64,000 nt of DNA from Lytechinus pictus (lineage: Eukaryota): positions 46,254,001 to 46,318,000 of the forward strand of contig NC_087251.1 in the NCBI RefSeq assembly GCF_037042905.1, given 5' to 3'. Numbering within the stretch: the first letter of the stretch is position 1; the number at the start of each line of letters is the position of its first letter. A program made the position numbers and the translations under genes. Of the stretch, positions 1-64,000 are shown one piece after another. The notes beneath the pieces were generated by a model. It was not told the origin of the DNA, ran no database searches, and was given only the letters and a program-made list of their open reading frames with translations.

Positions 1-1214
1 GATTACAATAATTAGCAAAGTGTCGGAAACTTATAGCACCGTCAAAATGTTTACCCTTTGTGTTTACCTCCTCGCCCTAAAAAACAAACAGAAGAAAAGC
101 TTTTCCCTCTATCTAAGTTAATGTGAAAAAATTGTCATCACTAATTTCCAAACAAAAAGAGGATAGAGGGTTTCGTAGAAGAAGTAATCCATCTATAGAT
201 ATCATGTTGTCCAGATTGGTGTCCTTCATGGGTAATGATACGGTTATGAAGCATTATGGCGCCCCTGCCATCGCCTCCTAACTATAATAACGTAATATCC
301 ATAACACAAAAAGCAATGGACGAAGCAGTCAAGCGTGGAAATACAATCCGAATTTCGATTTATAAAACGCAAAAAATAACTCGCCCATTTGCGCATGAAA
401 CGAAAGGAAAAATTACGCTGAAATAAATTGGTAGAGATTAGTCTAAAAAAATCGACTAAATCCCTTGCAAAAGTTGGTAAAGCTGTATGTGTGACATTTT
501 TGTAGTGATGACTTTTTTTTCGTTTTGTGCATTTCCTTTATTTGAGCCGAAAAGAGTATTATTTCTATTGTCAAAAATTTAAAAAATTATGAAAATATGA
601 AATCCTGTGTCCGCCCCTGGTATACGTACCGTTCCCCGAATATATTGAGAATTTAAACCAAGCACATGTAATTTTCTGCATGGGAAAACAAATTCAAAAC
701 AAATCTTTTTTTGATCACCCCCACTAGCGTACCTAGGGGGGCAGGGGGCAGACTGCCCCCCCCCCCTGACGAGTCACAAGCAAAAAAAAAAGAAGCGAAA
801 AAATGGAAAGAAAAAAGAAAAGAGGAAAAGGAAAGAGAAAAAAGGGGGAAGGGGAAAAGGGAGAAAGAGTTTAAGAGAAATAGGAAAACAAAAACAGGAC
901 TGCAGACTGTCGGATACAATGATAACTGTCGGGCACACGGGGCTGTTCCAACAGAATCGTTTTTTTAGTTTAACCATCTTTGTCGGTAAATGTCAATTAA
1001 ACTGTACACTTTTATCAGTAAATTGTGATTTTTACGCAATTCGACTTTTAGAGCTCTCTGTACCGATAGTAAGAACGAACTGGGCTGACCAGGGACAGGG
1101 TAAAGGTAGAGAACAACTTTTAGGTAATATATATTGTACTGAATGTACTGTGCACACATCGGCTTACTGGAAATGCAAGAATCAAGTAGAAGGCGTTTAA
1201 CAAACCAGTCTAGG

Positions 1215-2114
1215 CAGGGGCGTCGATCCATTTTTCAGATTGGGGGGGGGGGGGCAAAATCATGAATCAACGTTCCAAAGGCGCTCGATCACACAAAACA
1301 AACAAACTCACCCACACACACCCCTACACCCCCCACACGCACATAGGCCTATATTTTATTTTCAGTATATGCATATATATATATATATATATATGACTCA
1401 TGAGAAAGAGACACATATCTCACCCTCACCAACAATGCGAGCGCGAAGCGCGAGCTGAAATTTTTTAGTATGACATGAAAACAGGAAAAATGTACCTGTT
1501 TAGGTTTGTAGTAACTCATGAGGAGGATAGATACATGTATCTCACTAGAGAGCGAGCTGAAATTTCTTTATATTCTGACCTGAAAGCTTAATATTCTAAG
1601 CATTTTTGGTACCAATGATTAAGAAGGGTATCTAGAAGAACAATAGATGCGAGCGCGAAGCGCAAGCTGAAAATTTTGATATTTCAATCTGGAAAAAAAA
1701 GACAGATTAATGGACGCTTTTAATAAAGAACAAGATATACATCCAACAAAATATTATCGCAAATCGAAGCGGGAGTTCTTTTGAGGTTTAGAACTGAAAA
1801 CGGGACATTCTATTCACCTATTTAGGCATGAAAAGTATGGGTTTTCACAGAAATGATGCGAGCGCGAAGCGCGAGCTGAAATTTTTATATTCCAATCTGA
1901 AAAGCAGACATTTTGAGCACGATTTTATATCAAAATCGAGTTGGTATCTCAATCTCGCTTGCTGATTTCAGTGTAGCATTACAATCTTATTTTATTTTTT
2001 AGTTGCACATGCATAATTATTGGGGGGGCAAAACGATATGTTTGCCCCCCCAATATTTTCATTGGTGGGGCGATCGCCCCCTGCCCCCCCCCCCCCCCAG
2101 GATCGACGCCTCTG
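1215..2114. mobile_element. Non-autonomous hAT-type DNA transposon (900 bp)
   Basis: TIRs CAGGGGCGTCGATCC (1215) and GGATCGACGCCTCTG (ends 2114). Perfect 8-bp TSD AGTCTAGG at 1207-1214 and 2115-2122. Internal repeated motif GCGAGCGCGAAGCGCGAGCTGAAA. No transposase ORF. Confidence 0.85.
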
Positions 2115-2251
2115 AGTCTAGGCCATATAAAAGGATGCACTTGAGCAGAACAAGATCAAACTACATTACAATCACGACAATGGAAGGTATTATATCTTTG
2201 GTTGAATAAAGTGGGAAGGGGCTTTCTCCCATCAGGGTACCGTTTCATTAA

Positions 2252-2670
2252 AAGGGGAAGTCCACCCTGACAAAAAAAAAATTAAATAGCAGAAAAATAT
2301 AATCAAAAATATTGCCGAAGGTTTGATAAAAATCCACCAAAGAATTAAAAATATATTAGAAATTTAATTATTTGATTTGTGACGTTATATGCGAGCAGCT
2401 TTCTATCGAATAGTAAAAAATCAACGAAATTTGAAAACGGTTTTTACTGTACATGCAATATCAATCATGTCAAATTGTCAAATAGACAAACCATTTTACA
2501 CAAGTTCCTAAAAATGAATACAAAATAAGTCATCACGAACCATTCAAGATTTGAAATCTATGCATCTTATATTTTTAGATATGAGGCAGCTGCTTGTTTA
2601 TGACGTCACAAATCCAAAACTTGAAATTATAATAATTCCTTAATCTTTAATTTATTTTCCTCAAAACTTT
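2252..2670. mobile_element. Truncated Kolobok-like (TTAA-target) MITE, left part
   Basis: Starts after TTAA with (A)AGGGGAAGTCCACCC. Internal sequence (AAATAGCAG...GAAGGTTTG...TTTGTGACGT) matches the complete copy at 35826-36307. Right TIR not found, so the end is approximate. Confidence 0.55.
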
Positions 2671-2940
2671 TTTTTTATCCTTTTCATATGTAAATCACTC
2701 TTTTAGATTCTGCCATATCATTTTCATGTAGCCAGACCAGCCAGACAGTCCCCCTGTTATGAAGTTTGAGTTGAATCAAAGTTACATGCTAAAGGTCATT
2801 TATATTATTACGCCATCCTTGAAAAATGACGTAATAATATATATCTTGAAAAGTACAAAGCCAGCCGACTGCGTAAAGAACGCTTATGGAAATGCGCCAA
2901 TAGCATGCCAGCGCTGAATAACGGCGCAGCGCAAATGTGA

Positions 2941-3110
2941 CCACGCCCTGGTAACAGCTGCACCCCTCACGCGCCCTGCCTGGTAACAAGTGTTTGTAAA
3001 CAAACCCCATTCTCTTTGCAAATTTGCTCTCCCGAGAACCCACTGCCAAATTTTTGACAGTTTTCACTAATTTTGCTTGCACTTTTCAAGTCATTTTTGC
3101 TAATTGTCAG
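2941..3110 (+). promoter_or_regulatory. Putative promoter and non-coding first exon of the kinase gene
   Basis: Local GC/CpG-rich patch with CCACGCCC (KLF/SP-like), two CCTGGTAAC (RFX X-box half-site-like, 2947 and 2979) and GTAAACAAA (forkhead-like, 2996). Donor CAG|GTCAGT at 3110/3111 could splice to the acceptor TTTTAG at 3977 just before the ATG at 4005. Confidence 0.35.
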
Positions 3111-3334
3111 GTCAGTATCATATCGTTAGATATTTCTTGATAAGTTGAGCAAGTTTGGAGAAAAAATGATGAATATTCAAAACTTAGTGAACGAAAATGT
3201 GACATGATAAAATGTCACATTTCATGTTTTCGACGATCGTCGTGCATAATCGATCAGTTTGTAAAGTCTGTAGAGTGTAGACCATGGTAGGGCCTATTAA
3301 ATATATATATTCAAATCAAATTCAAACTGAGATT

Positions 3335-3574
3335 GGGTGATTTCAAGTTCAGTGTTGACCTTTTGGTGTTGGTGTTAGGTCAATTTTTACACGATTTTAA
3401 CACCAAAAATAACATGAAGATGGTCCCGAAAAGTCACTCACTAGTTGTTGAGATGTCAATGAAGGGATCTGGATAAGTTTTACAAAATCTGAATTAGTTT
3501 TGGAGCTAGGGGAAGCAAACTAAATTTCAACACTAACACCAACACCAAGGCCAACACCGGACTTGAAATCACCC
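3335..3574. mobile_element. PIF/Harbinger-like MITE (240 bp)
   Basis: ~40-bp imperfect TIRs GGGTGATTTCAAGTTCAGTGTTG... and ...CAACACCGGACTTGAAATCACCC. 3-bp TSD ATT on both sides (3332-3334, 3575-3577). Confidence 0.7.
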
Positions 3575-4004
3575 ATTGATCTAAAATCTAACAGTTGGAT
3601 CAATATCAATTTGAGTTTCATTTGATTTTGAATCTAACTCCTGGGCCGATAGACTAGATCTAGATCTATATCGTAAATCTTTGCTAGATCTTTAGATCGG
3701 CATGCTGAATTCAAGAATACGAAAGCGATAAATTTCATAATATTGTTAAGCAGTGTCTCACAAATTGAATTCACACAACTTTGTAGACTAGATTTATTTT
3801 GACAAATCTATAAAAAGAATTATCTTTCTAAAGTTTGGGACATCTAGATCTACGCCCGCCATGCATTCTACCGGTCACGTGACTGAAACACACGTTTGAA
3901 TTTCTATAATTTCTTTTTTTTCCTTTTCAATTCTACTCTTTCCAATTTCTCTCATATTAGAACAAAGTTTCTTTTAGTTTGATCACGGGAAACATATTTT
4001 GGCG

Positions 4005-7000
4005 ATGTATTGCAATCGACTTGTCCGTCCCCCTACCCCCTGGGTCCTGAGATCAGTTCCCCGTACTGGGTCAGCTTCTCCGGCCATCACATCACCGATG
4101 GTTAATTCCATGGATGTAAGCAAATTATATGCAATTAAAATATGTGAATGAAATAAAATAAGAATGAAACAAACATAAATGAAGAAATAAGTACCAGACT
4201 TATCTATATGTTGTCTTATCTGAGAGGACATGGCATTACATTATGATTGAATAATAATGATATACAATTTTATCAACGACGCCATAATTATGGATTGAAT
4301 GTAAATCAAAATTAATAATAGAACATTTGCAAACAGCAAAGTGATAGATAAATGAATAGATAAGTAAATAACAATTAATGAATAAATAAATTAATCAATA
4401 AAAGTAAATGAATTGATAAAAAATAAATAAAAAAATAATAAAAAAATATATGAATGAATAATTTATTAACGAATGAATAAATAAATTATTGAAAAAAAAC
4501 TTACATAAATGAATGAATAGTTTGATGAATACATAGAAAAATAGACAAATAGATAAATGATTAAATAATTGAATGAAAAATAAACAAGTAAATGAACAAT
4601 TATAAAATAAGATTATGAATGAATAAAAAAAATGAATAGATAAATAAAATAATTTAACTACTTCTCAAGCGTGCAATGTGGTGCAGATTCAGGACACAGC
4701 TTCTTATGCATTTTTGGCATACAGTCACTAAATTTGTATTAAAAAAATGGATAAAAGAAACAAATAAAAACAAACACCTCAGAGTTTGCTAAATTTGAAA
4801 AATTGAAAATATTATATATAGGCCTAAAATGGTAGGATAATGATTAGATAATTCACATATTGAATTCTTAAACCCACAAATGCATTCAGTTAGGCTTTTA
4901 AATGTCATCAATGTAGTATCTTTAAAAAAAAAAATGATCAATTTAATATAGGAGCTGTGTCGGTCTCACCAGGATCCAACTTTCTCCCCATCCATCATCT
5001 CTCCCAACACATCAGCTGGCAACATGTCGGGCAGGCTGCTTCTGCAGTGCTTGCAACAATCCCTGGAGAAACAGCAACTTCAGGAAAAGATTGCTGTACG
5101 TCTTTTTACAATCTAGATTTTACTTGTATTTTTCAATTTAAGGGAAAATCCTTCAAAAGAAATAATGATAACATATTTTTAACATAATAATTTACAAATA
5201 AAAGTGGAGAATTCAGCATTAAAAAAAAAAAAAGTGCACAACTAGTTACCAATAATGCACATAGCATTTCCATTTATTTGAAAGCAGGATAAAAGAGCAA
5301 TGTAGATTAAATGCCTTGCTCACGGGCATAGGTGCCGCCGTCGGGGATCGAACCCCGGACTTTACATGTTTAGCCAGGCGCCTTAGACCACTCGGCCACG
5401 GCACCTCCACTAGAAAATTAAGCATTGCTTGATTTTTTCGATATAGACCTTTATGAAATGAAATAAAAAGTGAAAGAAATATATTGTAATTGATAGAGTT
5501 CTTGTTTTATTCTAGCCACGTGAAAAATAACAAAATTTTATTTATATGTTCAAATCACAGAGCCTGGCTACCCAGCTTGGTGTTGGGCCTGATGGAGACA
5601 GCGCAGACCTCCTCGCTAAGATCAACTCTCTGGTGACAGAATCAGAGGGAAGGAGGCAACAGGCAGAGAAGAAGGCCAAGGCTTTCCAATATCGGTTCCT
5701 GGACTCAGAGAGCGAAGTCCAGATCTTGAAGATGGAACTGGCAGAGGCCAGAAAGCAGAGAGATGCTGCTTTAAAGAATCTTCAAGTAAATACTTTCTTA
5801 TTTTTTCCGATGATTTAACCAGAAGGGATGCAAAGTTCTTGTGGACTCATATTTTTTGGAAACAATTTTATTCATAATTTGATGTACACGAAACATACTG
5901 TTTAATGGTATAATGTTTAGGGCTGAACAATATCAAAAATTTTCTATTTCATCAAACAATGTAAAAGTTAGAATCTATCTCATGTGAAATTTTGATTGTT
6001 TTTTTTTAATATTTCTGTTTTCCAAGGATATGACTTGGGAGCCAGTTGAGAGCTCTTCTCCTGCCGATGGAGCAGCTACCAGAGTCTCTTGGTAAATGTC
6101 AAAGAAATTGAAAGAAATAAAAATTATTGAAAAAAAGATGTATTCATTTATTTTTTTCTGGCGGTTGTAAGGCATTAATATAATCTTTCACTCTTTTTTT
6201 TTCAGCAAACTGATTTGGAAAAGGCAAATGTAAAAGGAAGGAATAAAATATTCTTATTGTATTCAAAATTTATAATCAGACAAAGGAAAATATGTTTAAA
6301 GTCCAGGGCAAAAATGTTAAATTACAGAGAGATTATTGATAATAGTTGTATTGTTTTGATAGCTGGCAGACGTATACAAATTTGTTCGATTAATACAGGT
6401 TACTTAAACAATTATTAATGTCAAATCTATTGTCACCTAGGTATTCTGGAGACAACCCACAGTCACTGTCTTCAGCACCATTAGACCATGGAGTAGCACC
6501 CACCTCTACACCAGACACAGCACCATACAACCCATCTACACCAGACACAGCACCTTACAACCCATCTACACCAGACACAGCACCATACAACCCACCGACA
6601 CCAGACACAGCACCTTACAACCCATCTTCACCAGACACAGCACCTTACAACCCATCTACACCAGACACAGCACCTTACAACCCATCGACACCAGATACAG
6701 CCCCCATTGACACAATGACACTACCCCTTGCGTAAGCATTATGCTCTAAATCGAAATGTTTGTAAAAATCAAATAAAAAACAACATAAATCATGTATCAT
6801 CGAATAAATAATAGATCTGCAATCAAAAAACACATTTAAAAGGGTGAAAAAAAAATTAAAAAAAACATTCGCGAAAAATGTCACGTTCCACTTGTGACGC
6901 GGCAACTTGAAAATCTTTATTATTCATCTATGTTTCTTATTTATTGTGAAATTCAATAGATATAAAAAAGACTTTCATTAAAGAAGAAAAACTATTATGA

Positions 7001-8369
7001 TTATCATTATTATACCATTTTTTGTAGAACTACATCAGTGAGCTCAGCTGTTGGTGTTGCCACATCTCCTTCCAGCGGTTCAACTGCCCCTGCCCTTGTG
7101 CCGGCATCTTCCTTCGTCCAGGCAATGGGCGATCTGAAGTCCTTCCTACCAGGAGGTGGGGACGTCTTCCTGGGCAGCGGAGTAAACGGAACAGTCCATC
7201 TCTTCCGTCATCGTGTGACCGACCATCCCATCGCATTGAAGACCTTCGAGCTCCCCAACGATTTTGAGGAGATGACTACGAAGGTTGGTTCTCTCTTATT
7301 TAAAAAAACGTTAAAACGTATATAGAGCTTCGCATATAAGACCAGACGATGCAATCGTAGATTTAAAAAAATAGATGTAACAAAGAGCATACTCAAAGAA
7401 CTTGTTTTTATTTGCATTGATTTGCATTTCGATAGGTCAAGGTCATCCAGTCCGAAGCTTTCATCCTCGACCTTCTTGGTAGAGAGGAGTGCTTCCCGAC
7501 TTTCCTTGGATGCTTGGAGATCAGCACAGGAACGATTGGCCTTGCGATGGATTTCATCGGGGATACGACTACGGGAGAGACCTGGACACTCAGCCGTGGC
7601 ATGATAGAGTTAGTACTGAGTCAACAAGAGTGGTAAGTTGATGATTTATTCTAACTCTTCAGCATAAGGCTTAATTGTACATGTATAAATCTTTATTTGG
7701 ATTTTTTCACGTTTCATCACCTGTCTTTTCTTTTCCTCTGGTCTTTTCTTTTCTGTTAGGTTCAGTCTGGCTCTCGACATTGCCAAGTCACTTGGGGTGA
7801 TTCACGAGAAAGGCTACTTGATGAACGACCTCAAGGAAGACAACTGCTTGCTTCGAAAGGCTACATCTGGACGATGGCAAGCGGTTATCGTGGACTTTGG
7901 GCTGGCCTGTTCCCGAACCGAACCCTTCTCCTTCTGCTTCTCCACCGAGGATAAAGAGAAGTACCGAAGAAAGGTATGTTTAACATGTTGGTCAAATTAA
8001 AAACGTTTTATGGTTCTTTATTGCTAATCTTTTCATTTATCTAATTCACTGTTTTCTCTCTAATTTGGATGTCCATACGTCAAACGCTAATCGAATGGTT
8101 TTAAGAAAATTTCTATCGTAATATAATTTACACTTTTTATTTCATATTTACAGGAGATCTATACCCACATTGCCCCAGAATGCGCCCTCGATGACCATCC
8201 GATCTCTGTCTCGAGTGACGTGTTCCAGCTCGGCCGTCTGTTGACCCTAATGGGAGAACGCACGAACACCGCCGATCTCACCGCCATTGGGAACATCTGT
8301 CGGCTTAATACCCACCTCTGCCGACCCACCATCGACGAGGTCGTCGACGAGATCGAGAGGGTAATGTAG
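4005..8369 (+). CDS. Atypical (non-RD) Ser/Thr protein kinase, 572 aa: N-terminal coiled coil, Pro/Thr decapeptide repeat, C-terminal compact kinase domain
   Basis: Hand-spliced exons 4005-4115, 4952-5095, 5561-5785, 6027-6091, 6441-6731, 7028-7283, 7436-7632, 7760-7973, 8154-8369. All introns GT-AG with consistent phases (0,0,0,2,2,0,2,0); total 1719 nt with no internal stop. Kinase motifs: LGSGVNGTV, IALK, alphaC Glu (QSEA), MNDLKEDN, DFG, HIAPE, SDVFQLG, RPTIDEV. The kinase exons are firm; the first two exons are less certain. Confidence 0.85.
4340..4655. repeat. Low-complexity (AATA/AATG)n tract in kinase intron
   Basis: Degenerate ATAAATGAATAA-type repeats. Similar tracts at ~18395-18550 and ~57040-57105. 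Confidence 0.7.
5205..5408 (-). mobile_element. tRNA-derived SINE
   Basis: On the - strand: GGTGCCCGTGGCCGAGTGGTCTAAGGCG (A box)...GGGGTTCGATCCCCG (B box)...GGCACC, followed by a CCCGTGAGCAAGGCATTTAATC central-domain-like segment typical of animal tRNA-SINEs. 3' end approximate. Confidence 0.75.
6505..6705 (+). repeat. Coding 30-bp tandem repeat (STPDTAPYNP x6 plus a partial unit)
   Basis: Unit TCTACACCAGACACAGCACCWTACAACCCA at 6505, 6535, 6565, 6595, 6625, 6655 and partial at 6685, in frame within kinase exon 5. Confidence 0.95.
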
Positions 8370-11300
8370 GCTCTCACTGCATTTCAAAAGATGTTAAATC
8401 ATTTCCCCTTTCTAACATATTAAAAAAATGTTTTTTTAACGAATTTAGAGTAAAATGCCTTGTGGATATTTTTTTTTAGTAACCTTATTTCAGTTTCACA
8501 TTTTAATCAAGACACTGCTGCATATTCACAGAATGATGTTGTTTGATAACTTTAATAAATTTTGTATTCAGATAAATCATGTTTTCACAATTGTTTTGAA
8601 ATCAGGAAAATTATATTTTCATCTTGCATCAAACATGCAGTAGAAATACTAAACATGCAGTAGTAATACTAAATGGTAAAATGAACGAACTAAAAATTTG
8701 TTATGATTAGTTTATTGTAATTCATTCTTTAAAGTGTAAAAAGGGTATCACTGCATCTGCATCACAACGTCTTATTCACATCAAGTTATAAAACGAATAT
8801 TCAAAAAATAATTAATCTGAAGAAATTTTGAACATGATTACCGAAACGAGACAAACGGCATATTCTATATTTGGTTCTCCCCCGATATAACAACAAAAAA
8901 AAGAATGAATTTCGATTTTTTTTTTTTGTGCTCTCAACCATCACTACTTGTATCATCCAAAGAGAAGTTGAATTTTCAATAGTATAAGTAAAATTTTAAC
9001 AGAGCATTTATTAACGATGAAGTAAGTTTATGATATTTTATGAACTTTTTCTTCAAAGAAAGAACCACCTGGAATACATATTACAAATAGATTTGAATGA
9101 AAGGTACTTAAACTTCAGATAATTGCAGGGTAATTGATTTATTATCTTTTGAAATGCAGTGGTAGGGTAAGTATTGTAAATATTCTTTATATACTATTTT
9201 ACTTTAGAATTCTCATAGCTGCTCGATATTACAATTATGATTGGTATAACAGTTTGGCAAATACAAGGGCCCTAGTTAGATAAACGTTATACTATTCGGG
9301 TATAACTGGTAACTAAATGTAGGTTGATCGTGGAACATGTGGAGATTACCATTGGATAGCAACTAAATTTTTAAGCAACTGGGTTCTACCCATAAACCAT
9401 TGCAGTGAAATTAAACTGATTGCTCGTTCAAACGGAAGAAGTTCTGCAGTACTTCTAAAAAAATCTCGGCTCTCGATAAAGTAATAAAAAATACAAAATT
9501 GATTTGATATGTGATCATTCAAATTCCAGTTCGAATCGGTCAGGATAACTTGTACGTAGTCTGCAGCCAAAATATCGTGATTGAAATTTTTACCATATTT
9601 ACTCATCAAGTTGATGAAAGTATAGCATAAAAAATCAAATCAAGAAGGGAGCTTTTACAATAGTATGCAAATTCAGGCCACTTTCTTAAAAAGAAATGGT
9701 TTACCCGGCAAACTAACTTAAGTAATTATATTTTATTGATAAAGATCATATCAGCTGATCGACAACGCCTAAATTTCATCTGAATTTCCGTTTCAAAACA
9801 AACTAAATTGCATATAAAGAAAACATAATGAAAGACAAAATAGTTCGTTGCCACTTGTAATATATATACACAAAAAAAGAAATAATAATAATAAAAAAAT
9901 GAATGGCTTGATGTCTTAGAAAAATGAAACAAGAATTGATACTGAAATGAAACTAACTGAATAAATATTCAGAAGACTTCCTTTCACTGTTGATTAAACG
10001 GAGATGGAGCAATCGGTATCGAAACCGAAGGTAGTCCATCACGGTACAGAGCGGGGTGGGGCTCTGTACACAGGGGTGGCGCCCGGTTAATTTTGATGGG
10101 AGGATGGGGTGTGAGACGACATTATGAAGATGGCTTTTTTCTCAATTGAATCAAAAGAAACATAGCAATTTCTTTTACACTTTTCATTCTCTTCCTTTCC
10201 CTTCTATTTTTATTTTTACTCTCCCCCAATTTTCACTACTTGAAAAAAAATTAGGGGAACACCCCCTGCCCCACCCCTTTTATGGTGCCGCCCGGCCTGT
10301 CTGTACAAAATGTCGAAAACATGTATTTCTAATATTATATTCGCAAGGTAGGTGTTGTAATTGGTCATTCATATAAAGTGGACTAAAAATAACTCCTCTC
10401 CTTCCTTTTTTTAAAAGGCTATGGCTATATGAGAAGGAGGAGAAGGGTTATTAGAAAAAAATATATACATTTGTCCAGAGGTGGTGTACATTGTGTGTGC
10501 GCGCGTGAAAGGAGAAGGTCATTCTGGGGGCCGTATCATTAACGGACTAGTCAGACGTTTCATCCGACTAAGTTTGCTTAATTAGTGTAGTCCCACACAA
10601 TATGTGTGGGACTACACGGAGCATATATGTTCATATTGTGGTAGCACATCGCATACCAAGTTCACTCACGTAACAGCAGAATTTGAGTCATATCACCACA
10701 AGATACCAACATTTGTGAAGCAAAAGCACTCAAGGAACAATTCGCATGTCAGAATCAACAAAATTATGATCATTTGCCAATCAAAAATGTAAGATTTCAC
10801 GTAGAAAAAGCGAAGGATATGTAGACGTTCGCGTCACGTAGACTGCATTGAGTGTTCATTATAATTATTATCATAAAGAAAAAAAAATACATACAAATTC
10901 AAAGGGAAAAAAATCGAGAAAATATCAAAAGAAAGCAATTTGAAACAAAAATATGTTTTTTCATCATGAAGAATTCAAAGAATCGAAGGGAAATTGAACT
11001 TTTCTGGAAAGAAAAATTGATGATATTAAATCAAATTTCGCAGTAGAACATCATTTCAGTTAGATTTGAAAAGTGTGTTTATTCTTTCTGAAAAGTTATA
11101 GTAATATTTCCTCACAATTTGTTTTGTCCATGTTTTGACAAAATGTTTTATAGTAATCAATTTCCTCATGTTTTTTTTGTTCATGTTTGAAAGGTTTCAA
11201 ATATGGGACAAAGAAAGATTCTGACTTTTCTAAAAGAGTATTATTATCCAAAGATACCCCTCGCCTGTCATACCTGTGATGTGAGTCTGTAACCTTGTAA

Positions 11301-12049
11301 ATGACAAACGGCTTCTCTGTGAGGAGGATCGAAAAGGTTTAGGAGCAAGAAGGGGATTAATAAAGTACATGAGAACGATTCCCCAATGATTAAAACAAGG
11401 TTCTCATCGTACTATAATGAGGTACTGTTTATCATAGCAATCGTTGTCATGGAGCAGTGATAGCAGTGATATCGTGTCCTTAAAAATTATAATGTATTGG
11501 ATTTAAACAATCATAATTTAATTTTGATAACTTAATATAATATACGTTGACATTTACGTAATGAAATTGGCGTAAAAAAAATAAGGGGCACAAAACGAGG
11601 TATAGGGAAAAGGTCTAAAAAGTAGCTAGCGAGCGAAAAAGTTGACGTTTGAATTGAAACTATAATTTCATAAAAAATAGTCAGAAAATGATATCATATT
11701 TCACACTTTTTTATTTTCTTATTTTTTCTTGGTCGTGCGATTTTTGTGTGTGAAGGGGGCGATACTCTATAGTTCACCAAAGCACCCCCCCCCTTCTACG
11801 CCAGTGAAGTATTCGTTTGTACGGTAAGGAGAATAGGCTCACACAATTTAGATTAATAAGTTAATGATAGTATATCTTCAATTGTATCATGGTCAGACGA
11901 CGGAAGAAATTGAGAGAAACTCAGAAAAAAAAGATGACCCCGCCCACTCCCATCTATCAAATAAGGAATTCAGTGAATGACTTCAAGAAAGAAGACATAG
12001 ATTTGATAATATCATTTTCTGTAATGATATCGGTAATGATAAGTACATG

Positions 12050-12160
12050 AATGATCATCATCATCATAGTCGTCGGCATCATCATCATCATCACCACCAC
12101 CATCATCGTCATCACCACCACCATCATCATCATCACCACCACCATTATCATCATCACCAC

Positions 12161-12196
<36 letters not shown>

Positions 12197-12356
12197 GATC
12201 ATGATCATCATGATCATGATGATCATCATCATGATCATCATTATCATTATTGTCATCATCATCATCTCCACTTCCGTCATCATCATCATAATCATTATCA
12301 TCTCCACCACCGTCATCATCATCATAATCATCATCATTATGATCTTCATCATCATC
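12050..12356. repeat. (ATC)n-type trinucleotide microsatellite
   Basis: Degenerate ATC/ACC/GTC repeats. They produce spurious poly-H/I/D/M ORFs in several frames. Confidence 0.95.
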
Positions 12357-13582
12357 TAGCATGACTACCTCGAAAGAGACAATTGGGCAGCATGTGTATG
12401 TATGATCATGATGACTAAACTTGGTCTAGACACCTAGGTGCTCAAGTTGTCTGCCATTCTTTTTTTCTCATCCGAATATGTAAACTTCTTACATTACGAG
12501 TATATATTTCCCACAAAGTATGAAAAACTTACATCAGCCCTGATGATGATGTTGATAATTGTGAAATTTATCTTTTACCATTCAAATTCGAAAATTTGCT
12601 TGCTCGGTCGCTACATGCTCCCTCGCAAATAACATCTAAATGCAGAATACGATATAAACGCTGTCTTAAAGTACGGGTATAGCAAGTCAATAATCACTTG
12701 CAATACAATAAAATGAATAGCGATTTATTTTTTCAAATAAGCCTTTATTTACTCTACTTCATCTAACACGAAAATTTTAACTCTAGATTTATCTATTTAT
12801 TTGTCAAAAGCTAGCGTTCTGAATTTGTTCATTCTTTAGGATAAATATTTGTTTTAAAAGAAAATGGTTCGGTCGCTCTGATATTCTCCCCGACCGATGC
12901 TAAAGAAAAAAAAGATATATAGTTAAGAGTCAGGATGTCGATTCATGTTTCAGATGGTGGGGGCGTTGAAAAAATACCCCAAATTTTCGGCGCGCTCGGC
13001 GCGCGGAATTTTAACAATAAAATGTTGCACATGAAGAGTGTCGAAAACATGACAATTCTCGTCCGCCTTGACTTGTGAAATCATATGCCCTCATCTGGAT
13101 GTATAACACCAATCAGGGACTGATAGGTGTCATGTATAGATGAAAAGTTTATGAAAAACATTCTCAAGCATTTTGAATGTGTGAAATTCAGCCCCATCCC
13201 TTACTTACACGGGCAGGTTAAATCCGGGATCGACGCTGGGGTATTTTGATAGGGGCGAGGGGCAAGAGAAAATAATGTCATCCAAATGAATTAAATTACA
13301 TGGGTATTAAATAAAGGAACACGAACATGGGGCCCGCTTCATAGATCTTGTCATAAAAACAAAATTTCAATAACAGATTCAAGCTACTGAAATGATTCGA
13401 TTTGATGGCTGATAGTGAAATTGTTACAGAAATTTGTTATTATAGCAAGTAAAATGAAATCTTACCCAGATTTTTTATATTTTCTTTTCTTCTTTTTTCT
13501 TCCTGTTTTTCTTTTTTTCTCTCTCTCACTTCTTTTACCCCTTTCCATTATAAGAAAAGCATGTCACCCCTGCCCCCTGTAG

Positions 13583-13711
13583 CAGGGGCCGCGGAAGCGG
13601 AGGGACTTTTTTCCAAAACCGTGTACAAAAACGTAAAAATGACCATATGATTGTGATTTTTTGCATAGTCAGCCCCCCCCCCCCATTTTGAAAACCATTC
13701 TGCGGCCCCTG
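13583..13711. mobile_element. Short MITE with CAGGGGCCGC termini
   Basis: TIR CAGGGGCCGCGGAA / TTCTGCGGCCCCTG, flanked by a TGTAG direct repeat (13578-13582, 13712-13716). A diverged relative is at 48242-48368. Confidence 0.6.
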
Positions 13712-14109
13712 TGTAGCACCGCCCTTGTTTAGTCTAGGTATGCCACGCTTAAACCGTTATCAAAGAAATACGGACAATAACTCACTGCTAGATATAAAGC
13801 GGACGATCGTCATGACACGTACTTAAAAGTTAATAACTGCCGGGAGTGACAAGTTAAGAATGTGAACTCGCTTATGTTGGCGCTGTTGTTTGCTCTAATT
13901 GTTTGAATTTCGTATCGCTCTCGAGAGCTTTTGTGATAAGGATCGTTGAGCGATATTATCGAACTTTGGAACATAATTCAATTGGAATGATCAGGACAAA
14001 ATTCCTAATTCAAGAGCTTCATCTAAGCATTGGAATGTGGAAATGATATTAAGGGAAATTGCAGAGCATTTCAGGTTATAAATATCATTTTGGAAGGGCC
14101 AGAGGAAAC

Positions 14110-17100
14110 ATGGCGAGGTTTAGTGAGGTAGTGTGTCGGGCGAGTGTCATACTTCTTGGCGTTATATCCTTCGGTGCAACTCTACCTATTCTTGAAAAAC
14201 ATATAGGAGAACATGGATCCGCAGATGCATTTTACCAAAAGGCTCAAGCCGCTGGGAAAACAATGAGGGAGCATTTGCCGGCGGTTAAACATGTAGTCCA
14301 ACACAAGCCGAACCATCTGAATCTGACGGCTTCGACGTCGTTGCAGCCTGACGAGATTTCAAAGAAGCTTAATGATTTGCAAGCAAAGTTTGAAGAGCTG
14401 TCGGAACAGAATGAGGCGATGAGACGAATGCTAGACGAGAAGGTTAACTTAAATCAGAATAAAGATGGACTCGTTGGGAAACTGAATAAAATATACGGGG
14501 AGAGCCCTGTCAGTGATTCCTTAGGCAAGCTCGCCAACGACGCTCATGCCGAAGTTGGCTTTGACGATGTGAAGGAGCAAGCTATCTTGTCTGAGTACAT
14601 CAGTAACCATCGTAACAGGTGATATAATATTTGTAATTTGGTTGATGTATCATTTCCCTTTTGTGGGGGGGGGGGGGGGTGCAGGCGAAGGGGGAATCAG
14701 ATCAGTGGAAAATCTACATTGGCAGAGCGTATTCTGAATAGGGTGAGGTATTCTTTTTTATGTCCACTGTACAAATCCTGAGATTTTGATTTTTTTTTTT
14801 TCAAATAGGAAATTAGGAATCACATGGTTGTGTGGCTGTTGTGGACTTGTAGATATAAATTTGATGGGTGAATGTCAGCACCTTCTTTACGAAATAAATG
14901 GGGTTTTGTTATTTTCTGCCCCTCCATTCTTACTCCAATCTAATATAACATTAGGCCTACTATTTGAAGTTTTGTTCTGTGTATATCCCACATGATCGTA
15001 ATCAGGTAAAAATATTTACGTTGGCCCAATATAATTTTTGTAATACGTTGCCAACATTAAATGCCGATAATGCCGACATTTGCGTGATGTTAGTCCAATC
15101 CAATGTCGGCCTTACACCGGCCGCGATGTTGCCGACGCTTACCGACATTGGCCGATTTTGGCCGACATTGGCCCAACGTCAGCTTCCTAGCCATGCTAGC
15201 TGGTACAGACCAAACACCGCATCACTAGCTGTCACTGTATCTGTCTATTCAAATCTACGAGGTCATGCGACATAGTACAACAAACGCGGACAATGGATCC
15301 TGTTGTCCAATATGTACTTTAAGAGAAACGTTTTCAATCTGTTCTTTTTAATGAAACACATATACTTAATCAAGCTAAATACATGTACGTATACTACCAT
15401 TATACAAACAAGGAAACAACAATTTGAGCCCGCTCTCAAGTCCCACCTTTAGTCAATGGATATTATGGTATCAGCCCTAAAGAAGGTATCCGTTGATTCC
15501 CGGGGTTGATTCCCATTAAATTGAATGAAATTGATTCAGCATATCCCTCAAGGAAACAAATCAAGTTCTACATTATACGAGAAAAATGGAAATATTCAAT
15601 TTCAGATGATGAAGTAAAAAGATACTGTGAATATTTTGTCGTCACCGACTCCCTCATTTTGAATAGCGCCAATGATGCGCACACCATTATCTTGTGAAAA
15701 TATCATTAAGGGAAATATGAAAACGTCATAACTTTCTCACTCTCAAATTCGATGAAAATACCAGTGCTGTGCTTGTTTTATTTTTCTGTATTAATATTAA
15801 AATTCATCGTATTTGTAAGGGTTAACTTAACATTCAGACAAAAGGAATGAATGTAAATTTCAGTTTGAAAAGAAAGTACTTGCTCTGCCGAATCAGATCG
15901 TTTGATTCACATGGTTGCGAAGTCACTGTTGACTATTTTTGCAATTGTAGAACTAGCTGGATATCTTGATGATGAATACCTAAATAATATCTCAAGCCCG
16001 CATTTTTAACATTAAAGGCAAGTTCTTTATCACTTTTATTTGCAGGGAAGCGGAATTGGTAAGGAAAATCCGGAATCAAACGCTATCTTCAAGTATTTCG
16101 TTCTTGAAAAACCGTCTTCGGCAAGATTCGTCCTCCAATGAGACCCAGGCGGCGGTTGACATAATAGCCAGGATTCTAGTTCAACTACGTGACCCAGAAG
16201 AATCGAAGTCATATGTGCACCTATCAGAGACCGAGGTAATGTAAGATGGTAGTAAAGAATTACAGTATTTAATCAATATTTTCAGCCCGCACTTTTGAAA
16301 CAAAGACAAGTTCTTGAAACGGAACTGTTTAGGAAGTTCCGGCATTAATCGTCCTAAAGTAGCTATAGGCCTATTCCGTTCGTGATAAACCAACTTCGGC
16401 AAGCTGTGATTAGTTTACAGGTTTCATATTTTTTAATGAGCGACCCCAAATGCTCAGTGAAACGGTTATCAATGATGGAAGAAAAGATGATAGGAATGGA
16501 TAAAAAGAAGGGATGAGGAGAGTGGGGAATGGGGTGGATGCAGGGGATAAACTTGGAGAAAGGGATTTGGAGGGGTGAAGAGGGGAAGAGTAGAACCGTG
16601 GAGGAGAAGGGAAGATCGGTATATGGGTCATTGTAGACTTTTCCCTTCATGTTATTACCATTATTATTATCATTTTTCATTGCCATTGTTATCATTATTA
16701 TGGTTTCATTATTGCCACCATCGTCATTATCATCATCATAATCATCATTCATCACCATCATCATCATCACCATCGTTGTCGTCGTCGTCATCATCATGAT
16801 CACCACCATCATCATCTGCATCATCATCTTCATCAATAATCATCATTATTATCATCATCACGGTCATCATCTTCATCTTCGTTTTCATCATCCATCATCA
16901 TCATCATCAGTATCATCATCATTATCACTGAGGTGCTATACCTGGCACTATGAGCTGGAAATATGATTATGATAACCCTTACTTGAGTATGAAATGATAT
17001 GTTATTTGATACCACTATACTGGTATACGACGATAATTAGTTCGAACCTTAACAACCTGACATTCGATTTCATATCCGGATATCGTATATATATCACATA

Positions 17101-20100
17101 ATTTGCTAATTAAATTCCGGCTTATTTACTTTTACAGGAAGTTCCTCTTCCTCATATTTTATTTGGTTATAAATCTGATAATATAACATTCTTCGTTTGC
17201 TCTGCTTTATTTAAATGATCATTGAATATAAATTTCTAAAGGCAAGTCTTGAAAATACAAAATCACAGCTTATTGCCCTCTCATTAATAACGACCTTAGA
17301 ATTGATGCAGTGGATACAGTCATATCCAAGCCCATTTCCACCATTTTCTTATAAAATAATGCTTTTACCGAAGCATGATATAAGGATATTTTAGGATGTA
17401 CAATATATAACATATTTTACTTTATTCAATGAATAAATCATTTCAATGTTTTAAAATGTATTGTTTAGTGTTAAATTATGAAATGCTCTTACACTCTGTA
17501 TGTTTGCAGGGAACCTGAATTTGATTTTTGATAATCCAATTTTTATTGAACTGGCCTTCCGATAAACCAAATTCAACTGTATTGAATGGATTGAATTTAA
17601 CAAATTTCATATATTTCTATGCTGTAAAAGTGTATGCGACGTGAGTATTGTGAGGCAACCCCATACTTGAAAAGGAGCGACATTCTCTATCGAATTTCAA
17701 GGTCTTCCCCCTGAAGCTAGCGATCAGTTCATGAATTCCTAGCTTTCTTAACCTCCTACCAACACCATTATCACGTAGATCTCACCGGGTGCTCCGAATA
17801 GAGAAGAATTCCAAAACGGATCAGCGAATGTCGTCAAAGAACTTGAACTTCACCCAGCCCTGGCATCCCGCACAGAACCGGCTTTAAACACCAACGATTC
17901 CGACAGAGGTGATTATTCCCCATTATCCATTCATTTAAGTTCCTCGAAATCGATTTAACACTACTATTTCTGAAGTGTTACCCCGGTGAAAGAAAGGGCA
18001 AGATTGTAATGCCATGTGCAATGTAAAAAGTACATCGATATATATACGTCCCACAACGCAAGTTTAAGAATTGAAACCAGTTCAAAGTCACGTCTCATCT
18101 TACCCTTCCCGATGGCAATTTGAACTCTTAATATAAGGAATTTAATCCTTATAATCAGTTGCACAGTCTCTTCCCTTAAAGCTACATTTACACACACACA
18201 CATACACCCTCACACACTCACACACACACACACACATATATATATATTTATCTGTAGCATATAGATGCAGGAGATGGGAAGGGGTGGATGATTTCCATGA
18301 CCTAGGTCTTCAAAAAAAATTACACAAGATACCAACCCCATTTCCATTCCCCGACGACCCTTCCCTTTCTCCAAATCGAATGCATGAAAAACTTTAATAA
18401 ATGAATGAATGAGTAAATGAATGAATAAACTGAATGAATGAATAAATGGATGAAAAATATGTAAATAAAAGAATAGCTAAATGAATTAATGAAATGATAA
18501 GTAAATGATTAAATAAAGAAATAAATGCATAAAATAAAGCAAGTAAATAAGTGCACTTCTGAGTGCTGATTTATCTCGTTCAAATTTGAGCTAGACAAAA
18601 TCAGCACTCCGAAGTGCAGTCACTATACACGCTCTTTAAGAGCTACATTAGCTCTTCGTTTTTTAGAGTGTGAATAAGTTTATAAATTTATATCTATTAT
18701 ATGGGATAGCTTGAATCCAGATCACTAAGGGCACTCCAGGGGTCTAGTGGTCATGACACCGGTCTAGTAATCCGGAGGTCGTGGGTTCAAATCACACCCA
18801 GTCTGCCTATGATTTTTTTTTTAGGTTTGCATCACGCAGCAGTTGCTGTGTTACCCTTGTGGTATTGTTAGAGAAACATGAATAACTTATACTTATTATT
18901 TAATTAAATTCAATTAAATTTATAACCTTCTCTTGACAGCGACTGCGGCATCGAGGAAGATTGCATTCTCTGTGGCAGCAATTGAACCACAGCTTGGCGT
19001 GTCAGGTGTTCCCCAGGCTGTCCAGTTTCAGGATATCTTAGAAAACATGGGAGAGGGTTTCCTTGCATCCAACCACACATTCATCTGCAGCGTCCCAGGA
19101 TGGTATTACTTTACATACAGGTAAGTAACTAGTGACCCTTGCCCTAGGAAGCGGGGTACAGGACCACCCCCTCCCCCATTCCCTCACGATTTTCTTGGCT
19201 TTTCTTTTTTTCTGACCAAAATCACCATTATTTAGGAGCAAAACTATTTTTGTGTGCTTCTAAATTGCTTTTTGACCAAATTCACCTTTATTCGGGAGTG
19301 GAAAAATCCCCGTTTTGCCTGTCATTTCCCCCCAAAACGGGACCCCCTTGCCATTTTTTGTTCATTGCACCCCCCCCCCCGCTTCTTCAAGTATGATAGT
19401 AAACTAAACTCCTTTTGGTAAATTTGATAAATGTCACTTTAAGAATATTACTTAGTTCAATTTGAATTGAATCTATTACCAAATTTAACTGGCATACATT
19501 CATATCAATGTAACATAATACATAGTATTGGGCGGCAGCTGGAGCTAATTTAGAAAAATTCTTAACATCTGTCAAAAAGTTCCTGCAAAACAGACAGACA
19601 TTGGTCTGCTTATAGGCTATTTGTTTGTCAAGATTTTCAAATGTTTAAAAGTTAATTTTAGTTGGATGCCAACATACACCCACTTCCATCTGCTTATAGC
19701 GACCAAGAACATCGCAATGACCTATGTATTGCTTAAGTTGGAAGACACTTATTCTATCTGTACATTTACAACATATTAATCGTATACAGCTTTTTCTTTG
19801 TCGAGTCTTCCAAAAGTTATAATATTAGTTTGGTGCCAACATACACGTACTCTCATCAGTTTATAGCTACAAGCACATCGCAGTGACCTATGGGATAAAC
19901 ACGCGCAGTGATGTCAGTCAATCCTCTTCGTAGTAACTCATTATCCAATCATTCCATCAATAAACGTCATCGAATTTTCTTTCCAAACTTCTTGTCTCAG
20001 CTTAAGGACCTTTCAGGGCAAGTACCTCAGCGTGCTCCTGATGAAGAATGCGGATTATGTAGTGGGCCTTTACACGGATAAAGACGACGTACGGAACACG

Positions 20101-20241
20101 ATGGAGACACAGAGCACGGTCATCTACCTCCTGGCGGGAGATGCGGTATGGCTCCGCCTCCCTCCTTCTGAAGATTTTGCTCTTTTCAGTGATAAGTACC
20201 GATATTCCACCTTTACCGGATTTTTACTCTTCAAAGAATGA
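14110..20241 (+). CDS. Secreted C1q-domain-containing protein (signal peptide, coiled coil, C-terminal globular C1q; no collagen), 416 aa
   Basis: Hand-spliced exons 14110-14618, 16046-16235, 17779-17908, 18940-19120, 20001-20241. GT-AG introns with phases 2,0,1,2; total 1251 nt. Hydrophobic N-terminus (ASVILLGVISFGATLP). gC1q hallmarks IAFSV, FICSVPGWYYFTY, LLMKN, LLAGDAVWLRL, YSTFTGFLLF. Confidence 0.9.
16660..16928. repeat. (ATC)n microsatellite in C1q gene intron
   Basis: Degenerate CAT/ATT repeats. Confidence 0.9.
18730..18807 (+). pseudogene. tRNA-Thr(AGT)-like pseudogene or SINE head
   Basis: GGTCTAGTGG A-box-like, anticodon arm CCGG(T)-CTAGTAA-(T)CCGG, T-arm GTGGGTTCAAATCACAC, GGCA...TGCC outer pairing, then an oligo-T run. 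The acceptor stem is imperfect. Confidence 0.55.
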
Positions 20242-21389
20242 TGAACTGAAAGGACAACGTCTGGATAAAGCAATATTCTATGATAATATGGCCCTTTTCA
20301 TTGGCCATTGTCATGTCTGTTTCCCTTTTTTCCTATCACGCCTCGTCTTCCTCTCTCCTTGGCGGAGAAACATGCTGCTTCTCTCAAAGTATTAGATTTT
20401 TGATTTTTTTTAGTGATAAGCACAGTTGGCTCTTTCAGAGAAAGAATTATGACTTGATTAAGCAGTATTATTTTTATAGAACTCTCCGAAATACACATTC
20501 ATAAACGCAGTAAAAACCACTATATATAACTTGGTTTACGATATGAATAGTATTATTTAAATTTGAATCAAATTTGAAATTCAAACTAAATATTTTTTAT
20601 TGTCACTTTCTTTAAAGTTATATCCCTTTTTATATGAAGAACAAAATGTGATTTTATTTACTAAACTAGGTTATATGAAATCTATAAAGGTTGTTTCATT
20701 TTGTGTTACTGTGCACACACACACACACACACACACACACCGCAAACATTTATTTATACAATGAAGATTACAAACGTAATAATGCATTGGAGTCTGAACG
20801 CCGACATTATTTTGTTGCTAAACAAATATAAATACTAAACAATATACGTACATAGATTTTCGACACATCGCGTCTTTAAAGAAAACGCAAATAGAAAATT
20901 TAGCAATAAACAACATTGGACTAAAATGCATTGTATGTATACGAGTACAATTATGTACATGATGTAGGCCTACGGGTGTGTGTGGGTGAGGGTGTTGTTG
21001 GTGTGTGTGATTGAGCGCTGCATCGCAATTCTAGCAACTAACCTACTTGGAAGTTATTTGTCTCATAACAGTAATATGCAATATATATATATATATTGCC
21101 CAATCACGAGATCAAATATTGCAATAGGAAACATTTTTCAAACTATTTGATTGACGTTATTATTCAAATTGCAATTGATTACAACTATATTTTTTATCCT
21201 TTATTTAATGCCATAGGGACATTGTTTGTGAGTCATATTGATCATAAATCATTATGTAAGACCCTACGCATGGAAATATATATATATATATATATACGTA
21301 CCTGTTAAACTTCTGCTACCGGCGGTTTCACGCCCGGACTTGAGGCAGACTGACGTTATTGGCTATTTGTGTGGTGCGGCGGGTCAATT

Positions 21390-21840
21390 CTCGCTACCCC
21401 AAATAGGAACAAAAATCTCATAATGCGCGAGACGAGATAATTTTCACTCCGTCGGGTCGTCATCACCACTTCCGGTTCAGAGTCATGCTCGCGCGAGGTT
21501 CGCAATACTGAGTTTTCCACCACGCTGAAATCGATGCCAATCAGCGTAATATGTACAGATTATAATACTTTTTATCTAGTTTGGTCAGTTTTGATTCCAT
21601 TTGAATTATAAATAAAAATAAAAAATATATTTCACGAGAAAATGTGAAAGAGAGGGTTGTGATCACGAACTTTCCGAGCGAAAGCGACGTTGTGCATGAC
21701 GGCACTGTTGATCTGAATGGCAAAACAGTGCATTGGACTTCCGATAAGGAAGTTGTAATACCGAAAAGCTATCCCATAATGCAATGCGCGTTACAGGGAT
21801 TTTCCCGGATCTCGGTGAAATCGCTATTTGGGGTAGCGAG
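21390..21840. mobile_element. MITE (451 bp, AATT TSD; Sola1-like) inserted into the Penelope ORF 3' end
   Basis: Perfect 17-bp TIR CTCGCTACCCCAAATAG (21390-21406) / CTATTTGGGGTAGCGAG (21824-21840). AATT on both sides (21386-21389, 21841-21844). Superfamily guessed from the AWWT target only. Confidence 0.8.
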
Positions 21841-23979
21841 AATTTGACGCTTCGGTGGTTTCCGGTTTGGTCTCGTTCGGTGTCTGCACTTTGAAATAAG
21901 TTCCGACCTTTTGTTTAGTGAGTTTCTGTTTGTTATTATGGACACTTTTTCCTCCAGGCAAAGATTGCACAAGCCACTTTTTCTTTGGTTTAAGTTTGAC
22001 TTTTTTTCGATTTCCCATGTTAGCGTAGATTCGATGTTCTTTTCCTTCAGATTCCATGTGTATTTTGAGAGTTGAGTTTCGTTCCGGTATCTTTCATGCT
22101 TAAATGATTTGAGGTGGTTTCTGTATCTATCTTTGAATGTCCCCCCTGCAAGCCCGAAGTAGTGTTTCTCTTCGTTGCCATGTCGGATCGTCGCCTTGTA
22201 TACCAGAGCCGTCTGCATACAGTTTCCTTGTAATGGACATTGGTTTTTTTGCCGACAGTTACATTTTGGCTTATTTTCCGCTCGTGGATTTGATTGCTTA
22301 ACAACTTTTTGGTTGTGGGTTTTTATTATGGTATCCATGTTTTTCATGCAACTGTAGCTAACCTTTATTGTGTTCTTATTGAATATTTGGTTCAATTTAT
22401 GTCCCTTGGGGAAGTGTTTCATTATTAGCTTTATGAATCTCCCTCCTACGTTGGTTTTCACTTCAGAATTGTAAGGTGGGTTAAACCAGGTGACTTTTCT
22501 ACTTCTATTTCTTCTTTTTCTTCCTTCTTCTACTGGTCTGATGTATTTGATGGTTTTGTCATACCCGCTTCTTTTCAGGGCGTCGTCGTATGCTGGCGCT
22601 GCTTTCTTGAATAGGTCTTCGTTAGAAGACAGTGTCGAGAGGCGCTTCTCAACGGCCGCAGGTATTTGGTTGAGGATAGGGGGTGGATGGTTAGATGCCC
22701 TATGTACGTAGGTCACCGTGTCATTAGGTTTTCTATATGGTTGAAAATCGCCTGTGTCTAGGTTGAGGGTGACGTCCAAGTAATCTACGATTTTTTGGTT
22801 AGTTTGGATGGTGATGCGTAGGCCGAGATCATTGAAGACCTTTATGAGGTCTTTTCGCGCCCTGTCCGCCCTGCTCCCTGATGCTCGTCGGAGTACCGCT
22901 AGTCCGTCGTCGCGGTATAGGCCTACACTATAGGTGTTGATTCTTTTGTTTAACTGTGACAGAGCATATAATCCTACGAGCTCGCAAATCTCGGCTCCGT
23001 CGTGGGCACCCATGGAAACATCAAATTGCTTTCGGCCTTCTCTTTTTTCCCACGCTTTGTTGTTGTTGTCGAAGAGCAATGTTCTCCTTGCGTGCATGAT
23101 CGTTTCCATTTCTTCATCTTCGATGGCAGTGAATTTCTGGGCCCAGCTTAGGCAGGTTGACAATAGCTCGATTGTGATGGAGGGGTAGAAGTCGATTATG
23201 TCAAATACAATAAATGATAATGATTCCTTGTCTGGTAGCTTTTTGAACCATTGTATTACATCGGCTGTGTTGGTCCACTGGTTTGGGTTGGTTTCTGCTT
23301 TTATTTGCTTGTTAATGCGATCAAGCATTATCTTGCTAACCCGGCCTAATTCGGGTTTCGTAGGGTTGATTAACCTGGCCTGGAGGTTGTTTTTGAAATT
23401 TTCCTTATGGTCTTTTAAAGTGATGAACGCTGCTTTTTCCGGTGTGTTGTTTATTCTATCACCGATGTCTAATTTTCTTGCAATCATTTCTGATTCACGG
23501 TCGATTTCTTCAATTATTTCTTCGTTGGCAGACTTGTATTTGCTTGTAATGTTCTCATTCAATAGCTTTTCGTATTTCCTGGGGGCCATCATGTATATGT
23601 TCCGGGTTTTGTCGGCATGAACGAATACTTTTTCTGAAGTATTAATAAGCTTAACATCTTCCCGGAGTTTCCTTTGGAATTGGTCATTTACCCGCCTAAA
23701 TTCCAACTCATCTACAATTCCTAATAAATCATTTTCAAAGTTTGTCATTTCATCTATCTGAGGGGGCGTGCGTTTTGATTTGAACCCAAATTTCTCTCTT
23801 TTGTCGTTTGCTTCGGTTTCACTTTGGCTTGTGCTGTCGTTTGCACTGAGGAAAAAATGCGCTCTCCATCTCATCCTTTTTATTACGCTTTCAATACTTT
23901 CTATTAGACATTTGATGTAATCTTTTCTTGGCGGAATTGGAATATTCTTACCGGAGTAATTTGCGTGAAACTGATCCAT
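21769..23979 (-). CDS. Penelope-type reverse transcriptase plus GIY-YIG endonuclease
   Basis: First ATG at 23979 (MDQFHANYSGKNIPIP). Motifs ADKT, FDIIDFYPSI, SMGAHDGAEICEL, YRDDGL, DYLDVTL, YVHRASNHPP, CNCRQKNQCPLQGNC, LVYKA..HYFG..FKDRYRNH, CNLCLEEK, LNKRSE..CRH. No internal stops. The last ~24 codons are read into the inserted MITE. Confidence 0.92.
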   Translation of the reverse strand: MDQFHANYSGKNIPIPPRKDYIKCLIESIESVIKRMRWRAHFFLSANDSTSQSETEANDKREKFGFKSKRTPPQIDEMTNFENDLLGIVDELEFRRVNDQFQRKLREDVKLINTSEKVFVHADKTRNIYMMAPRKYEKLLNENITSKYKSANEEIIEEIDRESEMIARKLDIGDRINNTPEKAAFITLKDHKENFKNNLQARLINPTKPELGRVSKIMLDRINKQIKAETNPNQWTNTADVIQWFKKLPDKESLSFIVFDIIDFYPSITIELLSTCLSWAQKFTAIEDEEMETIMHARRTLLFDNNNKAWEKREGRKQFDVSMGAHDGAEICELVGLYALSQLNKRINTYSVGLYRDDGLAVLRRASGSRADRARKDLIKVFNDLGLRITIQTNQKIVDYLDVTLNLDTGDFQPYRKPNDTVTYVHRASNHPPPILNQIPAAVEKRLSTLSSNEDLFKKAAPAYDDALKRSGYDKTIKYIRPVEEGRKRRNRSRKVTWFNPPYNSEVKTNVGGRFIKLIMKHFPKGHKLNQIFNKNTIKVSYSCMKNMDTIIKTHNQKVVKQSNPRAENKPKCNCRQKNQCPLQGNCMQTALVYKATIRHGNEEKHYFGLAGGTFKDRYRNHLKSFKHERYRNETQLSKYTWNLKEKNIESTLTWEIEKKSNLNQRKSGLCNLCLEEKVSIITNRNSLNKRSELISKCRHRTRPNRKPPKRQILATPNSDFTEIRENPCNAHCIMG

Positions 23980-24072
23980 CTCACCACACAAATGTAGACA
24001 AATCGTCGACAAGAAGAGTGCTCAACCAGTTGAAGGAGCAGGTTATATCCTTAGATGTGTAGATGCCGATGC

Positions 24073-24105
<33 letters not shown>

Positions 24106-24107
<2 letters not shown>

Positions 24108-24304
24108 AATTTTCCTCACCTCTGGTCTACCAATGGTTTCGCGCCTCGGTCACAGGCGGCTATTTCGTTGAAACATCGAGCACTTTCCCTGAACTATATA
24201 TATATATATATATAGGAATTTTCCTCACCTCTGGTCTACCAATGGTTTCGCGCCTCGGTCACAGGCGGCTATTTCGTTGAAACATCGAGCACTTTCCCTG
24301 AACT
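24106..24304. repeat. Two identical 90-bp units separated by (TA)n; Penelope-terminus-like
   Basis: 24106-24195 equals 24215-24304 (GGAATTTTCCTCACC...TTTCCCTGAACT). The - strand has GGCGCGAAACCATTGGTAGACCAGA, resembling GGCGTGAAACCGCCGGTAGCAGA at the 3' end of the adjacent element. Confidence 0.8.
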
Positions 24305-24454
24305 TGATACATTTCAATTTAATTTGTGTATATATACATGTATATATATATATATGAAGGTTAAGTAAATTGGCAGATATTAGTACATTTCCATGCGGTA
24401 GGGTCTTACATAATGTTTTACGATTAGCCACTCTTAACGTGCTAAAATTGTATA

Positions 24455-24652
24455 CACAGTAGGAAAAATAGTACGTTGTTTAAGCCTGTTACTAAAAAAA
24501 AAAGTTGTTTAGACATTTTTGTAATTGTTTTTTGACTTTTTAAACAACTTGTTTAAAAAGTTTAAACAGTTGTTTAAAAAGTTTAAACAATAGTTGTTAA
24601 AGTGACGGGCTTAAACAACGTGCTTGAAATTTTAAACAGCGGTTTTACATTG
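24455..24652. mobile_element. CAC..GTG-type MITE with TA flanks and internal TTTAAAC repeats
   Basis: Inverted, diverged copy of the element at 37137-37378. Shares ACGTTGTTTAAGCC subterminal inverted repeats. Confidence 0.6.
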
Positions 24653-25311
24653 TATATATAGTTCATAGTTATCTGAAAAGGATAACATCGATGTACAGAA
24701 AAGAATAAATATATCGTGTGGATATTAGGTAACATTATATATAAAAAAGAGAGTAAACAATATACTGACGTTCCTTATTTTTCTTTTTATCAGAGAATAA
24801 ATAAACTTTACATATCAACGTATAAGTGATTTAATTTGATTTAATATCCTGTTCAAGGCAATTGAAAAATCAAAGAGCTTTCACAATTAAATTAAATCGA
24901 ATTCAGATGTAAGGATAAGAAAGCTATAATTTTTTAAGTTCCACTTATTTATGCAGTTATATGCTCATTATATGCAATATGCAATTGAAGGAACAGATGT
25001 CTCGCGACATTTCTTTCATATTTTATTATAGGAAATATACTCTCTAAGTTCTTTCTTCATTTCTCATGGCAAAAAAAGATATGTTATTACAATTTTCTTT
25101 TCATTGATTAGTGCAGATTCTCTTTACCATCAAATCTATAAAAACTATAATAATCCAAATATCTTTTTACAGACCCCCCCCCCCAAAAAAAAAAAATGTG
25201 TGAAATCATCGGGTCCTTAACAAGGCTGTGAAAATAATGTAACTGTTTATTGAAAATAAGTAAAACTTTTAGATTTCAGAAATTTACATCCGTTTTTGAT
25301 TAAATTTTCAG

Positions 25312-25510
25312 TAATAATAATAATAATGTGACTTATAAAGCGCCAAATCTACTCTGTAAAGAGCAAAGAGTTAAATAAAAAAGTTTTGAGAAGATTTTTG
25401 AAAGTTTCGACAGAGGTAAATTCTTTATGTCTTCAGGAAGGCTATTCCACAAAGTCGGGCATGCAAAAGCAAATGATCTTTTCCCCCCAAGTTTTTGAAA
25501 CTTTTGGAAT
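25312..25510 (-). mobile_element. Degenerate 3' fragment of an L2/CR1-type LINE
   Basis: The - strand translates GKRSFAFACPTLWNSLPEDIK, typical of the L2-type ORF2 C-terminus, followed by an (ATT)n tail. Confidence 0.55.
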
Positions 25511-27608
25511 AACAAGGAAGCCAGAAGTGGATGAGCGCAAAGACCTGCTTGGTCTGTAATAATTGATAAATGAAAGACTGTATTGTGGTGCTGATCCAAG
25601 AATACTATTAAAAGCAACTATGCTTGTCTTATATTAATCTATATTTATTTCAACACATCTCAGGGGCGGCGCTATGGGAGACAAGGGTGATCGCCTCCTG
25701 TGATTTTTCAAGTAGCGGAGAAAAAAAACAGGATATAAAAATAAGAACATGAGGGAAAAGTCAAATTGCTGTTGATTTGGCTGTACTTGATATTTGATCT
25801 AACATTAATAATGAATTCAACCAAACCATGTGCATTAAGATGTAATATGTTTGTGCATTAATCGGTGATCACGGTGATTAAATATTTGACGATTTTGACT
25901 AAAGGTTAAAAGGGAAATAAAATGAACTGAAGTGTCACATTCAAGGAGACGAGAGGTAGGAAATAAACGACATTTTTTTTTTTTTTACATACAATGCATT
26001 CCAAACAGGTAAAAAAAGTTTTCTGCAGGGTTTTGTCGTGCAGAAAAAAATTTATACCATGATAATTACAAAAAAATATTCAAGAGGTTGGTAATTGTAA
26101 GAGTATGAATCAAATAGCACGAAAATAGCAAATTTCTAAATCGTATTTTATACTTTTTTACCAGTGACGTACAGTAAAGGGACAAGGGGCGCTCGTCCCC
26201 TAAAAAAAATATCATGACCAAAAAAGAGAGAAAAGGATAAAATATGATATTTTCTGAATAAATCTATCACAAAATTGGATTGTCGTATTCAAATTTTTGC
26301 TCGCTTGCTTCGCTCCCTCGTGACTTAATACATTTTGCCCGATGCGCCATATCTCGCCCCTTCAAATTGATCGTAGTTTTTTACATATTTCTATTGTTCA
26401 TGCAGTTTTCTTTGGTCAAATGTATGTTGATATCGCATTGTTACACTTAATGCCCCCTTACGTGGTAATTTGAATATTGTTGGGGCTATAACCCGACTGC
26501 GTTAATTGATTCCAAAAATCGATATTCCCGCCCATTTAAAGACTTCCTTTCGTAAAATGCTCAGCAAATTTGTCCATGTAGGTTTTACAAAGTTAGATTA
26601 GTTCCCTAGATTTGTATTGTCATTGTATTTGTTTCTTTTAAAAATAGAATTAGAACTTAACCAAACAACAATAATTTCCAACCAAATTGTCTGAGCCCCC
26701 CCCCCCCCATTCGGACATCCTGGATCCGTCCCTGTCAATCAACAATAAAGACATGTGTTTATAAGTATTAGTAATGTTATTAATGTAATCATTTTAAGTA
26801 CACATAGTTTAACATCTTGCTTTTTTTTTTATTTTTTATTTTTTTTTGGGGGGGGGGGGCAGTTTTTGCTGATGCTCCCTCGTATTTCAAGAAGAAACTA
26901 TGTGATAAAAACGGAGAAATCTAAAACTGCACTGGCAGATAAAGACAAACCGAAGCAGATGCTGTAATCATGTCCTCCTTGTTAATATTCCAGAATGGTA
27001 TGTAAGTAATAATAGCACATTTTTAATGACCAGCACCCCACCCCCACCATTCAATTCCGATAATGAAGTCTGATGTTTAAGGTCAACGTCATTGCGACTA
27101 TAATCTTCCCCGATGTTTATTCCGGGGACGAATCAATAAATTTCTCTCACGAGTACTCCCTATCCTCACCAACATTTATTCAAATCGAATAAAAACCACT
27201 TAAGACTCTGCAGAACACTCGTGACGTCATCTCTTCGTATCGATCAAATTGCTCCCAAACGGCGAGGCTCTTTTATGTCGATTGTGATGAAGGGGAAATC
27301 GCCAAACTCCATTCACCCCATTGGCGCTCCCTGCTTTCACCTACCGACACACACACACACACTCTCTCTCTCTCTCACACACACTCGCATCCCCACCCAC
27401 GTTAAGTAAGGACATCCACGAGTTACTTCGGAAAGCGCCACGGTACAGTGTGAGAGGTATATGCGAGTGTGTGTGTGTATGTTTAGAGGCATTGAGCAAG
27501 ATGCTGTGTGGCGTACATCCGATTAAATAGTGGTTCATCGGGTGCGGCAGGCAGTGACTAGACTTCAAGACCTAGCAGATGCTCACTCAAAGATTAAAAA
27601 AAAATAAG

Positions 27609-30600
27609 ATGGCTACTCCTTCTATTGTTGACTTCAAAATGTGTCTTAACATTCTATTGACATTATGCATATTTGGTAAGTCATGTGAATTGATGATAAT
27701 TATGAATGTTTGAAGTATGATGATGCCTTGTCTGTCTTAAACGTAAACTGACATTAGCGTTCATCAAACCATACGGCGACCAATGGAATGCTATAGCGAT
27801 GGGTTGGTTAGGACTAGGATGAATGATAAAACATACCTAACATGCCTAATGTATTAAGGGTGTGTAATTTAATGCATGAAATTGCGCGAAACTATTTCAC
27901 GTATACAACATGTACCTAGTAAAAAATATATACATTGAGTAAATATTTGTACCACCTGTTTGTAAACACATGACTTTGTTTACAACTATTATCTGAACGA
28001 CCAGTTGTACAACTAAACAACTTCTTCCATTATAACAGCTGGTTCCCTAAATATTTTATGAGCTTTAATGTTCTTTTTTTCTTGAATGTTTCAATTTTTC
28101 TCTATTGTAAGCAGTTTGACCATCTGTCTAACCGTGTCCTTATGCACGCAGGCTAATGTGTAAATCAAGTGTATTTGTGAAGTGAGGTCAACTATAACAA
28201 CCACCGCTCTTCTTTCTTAAACCTGTCTAAAGCTTTGATATGGTTCAAACGATTATATCCGTAAATTTTTATCTCATTTCATAAAAAAATGATTTTAGTG
28301 TTTGAATGTGCAGTTAACTTTTTTATCTTCATTTCATCTCCCAACTCTCTCCTTCTCATCCCACCTCCCTCACTATCTATTAGCATATTGATACTATTAA
28401 TAAACTCACCATGATGAAAATGACCGTTAAGCTTATATACAGTGGTGCACCTGTATAACGTTCAACCACACCAGGCCAAAAGCTAAGAGAACCTTCAGAA
28501 GGTTACATGTTTTTTTACCTGTCTGGTTTTGGAGCACCTTTAAAGGACAAGTCCACCCCAACAAAAAGCTGATTTGAATAGAAAGAGAAAATTAAAACAA
28601 GCATAACACTGAAAATTTCATCAAAATCGGATGTAAAATAAGGAAGTTATAATATTTTAAAGTTTCACATAATTTCACAAAACAGTTATATGCACATCCT
28701 GTTCGGTATGCAAATGAGGGGACGGATGACATCACCGACTCACTATTTATTTTGTTTTTTATTAAATGAAATATGGAATATTTTGATTTTCTCGTCATTG
28801 TCATGTGAAACGAAGTTTCATTCCTCTCTGAACACGTGGAATTCCATTATTTTAACATTTTGTGATTCAGGCAAGGAGGTCCTAATTGTCAAATTTGTAA
28901 AAATTGAAATATTGTATAATTCAAACAATAAAAACAAAAGAAATAGTGAGTGAGCTACATCATCGACTCTCTCATTTGCATATCACTGAGTTGAGCATAG
29001 AACAATTTTTTGAATAAAATAAGCGAAACTTTCAAATGTCATAATTTTCTTATTTTACATCCGAATTTGATGAAGTTTTCAGCGTAATTCATGTTTGATT
29101 TTTCTATATTAATTTAAATCAACTGTTTTCTGGGGTGGACTTGACCTTTAAGAACGGAGAGATGCAAAACGTGCACCTGTTAAATGTGCTCCAGTGTGGC
29201 TTTGGGTCAGGTGCGAATTAAAAATCGACATTTATTATAAAATGTTTAAACATAACACAAACAGTTCCTCTGAGTCCAATTGGTGGAGAATCTTATTAAA
29301 CAGTTTGAGCAAAAAAGAATGCTTACTTATTGAATATATTCTTTGTAAGAAAATGGAATTGATCGAACTAGTCATGCATGAGTGAATGCCATGATGGTCT
29401 TATTTTCTATCCGATTTCGAAAAAAAATATCAGTTTCATTCTCGTTCAGTTCTGTTGAACTCAACTTTTTGTTGGAACGACTTCACCTTTGAATGTTAAC
29501 AAAAGTTTTAAAATATGTGGCCTGTACAAAAATCAAATTATATTGAATTAGAAGTGATTATTCATCATACTTTGAAATATTGATCAGGTTAATGCGCGAT
29601 TCACCATACTATCCATTTTAAAGATATTACCAGAGATTGAAAAACTACTTGCATACGGATTGTAAAGATATTAAAAACTATCATGTGAAGAAAAACTTTC
29701 AGGATACGTCCTTTGCTCATACAAAACCAAAATGAACTGCTTTTCGACTAATATCTTTGGTTATGCTACTAAGATTGGGGATAAGCAAACATTTTGAGAG
29801 GTTTTTAAAATACCTGTATGGTAAAGGTGAAAGTGAATTGTAAATAGACTTCATAGCAAGCCTTGAAAGCCTCATGGCGGCGCCAGGACTTTAAAGTGAG
29901 GGGGGCAGTGGAAGGAAAGAGAAAATTCAGCGGGGGGGGGGGGGTCAAGGACAAAGAAAACATTTCGAAACCAAAAAATAATGAAGAATGACAGATGGTA
30001 TTTTAGAATAGTTGTGATGCTCGTTATAGCATATTCCTACTATTTACAAATCACTCTACAGTTTTGTTTTATTTATTCTGGGGGGACCTAGGAGCGGGGG
30101 GGGGGGGGGGGGGGCTTAGTGCCTCAACTCTATAGGGTGAAACGCCATTGAATCCGATTTTTATTCATTTACTATAAAGCAGTTTCAGTAAGCAGTCAGC
30201 CGTCATCCACACAGGATGAACCGACTGATCTAGAGGGGGACTTCGTATCTCCGTTTGAGGATAAAGATCTGGATCAACAATCACCAGGAGAAACTTCAAA
30301 TACAAAGGTAACTGTGATTCTCTGTTGATAAAGTATGATGATTATTTATTAAGATATGTTTCTTTTGAAAGGGGAAAATTTGGATTTATGTCTTGTTTTA
30401 TGATGGAAATTAAACCTGACCTTGAACCTGTATGATTGCGATGGTGCATGGTGGTAAAATAATAATCATATTAGAGTATTAGTAGCAGCACTGATAATGA
30501 TGATGATGATAATAATAACATTGATATTAAAAGTAGTAATAGTAATGATAATAACGACAGTAATTATCTGCACCTATACCTCTTATAAGCAGGAATGACG

Positions 30601-33600
30601 ATGATGAATCTGATGATTATGACGACGATGATAATGATAATAATGGTGCCGAATACTGTTTCATCAAATCATAACCACAACCCCATTCTTTTCACGTTTT
30701 TGTTTTCATTTCGTCAACTTTTAGGCGCCAACACTTCCTGCAGAAAGAACAACACAGACAGCACAAGAGAAGACAACCTCTTCCCCAGATGATGTTGCCA
30801 ATTTCATTATCCGTGACGATAATGGTAAAGCTTGTATCCGTGCCTGTTTCTCTGCAGTTCTTAACGTATTTTACACAAACCAACAGGTAAAAAAATCATT
30901 TATTTTGGAATAGATATATTTTCGTGGGATTTTGACATAAAATGTTAGTTTATCCATTTTTATTTCATTATTTCACTTTTTTTTTTTTTGGTAAGTTAGT
31001 TTTCGTAATAGGTATTAAGGTTCATATGATTCCAATCATAAACTAAAGCTCGGTCATTTTTCGTCAATGTATAATTTTCGGAAAAAGGTAAATTACAGAT
31101 ATGCCCAATAAGAACTTAAATCATATGAAACATGGCAAAAATTCTATACGTTTTTAATATCTTCTTGCACGCTAAAATAATTCTAGGGGATAATAATGAC
31201 AATTGTATCTGTGATATTTTCTTTGAATCTAGATTTCCATATTTCATTTTTAATATAGATAATTATTGGATATAGGTTTTACTCAAAAACCTAACCGTTT
31301 TATTAACTTATCCTGTATAAAGGTAAGGGAGAAAATTGATAAATCTATTTGTACGAATTTATCAAATTGGAACATTAGCGTACCCTGTAAGGGTAAAGAT
31401 GTATGACGATCATCATCAAGTTAATGATTGTCATTATATTTTTCAACTTTTAGGCTTATCGTTATGAAATTGTATTAGCTTCATATCAATTAAAGTCTGT
31501 GATGAAATGTAGTAAAAAAAATTCCTTTCATACTACAGAGTGAAAGCGCTGAGGTAAAAGTTCCCCTCCCAACGAAGGCTGCTGCCAGAGGAACATGTGG
31601 TACCTTGACAGACCCAGCATCTCTCTCAATCCAATGGAATGAAGGAAAATACAACCTCAAATTTCTGTTTGAAAATGTAAGTGAAACATGAGGGGGACCA
31701 GAGTTATCCAAAGTATGCACCCATGAGGGGAAAATATAACGGTTACAACTGTATCACTGGTTGAATTCCAACCGAATTTCCAATTTCAAGAGCTTCCAGT
31801 TGAATTCCAATTTGTACCTCTGGAAAGTGAAACATCGATTTAATGGCCTAACTGGTCATACTGGTCCAGTTGAAATAACTTGTCAAGTTAATACTGGTCC
31901 TGAATTAACGTGGAGAAGGTTTACGGTTCACCATGTGTAATTATGAAGAAGGGAAGGAAATACGGGCAGAAAGATTGAAATAGAAAGACGAGATAGAATG
32001 AACAGAGAAAATTAGAAGTATTCTTTTCTAGAAAGTGAGTGAAGTCCTGAAAAGGACTGTAAACCAGATGAGATGAGCATGAGCTGAATATGGCTTGAGT
32101 AGCGATGGTTTGAGTAACCTCTCTACACTTCAACCTGCTACTACTCAAACCATCGCTACTCAAGCCATATTCAGCTCATCTCATCTGGTTTACAGTCCTT
32201 TTCAGGACTTCACTCACTTTCAAGAAAAGAATACTTCTAATTTTCTCTTTTCATTCTATCTCGTCTTTCCATTTCAATCTTTCTGCCTGTATTTCCTTCC
32301 CTTCTTCATATTACACATGGTGAACCGTAAACCTTCTCCACGTGACAAACTCCACCATGCAAACCTACAAAGATAATCTGGTCCTGAATTGTAACTGGAA
32401 TTTGTTACTTGTCTCACTGACCATATCAATGACTGGAAAATCTAACACTACTCGTCATCTTACGGGCCTTTCAGTTTGTTAAGTAATGTTATTAATTTGC
32501 AAGTGCCAACACGCATCTTCGCGTTTCTATTTTTTGTATAACATAACTCAAACATGCACAATTAGAAACTTTCTCCTTCAAAACAGAATTTCCTGCAGCA
32601 GAGTCTCGAGAACACATGTAATCTTGCTGCACTATGTGTATAATCTCAGATGCATTGTGTGAAATTGCAGGAAATTGATATGTATTTTACTGAAAATGCA
32701 AATGTGAAAATAAAAAAAAAATACTTAAAATCAATTTTTCCATATGAGTGAACAGAATCTTCCATCCTCTTTACAAGTGCCTTCCATCTTGTTTTCAGAA
32801 GCTCCGTTAGTACATGGCTTCCATTATGGCGGAGCTTCATATTGCGCTGATTCCATTTTAGTCTGAAAATCCCTGGACATTATATGCACTGCATATTCAT
32901 GTATCTCTGTAATGATATAAGAATACCATTAAGGGCTGAATGTGAGTTTCATACAGATTGCATTTTATATTGTAAATACAATTTGGCTTTCAACCGAGTA
33001 AATTGCATTTCCCCCTTATCTTTTTTTTAATTCCCGGTTTCCATTAATCCATTAATTTGTATCTAATTTATATTACTTTTATTACTTTTGTATTATGATT
33101 GAGGTGAAATGAAATAAAGAATTGAATTGATTTCAGCAGTATTAACGAATCTTCAATAATTATGATGCTCGCTTTTCCACAGAAAACAGAAAATGGCGCA
33201 GAAAGCTGGAATGCGAGGAGCCTTACTTTTTCATACGATACGACCGATGACACGTATTTTGAGGATGCTGCAGAAGGTATATAATTATATTCAAATGGTT
33301 TGAATTGTATTATAAACATAGTGATTGAATATGGGGTAGATAGAAGAAAGAGGCAGAGGCAGAAAATAAAATCATTTCATAGATTTGTTATGGGTGTACT
33401 GAGAGGTAATATTCCTTCATTCCAAGTTTGGTTTGCTGTCATGTTTTTTTTTTTCTTTACAGACAATGATATATTGTGGAAAACCACAAAGCCTACACGC
33501 AAAAGTTTGCTGGTTTAGGCAGCCCTGTGGATCTAATTCCAATCTTCTAATTTTTTTGTAGGTGTTTTTACTGACTTCCTTGATAGCTTATTATAGTTTT

Positions 33601-34938
33601 AAAGCAGATACGAACCATCATCCTTATATCAATATCACTACCTCAAAACTTCAAGTACTCAAATTTGGCCAGATTCTTTACCCATGATGCATCATTCTGA
33701 GCAGTGTAGTCTTTCAATAATAGGCCCGCTTAAAATATAACATGCTAATTCACTTGAAAATACATTCTTAGTGCACTAATTATGTTAGCAAGTATAGGCA
33801 GAACAAGTACTTTCTTCCAAAAACAAACAATTTGGTCTGTATATATATATACAAATAAAATTATATTAAATCAAGTTATTCTCTGTATTATGAATAGTTA
33901 TCTCAAAAGGGATATTTCCAAGACTAGCTACTACACCACACTGTGGTATAGAAAATTATAAAAATAAAATCAATCTTTGCAGCTGGGATGAAAAGCGTAC
34001 GCAGCCAAGTCGATGATGATGACCTCTTTAAGACGTCAGCTGAGAAATCAAGAAAGTGTGAAATGGAGGATGAGATCGAGCTGGTGGGGGGAGCCAGCAA
34101 CAGTACGGACAAGGCAATATTAGAACTAAGTCAGCTTCAGATACAACCATATCATCTTTTAAATGATTCTTTTAGTAAAGGTACGTCCAGTAAAGAGGCG
34201 TCATGCCCACTCCTAACATAACATTCACTGTGTTCTTTTATTAATTTTATAATTTAAAGGTAGAAGATGGACAAATGAAGTGGAATACGATCCAATGCAA
34301 TCTTTAGTGTTAATTCCAATAAAATAAGAGTTAAATGCATTCGCAAATATAATTTTATGTATCGGATACCATGTAATTGTCAGAATTTATAGATGAAACT
34401 GACGAATCTTTCGAAGGTATAATAACATTTTCTACAATTTGTGATATTAACGTTATTCTTTATTTCATCTTATTTTTACTGTTGGAAAAATTTACTTCAT
34501 TTCTAAGCTGCTTCAGTTCATTTTCAAAGTCTTTACACACAACATCTATAGATGAATGATTTTCTTCTTTCTTATTTTCAAAACTTTACGATGAACGCTG
34601 TCTCTTTTCCTCGTCAATTTTCTATCTTCTTTATGAAACACAACAGAGATCATGCTTTGTGAAAGATACGAGTAAGGGAATATTATTTGGATCTAATCAA
34701 TGCAAAGGTTTTTATTATGTTTGTGTTTACACTGGCTCATTGTTAATTTTGTGTGTTGTTCTCTTTCTTTCTAGCACAACTATGTCAAAACGATAAAGAG
34801 GCTGAGGGAACCAACATCGCATCGATAGCCGTGGGCGCCACTTTGGCGCTTGTCATTCTCGTAGTCATCGCTGGCTATGCAATAGGACGTAGGATGGGCG
34901 CCATCACCGACAGAACCTCGTACAGTTCCATGGAGTAA
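27609..34938 (+). CDS. LAMP5: Lysosome-associated membrane glycoprotein family protein, single LAMP domain, LAMP5/BAD-LAMP-like, 316 aa
   Basis: Hand-spliced exons 27609-27675, 30180-30307 (NAGNAG alternative start 30183), 30725-30886, 31539-31676, 33183-33276, 33983-34180, 34775-34938. Phases 1,0,0,0,1,1; total 951 nt. Signal peptide, S/T/E-rich stalk, LAMP domain (NGKACIRACFSA, ARGTCG, SIQW, SW..RSLTFSYDT, SRKC, LQIQPY, QLCQND), TM IAVGATLALVILVVIAGYAI, tail GRR...DRTSYSSME. The symbol is by resemblance; orthology is untested. Confidence 0.88.
28544..29147. mobile_element. Kolobok-like MITE (604 bp) in LAMP intron 1
   Basis: TIR AGGACAAGTCCACCCCA / TGGGGTGGACTTGACCT (16/17 match). TTAA on both sides (28540-28543, 29148-29151). 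Long imperfect subterminal inverted repeats. Confidence 0.8.
31907..32377. mobile_element. Palindromic insertion with 13-bp TSD (probable inverted retroelement fragment)
   Basis: Near-perfect ~210-bp inverted arms spanning 31908-32343 with a ~25-bp spacer. Direct repeat CTGGTCCTGAATT at 31894-31906 and 32378-32390. Confidence 0.8.
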
Positions 34939-35825
34939 TCCCCTTCACGTCTTCTCATTTAAAGTTAATCTAGGTAATAGCTGTGAAAGAACTATCATAG
35001 ATAGAGCTGCTCAACCCCGTCCCCCGATTAGTCCTCGGTCGCTCCCCATTTCTTTTGATCACTTTATAAGCTACAGTTCCACACACACGATTTTTGGTGG
35101 AACAGCATTATGGAAATGAAAATGTTAATTGAAAACGGCAGTGCCTGTAAACACTATTTTTTCCCCTATCATTCACGTCATAAACAAATCCAATCTCTCT
35201 AAATGTATATGTTAGATTCATGTGACAATTTCCCGCCTACGTTTTTTTTTATTTTATTCTATTTTATTCACAATTGATGAACAAATCATGAGCAAATCCA
35301 CGCTTGTATTTTTAGTGAATCATGCGTCAGAAACAGCTCTATCATTGTAGGCCCCTATGTTACCCCTCTCCCCACTATCCAAAGGCACGGTTAGACATTA
35401 AAAGTTGCTAAACTGGGGGGGGGGGGCACTTTCGCTGTAAATTTGAGAAGAAAAAAAGCTTGAAATCACCAAGACATTAACACAATATTCACTTTACATG
35501 TTCGATATCAAATGAAAAATAAAGAACGTCACGCAAAAAGATGAAAAAAAAAACCATCCACTTTGCCCATCCTTTTGGCACATATGAGAATTCTTTGCAT
35601 TTCTGGGAGAATGAAAACACGTATGTATTCTTGACTTTACGCTCTTTCGGAATTAATGTCAATTTGGCGATGTTTAAAGCTTCAATTAAGTGGCGATTCA
35701 TGAAGCTGTTTGTAACTTGCACAAAACAACCGATGGCCTGTTTTCACATTATCTTTCAGTTGAAGTTAAAGTCCGGTCGGGAGTCCGGCCTTTCTATATA
35801 CATTACTTTGCCAACAAGCATTTAA

Positions 35826-36307
35826 AGCGGAAGTTCACCCTGGCGAAAAGTCTGTTGTAAAAATAGCAGGAAAATAATTAAAAAAAACGTTGGTGAAGGT
35901 TTGAGGAAAATCCGTTCAAGATTAAGAAAGTTATCAGAATTTTAATTTTATTTGTGACGTCATAAACTAGCAGCTGCCCCAAATGTTATGTAATATAAAA
36001 TGCATAAATTTCATTTTAAATGGTTCATGACCACTTATTATTCATTTTCCTTCTTAGGAGCGGATGTGAAATGATTTGTGTATTGATCAAAAACCTTTTT
36101 CAAATTTTCCGAGAAATGAAGTTTCATTGATTTTTTGCCATACGATATGTAGAAAAGCTGCTCGCATATGACGTCACAAATGAAATGATAACAATTCTAA
36201 TAGCTTTTTATTCTTTGTTAGATTTCAGTCAAATATTTGCCATAATTTTTAGTAATTCGTTTCTGCTAAATTTTACAATAAATCTTTTGTTATGGTGAAC
36301 TTCCCCT
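35826..36307. mobile_element. Kolobok-like MITE (482 bp)
   Basis: TIR AGCGGAAGTTCACC / GGTGAACTTCCCCT. TTAA at 35822-35825 and 36308-36311. Subterminal inverted TTTGTGACGTCAT...ATGACGTCACAAA. Confidence 0.75.
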
Positions 36308-36717
36308 TTAAGTGTAAAGTGTTTGCTATTGAGAAAGTTTTATCAGGCTTTTAGGAATTCGCTTCCATTGTGTTAAAAAGAGACAAATTTCGAGTATCTC
36401 ATTTCGCATAATATAGGTACCAGTCGTGCACAAGGCCGCATAAGAAAAGTCGAGCGTTACTTACAACAGATTAATAAAACACCCCTGGACATTTCATTTC
36501 AAGTCCTGAATACTTTGTGAAAAAGTTCGTGACGTGAGTTAGAGACTTAGGAGGACCAAAGATAAGAAAAATATTAGGTATTGCTTGCTTCTTTAATGTC
36601 AGGGTTTGTCTGCATTTGCCACAGAACAATCATGGATCGTTGACATTTCGTCATTCCAATGTGATAATTTCAATATATCTTCGTATCTGTAGTTCTCATC
36701 GTTTTATATGTTTGCTC

Positions 36718-36938
36718 TGATTTCTTCTACAATTCAGCGATTTATCAATCACTTTGATTTCTTCAACAATTCAGCGATTTATCAATCAATTTGATTTCTT
36801 CTACTATTCAGCGATTTATCAATCACTTTGATTTCTTCAACAATTCAGCGATTTATCAATCAATTTGATTTCTTCTACATTTCAGCGATTTATCAATCAA
36901 TTCGATTTCTTCTACAATTCAGCGATTTATCAATCACT
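36718..36938. repeat. 37-bp minisatellite, 6 copies
   Basis: Unit TGATTTCTTCWACAATTCAGCGATTTATCAATCAMTT at 36718, 36755, 36792, 36829, 36866, 36903; head-to-tail with no spacers. Confidence 0.95.
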
Positions 36939-37136
36939 GTTCAGTTTCAAGTTTTGACATTAGTGTGTATACTGGTATACTTTAAATACGTGAGAATGTG
37001 TGTATAAGGGAAACTAAAGCTCATGGAATTACTTTCCAAGCGATATATGGTATTGGCAGCTATGCTGTATATAGCCGGCGTAGTATTATGAAGTGCTTAT
37101 AAACATTTTTCAGTCAACGCTATATAAGTAAATGTA

Positions 37137-37378
37137 CACTGTAAAAACGCTGTTTAAAATTTAAGCACGTTGTTTAAGCCTGTCACTCTAACAACTACTG
37201 TTTAAACTTTTTAAACAGCTGTTTAAACTTTTTAAACAGCTGTTTAAACTTTCTAAACAACTGTTTAAACTTTTTAAACAAGTTGTTTAAAAAGTTTAAA
37301 CAATTACAAAAAAAAGTTTAAACAACCTGTTGTTAGAGTGACAGGCTTAAACAACGTGCTATTTTTTTTTTTACTGTG
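37137..37378. mobile_element. CAC..GTG-type MITE with TA flanks (EnSpm/CACTA-like)
   Basis: TA|CACTGTAAAAA ... TTTTTACTGTG|TA. Internal inverted GCACGTTGTTTAAGCCTGTCACTCTAACAAC and 21-bp tandem CTGTTTAAACTTTTTAAACAG units. Confidence 0.75.
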
Positions 37379-40300
37379 TAGTACAAATCACTACCCTGTA
37401 TGTTCTTGCCGAATTCGCAACAACAGCAGAATGAACATGGATGAGCTTTAAAACACTCAAAGGTAGAACATAAGAGTGCGACTATAGCACATTGATAACT
37501 CTTCAACGTTTATTGATGGTTAGAGTTAGATTCAAGACTTAGATTATATTTTGGTGTTTTAAAACATACATAAGATGTAATCAATCACATTGGCAAATAG
37601 ATATGCTCGCAACTAGCTGTAAACATGGTAAAGAAAATCAGTATCAACATAGTTTGTTAATACGACGAAAATGTGGTTTTATGAATTATGATGGAAAATA
37701 TTATTCTTACGGAGCTCAGTTTTTTGTGTATACTGATCAAGTGCATATACTAATGATTCTGATCAACTATATTTAAGACTGAATGATACATATCTTTATA
37801 AAGTTCAATGCTTGTATATAAGGGCCGTTAAACACACATACCTTGTTTTATATGGTCACGTTAACACGTATGTTTATTAGTAGCCGTCCAAACGTGTGTA
37901 TACCTGTTTTACCAAATAGTTATAGTGTAAATGTATATTATAGAAGATTATATTTATATGATTATGACTGTGTGTATACATCTCATTATCCATGTATAAT
38001 ATGATACAAATTATTAGAATAATTGTGAAAGTGTAACTGATCGTGAAATGTTGGCCTGAACTTTTTTTGTTTCTCGAAAAGTCTTGAATAAGTACATTTT
38101 CCAAGAGGGGTTAAAATGATTGTTTACCATGTTGGGTATATATAGGACCCTGTAACAATCGATTTGTACAATCAATTGCAAGTTTTAATCCGTGATTAAT
38201 AACAGTTGCAATTAATATTGTATTAATTTGTGTCACAGGCCGTGTCTGACAGCGGGAATATAGCAGGACCGATGAAAAAATCAAGATCATATACATCACT
38301 AAAAAAGAAATCTTTAGTTGTGTCAGGTTTGACTAAAAGATAAATTATGTATAGTGTAGATACATTTCAATCCCATTTGTTGTATGACTAGATATTTATT
38401 TTTTCATGTCAAGTGCAATAATAGAAACCTTTATTTATTTTCCAACCATTTTCCTCGTTCTCTCTCCCTCTCTCTCTCTTCTTCTCTCTCTCTCTCTCTT
38501 TCTCATATCTGCTTTGGATTTTTCTTTCAATAGCTTGTACAATGCAATCTCCCGTTTATTAGTATGTCTGTCGAAAAGGTGATACATAATTTAGTGTATA
38601 GCCTGTATGCACGTACAATGATGTTTATGACCTTCATTACAGATATAATGTACAAAATTGTTAACAATGGATGACCAAAGAGAGCGAAAACCCTTTTTTT
38701 GCCTCAGCCAGTAATCAATTTTTCATCATCATAGTTATTTTGCAAAGAGTCAATTCAGATAAATCTATGAAAAAAAGTCATCAACTTTGTTCAATTAAAC
38801 GTTTGATCAAAACATTTGTATTTTGTTAAAATTGCGATGGTGATAATTTACATGAATTATGTAACTATGGTAATTATTCCTCAAGAAAATATCTAAATAT
38901 TAAAGGGTTTAGCGTAAACATTCGTTTTCTAGACTATATCCATTTTCAAATTCACTCTTCTGAAATGATTAATTTGATATTTTAATTAATGAAAAGGAAA
39001 AGTCCTCCTCAATGAATTTTGATAATCTTGACAAACATCAGTTACATACAGATAATACACATTAGTCATTGTTCGTATTACACTCTAAAAATCAAGAATT
39101 TAAAATAAATCCAGATCGGCTGTAGATAGTGACCAGCCGAATGATGGATTTATCTAAAGTCTGTCGGATCAACTTTCAAATCTCAAAAGATTTAAATTCA
39201 AATCTTTTAGATTTATATTTGAATCTAAAATGTTTAAAACTAAATCTAATATTCCTGTCACAATTATTACTAAAGCAATAGCTAGCATTCTTCTTTCATT
39301 TTAAATTCTCAATTTCAATTCATTTTTCAATTTCAAATATCTTTTAACAAAGTTATTTTCAAATATTTCAAGTTATTGAGGCTAATGACTATCATTCACT
39401 CATATGTTACAGTTCCATCAATTTATAACATTTATAACATCCTATACACAGAAAGATTGTAATGAAGCTAAATTATTATGTTTTTGAAAAAAAAAACGAC
39501 AGTTGTATCCTCTTGTAAAAAGTAGATATTATTGATATGTGTATAATGAATAAAACATTTTAGAACTAGATTTAATATATCTCGCGTTATACTCAAGTAT
39601 TTTTTGTGAAGCTTTTGTCTCTCGTAACTCATCATTAGTAGTAAAGGTTATTGCAAGCAAATTATAGATGTTCGGTAGGTAACGGGAGAAAATAAAAACA
39701 GTCAAATACTCAATAAGTAAGTGAGAGTGGGGAAATGAACAAGAAAGAGAGAGGGAGAGAAAGAGGGGGGGGGGGGAGAGGGGAAGGGGGGGGGGGATAA
39801 AAGTGTATATAACAAAATTATAATAGTTGTTATGCTTACCTATTAGCTGCTAACCCCTGGTCATGATTTTGTTGTACACTTGCTCATTATACTTGGTATG
39901 GGTCTACTATTCATATGTCTAAGATTGCAGTTTTTGGCAAATTTTATAGGAGATTGAGATCTAGATTTACAAGCAGAAGGGTCGATTTCTAATTCTATGA
40001 TAACGGATTTCTAATTCAGTTTTGATTCGACCATTATGTATACAAATTCGAGTTAGGTATTTCACTTGACAACACAAGAACTGGTCAAAGAATCATTACA
40101 TTCATAATAATCGGAGGGCAATATTATAGAAGCAAACAGGAGCGCCATTTTTTTGACATCCGAGAACAACAGAGAGTAATACAAATTATTTTTTCATTGT
40201 TTATTTTATACTGGAACCAAACAAACACACATCCCAACACCCTCCCACACATACCCACGCACACGCGAGCGTGCACGCATGCCCTACGCACTTACACACC

Positions 40301-40964
40301 CCAAAACCATGCACCCACCGGCCCACCCACTCACACCCTCACATCCACCATAGAAACACACCCACGCCCACTCTCGCACAGCCAGTCAAGAAAACATCCC
40401 CAGGTCATTAGCAATGAGGGAAAACGAAAACCTACTGACAGAAAAAAGAATACTGGGAAATGCAAACGAAATTGAGAGTGAAAGAAAACAATATCACAAA
40501 GAATTCCGAAATATGAGATCCAGAGAAGGTGTAGTTAATATAATAATTCCTTAATGTATATAATCACCATTTGGTAACGAGCAACACCATGTCAATAATG
40601 TTTTATAGAAGGTGAGATAGGCTTGGATATGTAAAAGGTGTCCCTCTCCCATTTTCCCGCCAATTACAGCAGCCTCAAATCTCACATTACAATGCACACA
40701 CTTTTCCTCAGTTCACTTTCATTTTGATATCCAATTATCTCAACACTGTCTTGTTTGGTAAAGTAATTGAGTTTGTTCTTTGACGATCTTTAGGTCCTTG
40801 GTGTTCTCAAGGAGTGTAAATGTCTATCAAACTATGTAATGGTAATTTCTCGCCCTTTTGTTGTAAACGCATTGAAAGGACATGATACAGTATTATGTAG
40901 TCCAATATGAACATGATAATAATTATGATATTGATAACATTGAAATCATGCTACTTCTTTTAAT

Positions 40965-41056
40965 TATCACCATCATCATCACCACCATCACCATCATCAT
41001 CATCATCATCATCGGCGTCATCATCATCATCATCATCATCATCATCGTCATCATCA
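40965..41056. repeat. (ATC)n microsatellite
   Basis: CAT/CAC repeats. Confidence 0.9.
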
Positions 41057-43629
41057 ATCCTGCAAAGCATATTATGAATAAAGTATAGTGTATGGTGACC
41101 TGACTAACAGAAATGTAAAGACATTTTCTCCTAGTTGAACATACTATACTCAATAATGAATTTTTTTTACAGTTTGTTAATTGATGAGACGATTAATACA
41201 TTATGCTTCGTCTGATCACAACAAACATCTATACTCCTTGTAAGAATGTTCACGCAGTGTATAGGCACAAGTTTTTGTCGTTTGTTTGTTCCATTAAGCG
41301 GGGCTACTTTACCAAATTGTGTAAAAGAATATTGTGACTCATTTGCTCCCTGTAATGACTATTTTAATGGGGACGCACATTAGTACTCGCTTGAGTAAAG
41401 AACCCAATTATTATTAATCCCGCTTAGTAATGAAGCGAGACTCGATTTCATAAGCTGTTGCCATGGTGATCCATCATCAACAGGGAACCCTGATGTGTAT
41501 ATTAACATTTGCGTTGCTCGCCGCGGCTTTCTTTTTTTAAATTTTTCTCCTTTTTCTAAAAGGAACTTTGATGATAATAGCGTTGTGTTATTATCAATTC
41601 GGTGAAATTCAAATGAACCGAGTTGATATTACTTCATTGTTTTTGTTTTATAGTGGTTTTTAAAATGTAATGTAAAAATTACGCCTGTATATACCTAGAT
41701 ATATATATTTTTTTCCTGGCGTCGGTTTAATGTACAAATTATATATATATGTATATATGAAGGACAAATGGGAAAATGGAAAAGAGAAGATTTACTATAC
41801 CAATGGGATAGGGATAACCCTATTGCACTAATTTCAATTTTCTCGCACACACATATACATACCCAATCGCCCAACTCTAACACACACGCTCATATTTCTC
41901 AACACCCACATACACACCCACACACACCCCGACCCATGGTCCCACCTCTCTCACACACGCCGAATGTATTTTGTTTGAGTTGTAACCCCAAGAAGGGTCA
42001 TTACATGGGTGTATATAACACTGATACTCTTCTTTTTCTATATGTATAGATTGCAGTGTCATATTAACGAGCAAATTTCGATAAAACAATCTTTACAATT
42101 TTCGTACACGTTGTCATTTATACCAGACGGAATAAAATTAATTGACTGATTAGATAGGATGCACTTTCTGTCATTACTACTCTCGCTTACTCGATCCCAT
42201 CCCCCAACTGATCTTTTAATTTTCCTCTCTCTATTACTCTCTTTTCGCATCCCATCGCTTTCTCTTTTCCACACGCCCTCCACTCTCCCTATCTCTCCCT
42301 CTCTCTACCTACCAATCTCCAACTATCTTTTTCTCTTCCTCCCTCTAGTCCAGAGTTGCTTTCTCCATAATTCATTTAATCTCCGTTCAATAAAGCATCG
42401 ATGCTTTCACCGAGCCCATTCCGTATCCATGGCACCTGTCAATAAACAAAGAAACAAACCCCCAACCCATCGGGCATTGCCGCTTCCATTACTCAAAATG
42501 TTGTCTGCTATATGCTTTCCACGATGACACGGATACCAGATTAGCTTTAAATCTCTTTCTCTCCGCTTTCATCTCGCGCTGTCGCCATATACCAATCAGT
42601 CCATTTCTGTTATAGCATAAAGCTCTTACCCGTTTAACAAACAATGATTATTTTTCCAAAGCGTTCGAATTGCATCGGTGTTCAAAATCAAACAGCACTT
42701 TATAGTCTATAATAAAATCCATCCTCGCATTATGTAATGTTCTAAATTGTACTCATCATCTTGGCATTGTAGTAAGAATCATTAGAAGCATTGATCACTT
42801 CACCAAAGAACAACCTTGATCACATAATTGGTAATCACTATTTTTTTTTTTTTGAAAAGCCGACTCGGATGGATGAGAGAGGGTAAGTGGGTGTGTGTGT
42901 GAGATTGTGTTGGTTGGGGTGTGTGTGTGTGTGGGTTGATGATGGTGTATGTGTATTTGCGTGAGATGGGTAATATTGAACGTGTAAAAGTGCGTGTGAG
43001 TGTCTTCGTATGAGGATGACTGTGTTATAGATTCCCATTTAAATACCGACACTGCAAAAACTATGGTGTTAATTTAACACCAGCCCGAACATCTATATAT
43101 GTCCACACCAGAGAAGTGTTAAACAACACCAGTTTCGTTTTGGTCTAACACCAGATAGGTGTTTATATAACACCAATTAGTATTAAAACAGCATCGATTT
43201 GATTCCAAACTGGTGTTGTTTCATTGGAGGTAAACAAATCTCACATTTAAAAACGCTATATCGATTTTTTTGTTGATGTACGTGGACTTGATATCGGCAT
43301 AATAGAGAAAGGCAAATATACATGTAGAAAGAAGTGATTTCTGACATCAGATTCTGGAAAATGAAAGTCACTTTTGTTTTTGTTCCTTTGTAAATGTTGT
43401 AACTTGCGCTAAAAGGGGAAGTCAATCATCATGAAAACTGTGTTTATTTATTAATATAAGAAAATGTACTGATTCAAATTTAGAATACTCAGTACATAAT
43501 AGATGTCATTCTTGCATTATTTCATTCATGTCAGAGTTAAAATTTTGCGTGAATAGCCTTGGGTTTTTTTTTGGTTTATAAGTCAGATCTTTGATATTTG
43601 AAATCATTTCGTTCATGACTCATAAGGTA

Positions 43630-44219
43630 TAGTCACGTTGATGATAAATTGTGACTATTCAATGGAACTAAAGACAAGTGACATACGTCAGAGATACGTC
43701 ATGGTTTAGTTAGGAACTTCTTTATGATGAATTGGGTGATAATGACATTTTGTTCAGAGTCCCGACGAGCCATATACTGTACACTGTTCGAAAATTTATC
43801 CTTAAAATAAAAGAAGTTCCTGCAGCAGAGTTTCGAGAACACCTGTAATCTTACCAGATTGTGTAATCTTACAGGAAATTGGTATTTGGTGTATGAATCT
43901 TACAAATTTCCTAAAATAAAACACCCTTTTTCCCTTTTTAAACAGACCTGTTCTGTTAAATTGCAGAAAAATTCCTGTTTTATGAATTTACAGAATGATT
44001 CTGTTATTGCTTTCTGCAAATTCTTATTTTTTCTGTAAAATCAGGGTTTTTTAACAGTGTAGTCACGTTGATGATAAATTGTGACTATTCAATGGAACTA
44101 AAGACGAGTGACATACGTCAGAGATACATGTACATCATGGTTTAGTTAGGAACTTCTTTATGATGAATTTGGTGATAATGAAATTTTTTCATCAGAGTCC
44201 CGACGAGCCATATATTGTA
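43630..44219. repeat. ~150-bp direct duplication bracketing a MITE
   Basis: 43630-43781 is approximately equal to 44060-44219 (TAGTCACGTTGATGATAAATTG...CCCGACGAGCCATATAYTGTA), with a few substitutions and small indels. Confidence 0.85.
43782..44059. mobile_element. CAC..GTG-type MITE with TA flanks (278 bp)
   Basis: TA|CACTGTT...AACAGTG|TA. A partial diverged copy (TTCCTGCAGCAGAGTYTCGAGAACAC) is at ~32575-32700. Confidence 0.7.
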
Positions 44220-47200
44220 GGAGTGATTCACAACATGGAGAATACAAGGTGTTTGTTTGCCTTGTATATCTTATTTCACAAAAAGCAAAATATATAGTGC
44301 CAAACCGTCAAAAATGGAATGATATTTTAAAAGAAGAAGAAGAGAAAAGGACTTTTATAGGGACAATGTTAAAAATAACTTAGGAATATAAGACCAATAC
44401 AGGATTAACAAGTGAAGCAATGGACATACACAAGATATACATGTAAAATAAAGTATGAAAAACCAATGTAAGACCAATCATATATTGTTAAATCTTACAT
44501 AGAATTATTGGGAACTTCAATTATCAAATTGGATAAGTCCGGCTGAGAATGTAAAGAACTGGAAATATTGCGCTATTGTTTGGCCTTTAAGTTTATTTAC
44601 TTCACTGAATACCTAATGAATCTTGCTAAACCTTATGAATAAATGAACAAGCAAAATCACTAGTAAAAGCATCAAACTGGTGAATTCCATTTTTCTGATC
44701 ACGTCAATGTTGTGCCTCATAGGAGTTATAATTTAACCTTACTCTTCTTCTTCATCATTCATCCATTAGACCAGGTTACGTGCATTTTAGTATATTCCAA
44801 CTTTTCAGATATCATCGCACATACAAGCCGATTTATTTTTTTCAGAGACCCTTTATTCTACAAAATGTAGTTGATTACATGGGGGTTGTCTTTTTACATC
44901 TTGAGATGATATATTGCTGCTTATTCATTTTTTTTTTGCTTTAATTCCGATGATAATCATGTTACTATTTTCCTATTTTCTTACCTTGTTTCAATTGAAA
45001 AATAGAGCCAATAGAGGTTGATAATTTCTTTCTTTCTTTATAGCTTATTCAGTGAAATGAGTATTTCAAGCGAAGATATATTTACAACTGTGAGTCAGGC
45101 CGTGCGTAAATCCTTGACCTATTCTTATATTATTCAAATTTCCTCTGCTTTTTAATGGTCAGATATCGATGGCTATCTATTTCAAAGCGCTCTTTAAAAT
45201 TCAGGATATTGATATTCTCCGGACAAAACGTATCAACGTCACACTTATAAGAGGCAGGCGGTTTTACGCTATCGTAAATAATATTTCAAGCCCTTTCTTT
45301 TGAGATGCTGGCCTCGTCAATCTCGTAGTCATGGAAACACGTATTTACTCCGCAAACAAACGAGTTTCAATAACCATTTCATTTGCACAATGGCCAAGGA
45401 CCTATGAAATAATGAATATGCACGCGCACCTCAATTATTTACAACATTATTCAGTCCTATATACATCGGTAATGACGATAATATGCTTTTGGTACCGTCA
45501 AGCTTTCATACAATTTAGACTTGTTTACTGAATGGACGCAATAATTATACACATATGGTAATTTGATTAATGGATATCGATAAAGTTGAAATGGAAATTC
45601 AATTCGAGGGGCCATTACGACAATTAATATACGCAGAAGACTTTGCATCAAAGAAAGGCATCATTTTGGACCAAGGGGAGAAGAATTTCAAATTAAAGGG
45701 GAACGTGCAATCGATACAATGGAAGTCGATTTATCTTTCATTTACATCTAATGGTGAAATGGAAACTTTCCGTGATTTTGTGAAAATTCGAGCAAGATTA
45801 ATGCCAAACATAGACCAATCAATAGAACAAAATCAGTTACTATCATTTGATAAGATATCCGTTTAATCTTTTTCTTGCTTATTGAAGGAACCCTGAAAGA
45901 AATAAATTGGTTATAAAAGTAATGAAGATGACAACCACCCGCCCCTAGGTGTCCTGTTGCATGTTCAATTAAATTCTACACAATCACCATGTCAATAAAA
46001 AGGAGAAAGGAATCCTTTTGGTCAACATCGCTATTACTGATTACTATTTTGTTACTACAACAATCTTATATAGAATGACCTGATGCGTTCAAATGAAGTA
46101 GTCCTGACTGAAGTACACTCTTTGTTATCAATCAGTTGATTAAGAGCGACGTTAAAATGTTTTGTGTGAGAGCGTTCTTGGCACACATCTCGGTTTGAAC
46201 TGCCCTGGTTTGATCTTTTCAATCCTGCATCCTCAAGGGCTTGTGAAAATGGTCGAGAGCAAACAGCAGTAGCCCGGGAGACAAGCCGGGAATTAAGTAC
46301 GCATTCGCAGGAGACAAAAGAGCGCGAATAAATATTAGTGCACCGTGCTGTTTATTCAAGGAAAATGTTTGTGCGCGAGTGTGTGTGTGTGTGTGGGTGG
46401 GTGCATTAGGCTGCGCGTGAGGGTGTGTGAGTCAGTGTGCGAGGGAGGGTGTGCGTGTTCGTGTGTCTTTCTGTGTTGCACTTGCACACCGTCGATGAAT
46501 ACCACTTTCCTTGTTACAAACACCAATGGACAATGAGACGGTGTTTACCTCGATTCCTAGAAAGAAGGCCCTTCAAAATAATGTATGATGAAGAACACAA
46601 ACGACCAATGCTATACTTCATTACTGCTTTGCGTCGTGTTGGTTGGGATTATCATGCAGTGGTCCCAAATAGTGCAAAGCTCTCAATGCAGAGATTTCAT
46701 ATTTTCGGAGGAAAGAAAAAATTTCCTTCAAATATAAGACAAAAATAAAGTATAGATGAAATGAGAGAACTACAGGAGGGTTTGGGGAGGTTTTGTACAA
46801 CCAGTCAGTGAGTTATTAAAAATCTCTTATAAAATTTTCTATTATCTGTTTCAATGAAGAATTTAACTTCTTATTTTTTATATTTACATCATTACGGTAA
46901 TTTTCATTTATAGTCATTTTTATGTAAAATCCAACAGTGTGTTGTTTACTGCTACTCGAGACATAGTGATGCAAAACATACCACTTCGAAGGTTCGTATA
47001 AATTATTGAAATTCACAGCAATGATAGTTTTGATCATTGATTTATTGTCCAATCATTGTCGAATCATCGTAGGATGTGGCATCTGATCCTTAGATCATAC
47101 CACTCATCATACCATGACATTACAGTAGCCATATTACATTGATGTCCAAACAGCAACTTGAAAAACACGAACATAGAATAGATATATTTAAATCATTGAT

Positions 47201-48910
47201 TGATATGATAAGTGAAGCTTTCAAATAACTTTCGAACAACTTTTGAATAATCAGAAGAGCATATAGACTATACATTACGTCTGCAGTGATCATCGTGACC
47301 ATTTCAAAAATACTACTTGATTGATCGATTTCAGTTCAACATGTCTTTTGTAATATTTAAACAATTATTTATTCTAGACACTAGACATCTTGTTCAATTT
47401 TGTATAAAGAATTTTGCATCAGAAGAAAATGTGTTCATGAGAAATGAGAACTTTCTATATTCATGTAGAATTTCTTTCTTCGATGTGCATTGCACATTGC
47501 GTAATTTAATCACTCTCTGCATTTTCAAAATAGCGAACAACGTTTTATATATGTCTCTTTTCTGCTTATGGTGTTCGGAATCATATATCATATGCTAATT
47601 GCACATAAGAAATATTCATAAATCCCTGCGTAAGACTAAAATATCAAATTCAGTATATTGTGATTATTAGTGCCATTATCAATTTTAAAACAGTAATTGG
47701 CAAGACTCAACTATTCACATATCATTCTCAAATAAATACTTACAAATATATGTGTTCTACAAACATGACGAAGTTGTTCCTTCAAATTTACCGTATAAGG
47801 CTTGAAATCTTGAGGATGATAACACAATATCAGGAGTTGTTTTTAGGATCCACTTTGGTCATCCTGTTTAACAGTACTTCATACATGTCATAGTCTTCCG
47901 TAATATATGAACATCCTGTCGTGTTTATAGCCATCACTGACGCATTTCAGTGACTACCTGGATTAGTTCACCAAACCTGGATTGCATTCTCTCCTTGAAA
48001 TCTGTTAATTACGATTTTGCATTAGCAGGATGAGGTTTTTCAGTATTTTTTTTTGCACAGTTACAGATTGAATATCCATTTCATATTCAACAGTCTGAAC
48101 AATTTTATCCAATTCGAAATTTAATGGACAATAAAGCAATATTTCAGACTTTCAGAAATATTCAATATTAAATATTCATGTCGCCATAATTTTATTTTCC
48201 CCTGAACTTTCTTTTGAAATGCCTTAATGAAATGTCTGTATCAGGGGCCGCGGAACCAGGGACGGGGCTTTCTGTCCCCCCCCCCCTTATTTCAATAAAT
48301 GTGTACATTTGATTGTGTTTTTGCATAGTCAACCCCCCTCTACTTTCAAAATGGTTCAACGACCCCTGATTGGCACTGAATATCTGTATCAATTACCACT
48401 TTGTTTTAAAAACAGTCGAGAAGGGATTTGTGCAATCATGGTTTGAATACTTTATTTCAGTCTGCAATAGATTACTTTATTTACTCTGGAAATTAAATGA
48501 ACAGGTTAACATGAGGAGAAAAGACATTTGTTTCCTTTCCGACTCAAATATATAAATACAAATATATATATATATATATATATAACTTCAAGGACAAATT
48601 ATACATTCGTCATACTGCTGCTAAAATTGTACTGACAATGAATCTGACAATGAAAGTAATCTTTTATCTCACTTACCAGACATAAATATTGGCTGGTTAA
48701 CCTTATGAAACGAAAAAAGAAACTTATATGAAATTCTTTTAAACGGAAGGGGGTGTTTCCCATTACATGATCTGATGATTACAACATGCCTATGCCTGTC
48801 ATCTATTTGCCACATGGTAAATCGCGAACTTCCGCCCCCTCCCCCCCCCCAAAAAAAAAAAAAAAAGAATACGCATCACAAAAAATTGATAATGATAAGA
48901 CAGAAATTGA

Positions 48911-49966
48911 TCAGAGTGTCATAAGTCTACTCGTATGGTTCCTCTTAACAAAAGAATCATCCATTATATCATTTTCATCTTCCAAGATATCGCTAGGGGG
49001 TGTTGGTGCCCCCGGTCGAGCAAGATCAGTTCCTTTGGTGAAGTCCGATTCAAGTATATCCGACCGAGGGGATGGCGGCTTACGGCCTCGACCCTTGCTG
49101 CTCTTTGGTCTCACAAAAGTCGTATTTGACACGGTATGGGTCGTATCTGTGACTCTGCTAATGGGGTAGTCATGTTCCAAATCGTGTGAGCGAGACATTC
49201 GTAGAGGCCGATGCTTGTTCGACGTATATTTTGTCTTATTGTTATCTTTGATAGGAGAGGAATTGTTGAGAGTATCTTGGGTCTGCTCACGAGACGGTTG
49301 CATCCGACTTCCGTAACTAGAACGCGGTCGTTGTTCACTTTGGCCTGATTTTTCTTTCGAAGAATTGTGCGAAGATGACGAATTCCCGTTGGTATGGGCA
49401 GTTTGGCATTCGCCGGCATCACCGAATTCATCATCAAAAGAGGCTGCTCTTCGCCTTCTCCCGTAACCTGTCGAAGGCCTAGCCTGGGTGTGGGTATCTG
49501 CACCCTGGATGATACCTCGTTTGGAATCATTAGTAGTTCTATCATGAACATTATTACCTCTACTCTCGCATCTGAGGGAGAGTGGTGGCAACTGACTCCG
49601 TGTTCCTTCTCGTTGCAATGCAGATGGCGATGTTTTCATGATTTCACGATCAAAGATATGATCCTGATCTCCAAGGTTCAAGCGTTGGGTGTGTTTTCTG
49701 TGACCTTCATTGTGGTTGTTCTGATCACCTGCATTGCTACCCCAGGTGTCTTCCAGCGACTCGTGAAGCTGCCTAGGGGTTGTTGCACCGCTACCTTTGA
49801 TCGCAGGCAGAGCCTTTCTGCTTTTGGAAACATCACCGTTAGTAAAAGAATGTTTGGTGAAGTGATTCTGCTGTTGAATGATGTCTAAAACCTCCCTTAC
49901 AGCTTCAGGTCTATGCGAGGGTCTCATGCTTCCAGAATGACAAGTTTCACCAAAGCTATCATCCAT
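48911..49966 (-). CDS. Uncharacterised, probably intrinsically disordered S/R/D/T-rich protein (351-aa ORF; single exon or large exon)
   Basis: 1056-nt stop-free ORF from an ATG in AACAATGG context, with clearly higher GC than its flanks and non-repetitive sequence. No domain recognised. Contains repeated RPx[ST] motifs. Confidence 0.6.
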   Translation of the reverse strand: MDDSFGETCHSGSMRPSHRPEAVREVLDIIQQQNHFTKHSFTNGDVSKSRKALPAIKGSGATTPRQLHESLEDTWGSNAGDQNNHNEGHRKHTQRLNLGDQDHIFDREIMKTSPSALQREGTRSQLPPLSLRCESRGNNVHDRTTNDSKRGIIQGADTHTQARPSTGYGRRRRAASFDDEFGDAGECQTAHTNGNSSSSHNSSKEKSGQSEQRPRSSYGSRMQPSREQTQDTLNNSSPIKDNNKTKYTSNKHRPLRMSRSHDLEHDYPISRVTDTTHTVSNTTFVRPKSSKGRGRKPPSPRSDILESDFTKGTDLARPGAPTPPSDILEDENDIMDDSFVKRNHTSRLMTL

Positions 49967-51141
49967 TGTTTTTCTTGATTACCACAGATGGAAAGTTGAT
50001 ATGAACCATAATAAATGCTTGAAGTTAAACGTCCAAAGATCCTATTTCATTTTCCCAGAAGAGTCGAGTTATCCAACCTTCATTGAAATAACCCTTCCTC
50101 AATGATGCCAACCGTACGCTACAAATGACATTATGGAATGAGTAGGTATTAAATATGAGTTCTTGGCGCACTGAAGAGCGATCGGACGAATCTAATCAGA
50201 TGACAGAGAGCTGAAGCACGTCATCAGAACGAGGCAAGCTCGCAGAATGGCAAATAATTACAATGTGTGTGCTCACACGCACCACACACAGTCGCACACT
50301 CTGTTTGCACTCACATAATTGATTAGGAGAAACCTGTCAGTGCCACCATGAGATGGCGTTATGATACTTTTTGTTGACAGCAGCACAGTTTCATATCACC
50401 CCACACTAAATGACAGAACGCATTAATAGAATTAAACTTATAGCATGAATAAAATGATAAAATTGTTTCCCAAGCAAGCGAGCGAGCGAGTGGTTTGAAA
50501 GAAAAATATAAATTTTCAGTCGTAAAACCTGCCTTGGGTCCATTGGCACTATTTACAACTCTAAATTCTTGGAATTGTGTTAAAAAGATGTACAATATAT
50601 CATTTGAAATTATTTTGTTTGCGGACTGGAGAAAAAGTGATCATCTGAAAATTCCATAGAGATGTGTCAATAATACATAGGGCCTGCATCTATATGGAAA
50701 ATTGAATATCACCTCATCCAGTCAGACCACAGCACTGCACGTAATGTGCTACTACGGAATTATCGCTGGGGAGATCATAAACATAGCTTGGGCCATGTAC
50801 GTTAGCTCTGAAAAGGGTTGAGTGATGTAGGCATATGTGTCAACATGTCATATTAGGCATAACATGTTTGATGAATAAAATGCATTGATTGTGTTTTCTC
50901 TATACTTGCTCCTTCAGGGGCGAAAAAAGGTAAATGAATGACAAAAAAAGAAAATATTTCACAAATCCACTGAAATCAACTTCAAGGACAAAAATGTGAA
51001 GATTAAAAATTGTTTCCTCGCAAAGTTAGTCCCATTTCCTTATGAAAAAAGAGCCGGGAAGGGGGAGGGGGGTAATGTCCCCTCCTGCGATTCTGCTGCC
51101 GATGCAGAAAGCCAAAGGGCGTTTATAATTGCAATTACTTA

Positions 51142-51393
51142 AAGGGGTACTCCAGGCTGGAGTAAATATGATTTAAACAGATAAAGAAAAATCAGACAAA
51201 CAAAACACTGAAAATATGATCGAAATCGGAGAAGAAATAACAACGTTATGACATTCTAAAGTTTTGCATTTTTAGGTAAAACAGTTCTTGGCATGTCTTC
51301 TTGAATATTCAATGAGCAAATTGATGATGTCATATCCCACTTGTTCTTTTGTATTTTATCATATAAAATTAATCATTACTGCAACTTATTTCA
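51142..51393. mobile_element. Left fragment of a TTAA-target (Kolobok-like) MITE
   Basis: TTAA|AGGGGTACTCCAGGCTG start. AACACTGAAAAT..ATC.AAATCGG resembles the subterminal region of 28544-29147. No matching right end seen. Confidence 0.45.
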
Positions 51394-53163
51394 TTATAAG
51401 GGAGAATATTCACACATATATGAAATAATGAAACAATTATCAAAATATGTTACTTTGGGGAAAAATACCTATATATATGGAAAGCCAATAAAGTAAACTT
51501 TCAAATGACGCCAAAAAGTTGGAAAACTATTCATGCTTGAGTGAGCACTACCCACTTAAACAAAGGGTATGAAAATTAGGGTGGGCAGGAATTAGCCTTC
51601 CAATTTCTTTCAGTTTTTGAGAGGCGAGTCCCTTGGAACTTGCAAAGTTGAGGGTGTTGTGATAAATAAATGATCAATTCAAATTGTTAGAGCTAATTTC
51701 ATGAATTACTAAATTGAAATTTCATGCATGAGTGAGTGTCAGTTGTAGTTTAGTGCAGCATTTTAACTTTTTATCATGTGGATCTCAGCAGTGTGTTCAT
51801 TGAAGTAAGGAAAATAGGGGTGAGATAGGACTTAAGTTGGTGAAGTAAGCTGATAGGAAAAAGGTCATCAGAATGTTTAGCCTCCCTTTAATCGAGACTG
51901 AATGCTACTACATGTACGCATAAAGTCCAGAGCGGACTGTCAATTTGAAACATTTTGAGAATTCGGTTATCAACTTTTACCATTCGATGAAAAATTTGTT
52001 AGTAAATCAACTCAATCAATGTGATCAATTAAACATTCAGCCTTTTCAATAAATTATAAATCAATTATTCAGCTTTTTCAATGAATTCATAAATCATCAT
52101 AATTAGTCAATTTCTTAGAATCATTTAATGGAAAATAAAAGACCCATCATCTATCAGTCACTTGGCATTTAAGTTTTGAATACCATGATCCAGGAGAAAG
52201 AAAGAAAGAAAGAGGGGATGCAGGGGAGGAAATTTGCAAGAGAACACAAAGAAGAATGCCCCTTTAACTGTTAAACCCAGTCTTACCCTAGCTGACCCCC
52301 TTGCATGCAAAAGGTAACATCGCATTACTCTGACTCTCACAAGCGCATTGCTAAGATCCACATAATAAACTTAAAATGCTACACTAAATTACAATTCCTG
52401 TTTACTCATGCACTGCATTTCAATTTAGTAACTCATGAAATTAGCTTAAGAAACCAAAACTGATCTCAATTCATCAATAATTTAGCATGACACCTTTAAC
52501 TTTGCAAGTTCCAAAAGACTCACCTCTAAACAAAACTGGAACGCTAATTCCTGCACATCCTAGCAAAGGCAAGTCTCTCAGGATGGGAGGAAGGGGTAGA
52601 GAGAGGGGGGGGGGAGGGGGTGGGTGGGTGGCTAAGTGTTCTGTTGGCCTTTGTACCATCAACCTACTTCCCCCACCTAAGTCCTATCCCATCCCTATTC
52701 TGACTCCCATTAACACATTGCTGAGATCCACGTGAAAAGGTGAAAAATGATGCACTAAAAAATGTAATTCATGTTTACTCATGCATTAAATTTAAATTTG
52801 ATAATTCTTGAAATTAGCTCTAAGAACCTAAATTGATAATGATTGATCATTAATTTATCACAACACCCTCAACTTTGCAAGTTCCAGGGGACTCGCCTCT
52901 CAAAAACTGAAAGAAATTGGAAGGCTTATTCCTGCCCACCCTAATCTTCATACCCTTTGTTTAAGTGGGTAGTGCTCACTCAAGCATGAATAGTTTTCCA
53001 ACTTTTTGGTGTCAATTGAAAGTTTACTTTATTGGCTTTCTATATATAGGTATTTTTCCCCAAAGTAACATATTTTGATAAATTGTTTCATTATTTCATA
53101 TATGTGTGAATATTCTCCCTTATAATTATTTCAAAAGTGTATAGTTTTTTTTGAGACGCACTG
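51394..53163. mobile_element. Foldback-like element with ~440-bp inverted arms and a Tc1-type right terminus
   Basis: 51394-~51835 is the reverse complement of ~52677-53125; the outer ~280 bp are nearly identical. A diverged third arm copy is at ~52340-52562. The right side continues to ...GAGACGCACTG|TA. Confidence 0.75.
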
Positions 53164-53837
53164 TAGAGAGATATTTTAAGGACTGTGCCATTAAACGGAT
53201 TCCACTGATAAAATAATGCGAGCGCGAAGCGCGAGCTGAATTTTTTTGCTATCAGACCTAAAAAAGGGACATTATACGCATTTCTTTTGTAATCATGACA
53301 CGTAACTGTCTCACTTAGCAAACAATGCGAGTGCGAAGCGCGAGCTGAAATTTTTGTATATATTGACCCCCAAACAGAAACATTTTTATAAGGCATACTG
53401 ACCTTATATAGAGAGACATTTTAAGGACTCTGCCATTAAACGGATGTGTATCCCACTTATGAAATAATGCGAGCGCAAAGCGCGAGCTGAAATTTTTTTA
53501 TATTAAGACCTAAAAAAGGGACATTATAAGCAATTTTTTTTTGTAATCATGACACGTAACTGTCTCACTTAGCAAACAATGCGAGTGCGAGCTGTTTTTA
53601 GGTATTCATTAAGAGCATACATAGTCATCTAATGCGAGCACCAAGAGTTAAAACTACACCTGAACACATGAAACACTTTATGTAGTCATTTTAATTATGA
53701 ACATGATTCGCATCTCACCAATCAGATATTGCGAGCAAAATTTTTTTGAAATTCAGTCTTGAACAGTGAAGAGGGGCATTTTAAGGCTTGTTAGTAAAAA
53801 ATAACCAAGACCTTACGTATTTCACTAACTAAATGAT

Positions 53838-56800
53838 CAGCGGCGTAACAGGGGTCGGTGGCCTGGCCAGGGGGGGGGGGGGGGAAAGAACCAAAAATTT
53901 CCCGGTCATATAGCATACTAACCTCGTACTACAGTGCGTATAAAAAAAAACGGGACAGATTTGAAAAGTCTATACAATTTTAGTTTCAAATTATTATGTC
54001 TATATTTTGGTGTTAATATGTGCTCTAAGGTCTTGTCTTTCAAATGCTATTAAAAAAAATTAGTTTCGTTCATGCTTGAGCGAACACGGGACGTTTTTGT
54101 TGGGGGTTCAAAAAGAGGCTTGCGCCAGAATTGCAGAATATGAGTAATATGATGATCGGACTTCTTTCTAATTAGCAGACTTCCTCTTAACCTTTTCATT
54201 ATCTTTGCCATAATTTTCAAATCATGCGGTCAAAATTCATTTTCAGATCTATTTATTTGCTTGAATTATTCTGTTATTTCTTTTTAATATGCTCTCTGTT
54301 AGCTTTGAATATTCCTTCTTCAAGCTAAAATTTTTATTTACAACCGAATTATGGGAGAGCATTGATTTTTTTATTCAAATCCTTTCATTATGTGCTACAA
54401 AGGTTATGGTTCCTTTTGAACAAAGCCACACAGATGGGCGGGCGCTCGGGTTGCTCCCCCCCCTTAATTAAAAAAATCATGACCAAGAAAAAAGTGGACA
54501 GGAAATAAAAGGAAAGATAGAAAGTAAAATATGATATTATTTTCTGAATATTATGTCAAAATCTATCACAAACTTTGATATTGTAATTTAAAAAAGTGGG
54601 AATATTTGCGTGCTCACTTCGCTCGCTCACAACTTTTTAATACATTTTACTCGATCTGTCATATCTAGCTCCTTCAAAATTCACTCAATACATCATGGTC
54701 ATTGAAAGACATGAATCCCTTCCTGTGTTTCCTGTCAAGCAATTAAACTTGGTCAAGGAATTAATGACCCATTGAAAAATAGATTCATGTCTTTTAAAGG
54801 TACATAACATAATTTGTTTCACATAATAAAACGATTTGAATAATCACAAGTTTTCCCAATTAATAATTCAAATCTTCTTGCTTGGGTTGACAAAAAAAAT
54901 CTTCTTTCCTCAGTTACTTATGAAGGAAAATTAAAAGGTAAGAGAAGTTTAAATGAAAAAACAAAATAATTCAATTAAATAAATAACTTTGTAAATGAAA
55001 TTTGACAGCATAATTTGAAAATTGTGGCACAGATAATGAAAAGGTCAAGAGGAAGTCTCCTGATTAGCAAAAAGTCTGATCACTGTATTACACATATTCT
55101 GCAATTCTGGCGCAAGCCTCTTTTTGAACCCCCAACAAAAACGTCATGTGTTCGCTCAAGCATGAATAAAATTTATTTTTTTAAATTGCATTTCAAAGAT
55201 AAGACCTTAGAGCATCTATTAACACTATATATATCATTATTTAAAACAAAAATTTGATAGACTTTTCAAATCTGTCCCGTTTTTTTTTATACGCACTGTA
55301 GTGTGAGTGGGTCATATCATGGTATGAACAGGCGTAATGGTGTAATGAGGCGACGATTTTGAGAGGGCGAGAAATGCGGCGTATCGGGCAGAATTTATCT
55401 TTTAAAAAAAATGTTGCGAGCGAGCGAGCAAAAATTTTGAAATTTTTGATACAAAAATTCAATTTTTTGATGGATTTTGACATGATATCCAGAGAATACA
55501 TTTCAATCTTTTCTCTTTCCAGTCCTTTTTTTTTGGTGGTCTGTATACGCCACTGTGAACAGGATTTTTTGCGGCAGTAGCGTGAAGAGTAAAAAAAAAT
55601 AATAATAAAAGGGCGCAGTATGGCGCATGTACTAAAAAGCAACTTAATATAAATCCCGAGCGAGCGAAGCGAGCGAGGAAAAAAACTACCTTTTTATGAA
55701 AATCTACATTTGAGATATTTTTTGACATTATATTCAGTAAATAAAATCATAGTCCTACACTTTTCCTTTGCTTTTCTTTCCTCCTTTTTTTTTCTTGTTT
55801 GCAGAACTTTTGGGGGCCATGGCCCAACCCTTCCATACTCATATACGACAGTGCTTTGCGGTTGGGGTCCTGGGCGGAGCGCCCGGAACACCTTGATATC
55901 AACGCCATTTAAACCTCGCAGATTGCCGCTATTTTTAATCAAATCGCGGGTATATACAGGATATAGCTTTTACACAACACATTTATTCAACCCAGTTGCG
56001 TAATGAACCAAATATTTTGAGGGGGCAAAACATGGCGATGTGGGAAAATTTGTTAAAAGTCGCCAGCGAGCAAAGCGAGCTGGAAAAAAAATTGCCTATT
56101 GAAATTAAATTTTAATTATGTGATAGATTTTTCCATTATATTCAGCAAATAACACATTTCATTGTTTCCATTTGTTTCATTACTTTGTCTCCTATAATTT
56201 CTTTTATTTCCCCCTGGGTGTGGGATCAAGACCCCCCCCCCCACGCCTGTACGCCAGTGATTGAACGAAAAGCTTAATGTAGGAAGGGTCCCTACAGGGG
56301 GCGTTATAGAGCCATTTGAATGTTAGGCCTATAGATGAAGAGCCCCTACTGCGTGGGGTCTAGGGCAAAGCCCTGGTAGCTTTTTTGCATAAAATTTAGC
56401 AAGCCTATAGCACAATGTTGTATGTATATATGCAGTCAATCTTTCTTCCCACTCTTTATTTTCAATCCTCGGCAGCCCGGTCGTGTTATTAAGTGTTTTT
56501 TTTTCTTGTTCTTCTTTGTTTTCCAAGTTAGCTTTTGACTAATTCAATTCTACCTTCATTTCCCGCTATTGTTTGCCATTTTTCCCATCATGCTATTGCT
56601 TTACATAGGCCTATTTCGGAATGATTTGTTCTTTCTCAAATGTTCTTCTTTCGTTCTTTTACCCGCTTTCCTTCCTTTTCCATTTAAAAAAAATAATGAT
56701 TTCTTCGTTTTATTTTGATATTTCCCTTTCCCTTTCCTCCTTTCCTTTTCCCTTTTCCTTCCCCCTTCCCTTTCTCCCCGCTCCCTTTTCTTTTTCCCCG

Positions 56801-56861
56801 TTTTCCCGGTGAAATCCGCCAAGGGGCAGCTTGCCCCCCCCCCCCGCCTGTTACGCCACTG
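53838..56861. mobile_element. Non-autonomous hAT-type composite element (3024 bp)
   Basis: TIR CAGCGGCGTAACAGG / CCTGTTACGCCACTG (14/15 match). 8-bp TSD TAAATGAT at 53830-53837 and 56862-56869. Confidence 0.8.
53932..55298. mobile_element. Non-autonomous Tc1/mariner element with long TIRs
   Basis: TA|CAGTGCGTATAAAAAAAAAACGGGACAGATTTGAAAAGTCTAT ... ATAGACTTTTCAAATCTGTCCCGTTTTTTTTTATACGCACTG|TA. Inverted similarity extends ~350 bp. No transposase ORF. Confidence 0.85.
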
Positions 56862-57921
56862 TAAATGATGCGAGCGCGAGCTGAAAATTTTTGATATTCA
56901 GACCAGAAAAAGAAGAACTGTTTTTATTTTAGGCATTCATGAAGAGCACCAATCCACTAAAGCGAACTTAAGCACGGACTGGAAATGTTTTATATTCAGA
57001 CCTTAAAAGGGCATAATTGCTTTATTTATCCATAATTACTTATATTATTTATTTATTTATTTAGTCATTCATTTATTCATTTATTAATTCAATTTTTCAT
57101 TCATTTCGATGTGAAAAAAACATTGAACATAGCAGCCTTATAGCTGAATTGCATACAATTCACAATGATTTATACAACAGTCAATAACATTTAAGAACAT
57201 CAAAATAGTAAAAAATCAACTCTCATCTAGATTCATGAATATGGACATAAAAGAAATAATTCGATAATAAAGATTTTATAGTATAATTTGTTTTGGGGGT
57301 GAAGTGGAAAGTGGGGTAAAACGGACTACCTAATTTTGGCTCGTCATATCTCTGTAATAGAAAATTCCCCCAAAATGAATGCAATATGAAATTGTTTTGG
57401 CACTTTTCGTGCTGAAGAGTGAGTCTTTGTCAGAAGCATTTTTGTCTCACCTGCATAGCAGAGTGAGACTATAGGCGCCGCTTTTCCGACGGCGACGGCG
57501 GCGGCGACGGCGGCGGCGGCGGCGGCGTCAACACCAAATCTTAACCTGAGGTTAAGTTTTTGAAATGACAGCATAACTTAGAAAGTATATGGACCTAGTT
57601 CATGAAACTTGGCCATAAGGTTAATCAAGTATTACTGAACATCCTGCCTGAGTTTCATGTCACATGACCAAGGTCAAAGGTCATTTAGGGTCAATGAACT
57701 TAGACCATGTTGGGGGAATCAACATCAAAATCTTAACCTAAGGTTAAGTTTTTGAAATGTCATCATAACTTAGAAAATATATGGACCTAGTTCATGAAAC
57801 TTATACATAAGGTTAATCAAGTATCACTGAACATCCTGCATGAGTTTCACATCACATGACCAAGGTCAAAGGTCATTTAGGGTCAATGAACTTTGGCCGA
57901 ATTGGGGGTATCTGTTGAATT

Positions 57922-59349
57922 GAATATATTAATTGTTGATCCATTAGTACACATATTTAATCTTTCCTTAATTAATGGCGTCGTGCCTGACAATATGAAA
58001 ATATCTAAGGTAATACCAGTGTATAAAAAAGGAGATACGAATAATGTATGTAACTATAGACCGATATCTTTATTGCCTACTCTATCAAAGGTTCTAGAAA
58101 GAGTGATGTATACAAGACTATTAGACTTTTTGAATAAATATAATATAATTTCTGACTTTCAATTTGGATTCCGCCAAAAGCATAGTACATCTCATGCTAC
58201 TCTTTCATTTGTTGAAAAAATCACAAAAGCTATTGATAACTTTGAACATACAGTAGGTGTTTTTCTGGACCTCTCCAAGGCCTTTGACACTATAAATCAT
58301 GAAATACTACTATACAAACTTGAAAATTACGGAATCCGTGGAAAGGCCTTGGAGTGGTTCAGGAATTACCTAATAAACCGTAAACAGTTTGTTAACATAA
58401 ATGAACGAAATTCTTCTCTACTAAAGGTCAACCGGGGTGTTCCTCAAGGTAGCATACTGGGCCCACTTTTATTTACGATCTATATAAATGACATCCACAA
58501 TTCTTCGACAATATTATCTTATATTCTTTTTGCAGATGATTCAAATGTACTTTATTCTCATCCCAATCCCGATATTTTAGTCAATATATTGAATATTGAA
58601 CTGGAGAAGCTAGTACAATGGATAAGATCTAATAAATTGTCAATCAATGTACAAAAAACGAAATGTATGCTTTTCAGCAATTCTTTAGATAAATTACCAT
58701 ACGATATTAAATTGGACAACGCTGACATTGAAGTGGTCGCTTCAACAAAATTTTTAGGCCTGATAGTAGACAACAATTATCTTGGAAAACACACATTGAT
58801 TCTATATGCCGTACAATTTCACGTAATATTGGTGTTATAAATAAGGTCAAGTTTTTTCTTCCATCTTCCTCCCTAAAAATGCTTTATTCAACATTAATTT
58901 TACCTTATCTAAACTACGGGATAATTGCCTGGGGAAATACACATACATCATATCTAGAAAGAATATTACTTTTACAGAAAAAGGCATTGCGCGTTATTTT
59001 TAATATGGCCTGGAGATCCCATACAGACCAATTGTTTATTGACAATAAAATCTTAAAAGTAAAAACATTATATCAATATAACTTGGGTCAATTTATGTAT
59101 CAATTAAATAATAATATGCTACCATCAATCTTCGATTCTTCATTTAACAAAAACAAAACTATCCATAAATACCCTACACGTCAATCCGACGAATTTCATT
59201 TTCCTTTACCCCGGACAATTCTTGCCAAATCTATCTTTACTTTCGAAGGCCCTCGACTTTGGGGCACTCTTAATAATACTATCAAAGATTCCCCAAGTCT
59301 AAATTCTTTTAAATTTAAGTTCAAAAAGTTTCTCCAAGATACTCGTTAG
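57922..59349 (+). pseudogene. LINE reverse transcriptase, 5'-truncated, one frameshift
   Basis: NYRPISLLPTLSKVLE, QFGFR, FLDLSKAFDTINH, GVPQGSILGPLLF, LFADDS, KFLGLIVD. A frameshift near 58778 joins ORF 57893-58840 to the frame of ORF 58879-59349 (YLNYGIIAWG, LQKKALRVI). Confidence 0.88.
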
Positions 59350-59815
59350 TTTGTTTAACTCTTCATCACTCATACATTATATTTTTCATTTATACTTAAC
59401 ACTACTAAGTGTGAAATATGATAATTTTCGTTTTCCTGTTGATCCGTAATATTCGCTGTGAGTGCCGGGGCAAGAATCTGGAGACCATTGATTTCGTTTT
59501 TTCTCTCATTTTCTATTTCTTTCTTTTCTTTTTTTCTTTTAAACTATTCATTTAAATAGATTTAAGCTCAACTTCTACATGTTGTATTTGTGTTTTGTTT
59601 ACATTGTTCATACAAATATGTAATAGGAGGCTGCATTCTACAAGCTTCGCTTTTTTAGCAGCCTCCTCCGTTTCCGACCTGTTATCTTAATTATTACATA
59701 TAATAAGTTTCTTTATTTGATTGATTATATCAAGATGTATGTAACAAAACTTATTGTAAATGATTGTAAATGATTGTTGGAAATGGAAAAATAAATGAAA
59801 TGAAATGAAATGAAA
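57922..59815 (+). mobile_element. 5'-truncated CR1/L2-group (Crack-like) LINE
   Basis: RT ORF2 fragment, 3' UTR stem GGAGGCTGC...GCAGCCTCC (~59626-59665), (AAATG)n tail, and TGAATT on both sides (57916-57921, 59816-59821). It interrupts one unit of the host tandem repeat. Confidence 0.88.
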
Positions 59816-62404
59816 TGAATTACCATCACAACTTTGAAAGTTTATGGATCTGATTCATGAAAATTGGACGTAATAGTAATCAAGTATTACTGAACATCCT
59901 GTGCAAGTTTCAGGTCACATGATCAAGGTCAAAGGTCATTTAGGGTCAATGAACTTTGGCCAAATTGGGGTATTTGTTGAATTACAGCCATAAATTTGAA
60001 AGTGTGTTGGTCTAGTTCATAAAACTTGGACATAATAGTAATCAAGTATCACTGAACATCCTATGCGAGTTCAGGTCACATGATCAAGGTCAAAGGTCAT
60101 GTAAGGTCAAAGAACTTTGGCCACGTTGGGGGTATTTGTTGAATTGCCATCATATCTCTATAAGTGTATTGGTCTAGTTCATAAAACGTGGAAATAAGAG
60201 TAACCAAGTATCACTGAACATCTTGTGCGAGTTATAGTAGTTTTCAAAATCAGCACTGCTGCTATATTGAATCGCGTGATGCAGGTGAGACGGCCAGAGG
60301 CATTCCACTTGTTAATTCTATTACAGGGGCAAAACGGACCCATATGGTATGTTTTTACCATGGGTCCGTTTTGCCACGAGACCAAAGTCCTTCTTATACC
60401 CCACTGGTACATTTTGGATATGACACGCGCCAGTGACCCCTAACGAAACATACACAAATTCATACATCACTCAATACATTCATGCTTTATAACATAATCA
60501 CCAAAAATCTTTAAAGGGGATGATGGCAAATTCTTCAAAAAAATAACCCTTATCAGTTCTATATATAGACTCTAAAATAACTTCAAGTACCCCTCATTTT
60601 GCGTTTTTCACTATACAAACGACATATTTTCTCTCTTAAAGATGAAATTTTTGTCAGATCCATCTTTTTTAAAGACGAATTACGCAATGATGTCATTTAG
60701 GCACTTGATACATGATACTTGATGTAGAAATCCCTTTGGCAACTCATACTGGGATGATGAATAAATTAGTGAGCCACTCATTGGCGCCACAGTGGGGCCG
60801 GCGATTCACGGAGATATGGGGTGGGTTCGTCTTACCCAATCTGTTTTACCACACTTTTCCCTATGTCATGAAAACGAGGCATATAATGTCACTATATGAA
60901 ACAATAATAACTCTAAGTGCGAGGAAATAATATTTGGTGTATATTGACTTGAAAACGGGATAATACAACAGGATTATATCTCATGATGATTGGTTAACAC
61001 ATATATGATATAGGCCCTAAGCAAATTATGTTTCATAAAGTTATGAAAGAAATATTTCTAATATAATAATAATAATAATATAACATAATACAATACAATA
61101 AACAATAATTTATTCATCCCCCACTTCGTTCCTCTAGCTTTCTTTCTCCCGCCCCCAGCACCCCGCTTCCTGCAGGGTCATTAGTAAGTAACCCCGTCTC
61201 CAGGATCGCTGCCATGCGCCGGCCGGCCGAGCAAAGCATTTTTCTTTTACCGGAGACGTTCAAAGCCACCATACCGTACACATCGCGCGTACAATTTGAA
61301 AAAAAAAATGGACGTGATAATATTCAACGAATAAAAACCTAAAAGGTTGAGAAGAAGATTGAACGTTTTTTTCCTAGCCGAAGGTGTTTGGTTCAGTCAG
61401 CGCAAATGCCAAAAGTTGACTGATATGTAGTTGAGAAAATGAACCCAACACAGGACTCTGAAAAAGTTGTGGACGGTCGCAAAGAATGGTAAGCATGATC
61501 TCATTTTCTTCAGTTCACACATTCAATCATGAATTTGCATACCGGTACCCGGTACGGTACCGGTACCTCAAGCGATGTTCTAACCAAAGGTAGCTCCGGC
61601 CCTCTTCGCTTCGCGGGCCGGAGCTCCCTGGGGCCGGGGCTGGGTAGCCAGGCGGCTTCTTGAGAGTAAAAATCATTTACTAACGTAGGCTTACTCTCAA
61701 TGAAGCCAGGGAGTCCTTCCTATTAATTCACCTACACGAAGGACCCCAAAACCTGAAACTTTCACCCCCGAGATTTCTACTTCTAAAAAGTAAAAGATCA
61801 TCTAGCTCTAAAAAAAATGTATAGCCTAGGCCCGGCCTAGGCCTACCCAGTTGTTGTGTGTCCGGACAGGTTGTGTGTCCGGACGATCAATTTTAGAAAG
61901 TCATTTGGAAAAAATTACAAGCGAAGTGTCATCAATTTTTAGTACAAAATGTAAGGAAATATTATAGAGAACAAAATATAAGATGATTACAAAACAACTA
62001 TTGAATTCATATTTTTAGTGTAGGCCTAGGCCTAATCTTACGACAAAAAAGAAGGCTTCAAAAATATAAAGTGTCCGGACACCCGATCCCCCATCCTACA
62101 TCATGGACATGGGTCATGGTCATGGGATAAAACTTCATTTCCGACATTTCTACGCTCTCGTTGTTATTTTTAAACAAGAATTCATCAAAAAAATTAGAAA
62201 AATATTGTGAAAAGACGGAAGAGACTTGCCCGAACTTCGGGACGGTGAATAATAATACGTGTGAGGAAAAAGATACAAATCACCAATTTTGAGGATAACC
62301 GGAAGATGGACACAGAGTGAAATACGGGTGAAGAGTAAGAAATTAAGCTATTTTACTTTCTCGTTATATTTTTTTCTATAATTTTTACAATAAATAACAT
62401 TTCC

Positions 62405-63736
62405 ATCCCACCTTTGTCACTCGGAATATCCGATCGAGTTCACCGTCCGACGCGTCCTGAAGTTCAGGTAGGTGGAGCGTAGTGTAGCGGTAGTGAAGTG
62501 GAGTGGAGCCTGCACGAACTTCCCCCGAGGTACGCTGCGCTAAACTACGTTGGCTCCACTCACGAATACATAGACTGAAGAGTTGTTGGCCCGTACCTAT
62601 AGACAACGTATAGTTATAGTGAACTAACGTTTTATAGGTTGCAATTTAAGACTGTCTTTTTAAGCGAAATTTACAGTTTCATGGTTTCCATTAGCAGGGA
62701 AATATAAATAATTTAAGACTTATTGCGTACCTTGGACCGGAGTAATTGAAAAAAAATCCTCTGGATGATTGAGAAATCTTTCATCTAAGACATTTTCACC
62801 TAAGCTGACGGCTTTTCTTGCAAGTCGCCATCTTGAATGACGTCATTATCCTTATTAACTTTTTAATGTCTCGATATACTTGTACTTGTATATTTCCTTC
62901 CTCCGGTCTTCGGAGATCGGCGGCAAGCCGCAGAGTTCAGGTCCTTTCTTGATGGTGCTGTCGACATAGGTGGATTTTTAAGATGTATCTTAGGCAGTGA
63001 CATGTCAGAGAGGAAGCAGAGGAGGAGGGCAGGGAGTGTGAGGGAAAGAGGATGAGGGGGTCATTTCCAGTATATCGAATGTCGTCTGCTACCTGTGATC
63101 GTAGCGGTTTAGCTCGCATGTGGAGCAGATCGTATGATATTGAAAGCGAAATAGATATCACATTCGTAAATTATTGATGCCCTCTCCGTTCGTTGGTAAA
63201 TACTTCATATTTTGGCTGCCATTTTGGGGGTGATTCTTGAGACCAAGACAAGTAAACATCGGTTAAGTACTATTTTATCTCATTTTAATCTATTTTTTCA
63301 AATTTCTTGATTCTTCACATTCTCAAGACATTATTTAGGTAGTATCTAAATCCTTAAGACTGTAAATTTGATTTTAAAAAAAATATTGAAGTCTGGATAG
63401 TACTAGTCGACCGAATTGATGACCGTGATAACACATGCGAGCTCACACTAACGTACTACCGTCGGTGAATGGGGATTATAGTGAAATGTCAGAAATTGTT
63501 AAGGAAATCTCCAGAAACGACGGTTATTCCTGAAACTTTGTGTAAATTAAGAATATTAGTTTTAATCATTCTTAAAGATCGTGATGTTGCATGAATTTTA
63601 TATTTTCCCCCCATAAAATCCCACCTTTGTCACTCGGAATATCAGAGCGAGTTCACGGGCTCGATGTTCGGGTAGGTGGAGCGTAGTGTAGCGGTAGTGA
63701 AGTGGAGTAGAGCCTGCATGAACATCGCTTGAGGTA
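62405..63736. repeat. Dispersed ~120-bp direct repeat pair (62405-62532, 63618-63736), possibly termini of a DIRS-type tyrosine-recombinase retroelement
   Basis: Shared ATCCCACCTTTGTCACTCGGAATATC..CGAGTTCAC and GGTAGGTGGAGCGTAGTGTAGCGGTAGTGAAGTGGAGTRGAGCCTGCAYGAAC...GAGGTA. The repeat is directly visible; the DIRS link is recollection only. Confidence 0.6.
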
Positions 63737-64000
63737 GAATTTGCACAATTGTAAGCCAAAATTTTGTTTACCGGGCCGAGCGGCGCGAGTAGCCAGACAG
63801 GAGTCTCCTGGAGCTGGAGATTAGTGTCACTGACGTGCTTAATCTCCAAGGAGCTACAGTAGCCTGGAGGCTTCTGGAGAGTAGTTTTACTGACATAGGC
63901 TTACTCTCCATGAAGCCTGGGACGGGATGGCCATAGGCCCACACACACCGAGTATTTTGGAGACAACAATGTTGCTCCAAAATACTTGATTTCTTTAACT

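What the first reader, a model, noticed from the sequence alone, without database searches (positions are those of the whole stretch)
61644..63923. Three paralogous hairpins with compensatory changes and a shared branch-point-like loop (ACTRACRT)
Seen: hairpin A (61654-61707) GGCTTCTTGAGAGTAA-[AAATCATTTACTAACGTAGGC]-TTACTCTCAA(T)GAAGCC and hairpin A' (63868-63918) AGGCTTCTGGAGAGTAG-[TTTTACTGACATAGGC]-TTACTCTCCA(T)GAAGCCT keep the same bulged T. They differ by a double compensatory change (T-A to G-C) and by A-T to G.T at the top. A third hairpin B (63815-63848) TGGAGATTAG-[TGTCACTGACGTGC]-TTAATCTCCA shows another compensatory swap (G-C to T-A). Each is preceded by GTAGCC. The G.T pairs work only on the + strand. 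Inference: a structured single-stranded RNA or DNA module under selection, presenting a TACTAAC/CTRAC-like loop. It could be a cis-element of a mobile element, a splicing-factor (SF1/QKI-type) decoy, or an undescribed ncRNA. No annotated feature here explains it.
Basis: partly seen in the sequence, partly recalled or inferred. Interest (0 to 1): 0.7.

Follow-up and report, generated by a model that had tools for sequence, protein, structure and literature searches.

The report
Hairpin-bearing ends of a DNA transposon
The three hairpins are real, but they are the left ends of copies of an abundant gene-less jumping DNA element (probably of the Academ kind) piled up in an intron, and the "branch-point" motif looks like part of an end signal that also occurs at the element's other end.

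Summary
The hairpins and their two-sided changes are real. The + strand asymmetry is not supported: as DNA the − strand folds about as well.

Hairpin A starts 9 nt inside a sharp repeat boundary at 61645, where 64 contigs run on into unrelated flanks. Read inward, it aligns with the A/A' ends as a degenerate split inverted repeat and carries the loop motif at the same 13-nt spacing, without the branch-point A (p about 0.002-0.06 for three pairings, weak for the fourth). One enclosing 2.2-kb element has a perfect 17-bp inverted repeat and a 9-bp target duplication.

Best reading: nested non-autonomous cut-and-paste transposons with TA...TA ends, most like Academ/AcademH. No transposase was found, A...R1 has no target duplication, and only three hairpins could be compared. 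A Helitron2-type reading remains possible. No discrete RNA was seen. The scan noted hairpin or split ends on Academ-like elements before, on other DNA (e1-7825700, e1-7787493).

The parts
61282..61488 (+). Exon of a host gene (ATG at 61439), followed by splice donor GTAAGC at 61489; everything below therefore lies in its intron (inferred)
   Evidence: a 1240-nt contig of run X7 matches 61282-61488 with 0 differences and then leaves; stranded RNA depth 21 vs 0; donor and ATG
61531..61539 (.). Left copy of 9-bp target-site duplication GAATTTGCA of outer element E0
   Evidence: p about 2e-4 given the fixed right end
61540..61563 (.). TACCGG-type palindromic array between the duplication and the inverted repeat: either a slippage expansion or, in the rival reading, a Helitron2 3' hairpin
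   Evidence: single-copy depth in the bin holding 61540-61552
61564..61580 (+). Left 17-bp perfect terminal inverted repeat of E0 (pairs with 63720-63736)
61588..61629 (.). Separate GC-rich hairpin (15-bp arms) near E0's left end; role not settled
61645..61707 (+). Left end A: TAGCC terminus plus hairpin A (61654-61707) holding the module ACTRnCR-N6-TACnCTCmA (61679-61700)
   Evidence: (boundary 61645: 64 contigs in X1, agreement 0.36; 16 in X16)
61844..62022 (+). Left part of a related high-copy unit C beginning TACCCAG; its right limit is uncertain (62022 or 62532)
   Evidence: boundary 61844, 85 contigs; depth dip at 62023; 10-bp flanking repeat, but inside a TAGGCC array, so ambiguous
62405..62532 (-). 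Right end R1 (ends GAGGTA on +); module at 62473-62494 on the - strand; outer stem GAAGTTC/GAACTTC
   Evidence: (boundary 62532, 49 contigs, agreement 0.37)
62866..63003 (-). 46-codon ORF reading inward from E0's right end; possible gene remnant, no homologue found
63618..63736 (-). Right end R2 of E0, 84% like R1; module at 63677-63698; outer stem GATGTTC/GAACATC (a third two-sided change relative to R1)
63737..63745 (.). Right copy of the 9-bp duplication
63790..63859 (+). Left end B: TAGCC terminus, small extra hairpin, hairpin B (63815-63848); probably cut off by insertion of A'
   Evidence: joint 63848 to 63941 in other copies
63860..64000 (+). Left end A': TAGCC terminus, hairpin A' (63869-63917), body running past the window end
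   Evidence: joint 61707 to 63932 in other copies

Best explanation
A, A' and B are the left ends of three copies (subfamilies) of an abundant non-autonomous DNA transposon family with TA...TA termini, nested in and beside each other in a host intron. The best family match is Academ; the 9-bp duplication points to the AcademH lineage. Inferred mechanism: a transposase supplied by an autonomous relative cuts at the terminal TA(C/G)C(C/T) and binds an inner module, ACTRnCR-N6-TACnCTCCA, present in inverted orientation at both ends (a split inverted repeat). The left end carries an extra inverted copy of the TACnCTCCA half, and this makes the hairpin. Matched stem changes arise from template-switch repair of the palindrome, or from selection on a folded or cruciform DNA end. 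I put roughly even odds on these two, slightly favouring repair plus binding-site symmetry. Shown: repeat nature, boundaries, one inverted repeat with one duplication, shared module. Inferred: superfamily, transposase binding, any role of folding.
For: Depth in X1 is 95,356 in the hairpin-A bin against 11-66 in bins 61085-61552; 10,313 contigs were laid. Boundaries with unrelated flanks lie at 61645, 61844 and 62532. Joints 61707 to 63932 and 63848 to 63941 show A-type and B-type hairpins leading into the same body as A' in other copies. All ends examined begin TA(C/G)C(C/T), a motif with frequency 0.0022 per site. Stem feet lie 9, 9, 10 and 10 nt from the terminus in A, A', R1 and R2. Left and right ends align: A/R1 3-14 of 500 dinucleotide shuffles and 16-172 of 2947 background 82-mers; A'/R1 4-10 of 500 and 1-10 of 2947. 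The module has the same 13-nt spacing in A, A', R1 and R2. The 25-nt block scores 16 of 25 at the right ends; background is 3.3e-4 per site, about 0.007 within 10 nt of the expected offset (plus my arithmetic). There is a 17-bp perfect inverted repeat with a 9-bp duplication. AcademH makes 9-10-bp duplications, AcademX 3-4 bp and IS3EU 6 bp (PMC10045372, passages and Discussion).
Against: No transposase or helicase was found in the window or linked to these ends. The putative element A...R1 has no 3-, 4-, 8-, 9- or 10-bp duplication. E0's duplication is 24 nt away from its inverted repeat, and E0's left end lacks the module. In a blind window-wide search, TA...TA pairs with 9-bp flanking repeats are at chance level (8 seen, 7.6 in shuffles). 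A'/R2 similarity is weak (42-71 of 500 shuffles). The pattern was written after seeing all four sites. The link between the A body and 62122+ rests on 3 contigs and a weak alignment (27 of 500 shuffles). Academ's YR...YR termini are recalled, because the AcademH paper is not held.
Confidence: 0.55

Rival explanations
1. Rolling-circle elements on the - strand. E0 would be a Helitron2/Helentron: 5' T, a 5' inverted repeat that also folds into a 5' hairpin, and a 3' inverted repeat 24 nt from the end followed by the TACCGG palindrome. A, A' and B would be Helitron-type 3' ends: a hairpin about 10 nt before CTA(C/G), then T. The HUH enzyme would read the hairpins as single-stranded DNA.
For: E0 read on - fits the Helitron2 layout (5' repeat 0-2 bp from the end, 3' repeat 20-30 bp from the end upstream of a hairpin, compensatory changes reported). 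Some non-autonomous Helitron2 have 7-19-bp duplications (PMC3627910, passages). On - the ends of A' and B read CTAC then T, and the X1 flank consensus gives CTAG then T. The hairpins fold at least as well on - for A and B.
Against: CTAC is not CTRR; A and the X16 consensus lack the following T; no 5' TC. T|T insertion is not met at E0 or R1 in the window (criteria from PMC8969392 and PMC11417382, passages). The TACCGG palindrome sits in a single-copy-depth bin (22.7, 5.1, 0), and TA-SSSS-TA arrays are common here anyway (TAGGCCTA 11 times). A-type and R-type ends resemble each other from the very terminus inward, as an inverted repeat would. E0's repeat is 17 bp against the 8-15 described.
Confidence: 0.17
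2. Another cut-and-paste superfamily (MuDR-like, IS3EU/GingerRoot) or an unclassified TA...TA lineage; same working principle, different enzyme.
For: IS3EU has TA..TA termini, and MuDR-related groups make 4-10-bp duplications (PMC10045372). No transposase ties these ends to Academ.
Against: IS3EU duplications are usually 6 bp; no 6-bp duplication flanks a TA start and TA end here. MuDR termini are recalled as G...C, not TA.
Confidence: 0.15
3. The hairpins work as RNA: a structured ncRNA or a decoy presenting a branch-point motif to SF1/QKI-type proteins or U2.
For: They lie on the sense strand of an intron. Loops read TACTAAC, TACTGAC and CACTGAC. + strand RNA exceeds - strand RNA about 3:1 in the hairpin-A bin (59.9 vs 21.3). 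A' folds better on + as RNA.
Against: No Rfam match. No discrete ends, reads on both strands, and 90% run on into unlike sequence. The first AG is 4-5 nt after the branch A in A and A', and the next acceptor is AAG, buried in the stem. The aligned motif at the right end is antisense and reads CACTACCG. Position fixed relative to a DNA terminus argues for a DNA role.
Confidence: 0.05
4. A DIRS/Ngaro or Crypton tyrosine-recombinase element, or a eukaryotic REP/IS200-IS605-like element read by a Y1 HUH enzyme (GTAG tag plus bulged hairpin).
For: Two pairs of direct repeats and a 17-nt complementary stretch. GTAG precedes each hairpin. A bulged T in an imperfect subterminal hairpin is recalled for IS608.
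Against: The repeat order is A, R, R, B, A', not A1-B1-A2-B2; each repeat is an independent element end; and these classes make no target duplication (PMC8969392, PMC3627910, PMC3212892, passages). The G of GTAG falls outside the best-supported boundary.
Confidence: 0.06

Closest known systems
AcademH lineage of the Academ superfamily (Kojima 2020, Mob DNA 11:15; not held, known here through PMC10045372 passages/Discussion and recall)
   Same: 9-bp target duplication on E0; TA...TA termini fit the recalled YR...YR signature; animal host; non-autonomous copies abundant
   Different: No transposase or RecQ helicase shown. Inverted repeat is short or degenerate, whereas long ones are recalled for AcademH. 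No duplication for A...R1. Hairpins inside the ends were not found described in the papers searched.
Helitron2 / Helentron / HINE (PMC3627910, PMC4067079, PMC11417382; passages read)
   Same: Hairpins near both ends, compensatory changes between related families, 5' T; E0 on the - strand fits the asymmetric-repeat layout
   Different: T|T insertion not met in the window; the would-be 3' hairpin is not high-copy; the usual partner ends are symmetric from the terminus
IS3EU/GingerRoot (PMC10045372, passages)
   Same: TA..TA termini
   Different: 6-bp duplication expected; 9 bp seen
IS200/IS605 ends and bacterial REP sequences (search listings only: PMC6006769, PMC8266576, PMC3733652; details recalled)
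   Same: Imperfect subterminal hairpins at both ends at a fixed distance from the cut; a possible model for how a folded end could work
   Different: These have no target duplication and need a Y1 HUH enzyme; the GTAG tag is not inside the boundary here

Membership tests
AcademH | 9-10-bp target-site duplication | tested here: inconclusive
   Met for E0 (1 element) but 24 nt outside its inverted repeat; not met for A...R1; ambiguous for C; the right ends of A' and B are outside the window
Academ | YR...YR (here TA...TA) termini (recalled signature) | tested here: met
   All ends begin TA(C/G)C(C/T); three of them are confirmed as boundaries
Academ | Terminal inverted repeats | tested here: met
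   17 bp perfect for E0; degenerate split repeat for A/R1
Academ | Academ DDE transposase, with RecQ helicase (H) or XPG nuclease (X), in an autonomous relative | not testable with these tools
   No genome held; no remnant identified; no related loci in collection scans
AcademX | 3-4-bp duplication | tested here: not met
   No 3-4-bp duplication links start 61645 or end 62532 to a partner, and none joins the paired ends of E0
Helitron1 (HLE1) | 3' hairpin plus CTRR, 5' TC, insertion A|T | tested here: not met
   Ends read CTAC on -, and the partner end starts TACC; the following T is present for A', B and the X1 consensus, absent for A and X16
Helitron2/Helentron (HLE2) | 5' repeat at the end within a hairpin, 3' repeat 20-30 bp from the end before a hairpin | tested here: inconclusive
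   Layout fits E0 on -, but the 3' palindrome is not high-copy
Helitron2/Helentron (HLE2) | Insertion between T and T | tested here: not met
   Base before the terminal T on - is C (R2) and G (R1); flank consensus is T in X1, C in X22
IS3EU/GingerRoot | 6-bp duplication with TA..TA termini | tested here: not met
DIRS/Ngaro | A1-internal-B1-A2-B2 split repeats or ITR plus ICR, no duplication | tested here: not met
   Order and boundaries; duplication
Known structured RNA (Rfam 15) | Covariance-model match | tested here: not met
   No gathering hit in 60.5-64 kb; 2 weak hits far below gathering score and outside the hairpins
Repbase/Dfam family | Direct match to a described consensus | not testable with these tools

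The most novel reading that the evidence does not exclude
Helicase-carrying Academ transposons recognise their ends as folded single strands. The RecQ helicase would unwind each end so that the stems (three independent two-sided changes across A/A'/B and R1/R2, a kept bulge, feet 9-10 nt from the cut) form and present the ACTRnCR loop to the transposase. Left and right ends would differ by about one helical turn (closing GAA at 58 vs 68; stem ends 63 vs 74). That would be a DDE transposon using an IS608/REP-like single-strand recognition step, and it would explain why AcademH carries a helicase.
Probability: 0.15. Interest if true: 0.72.

Novelty: new variant of a known kind. Interest (0 to 1): 0.35.

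Why it matters
At minimum it turns an apparent ncRNA or splicing decoy into a transposon end and gives a sequence signature (terminus plus ACTRnCR-N6-TACnCTCmA module) for collecting and classifying a very abundant repeat family. Academ is a little-studied superfamily; none of my paper searches turned up an account of how its ends are recognised, and the main paper could not be read. If the stems prove to be selected across many copies, they give a direct, testable handle on what the Academ helicase or nuclease does.

Tried and rejected
No whole genome is held, so genome-wide covariation could not be run.

Collection scans found no relatives. Viral contigs: 0 hits in 4 scans, and 89 hits with a loose pattern. 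Metagenomes: 0 and 2 hits in fungal-looking DNA. Prokaryote genomes: 2 hits without a hairpin. Plasmids: none. The hairpin model scored 0 matches on all 84 fetched loci (80 of the 89 viral hits were fetched) and found only the three known copies in the window.

No RNA holder was listed; this is no evidence on expression.

The inward-reading small ORF found no homologue: 0 of 15 candidates, 3 repetitive unrelated proteins, atlas scores of 0.78 or less.

The right-end stems are not significantly stable as DNA (z -0.3 to -0.9). The bacterial promoter/terminator scan is irrelevant here. Ribozyme resemblance (twister, HDV-like, hammerhead) was considered from memory and dropped for lack of an Rfam hit. 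Troyka was rejected on termini (CG...CG, abstract only). The 10-bp repeat around 61844-62022 was not accepted as a duplication, because contigs run through 62022 and it lies in a TAGGCC array. Searches of earlier findings by sequence and by nearby place were empty.
Full report
Setting. The window is AT-rich animal DNA with few long ORFs. Earlier scan notes call the genome a sea urchin (unchecked by me). No whole genome is held. A spliced exon at 61282-61488 ends at a GTAAGC donor, and its reads are stranded, so the finding lies in the intron of a + strand gene (inferred).

Observation. On a three-row alignment, 44 of 46 cells pair. Two pairs change on both sides, one changes to G.T, and two outer pairs break in B. 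Under independent substitution, keeping all pairs with a two-sided change has P about 0.006-0.009 for A to A' and 0.017-0.019 for A' to B. The column-shuffle control is not significant (49 of 500). The claimed + strand preference rests on one terminal G.T pair. As DNA the - strand folds better for A and B and 0.6 kcal/mol worse for A'; as RNA, A favours -, A' favours +, and B is even. ACTRACRT is no more common in the window than chance (11 seen, 10.9 expected); the three copies share it by descent.

They are repeat ends. I laid 4 of the 24 listed runs on 60500-64000. In DNA run X1, 10,313 contigs were laid. Mean word depth is 11-66 over 61085-61552 and 95,356 in the bin holding most of hairpin A. 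The tool warns that this is no copy number, so I read it only as 'very abundant'. Contigs leave the window into mutually unrelated flanks at 61645 (64 contigs, agreement 0.36; also X16), 61844 (85) and 62532 (49). Depth at 61711, just past the hairpin, is only 5,537. If 61553-61644 contributes little, the first 25 nt of A have a depth near 205,000 (my arithmetic), which would make terminus-to-hairpin-foot the most widely shared piece. Joints 61707 to 63932 and 63848 to 63941 show that in other copies A-type and B-type hairpins lead into the body that follows A' here. Only the best-supported rows are shown by the tool (15 of 188 joints, 24 of 1,921 loose ends), so an empty site for any element could not be checked. 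A' and B have no listed boundary row; their ends are inferred from likeness to A.

The other end. A second repeat pair, R1 62405-62532 and R2 63618-63736 (84% alike), ends in GAGGTA. It has its own two-sided change in an outer stem (GAAGTTC/GAACTTC to GATGTTC/GAACATC), though that stem is not significantly stable as DNA. The last 17 nt of R2 are the exact reverse complement of 61564-61580, and GAATTTGCA flanks 61540-63736 on both sides. Given the fixed right end and a 30-nt search range, chance is about 2e-4. A blind search of the whole window finds such 9-bp flanks at chance level (8 vs 7.6), and 24 nt of TACCGG-type palindrome separate the duplication from the inverted repeat.

Left and right ends compared. 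All start TA(C/G)C(C/T), the stem foot is 9-10 nt in, and a module ACTRnCR-N6-TACnCTCmA sits at positions 35/48 (A), 30/43 (A') and 39/52 (R1, R2); B has it with 2 nt less spacing. Across three scoring schemes, shuffles reaching the score number 3-14 of 500 for A/R1, 2-7 for A/R2, 4-10 for A'/R1 and 42-71 for A'/R2; background 82-mers give 1-172 of 2947 for the first three pairings. The pattern matches only these four sites in the window, but it was written after seeing them. This is moderate, not strong, evidence. If right, the 'branch-point' motif is half of an end signal, and at the right end it is antisense and reads CACTACCG. The closing GAA lies at 58 in A and 68 in R1, a one-turn difference like that in notes e1-7787493 and e1-7594974; this is a single pair, and A' gives 53.

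RNA. In one stranded long-RNA run (about 6% read), reads over the repeats come from both strands, 90% run on into unlike sequence, and no place has many starts or ends. + strand RNA is about three times - strand RNA over hairpin A. This fits repeat copies carried inside many longer transcripts; it cannot exclude a small RNA. Rfam has no match. As a 3' splice site the unit is poor: the first AG is too close to the branch A in A and A', and the next is an AAG inside the stem.

How it most likely works. Shown: abundant interspersed repeat, sharp TA termini, one inverted repeat with a 9-bp duplication. Inferred: a transposase from an autonomous relative cuts at the TA termini and binds the inner module at both ends. 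The left end carries a second, inverted copy of the TACnCTCCA half, which produces the hairpin. The right end holds tandem GnAGY-like units inside a wider stem. Matched stem changes can come in one step from template-switch repair of a palindrome (established knowledge, recalled), so they do not prove selection on structure. The kept bulge, the fixed 9-10-nt offset at both ends and the third two-sided change across a 50-nt loop keep the folded-DNA reading alive.

Comparison with known families. AcademH makes 9-10-bp duplications, AcademX 3-4 bp, and IS3EU has TA..TA ends with 6 bp (PMC10045372; passages; Discussion). Academ's YR...YR termini are recalled; the AcademH paper and Kojima's review are not held, and they or their supplements may already show such ends. 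PMC4455052, PMC12210899, PMC8290104 and PMC4298943 (passages) give no end structure. Helitron2 (PMC3627910, PMC4067079, PMC8969392, PMC11417382; passages) is the serious rival: E0 on the - strand fits its layout, and A' and B end CTAC then T. But T|T and CTRR are not met, and the would-be 3' palindrome is not abundant. Crypton and DIRS/Ngaro fail on duplication and repeat order. Membership in Academ is therefore likely but unproven: the enzyme test could not be run, and A...R1 has no duplication.

Verdict. A real feature, mostly explained as the ends of a gene-less DNA transposon family. What remains unusual is a covarying hairpin built into a split terminal repeat, not found in my six relevant paper searches but noted by this scan on other Academ-like DNA. 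Interest 0.35.

Noticed in passing
window 21769-24021 (-): Open 750-codon frame that by eye looks like a Penelope-like retroelement (reverse transcriptase motif YRDD, GIY-YIG-like tail); Pfam gave no hit at 1e-3.
   Followed up: partly
window 57890-59349 (+): LINE reverse transcriptase (PF00078, E 8e-40) in two frames, frameshifted near 58800.
   Followed up: partly
window 57536-57922 and 59791-60233: Tandem 162-192-bp repeat units on both sides of the LINE fragment, suggesting the LINE inserted into an array.
   Followed up: no
whole window: TAGGCCTA occurs 11 times (about 0.7 expected by my arithmetic) and TACATGTA 8 times (about 2 expected). TA-SSSS hexamer arrays abut two element ends (61540-61563, 61822-61843); they may be footprints or slippage products of TA-ended transposons.
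   Followed up: partly
window 18740-18800 (+): tRNA-like match, 37.3 bits; possibly a SINE head.
   Followed up: no
window 10548-10614 and 34826-34877: Short TAG...CTA palindromic units, possibly small relatives or relics of TA-ended elements.
   Followed up: no
window 60851-61084 and 63425-63541: Further very high-depth repeat pieces (X1 depth about 55,000 and 91,000) not studied.
   Followed up: no
window 61859-61885 and 62071-62081: Unit C has its own 10-pair hairpin about 15 nt inside its end, built from a palindromic TGTCCGGACA motif that recurs at 62071.
   Followed up: partly
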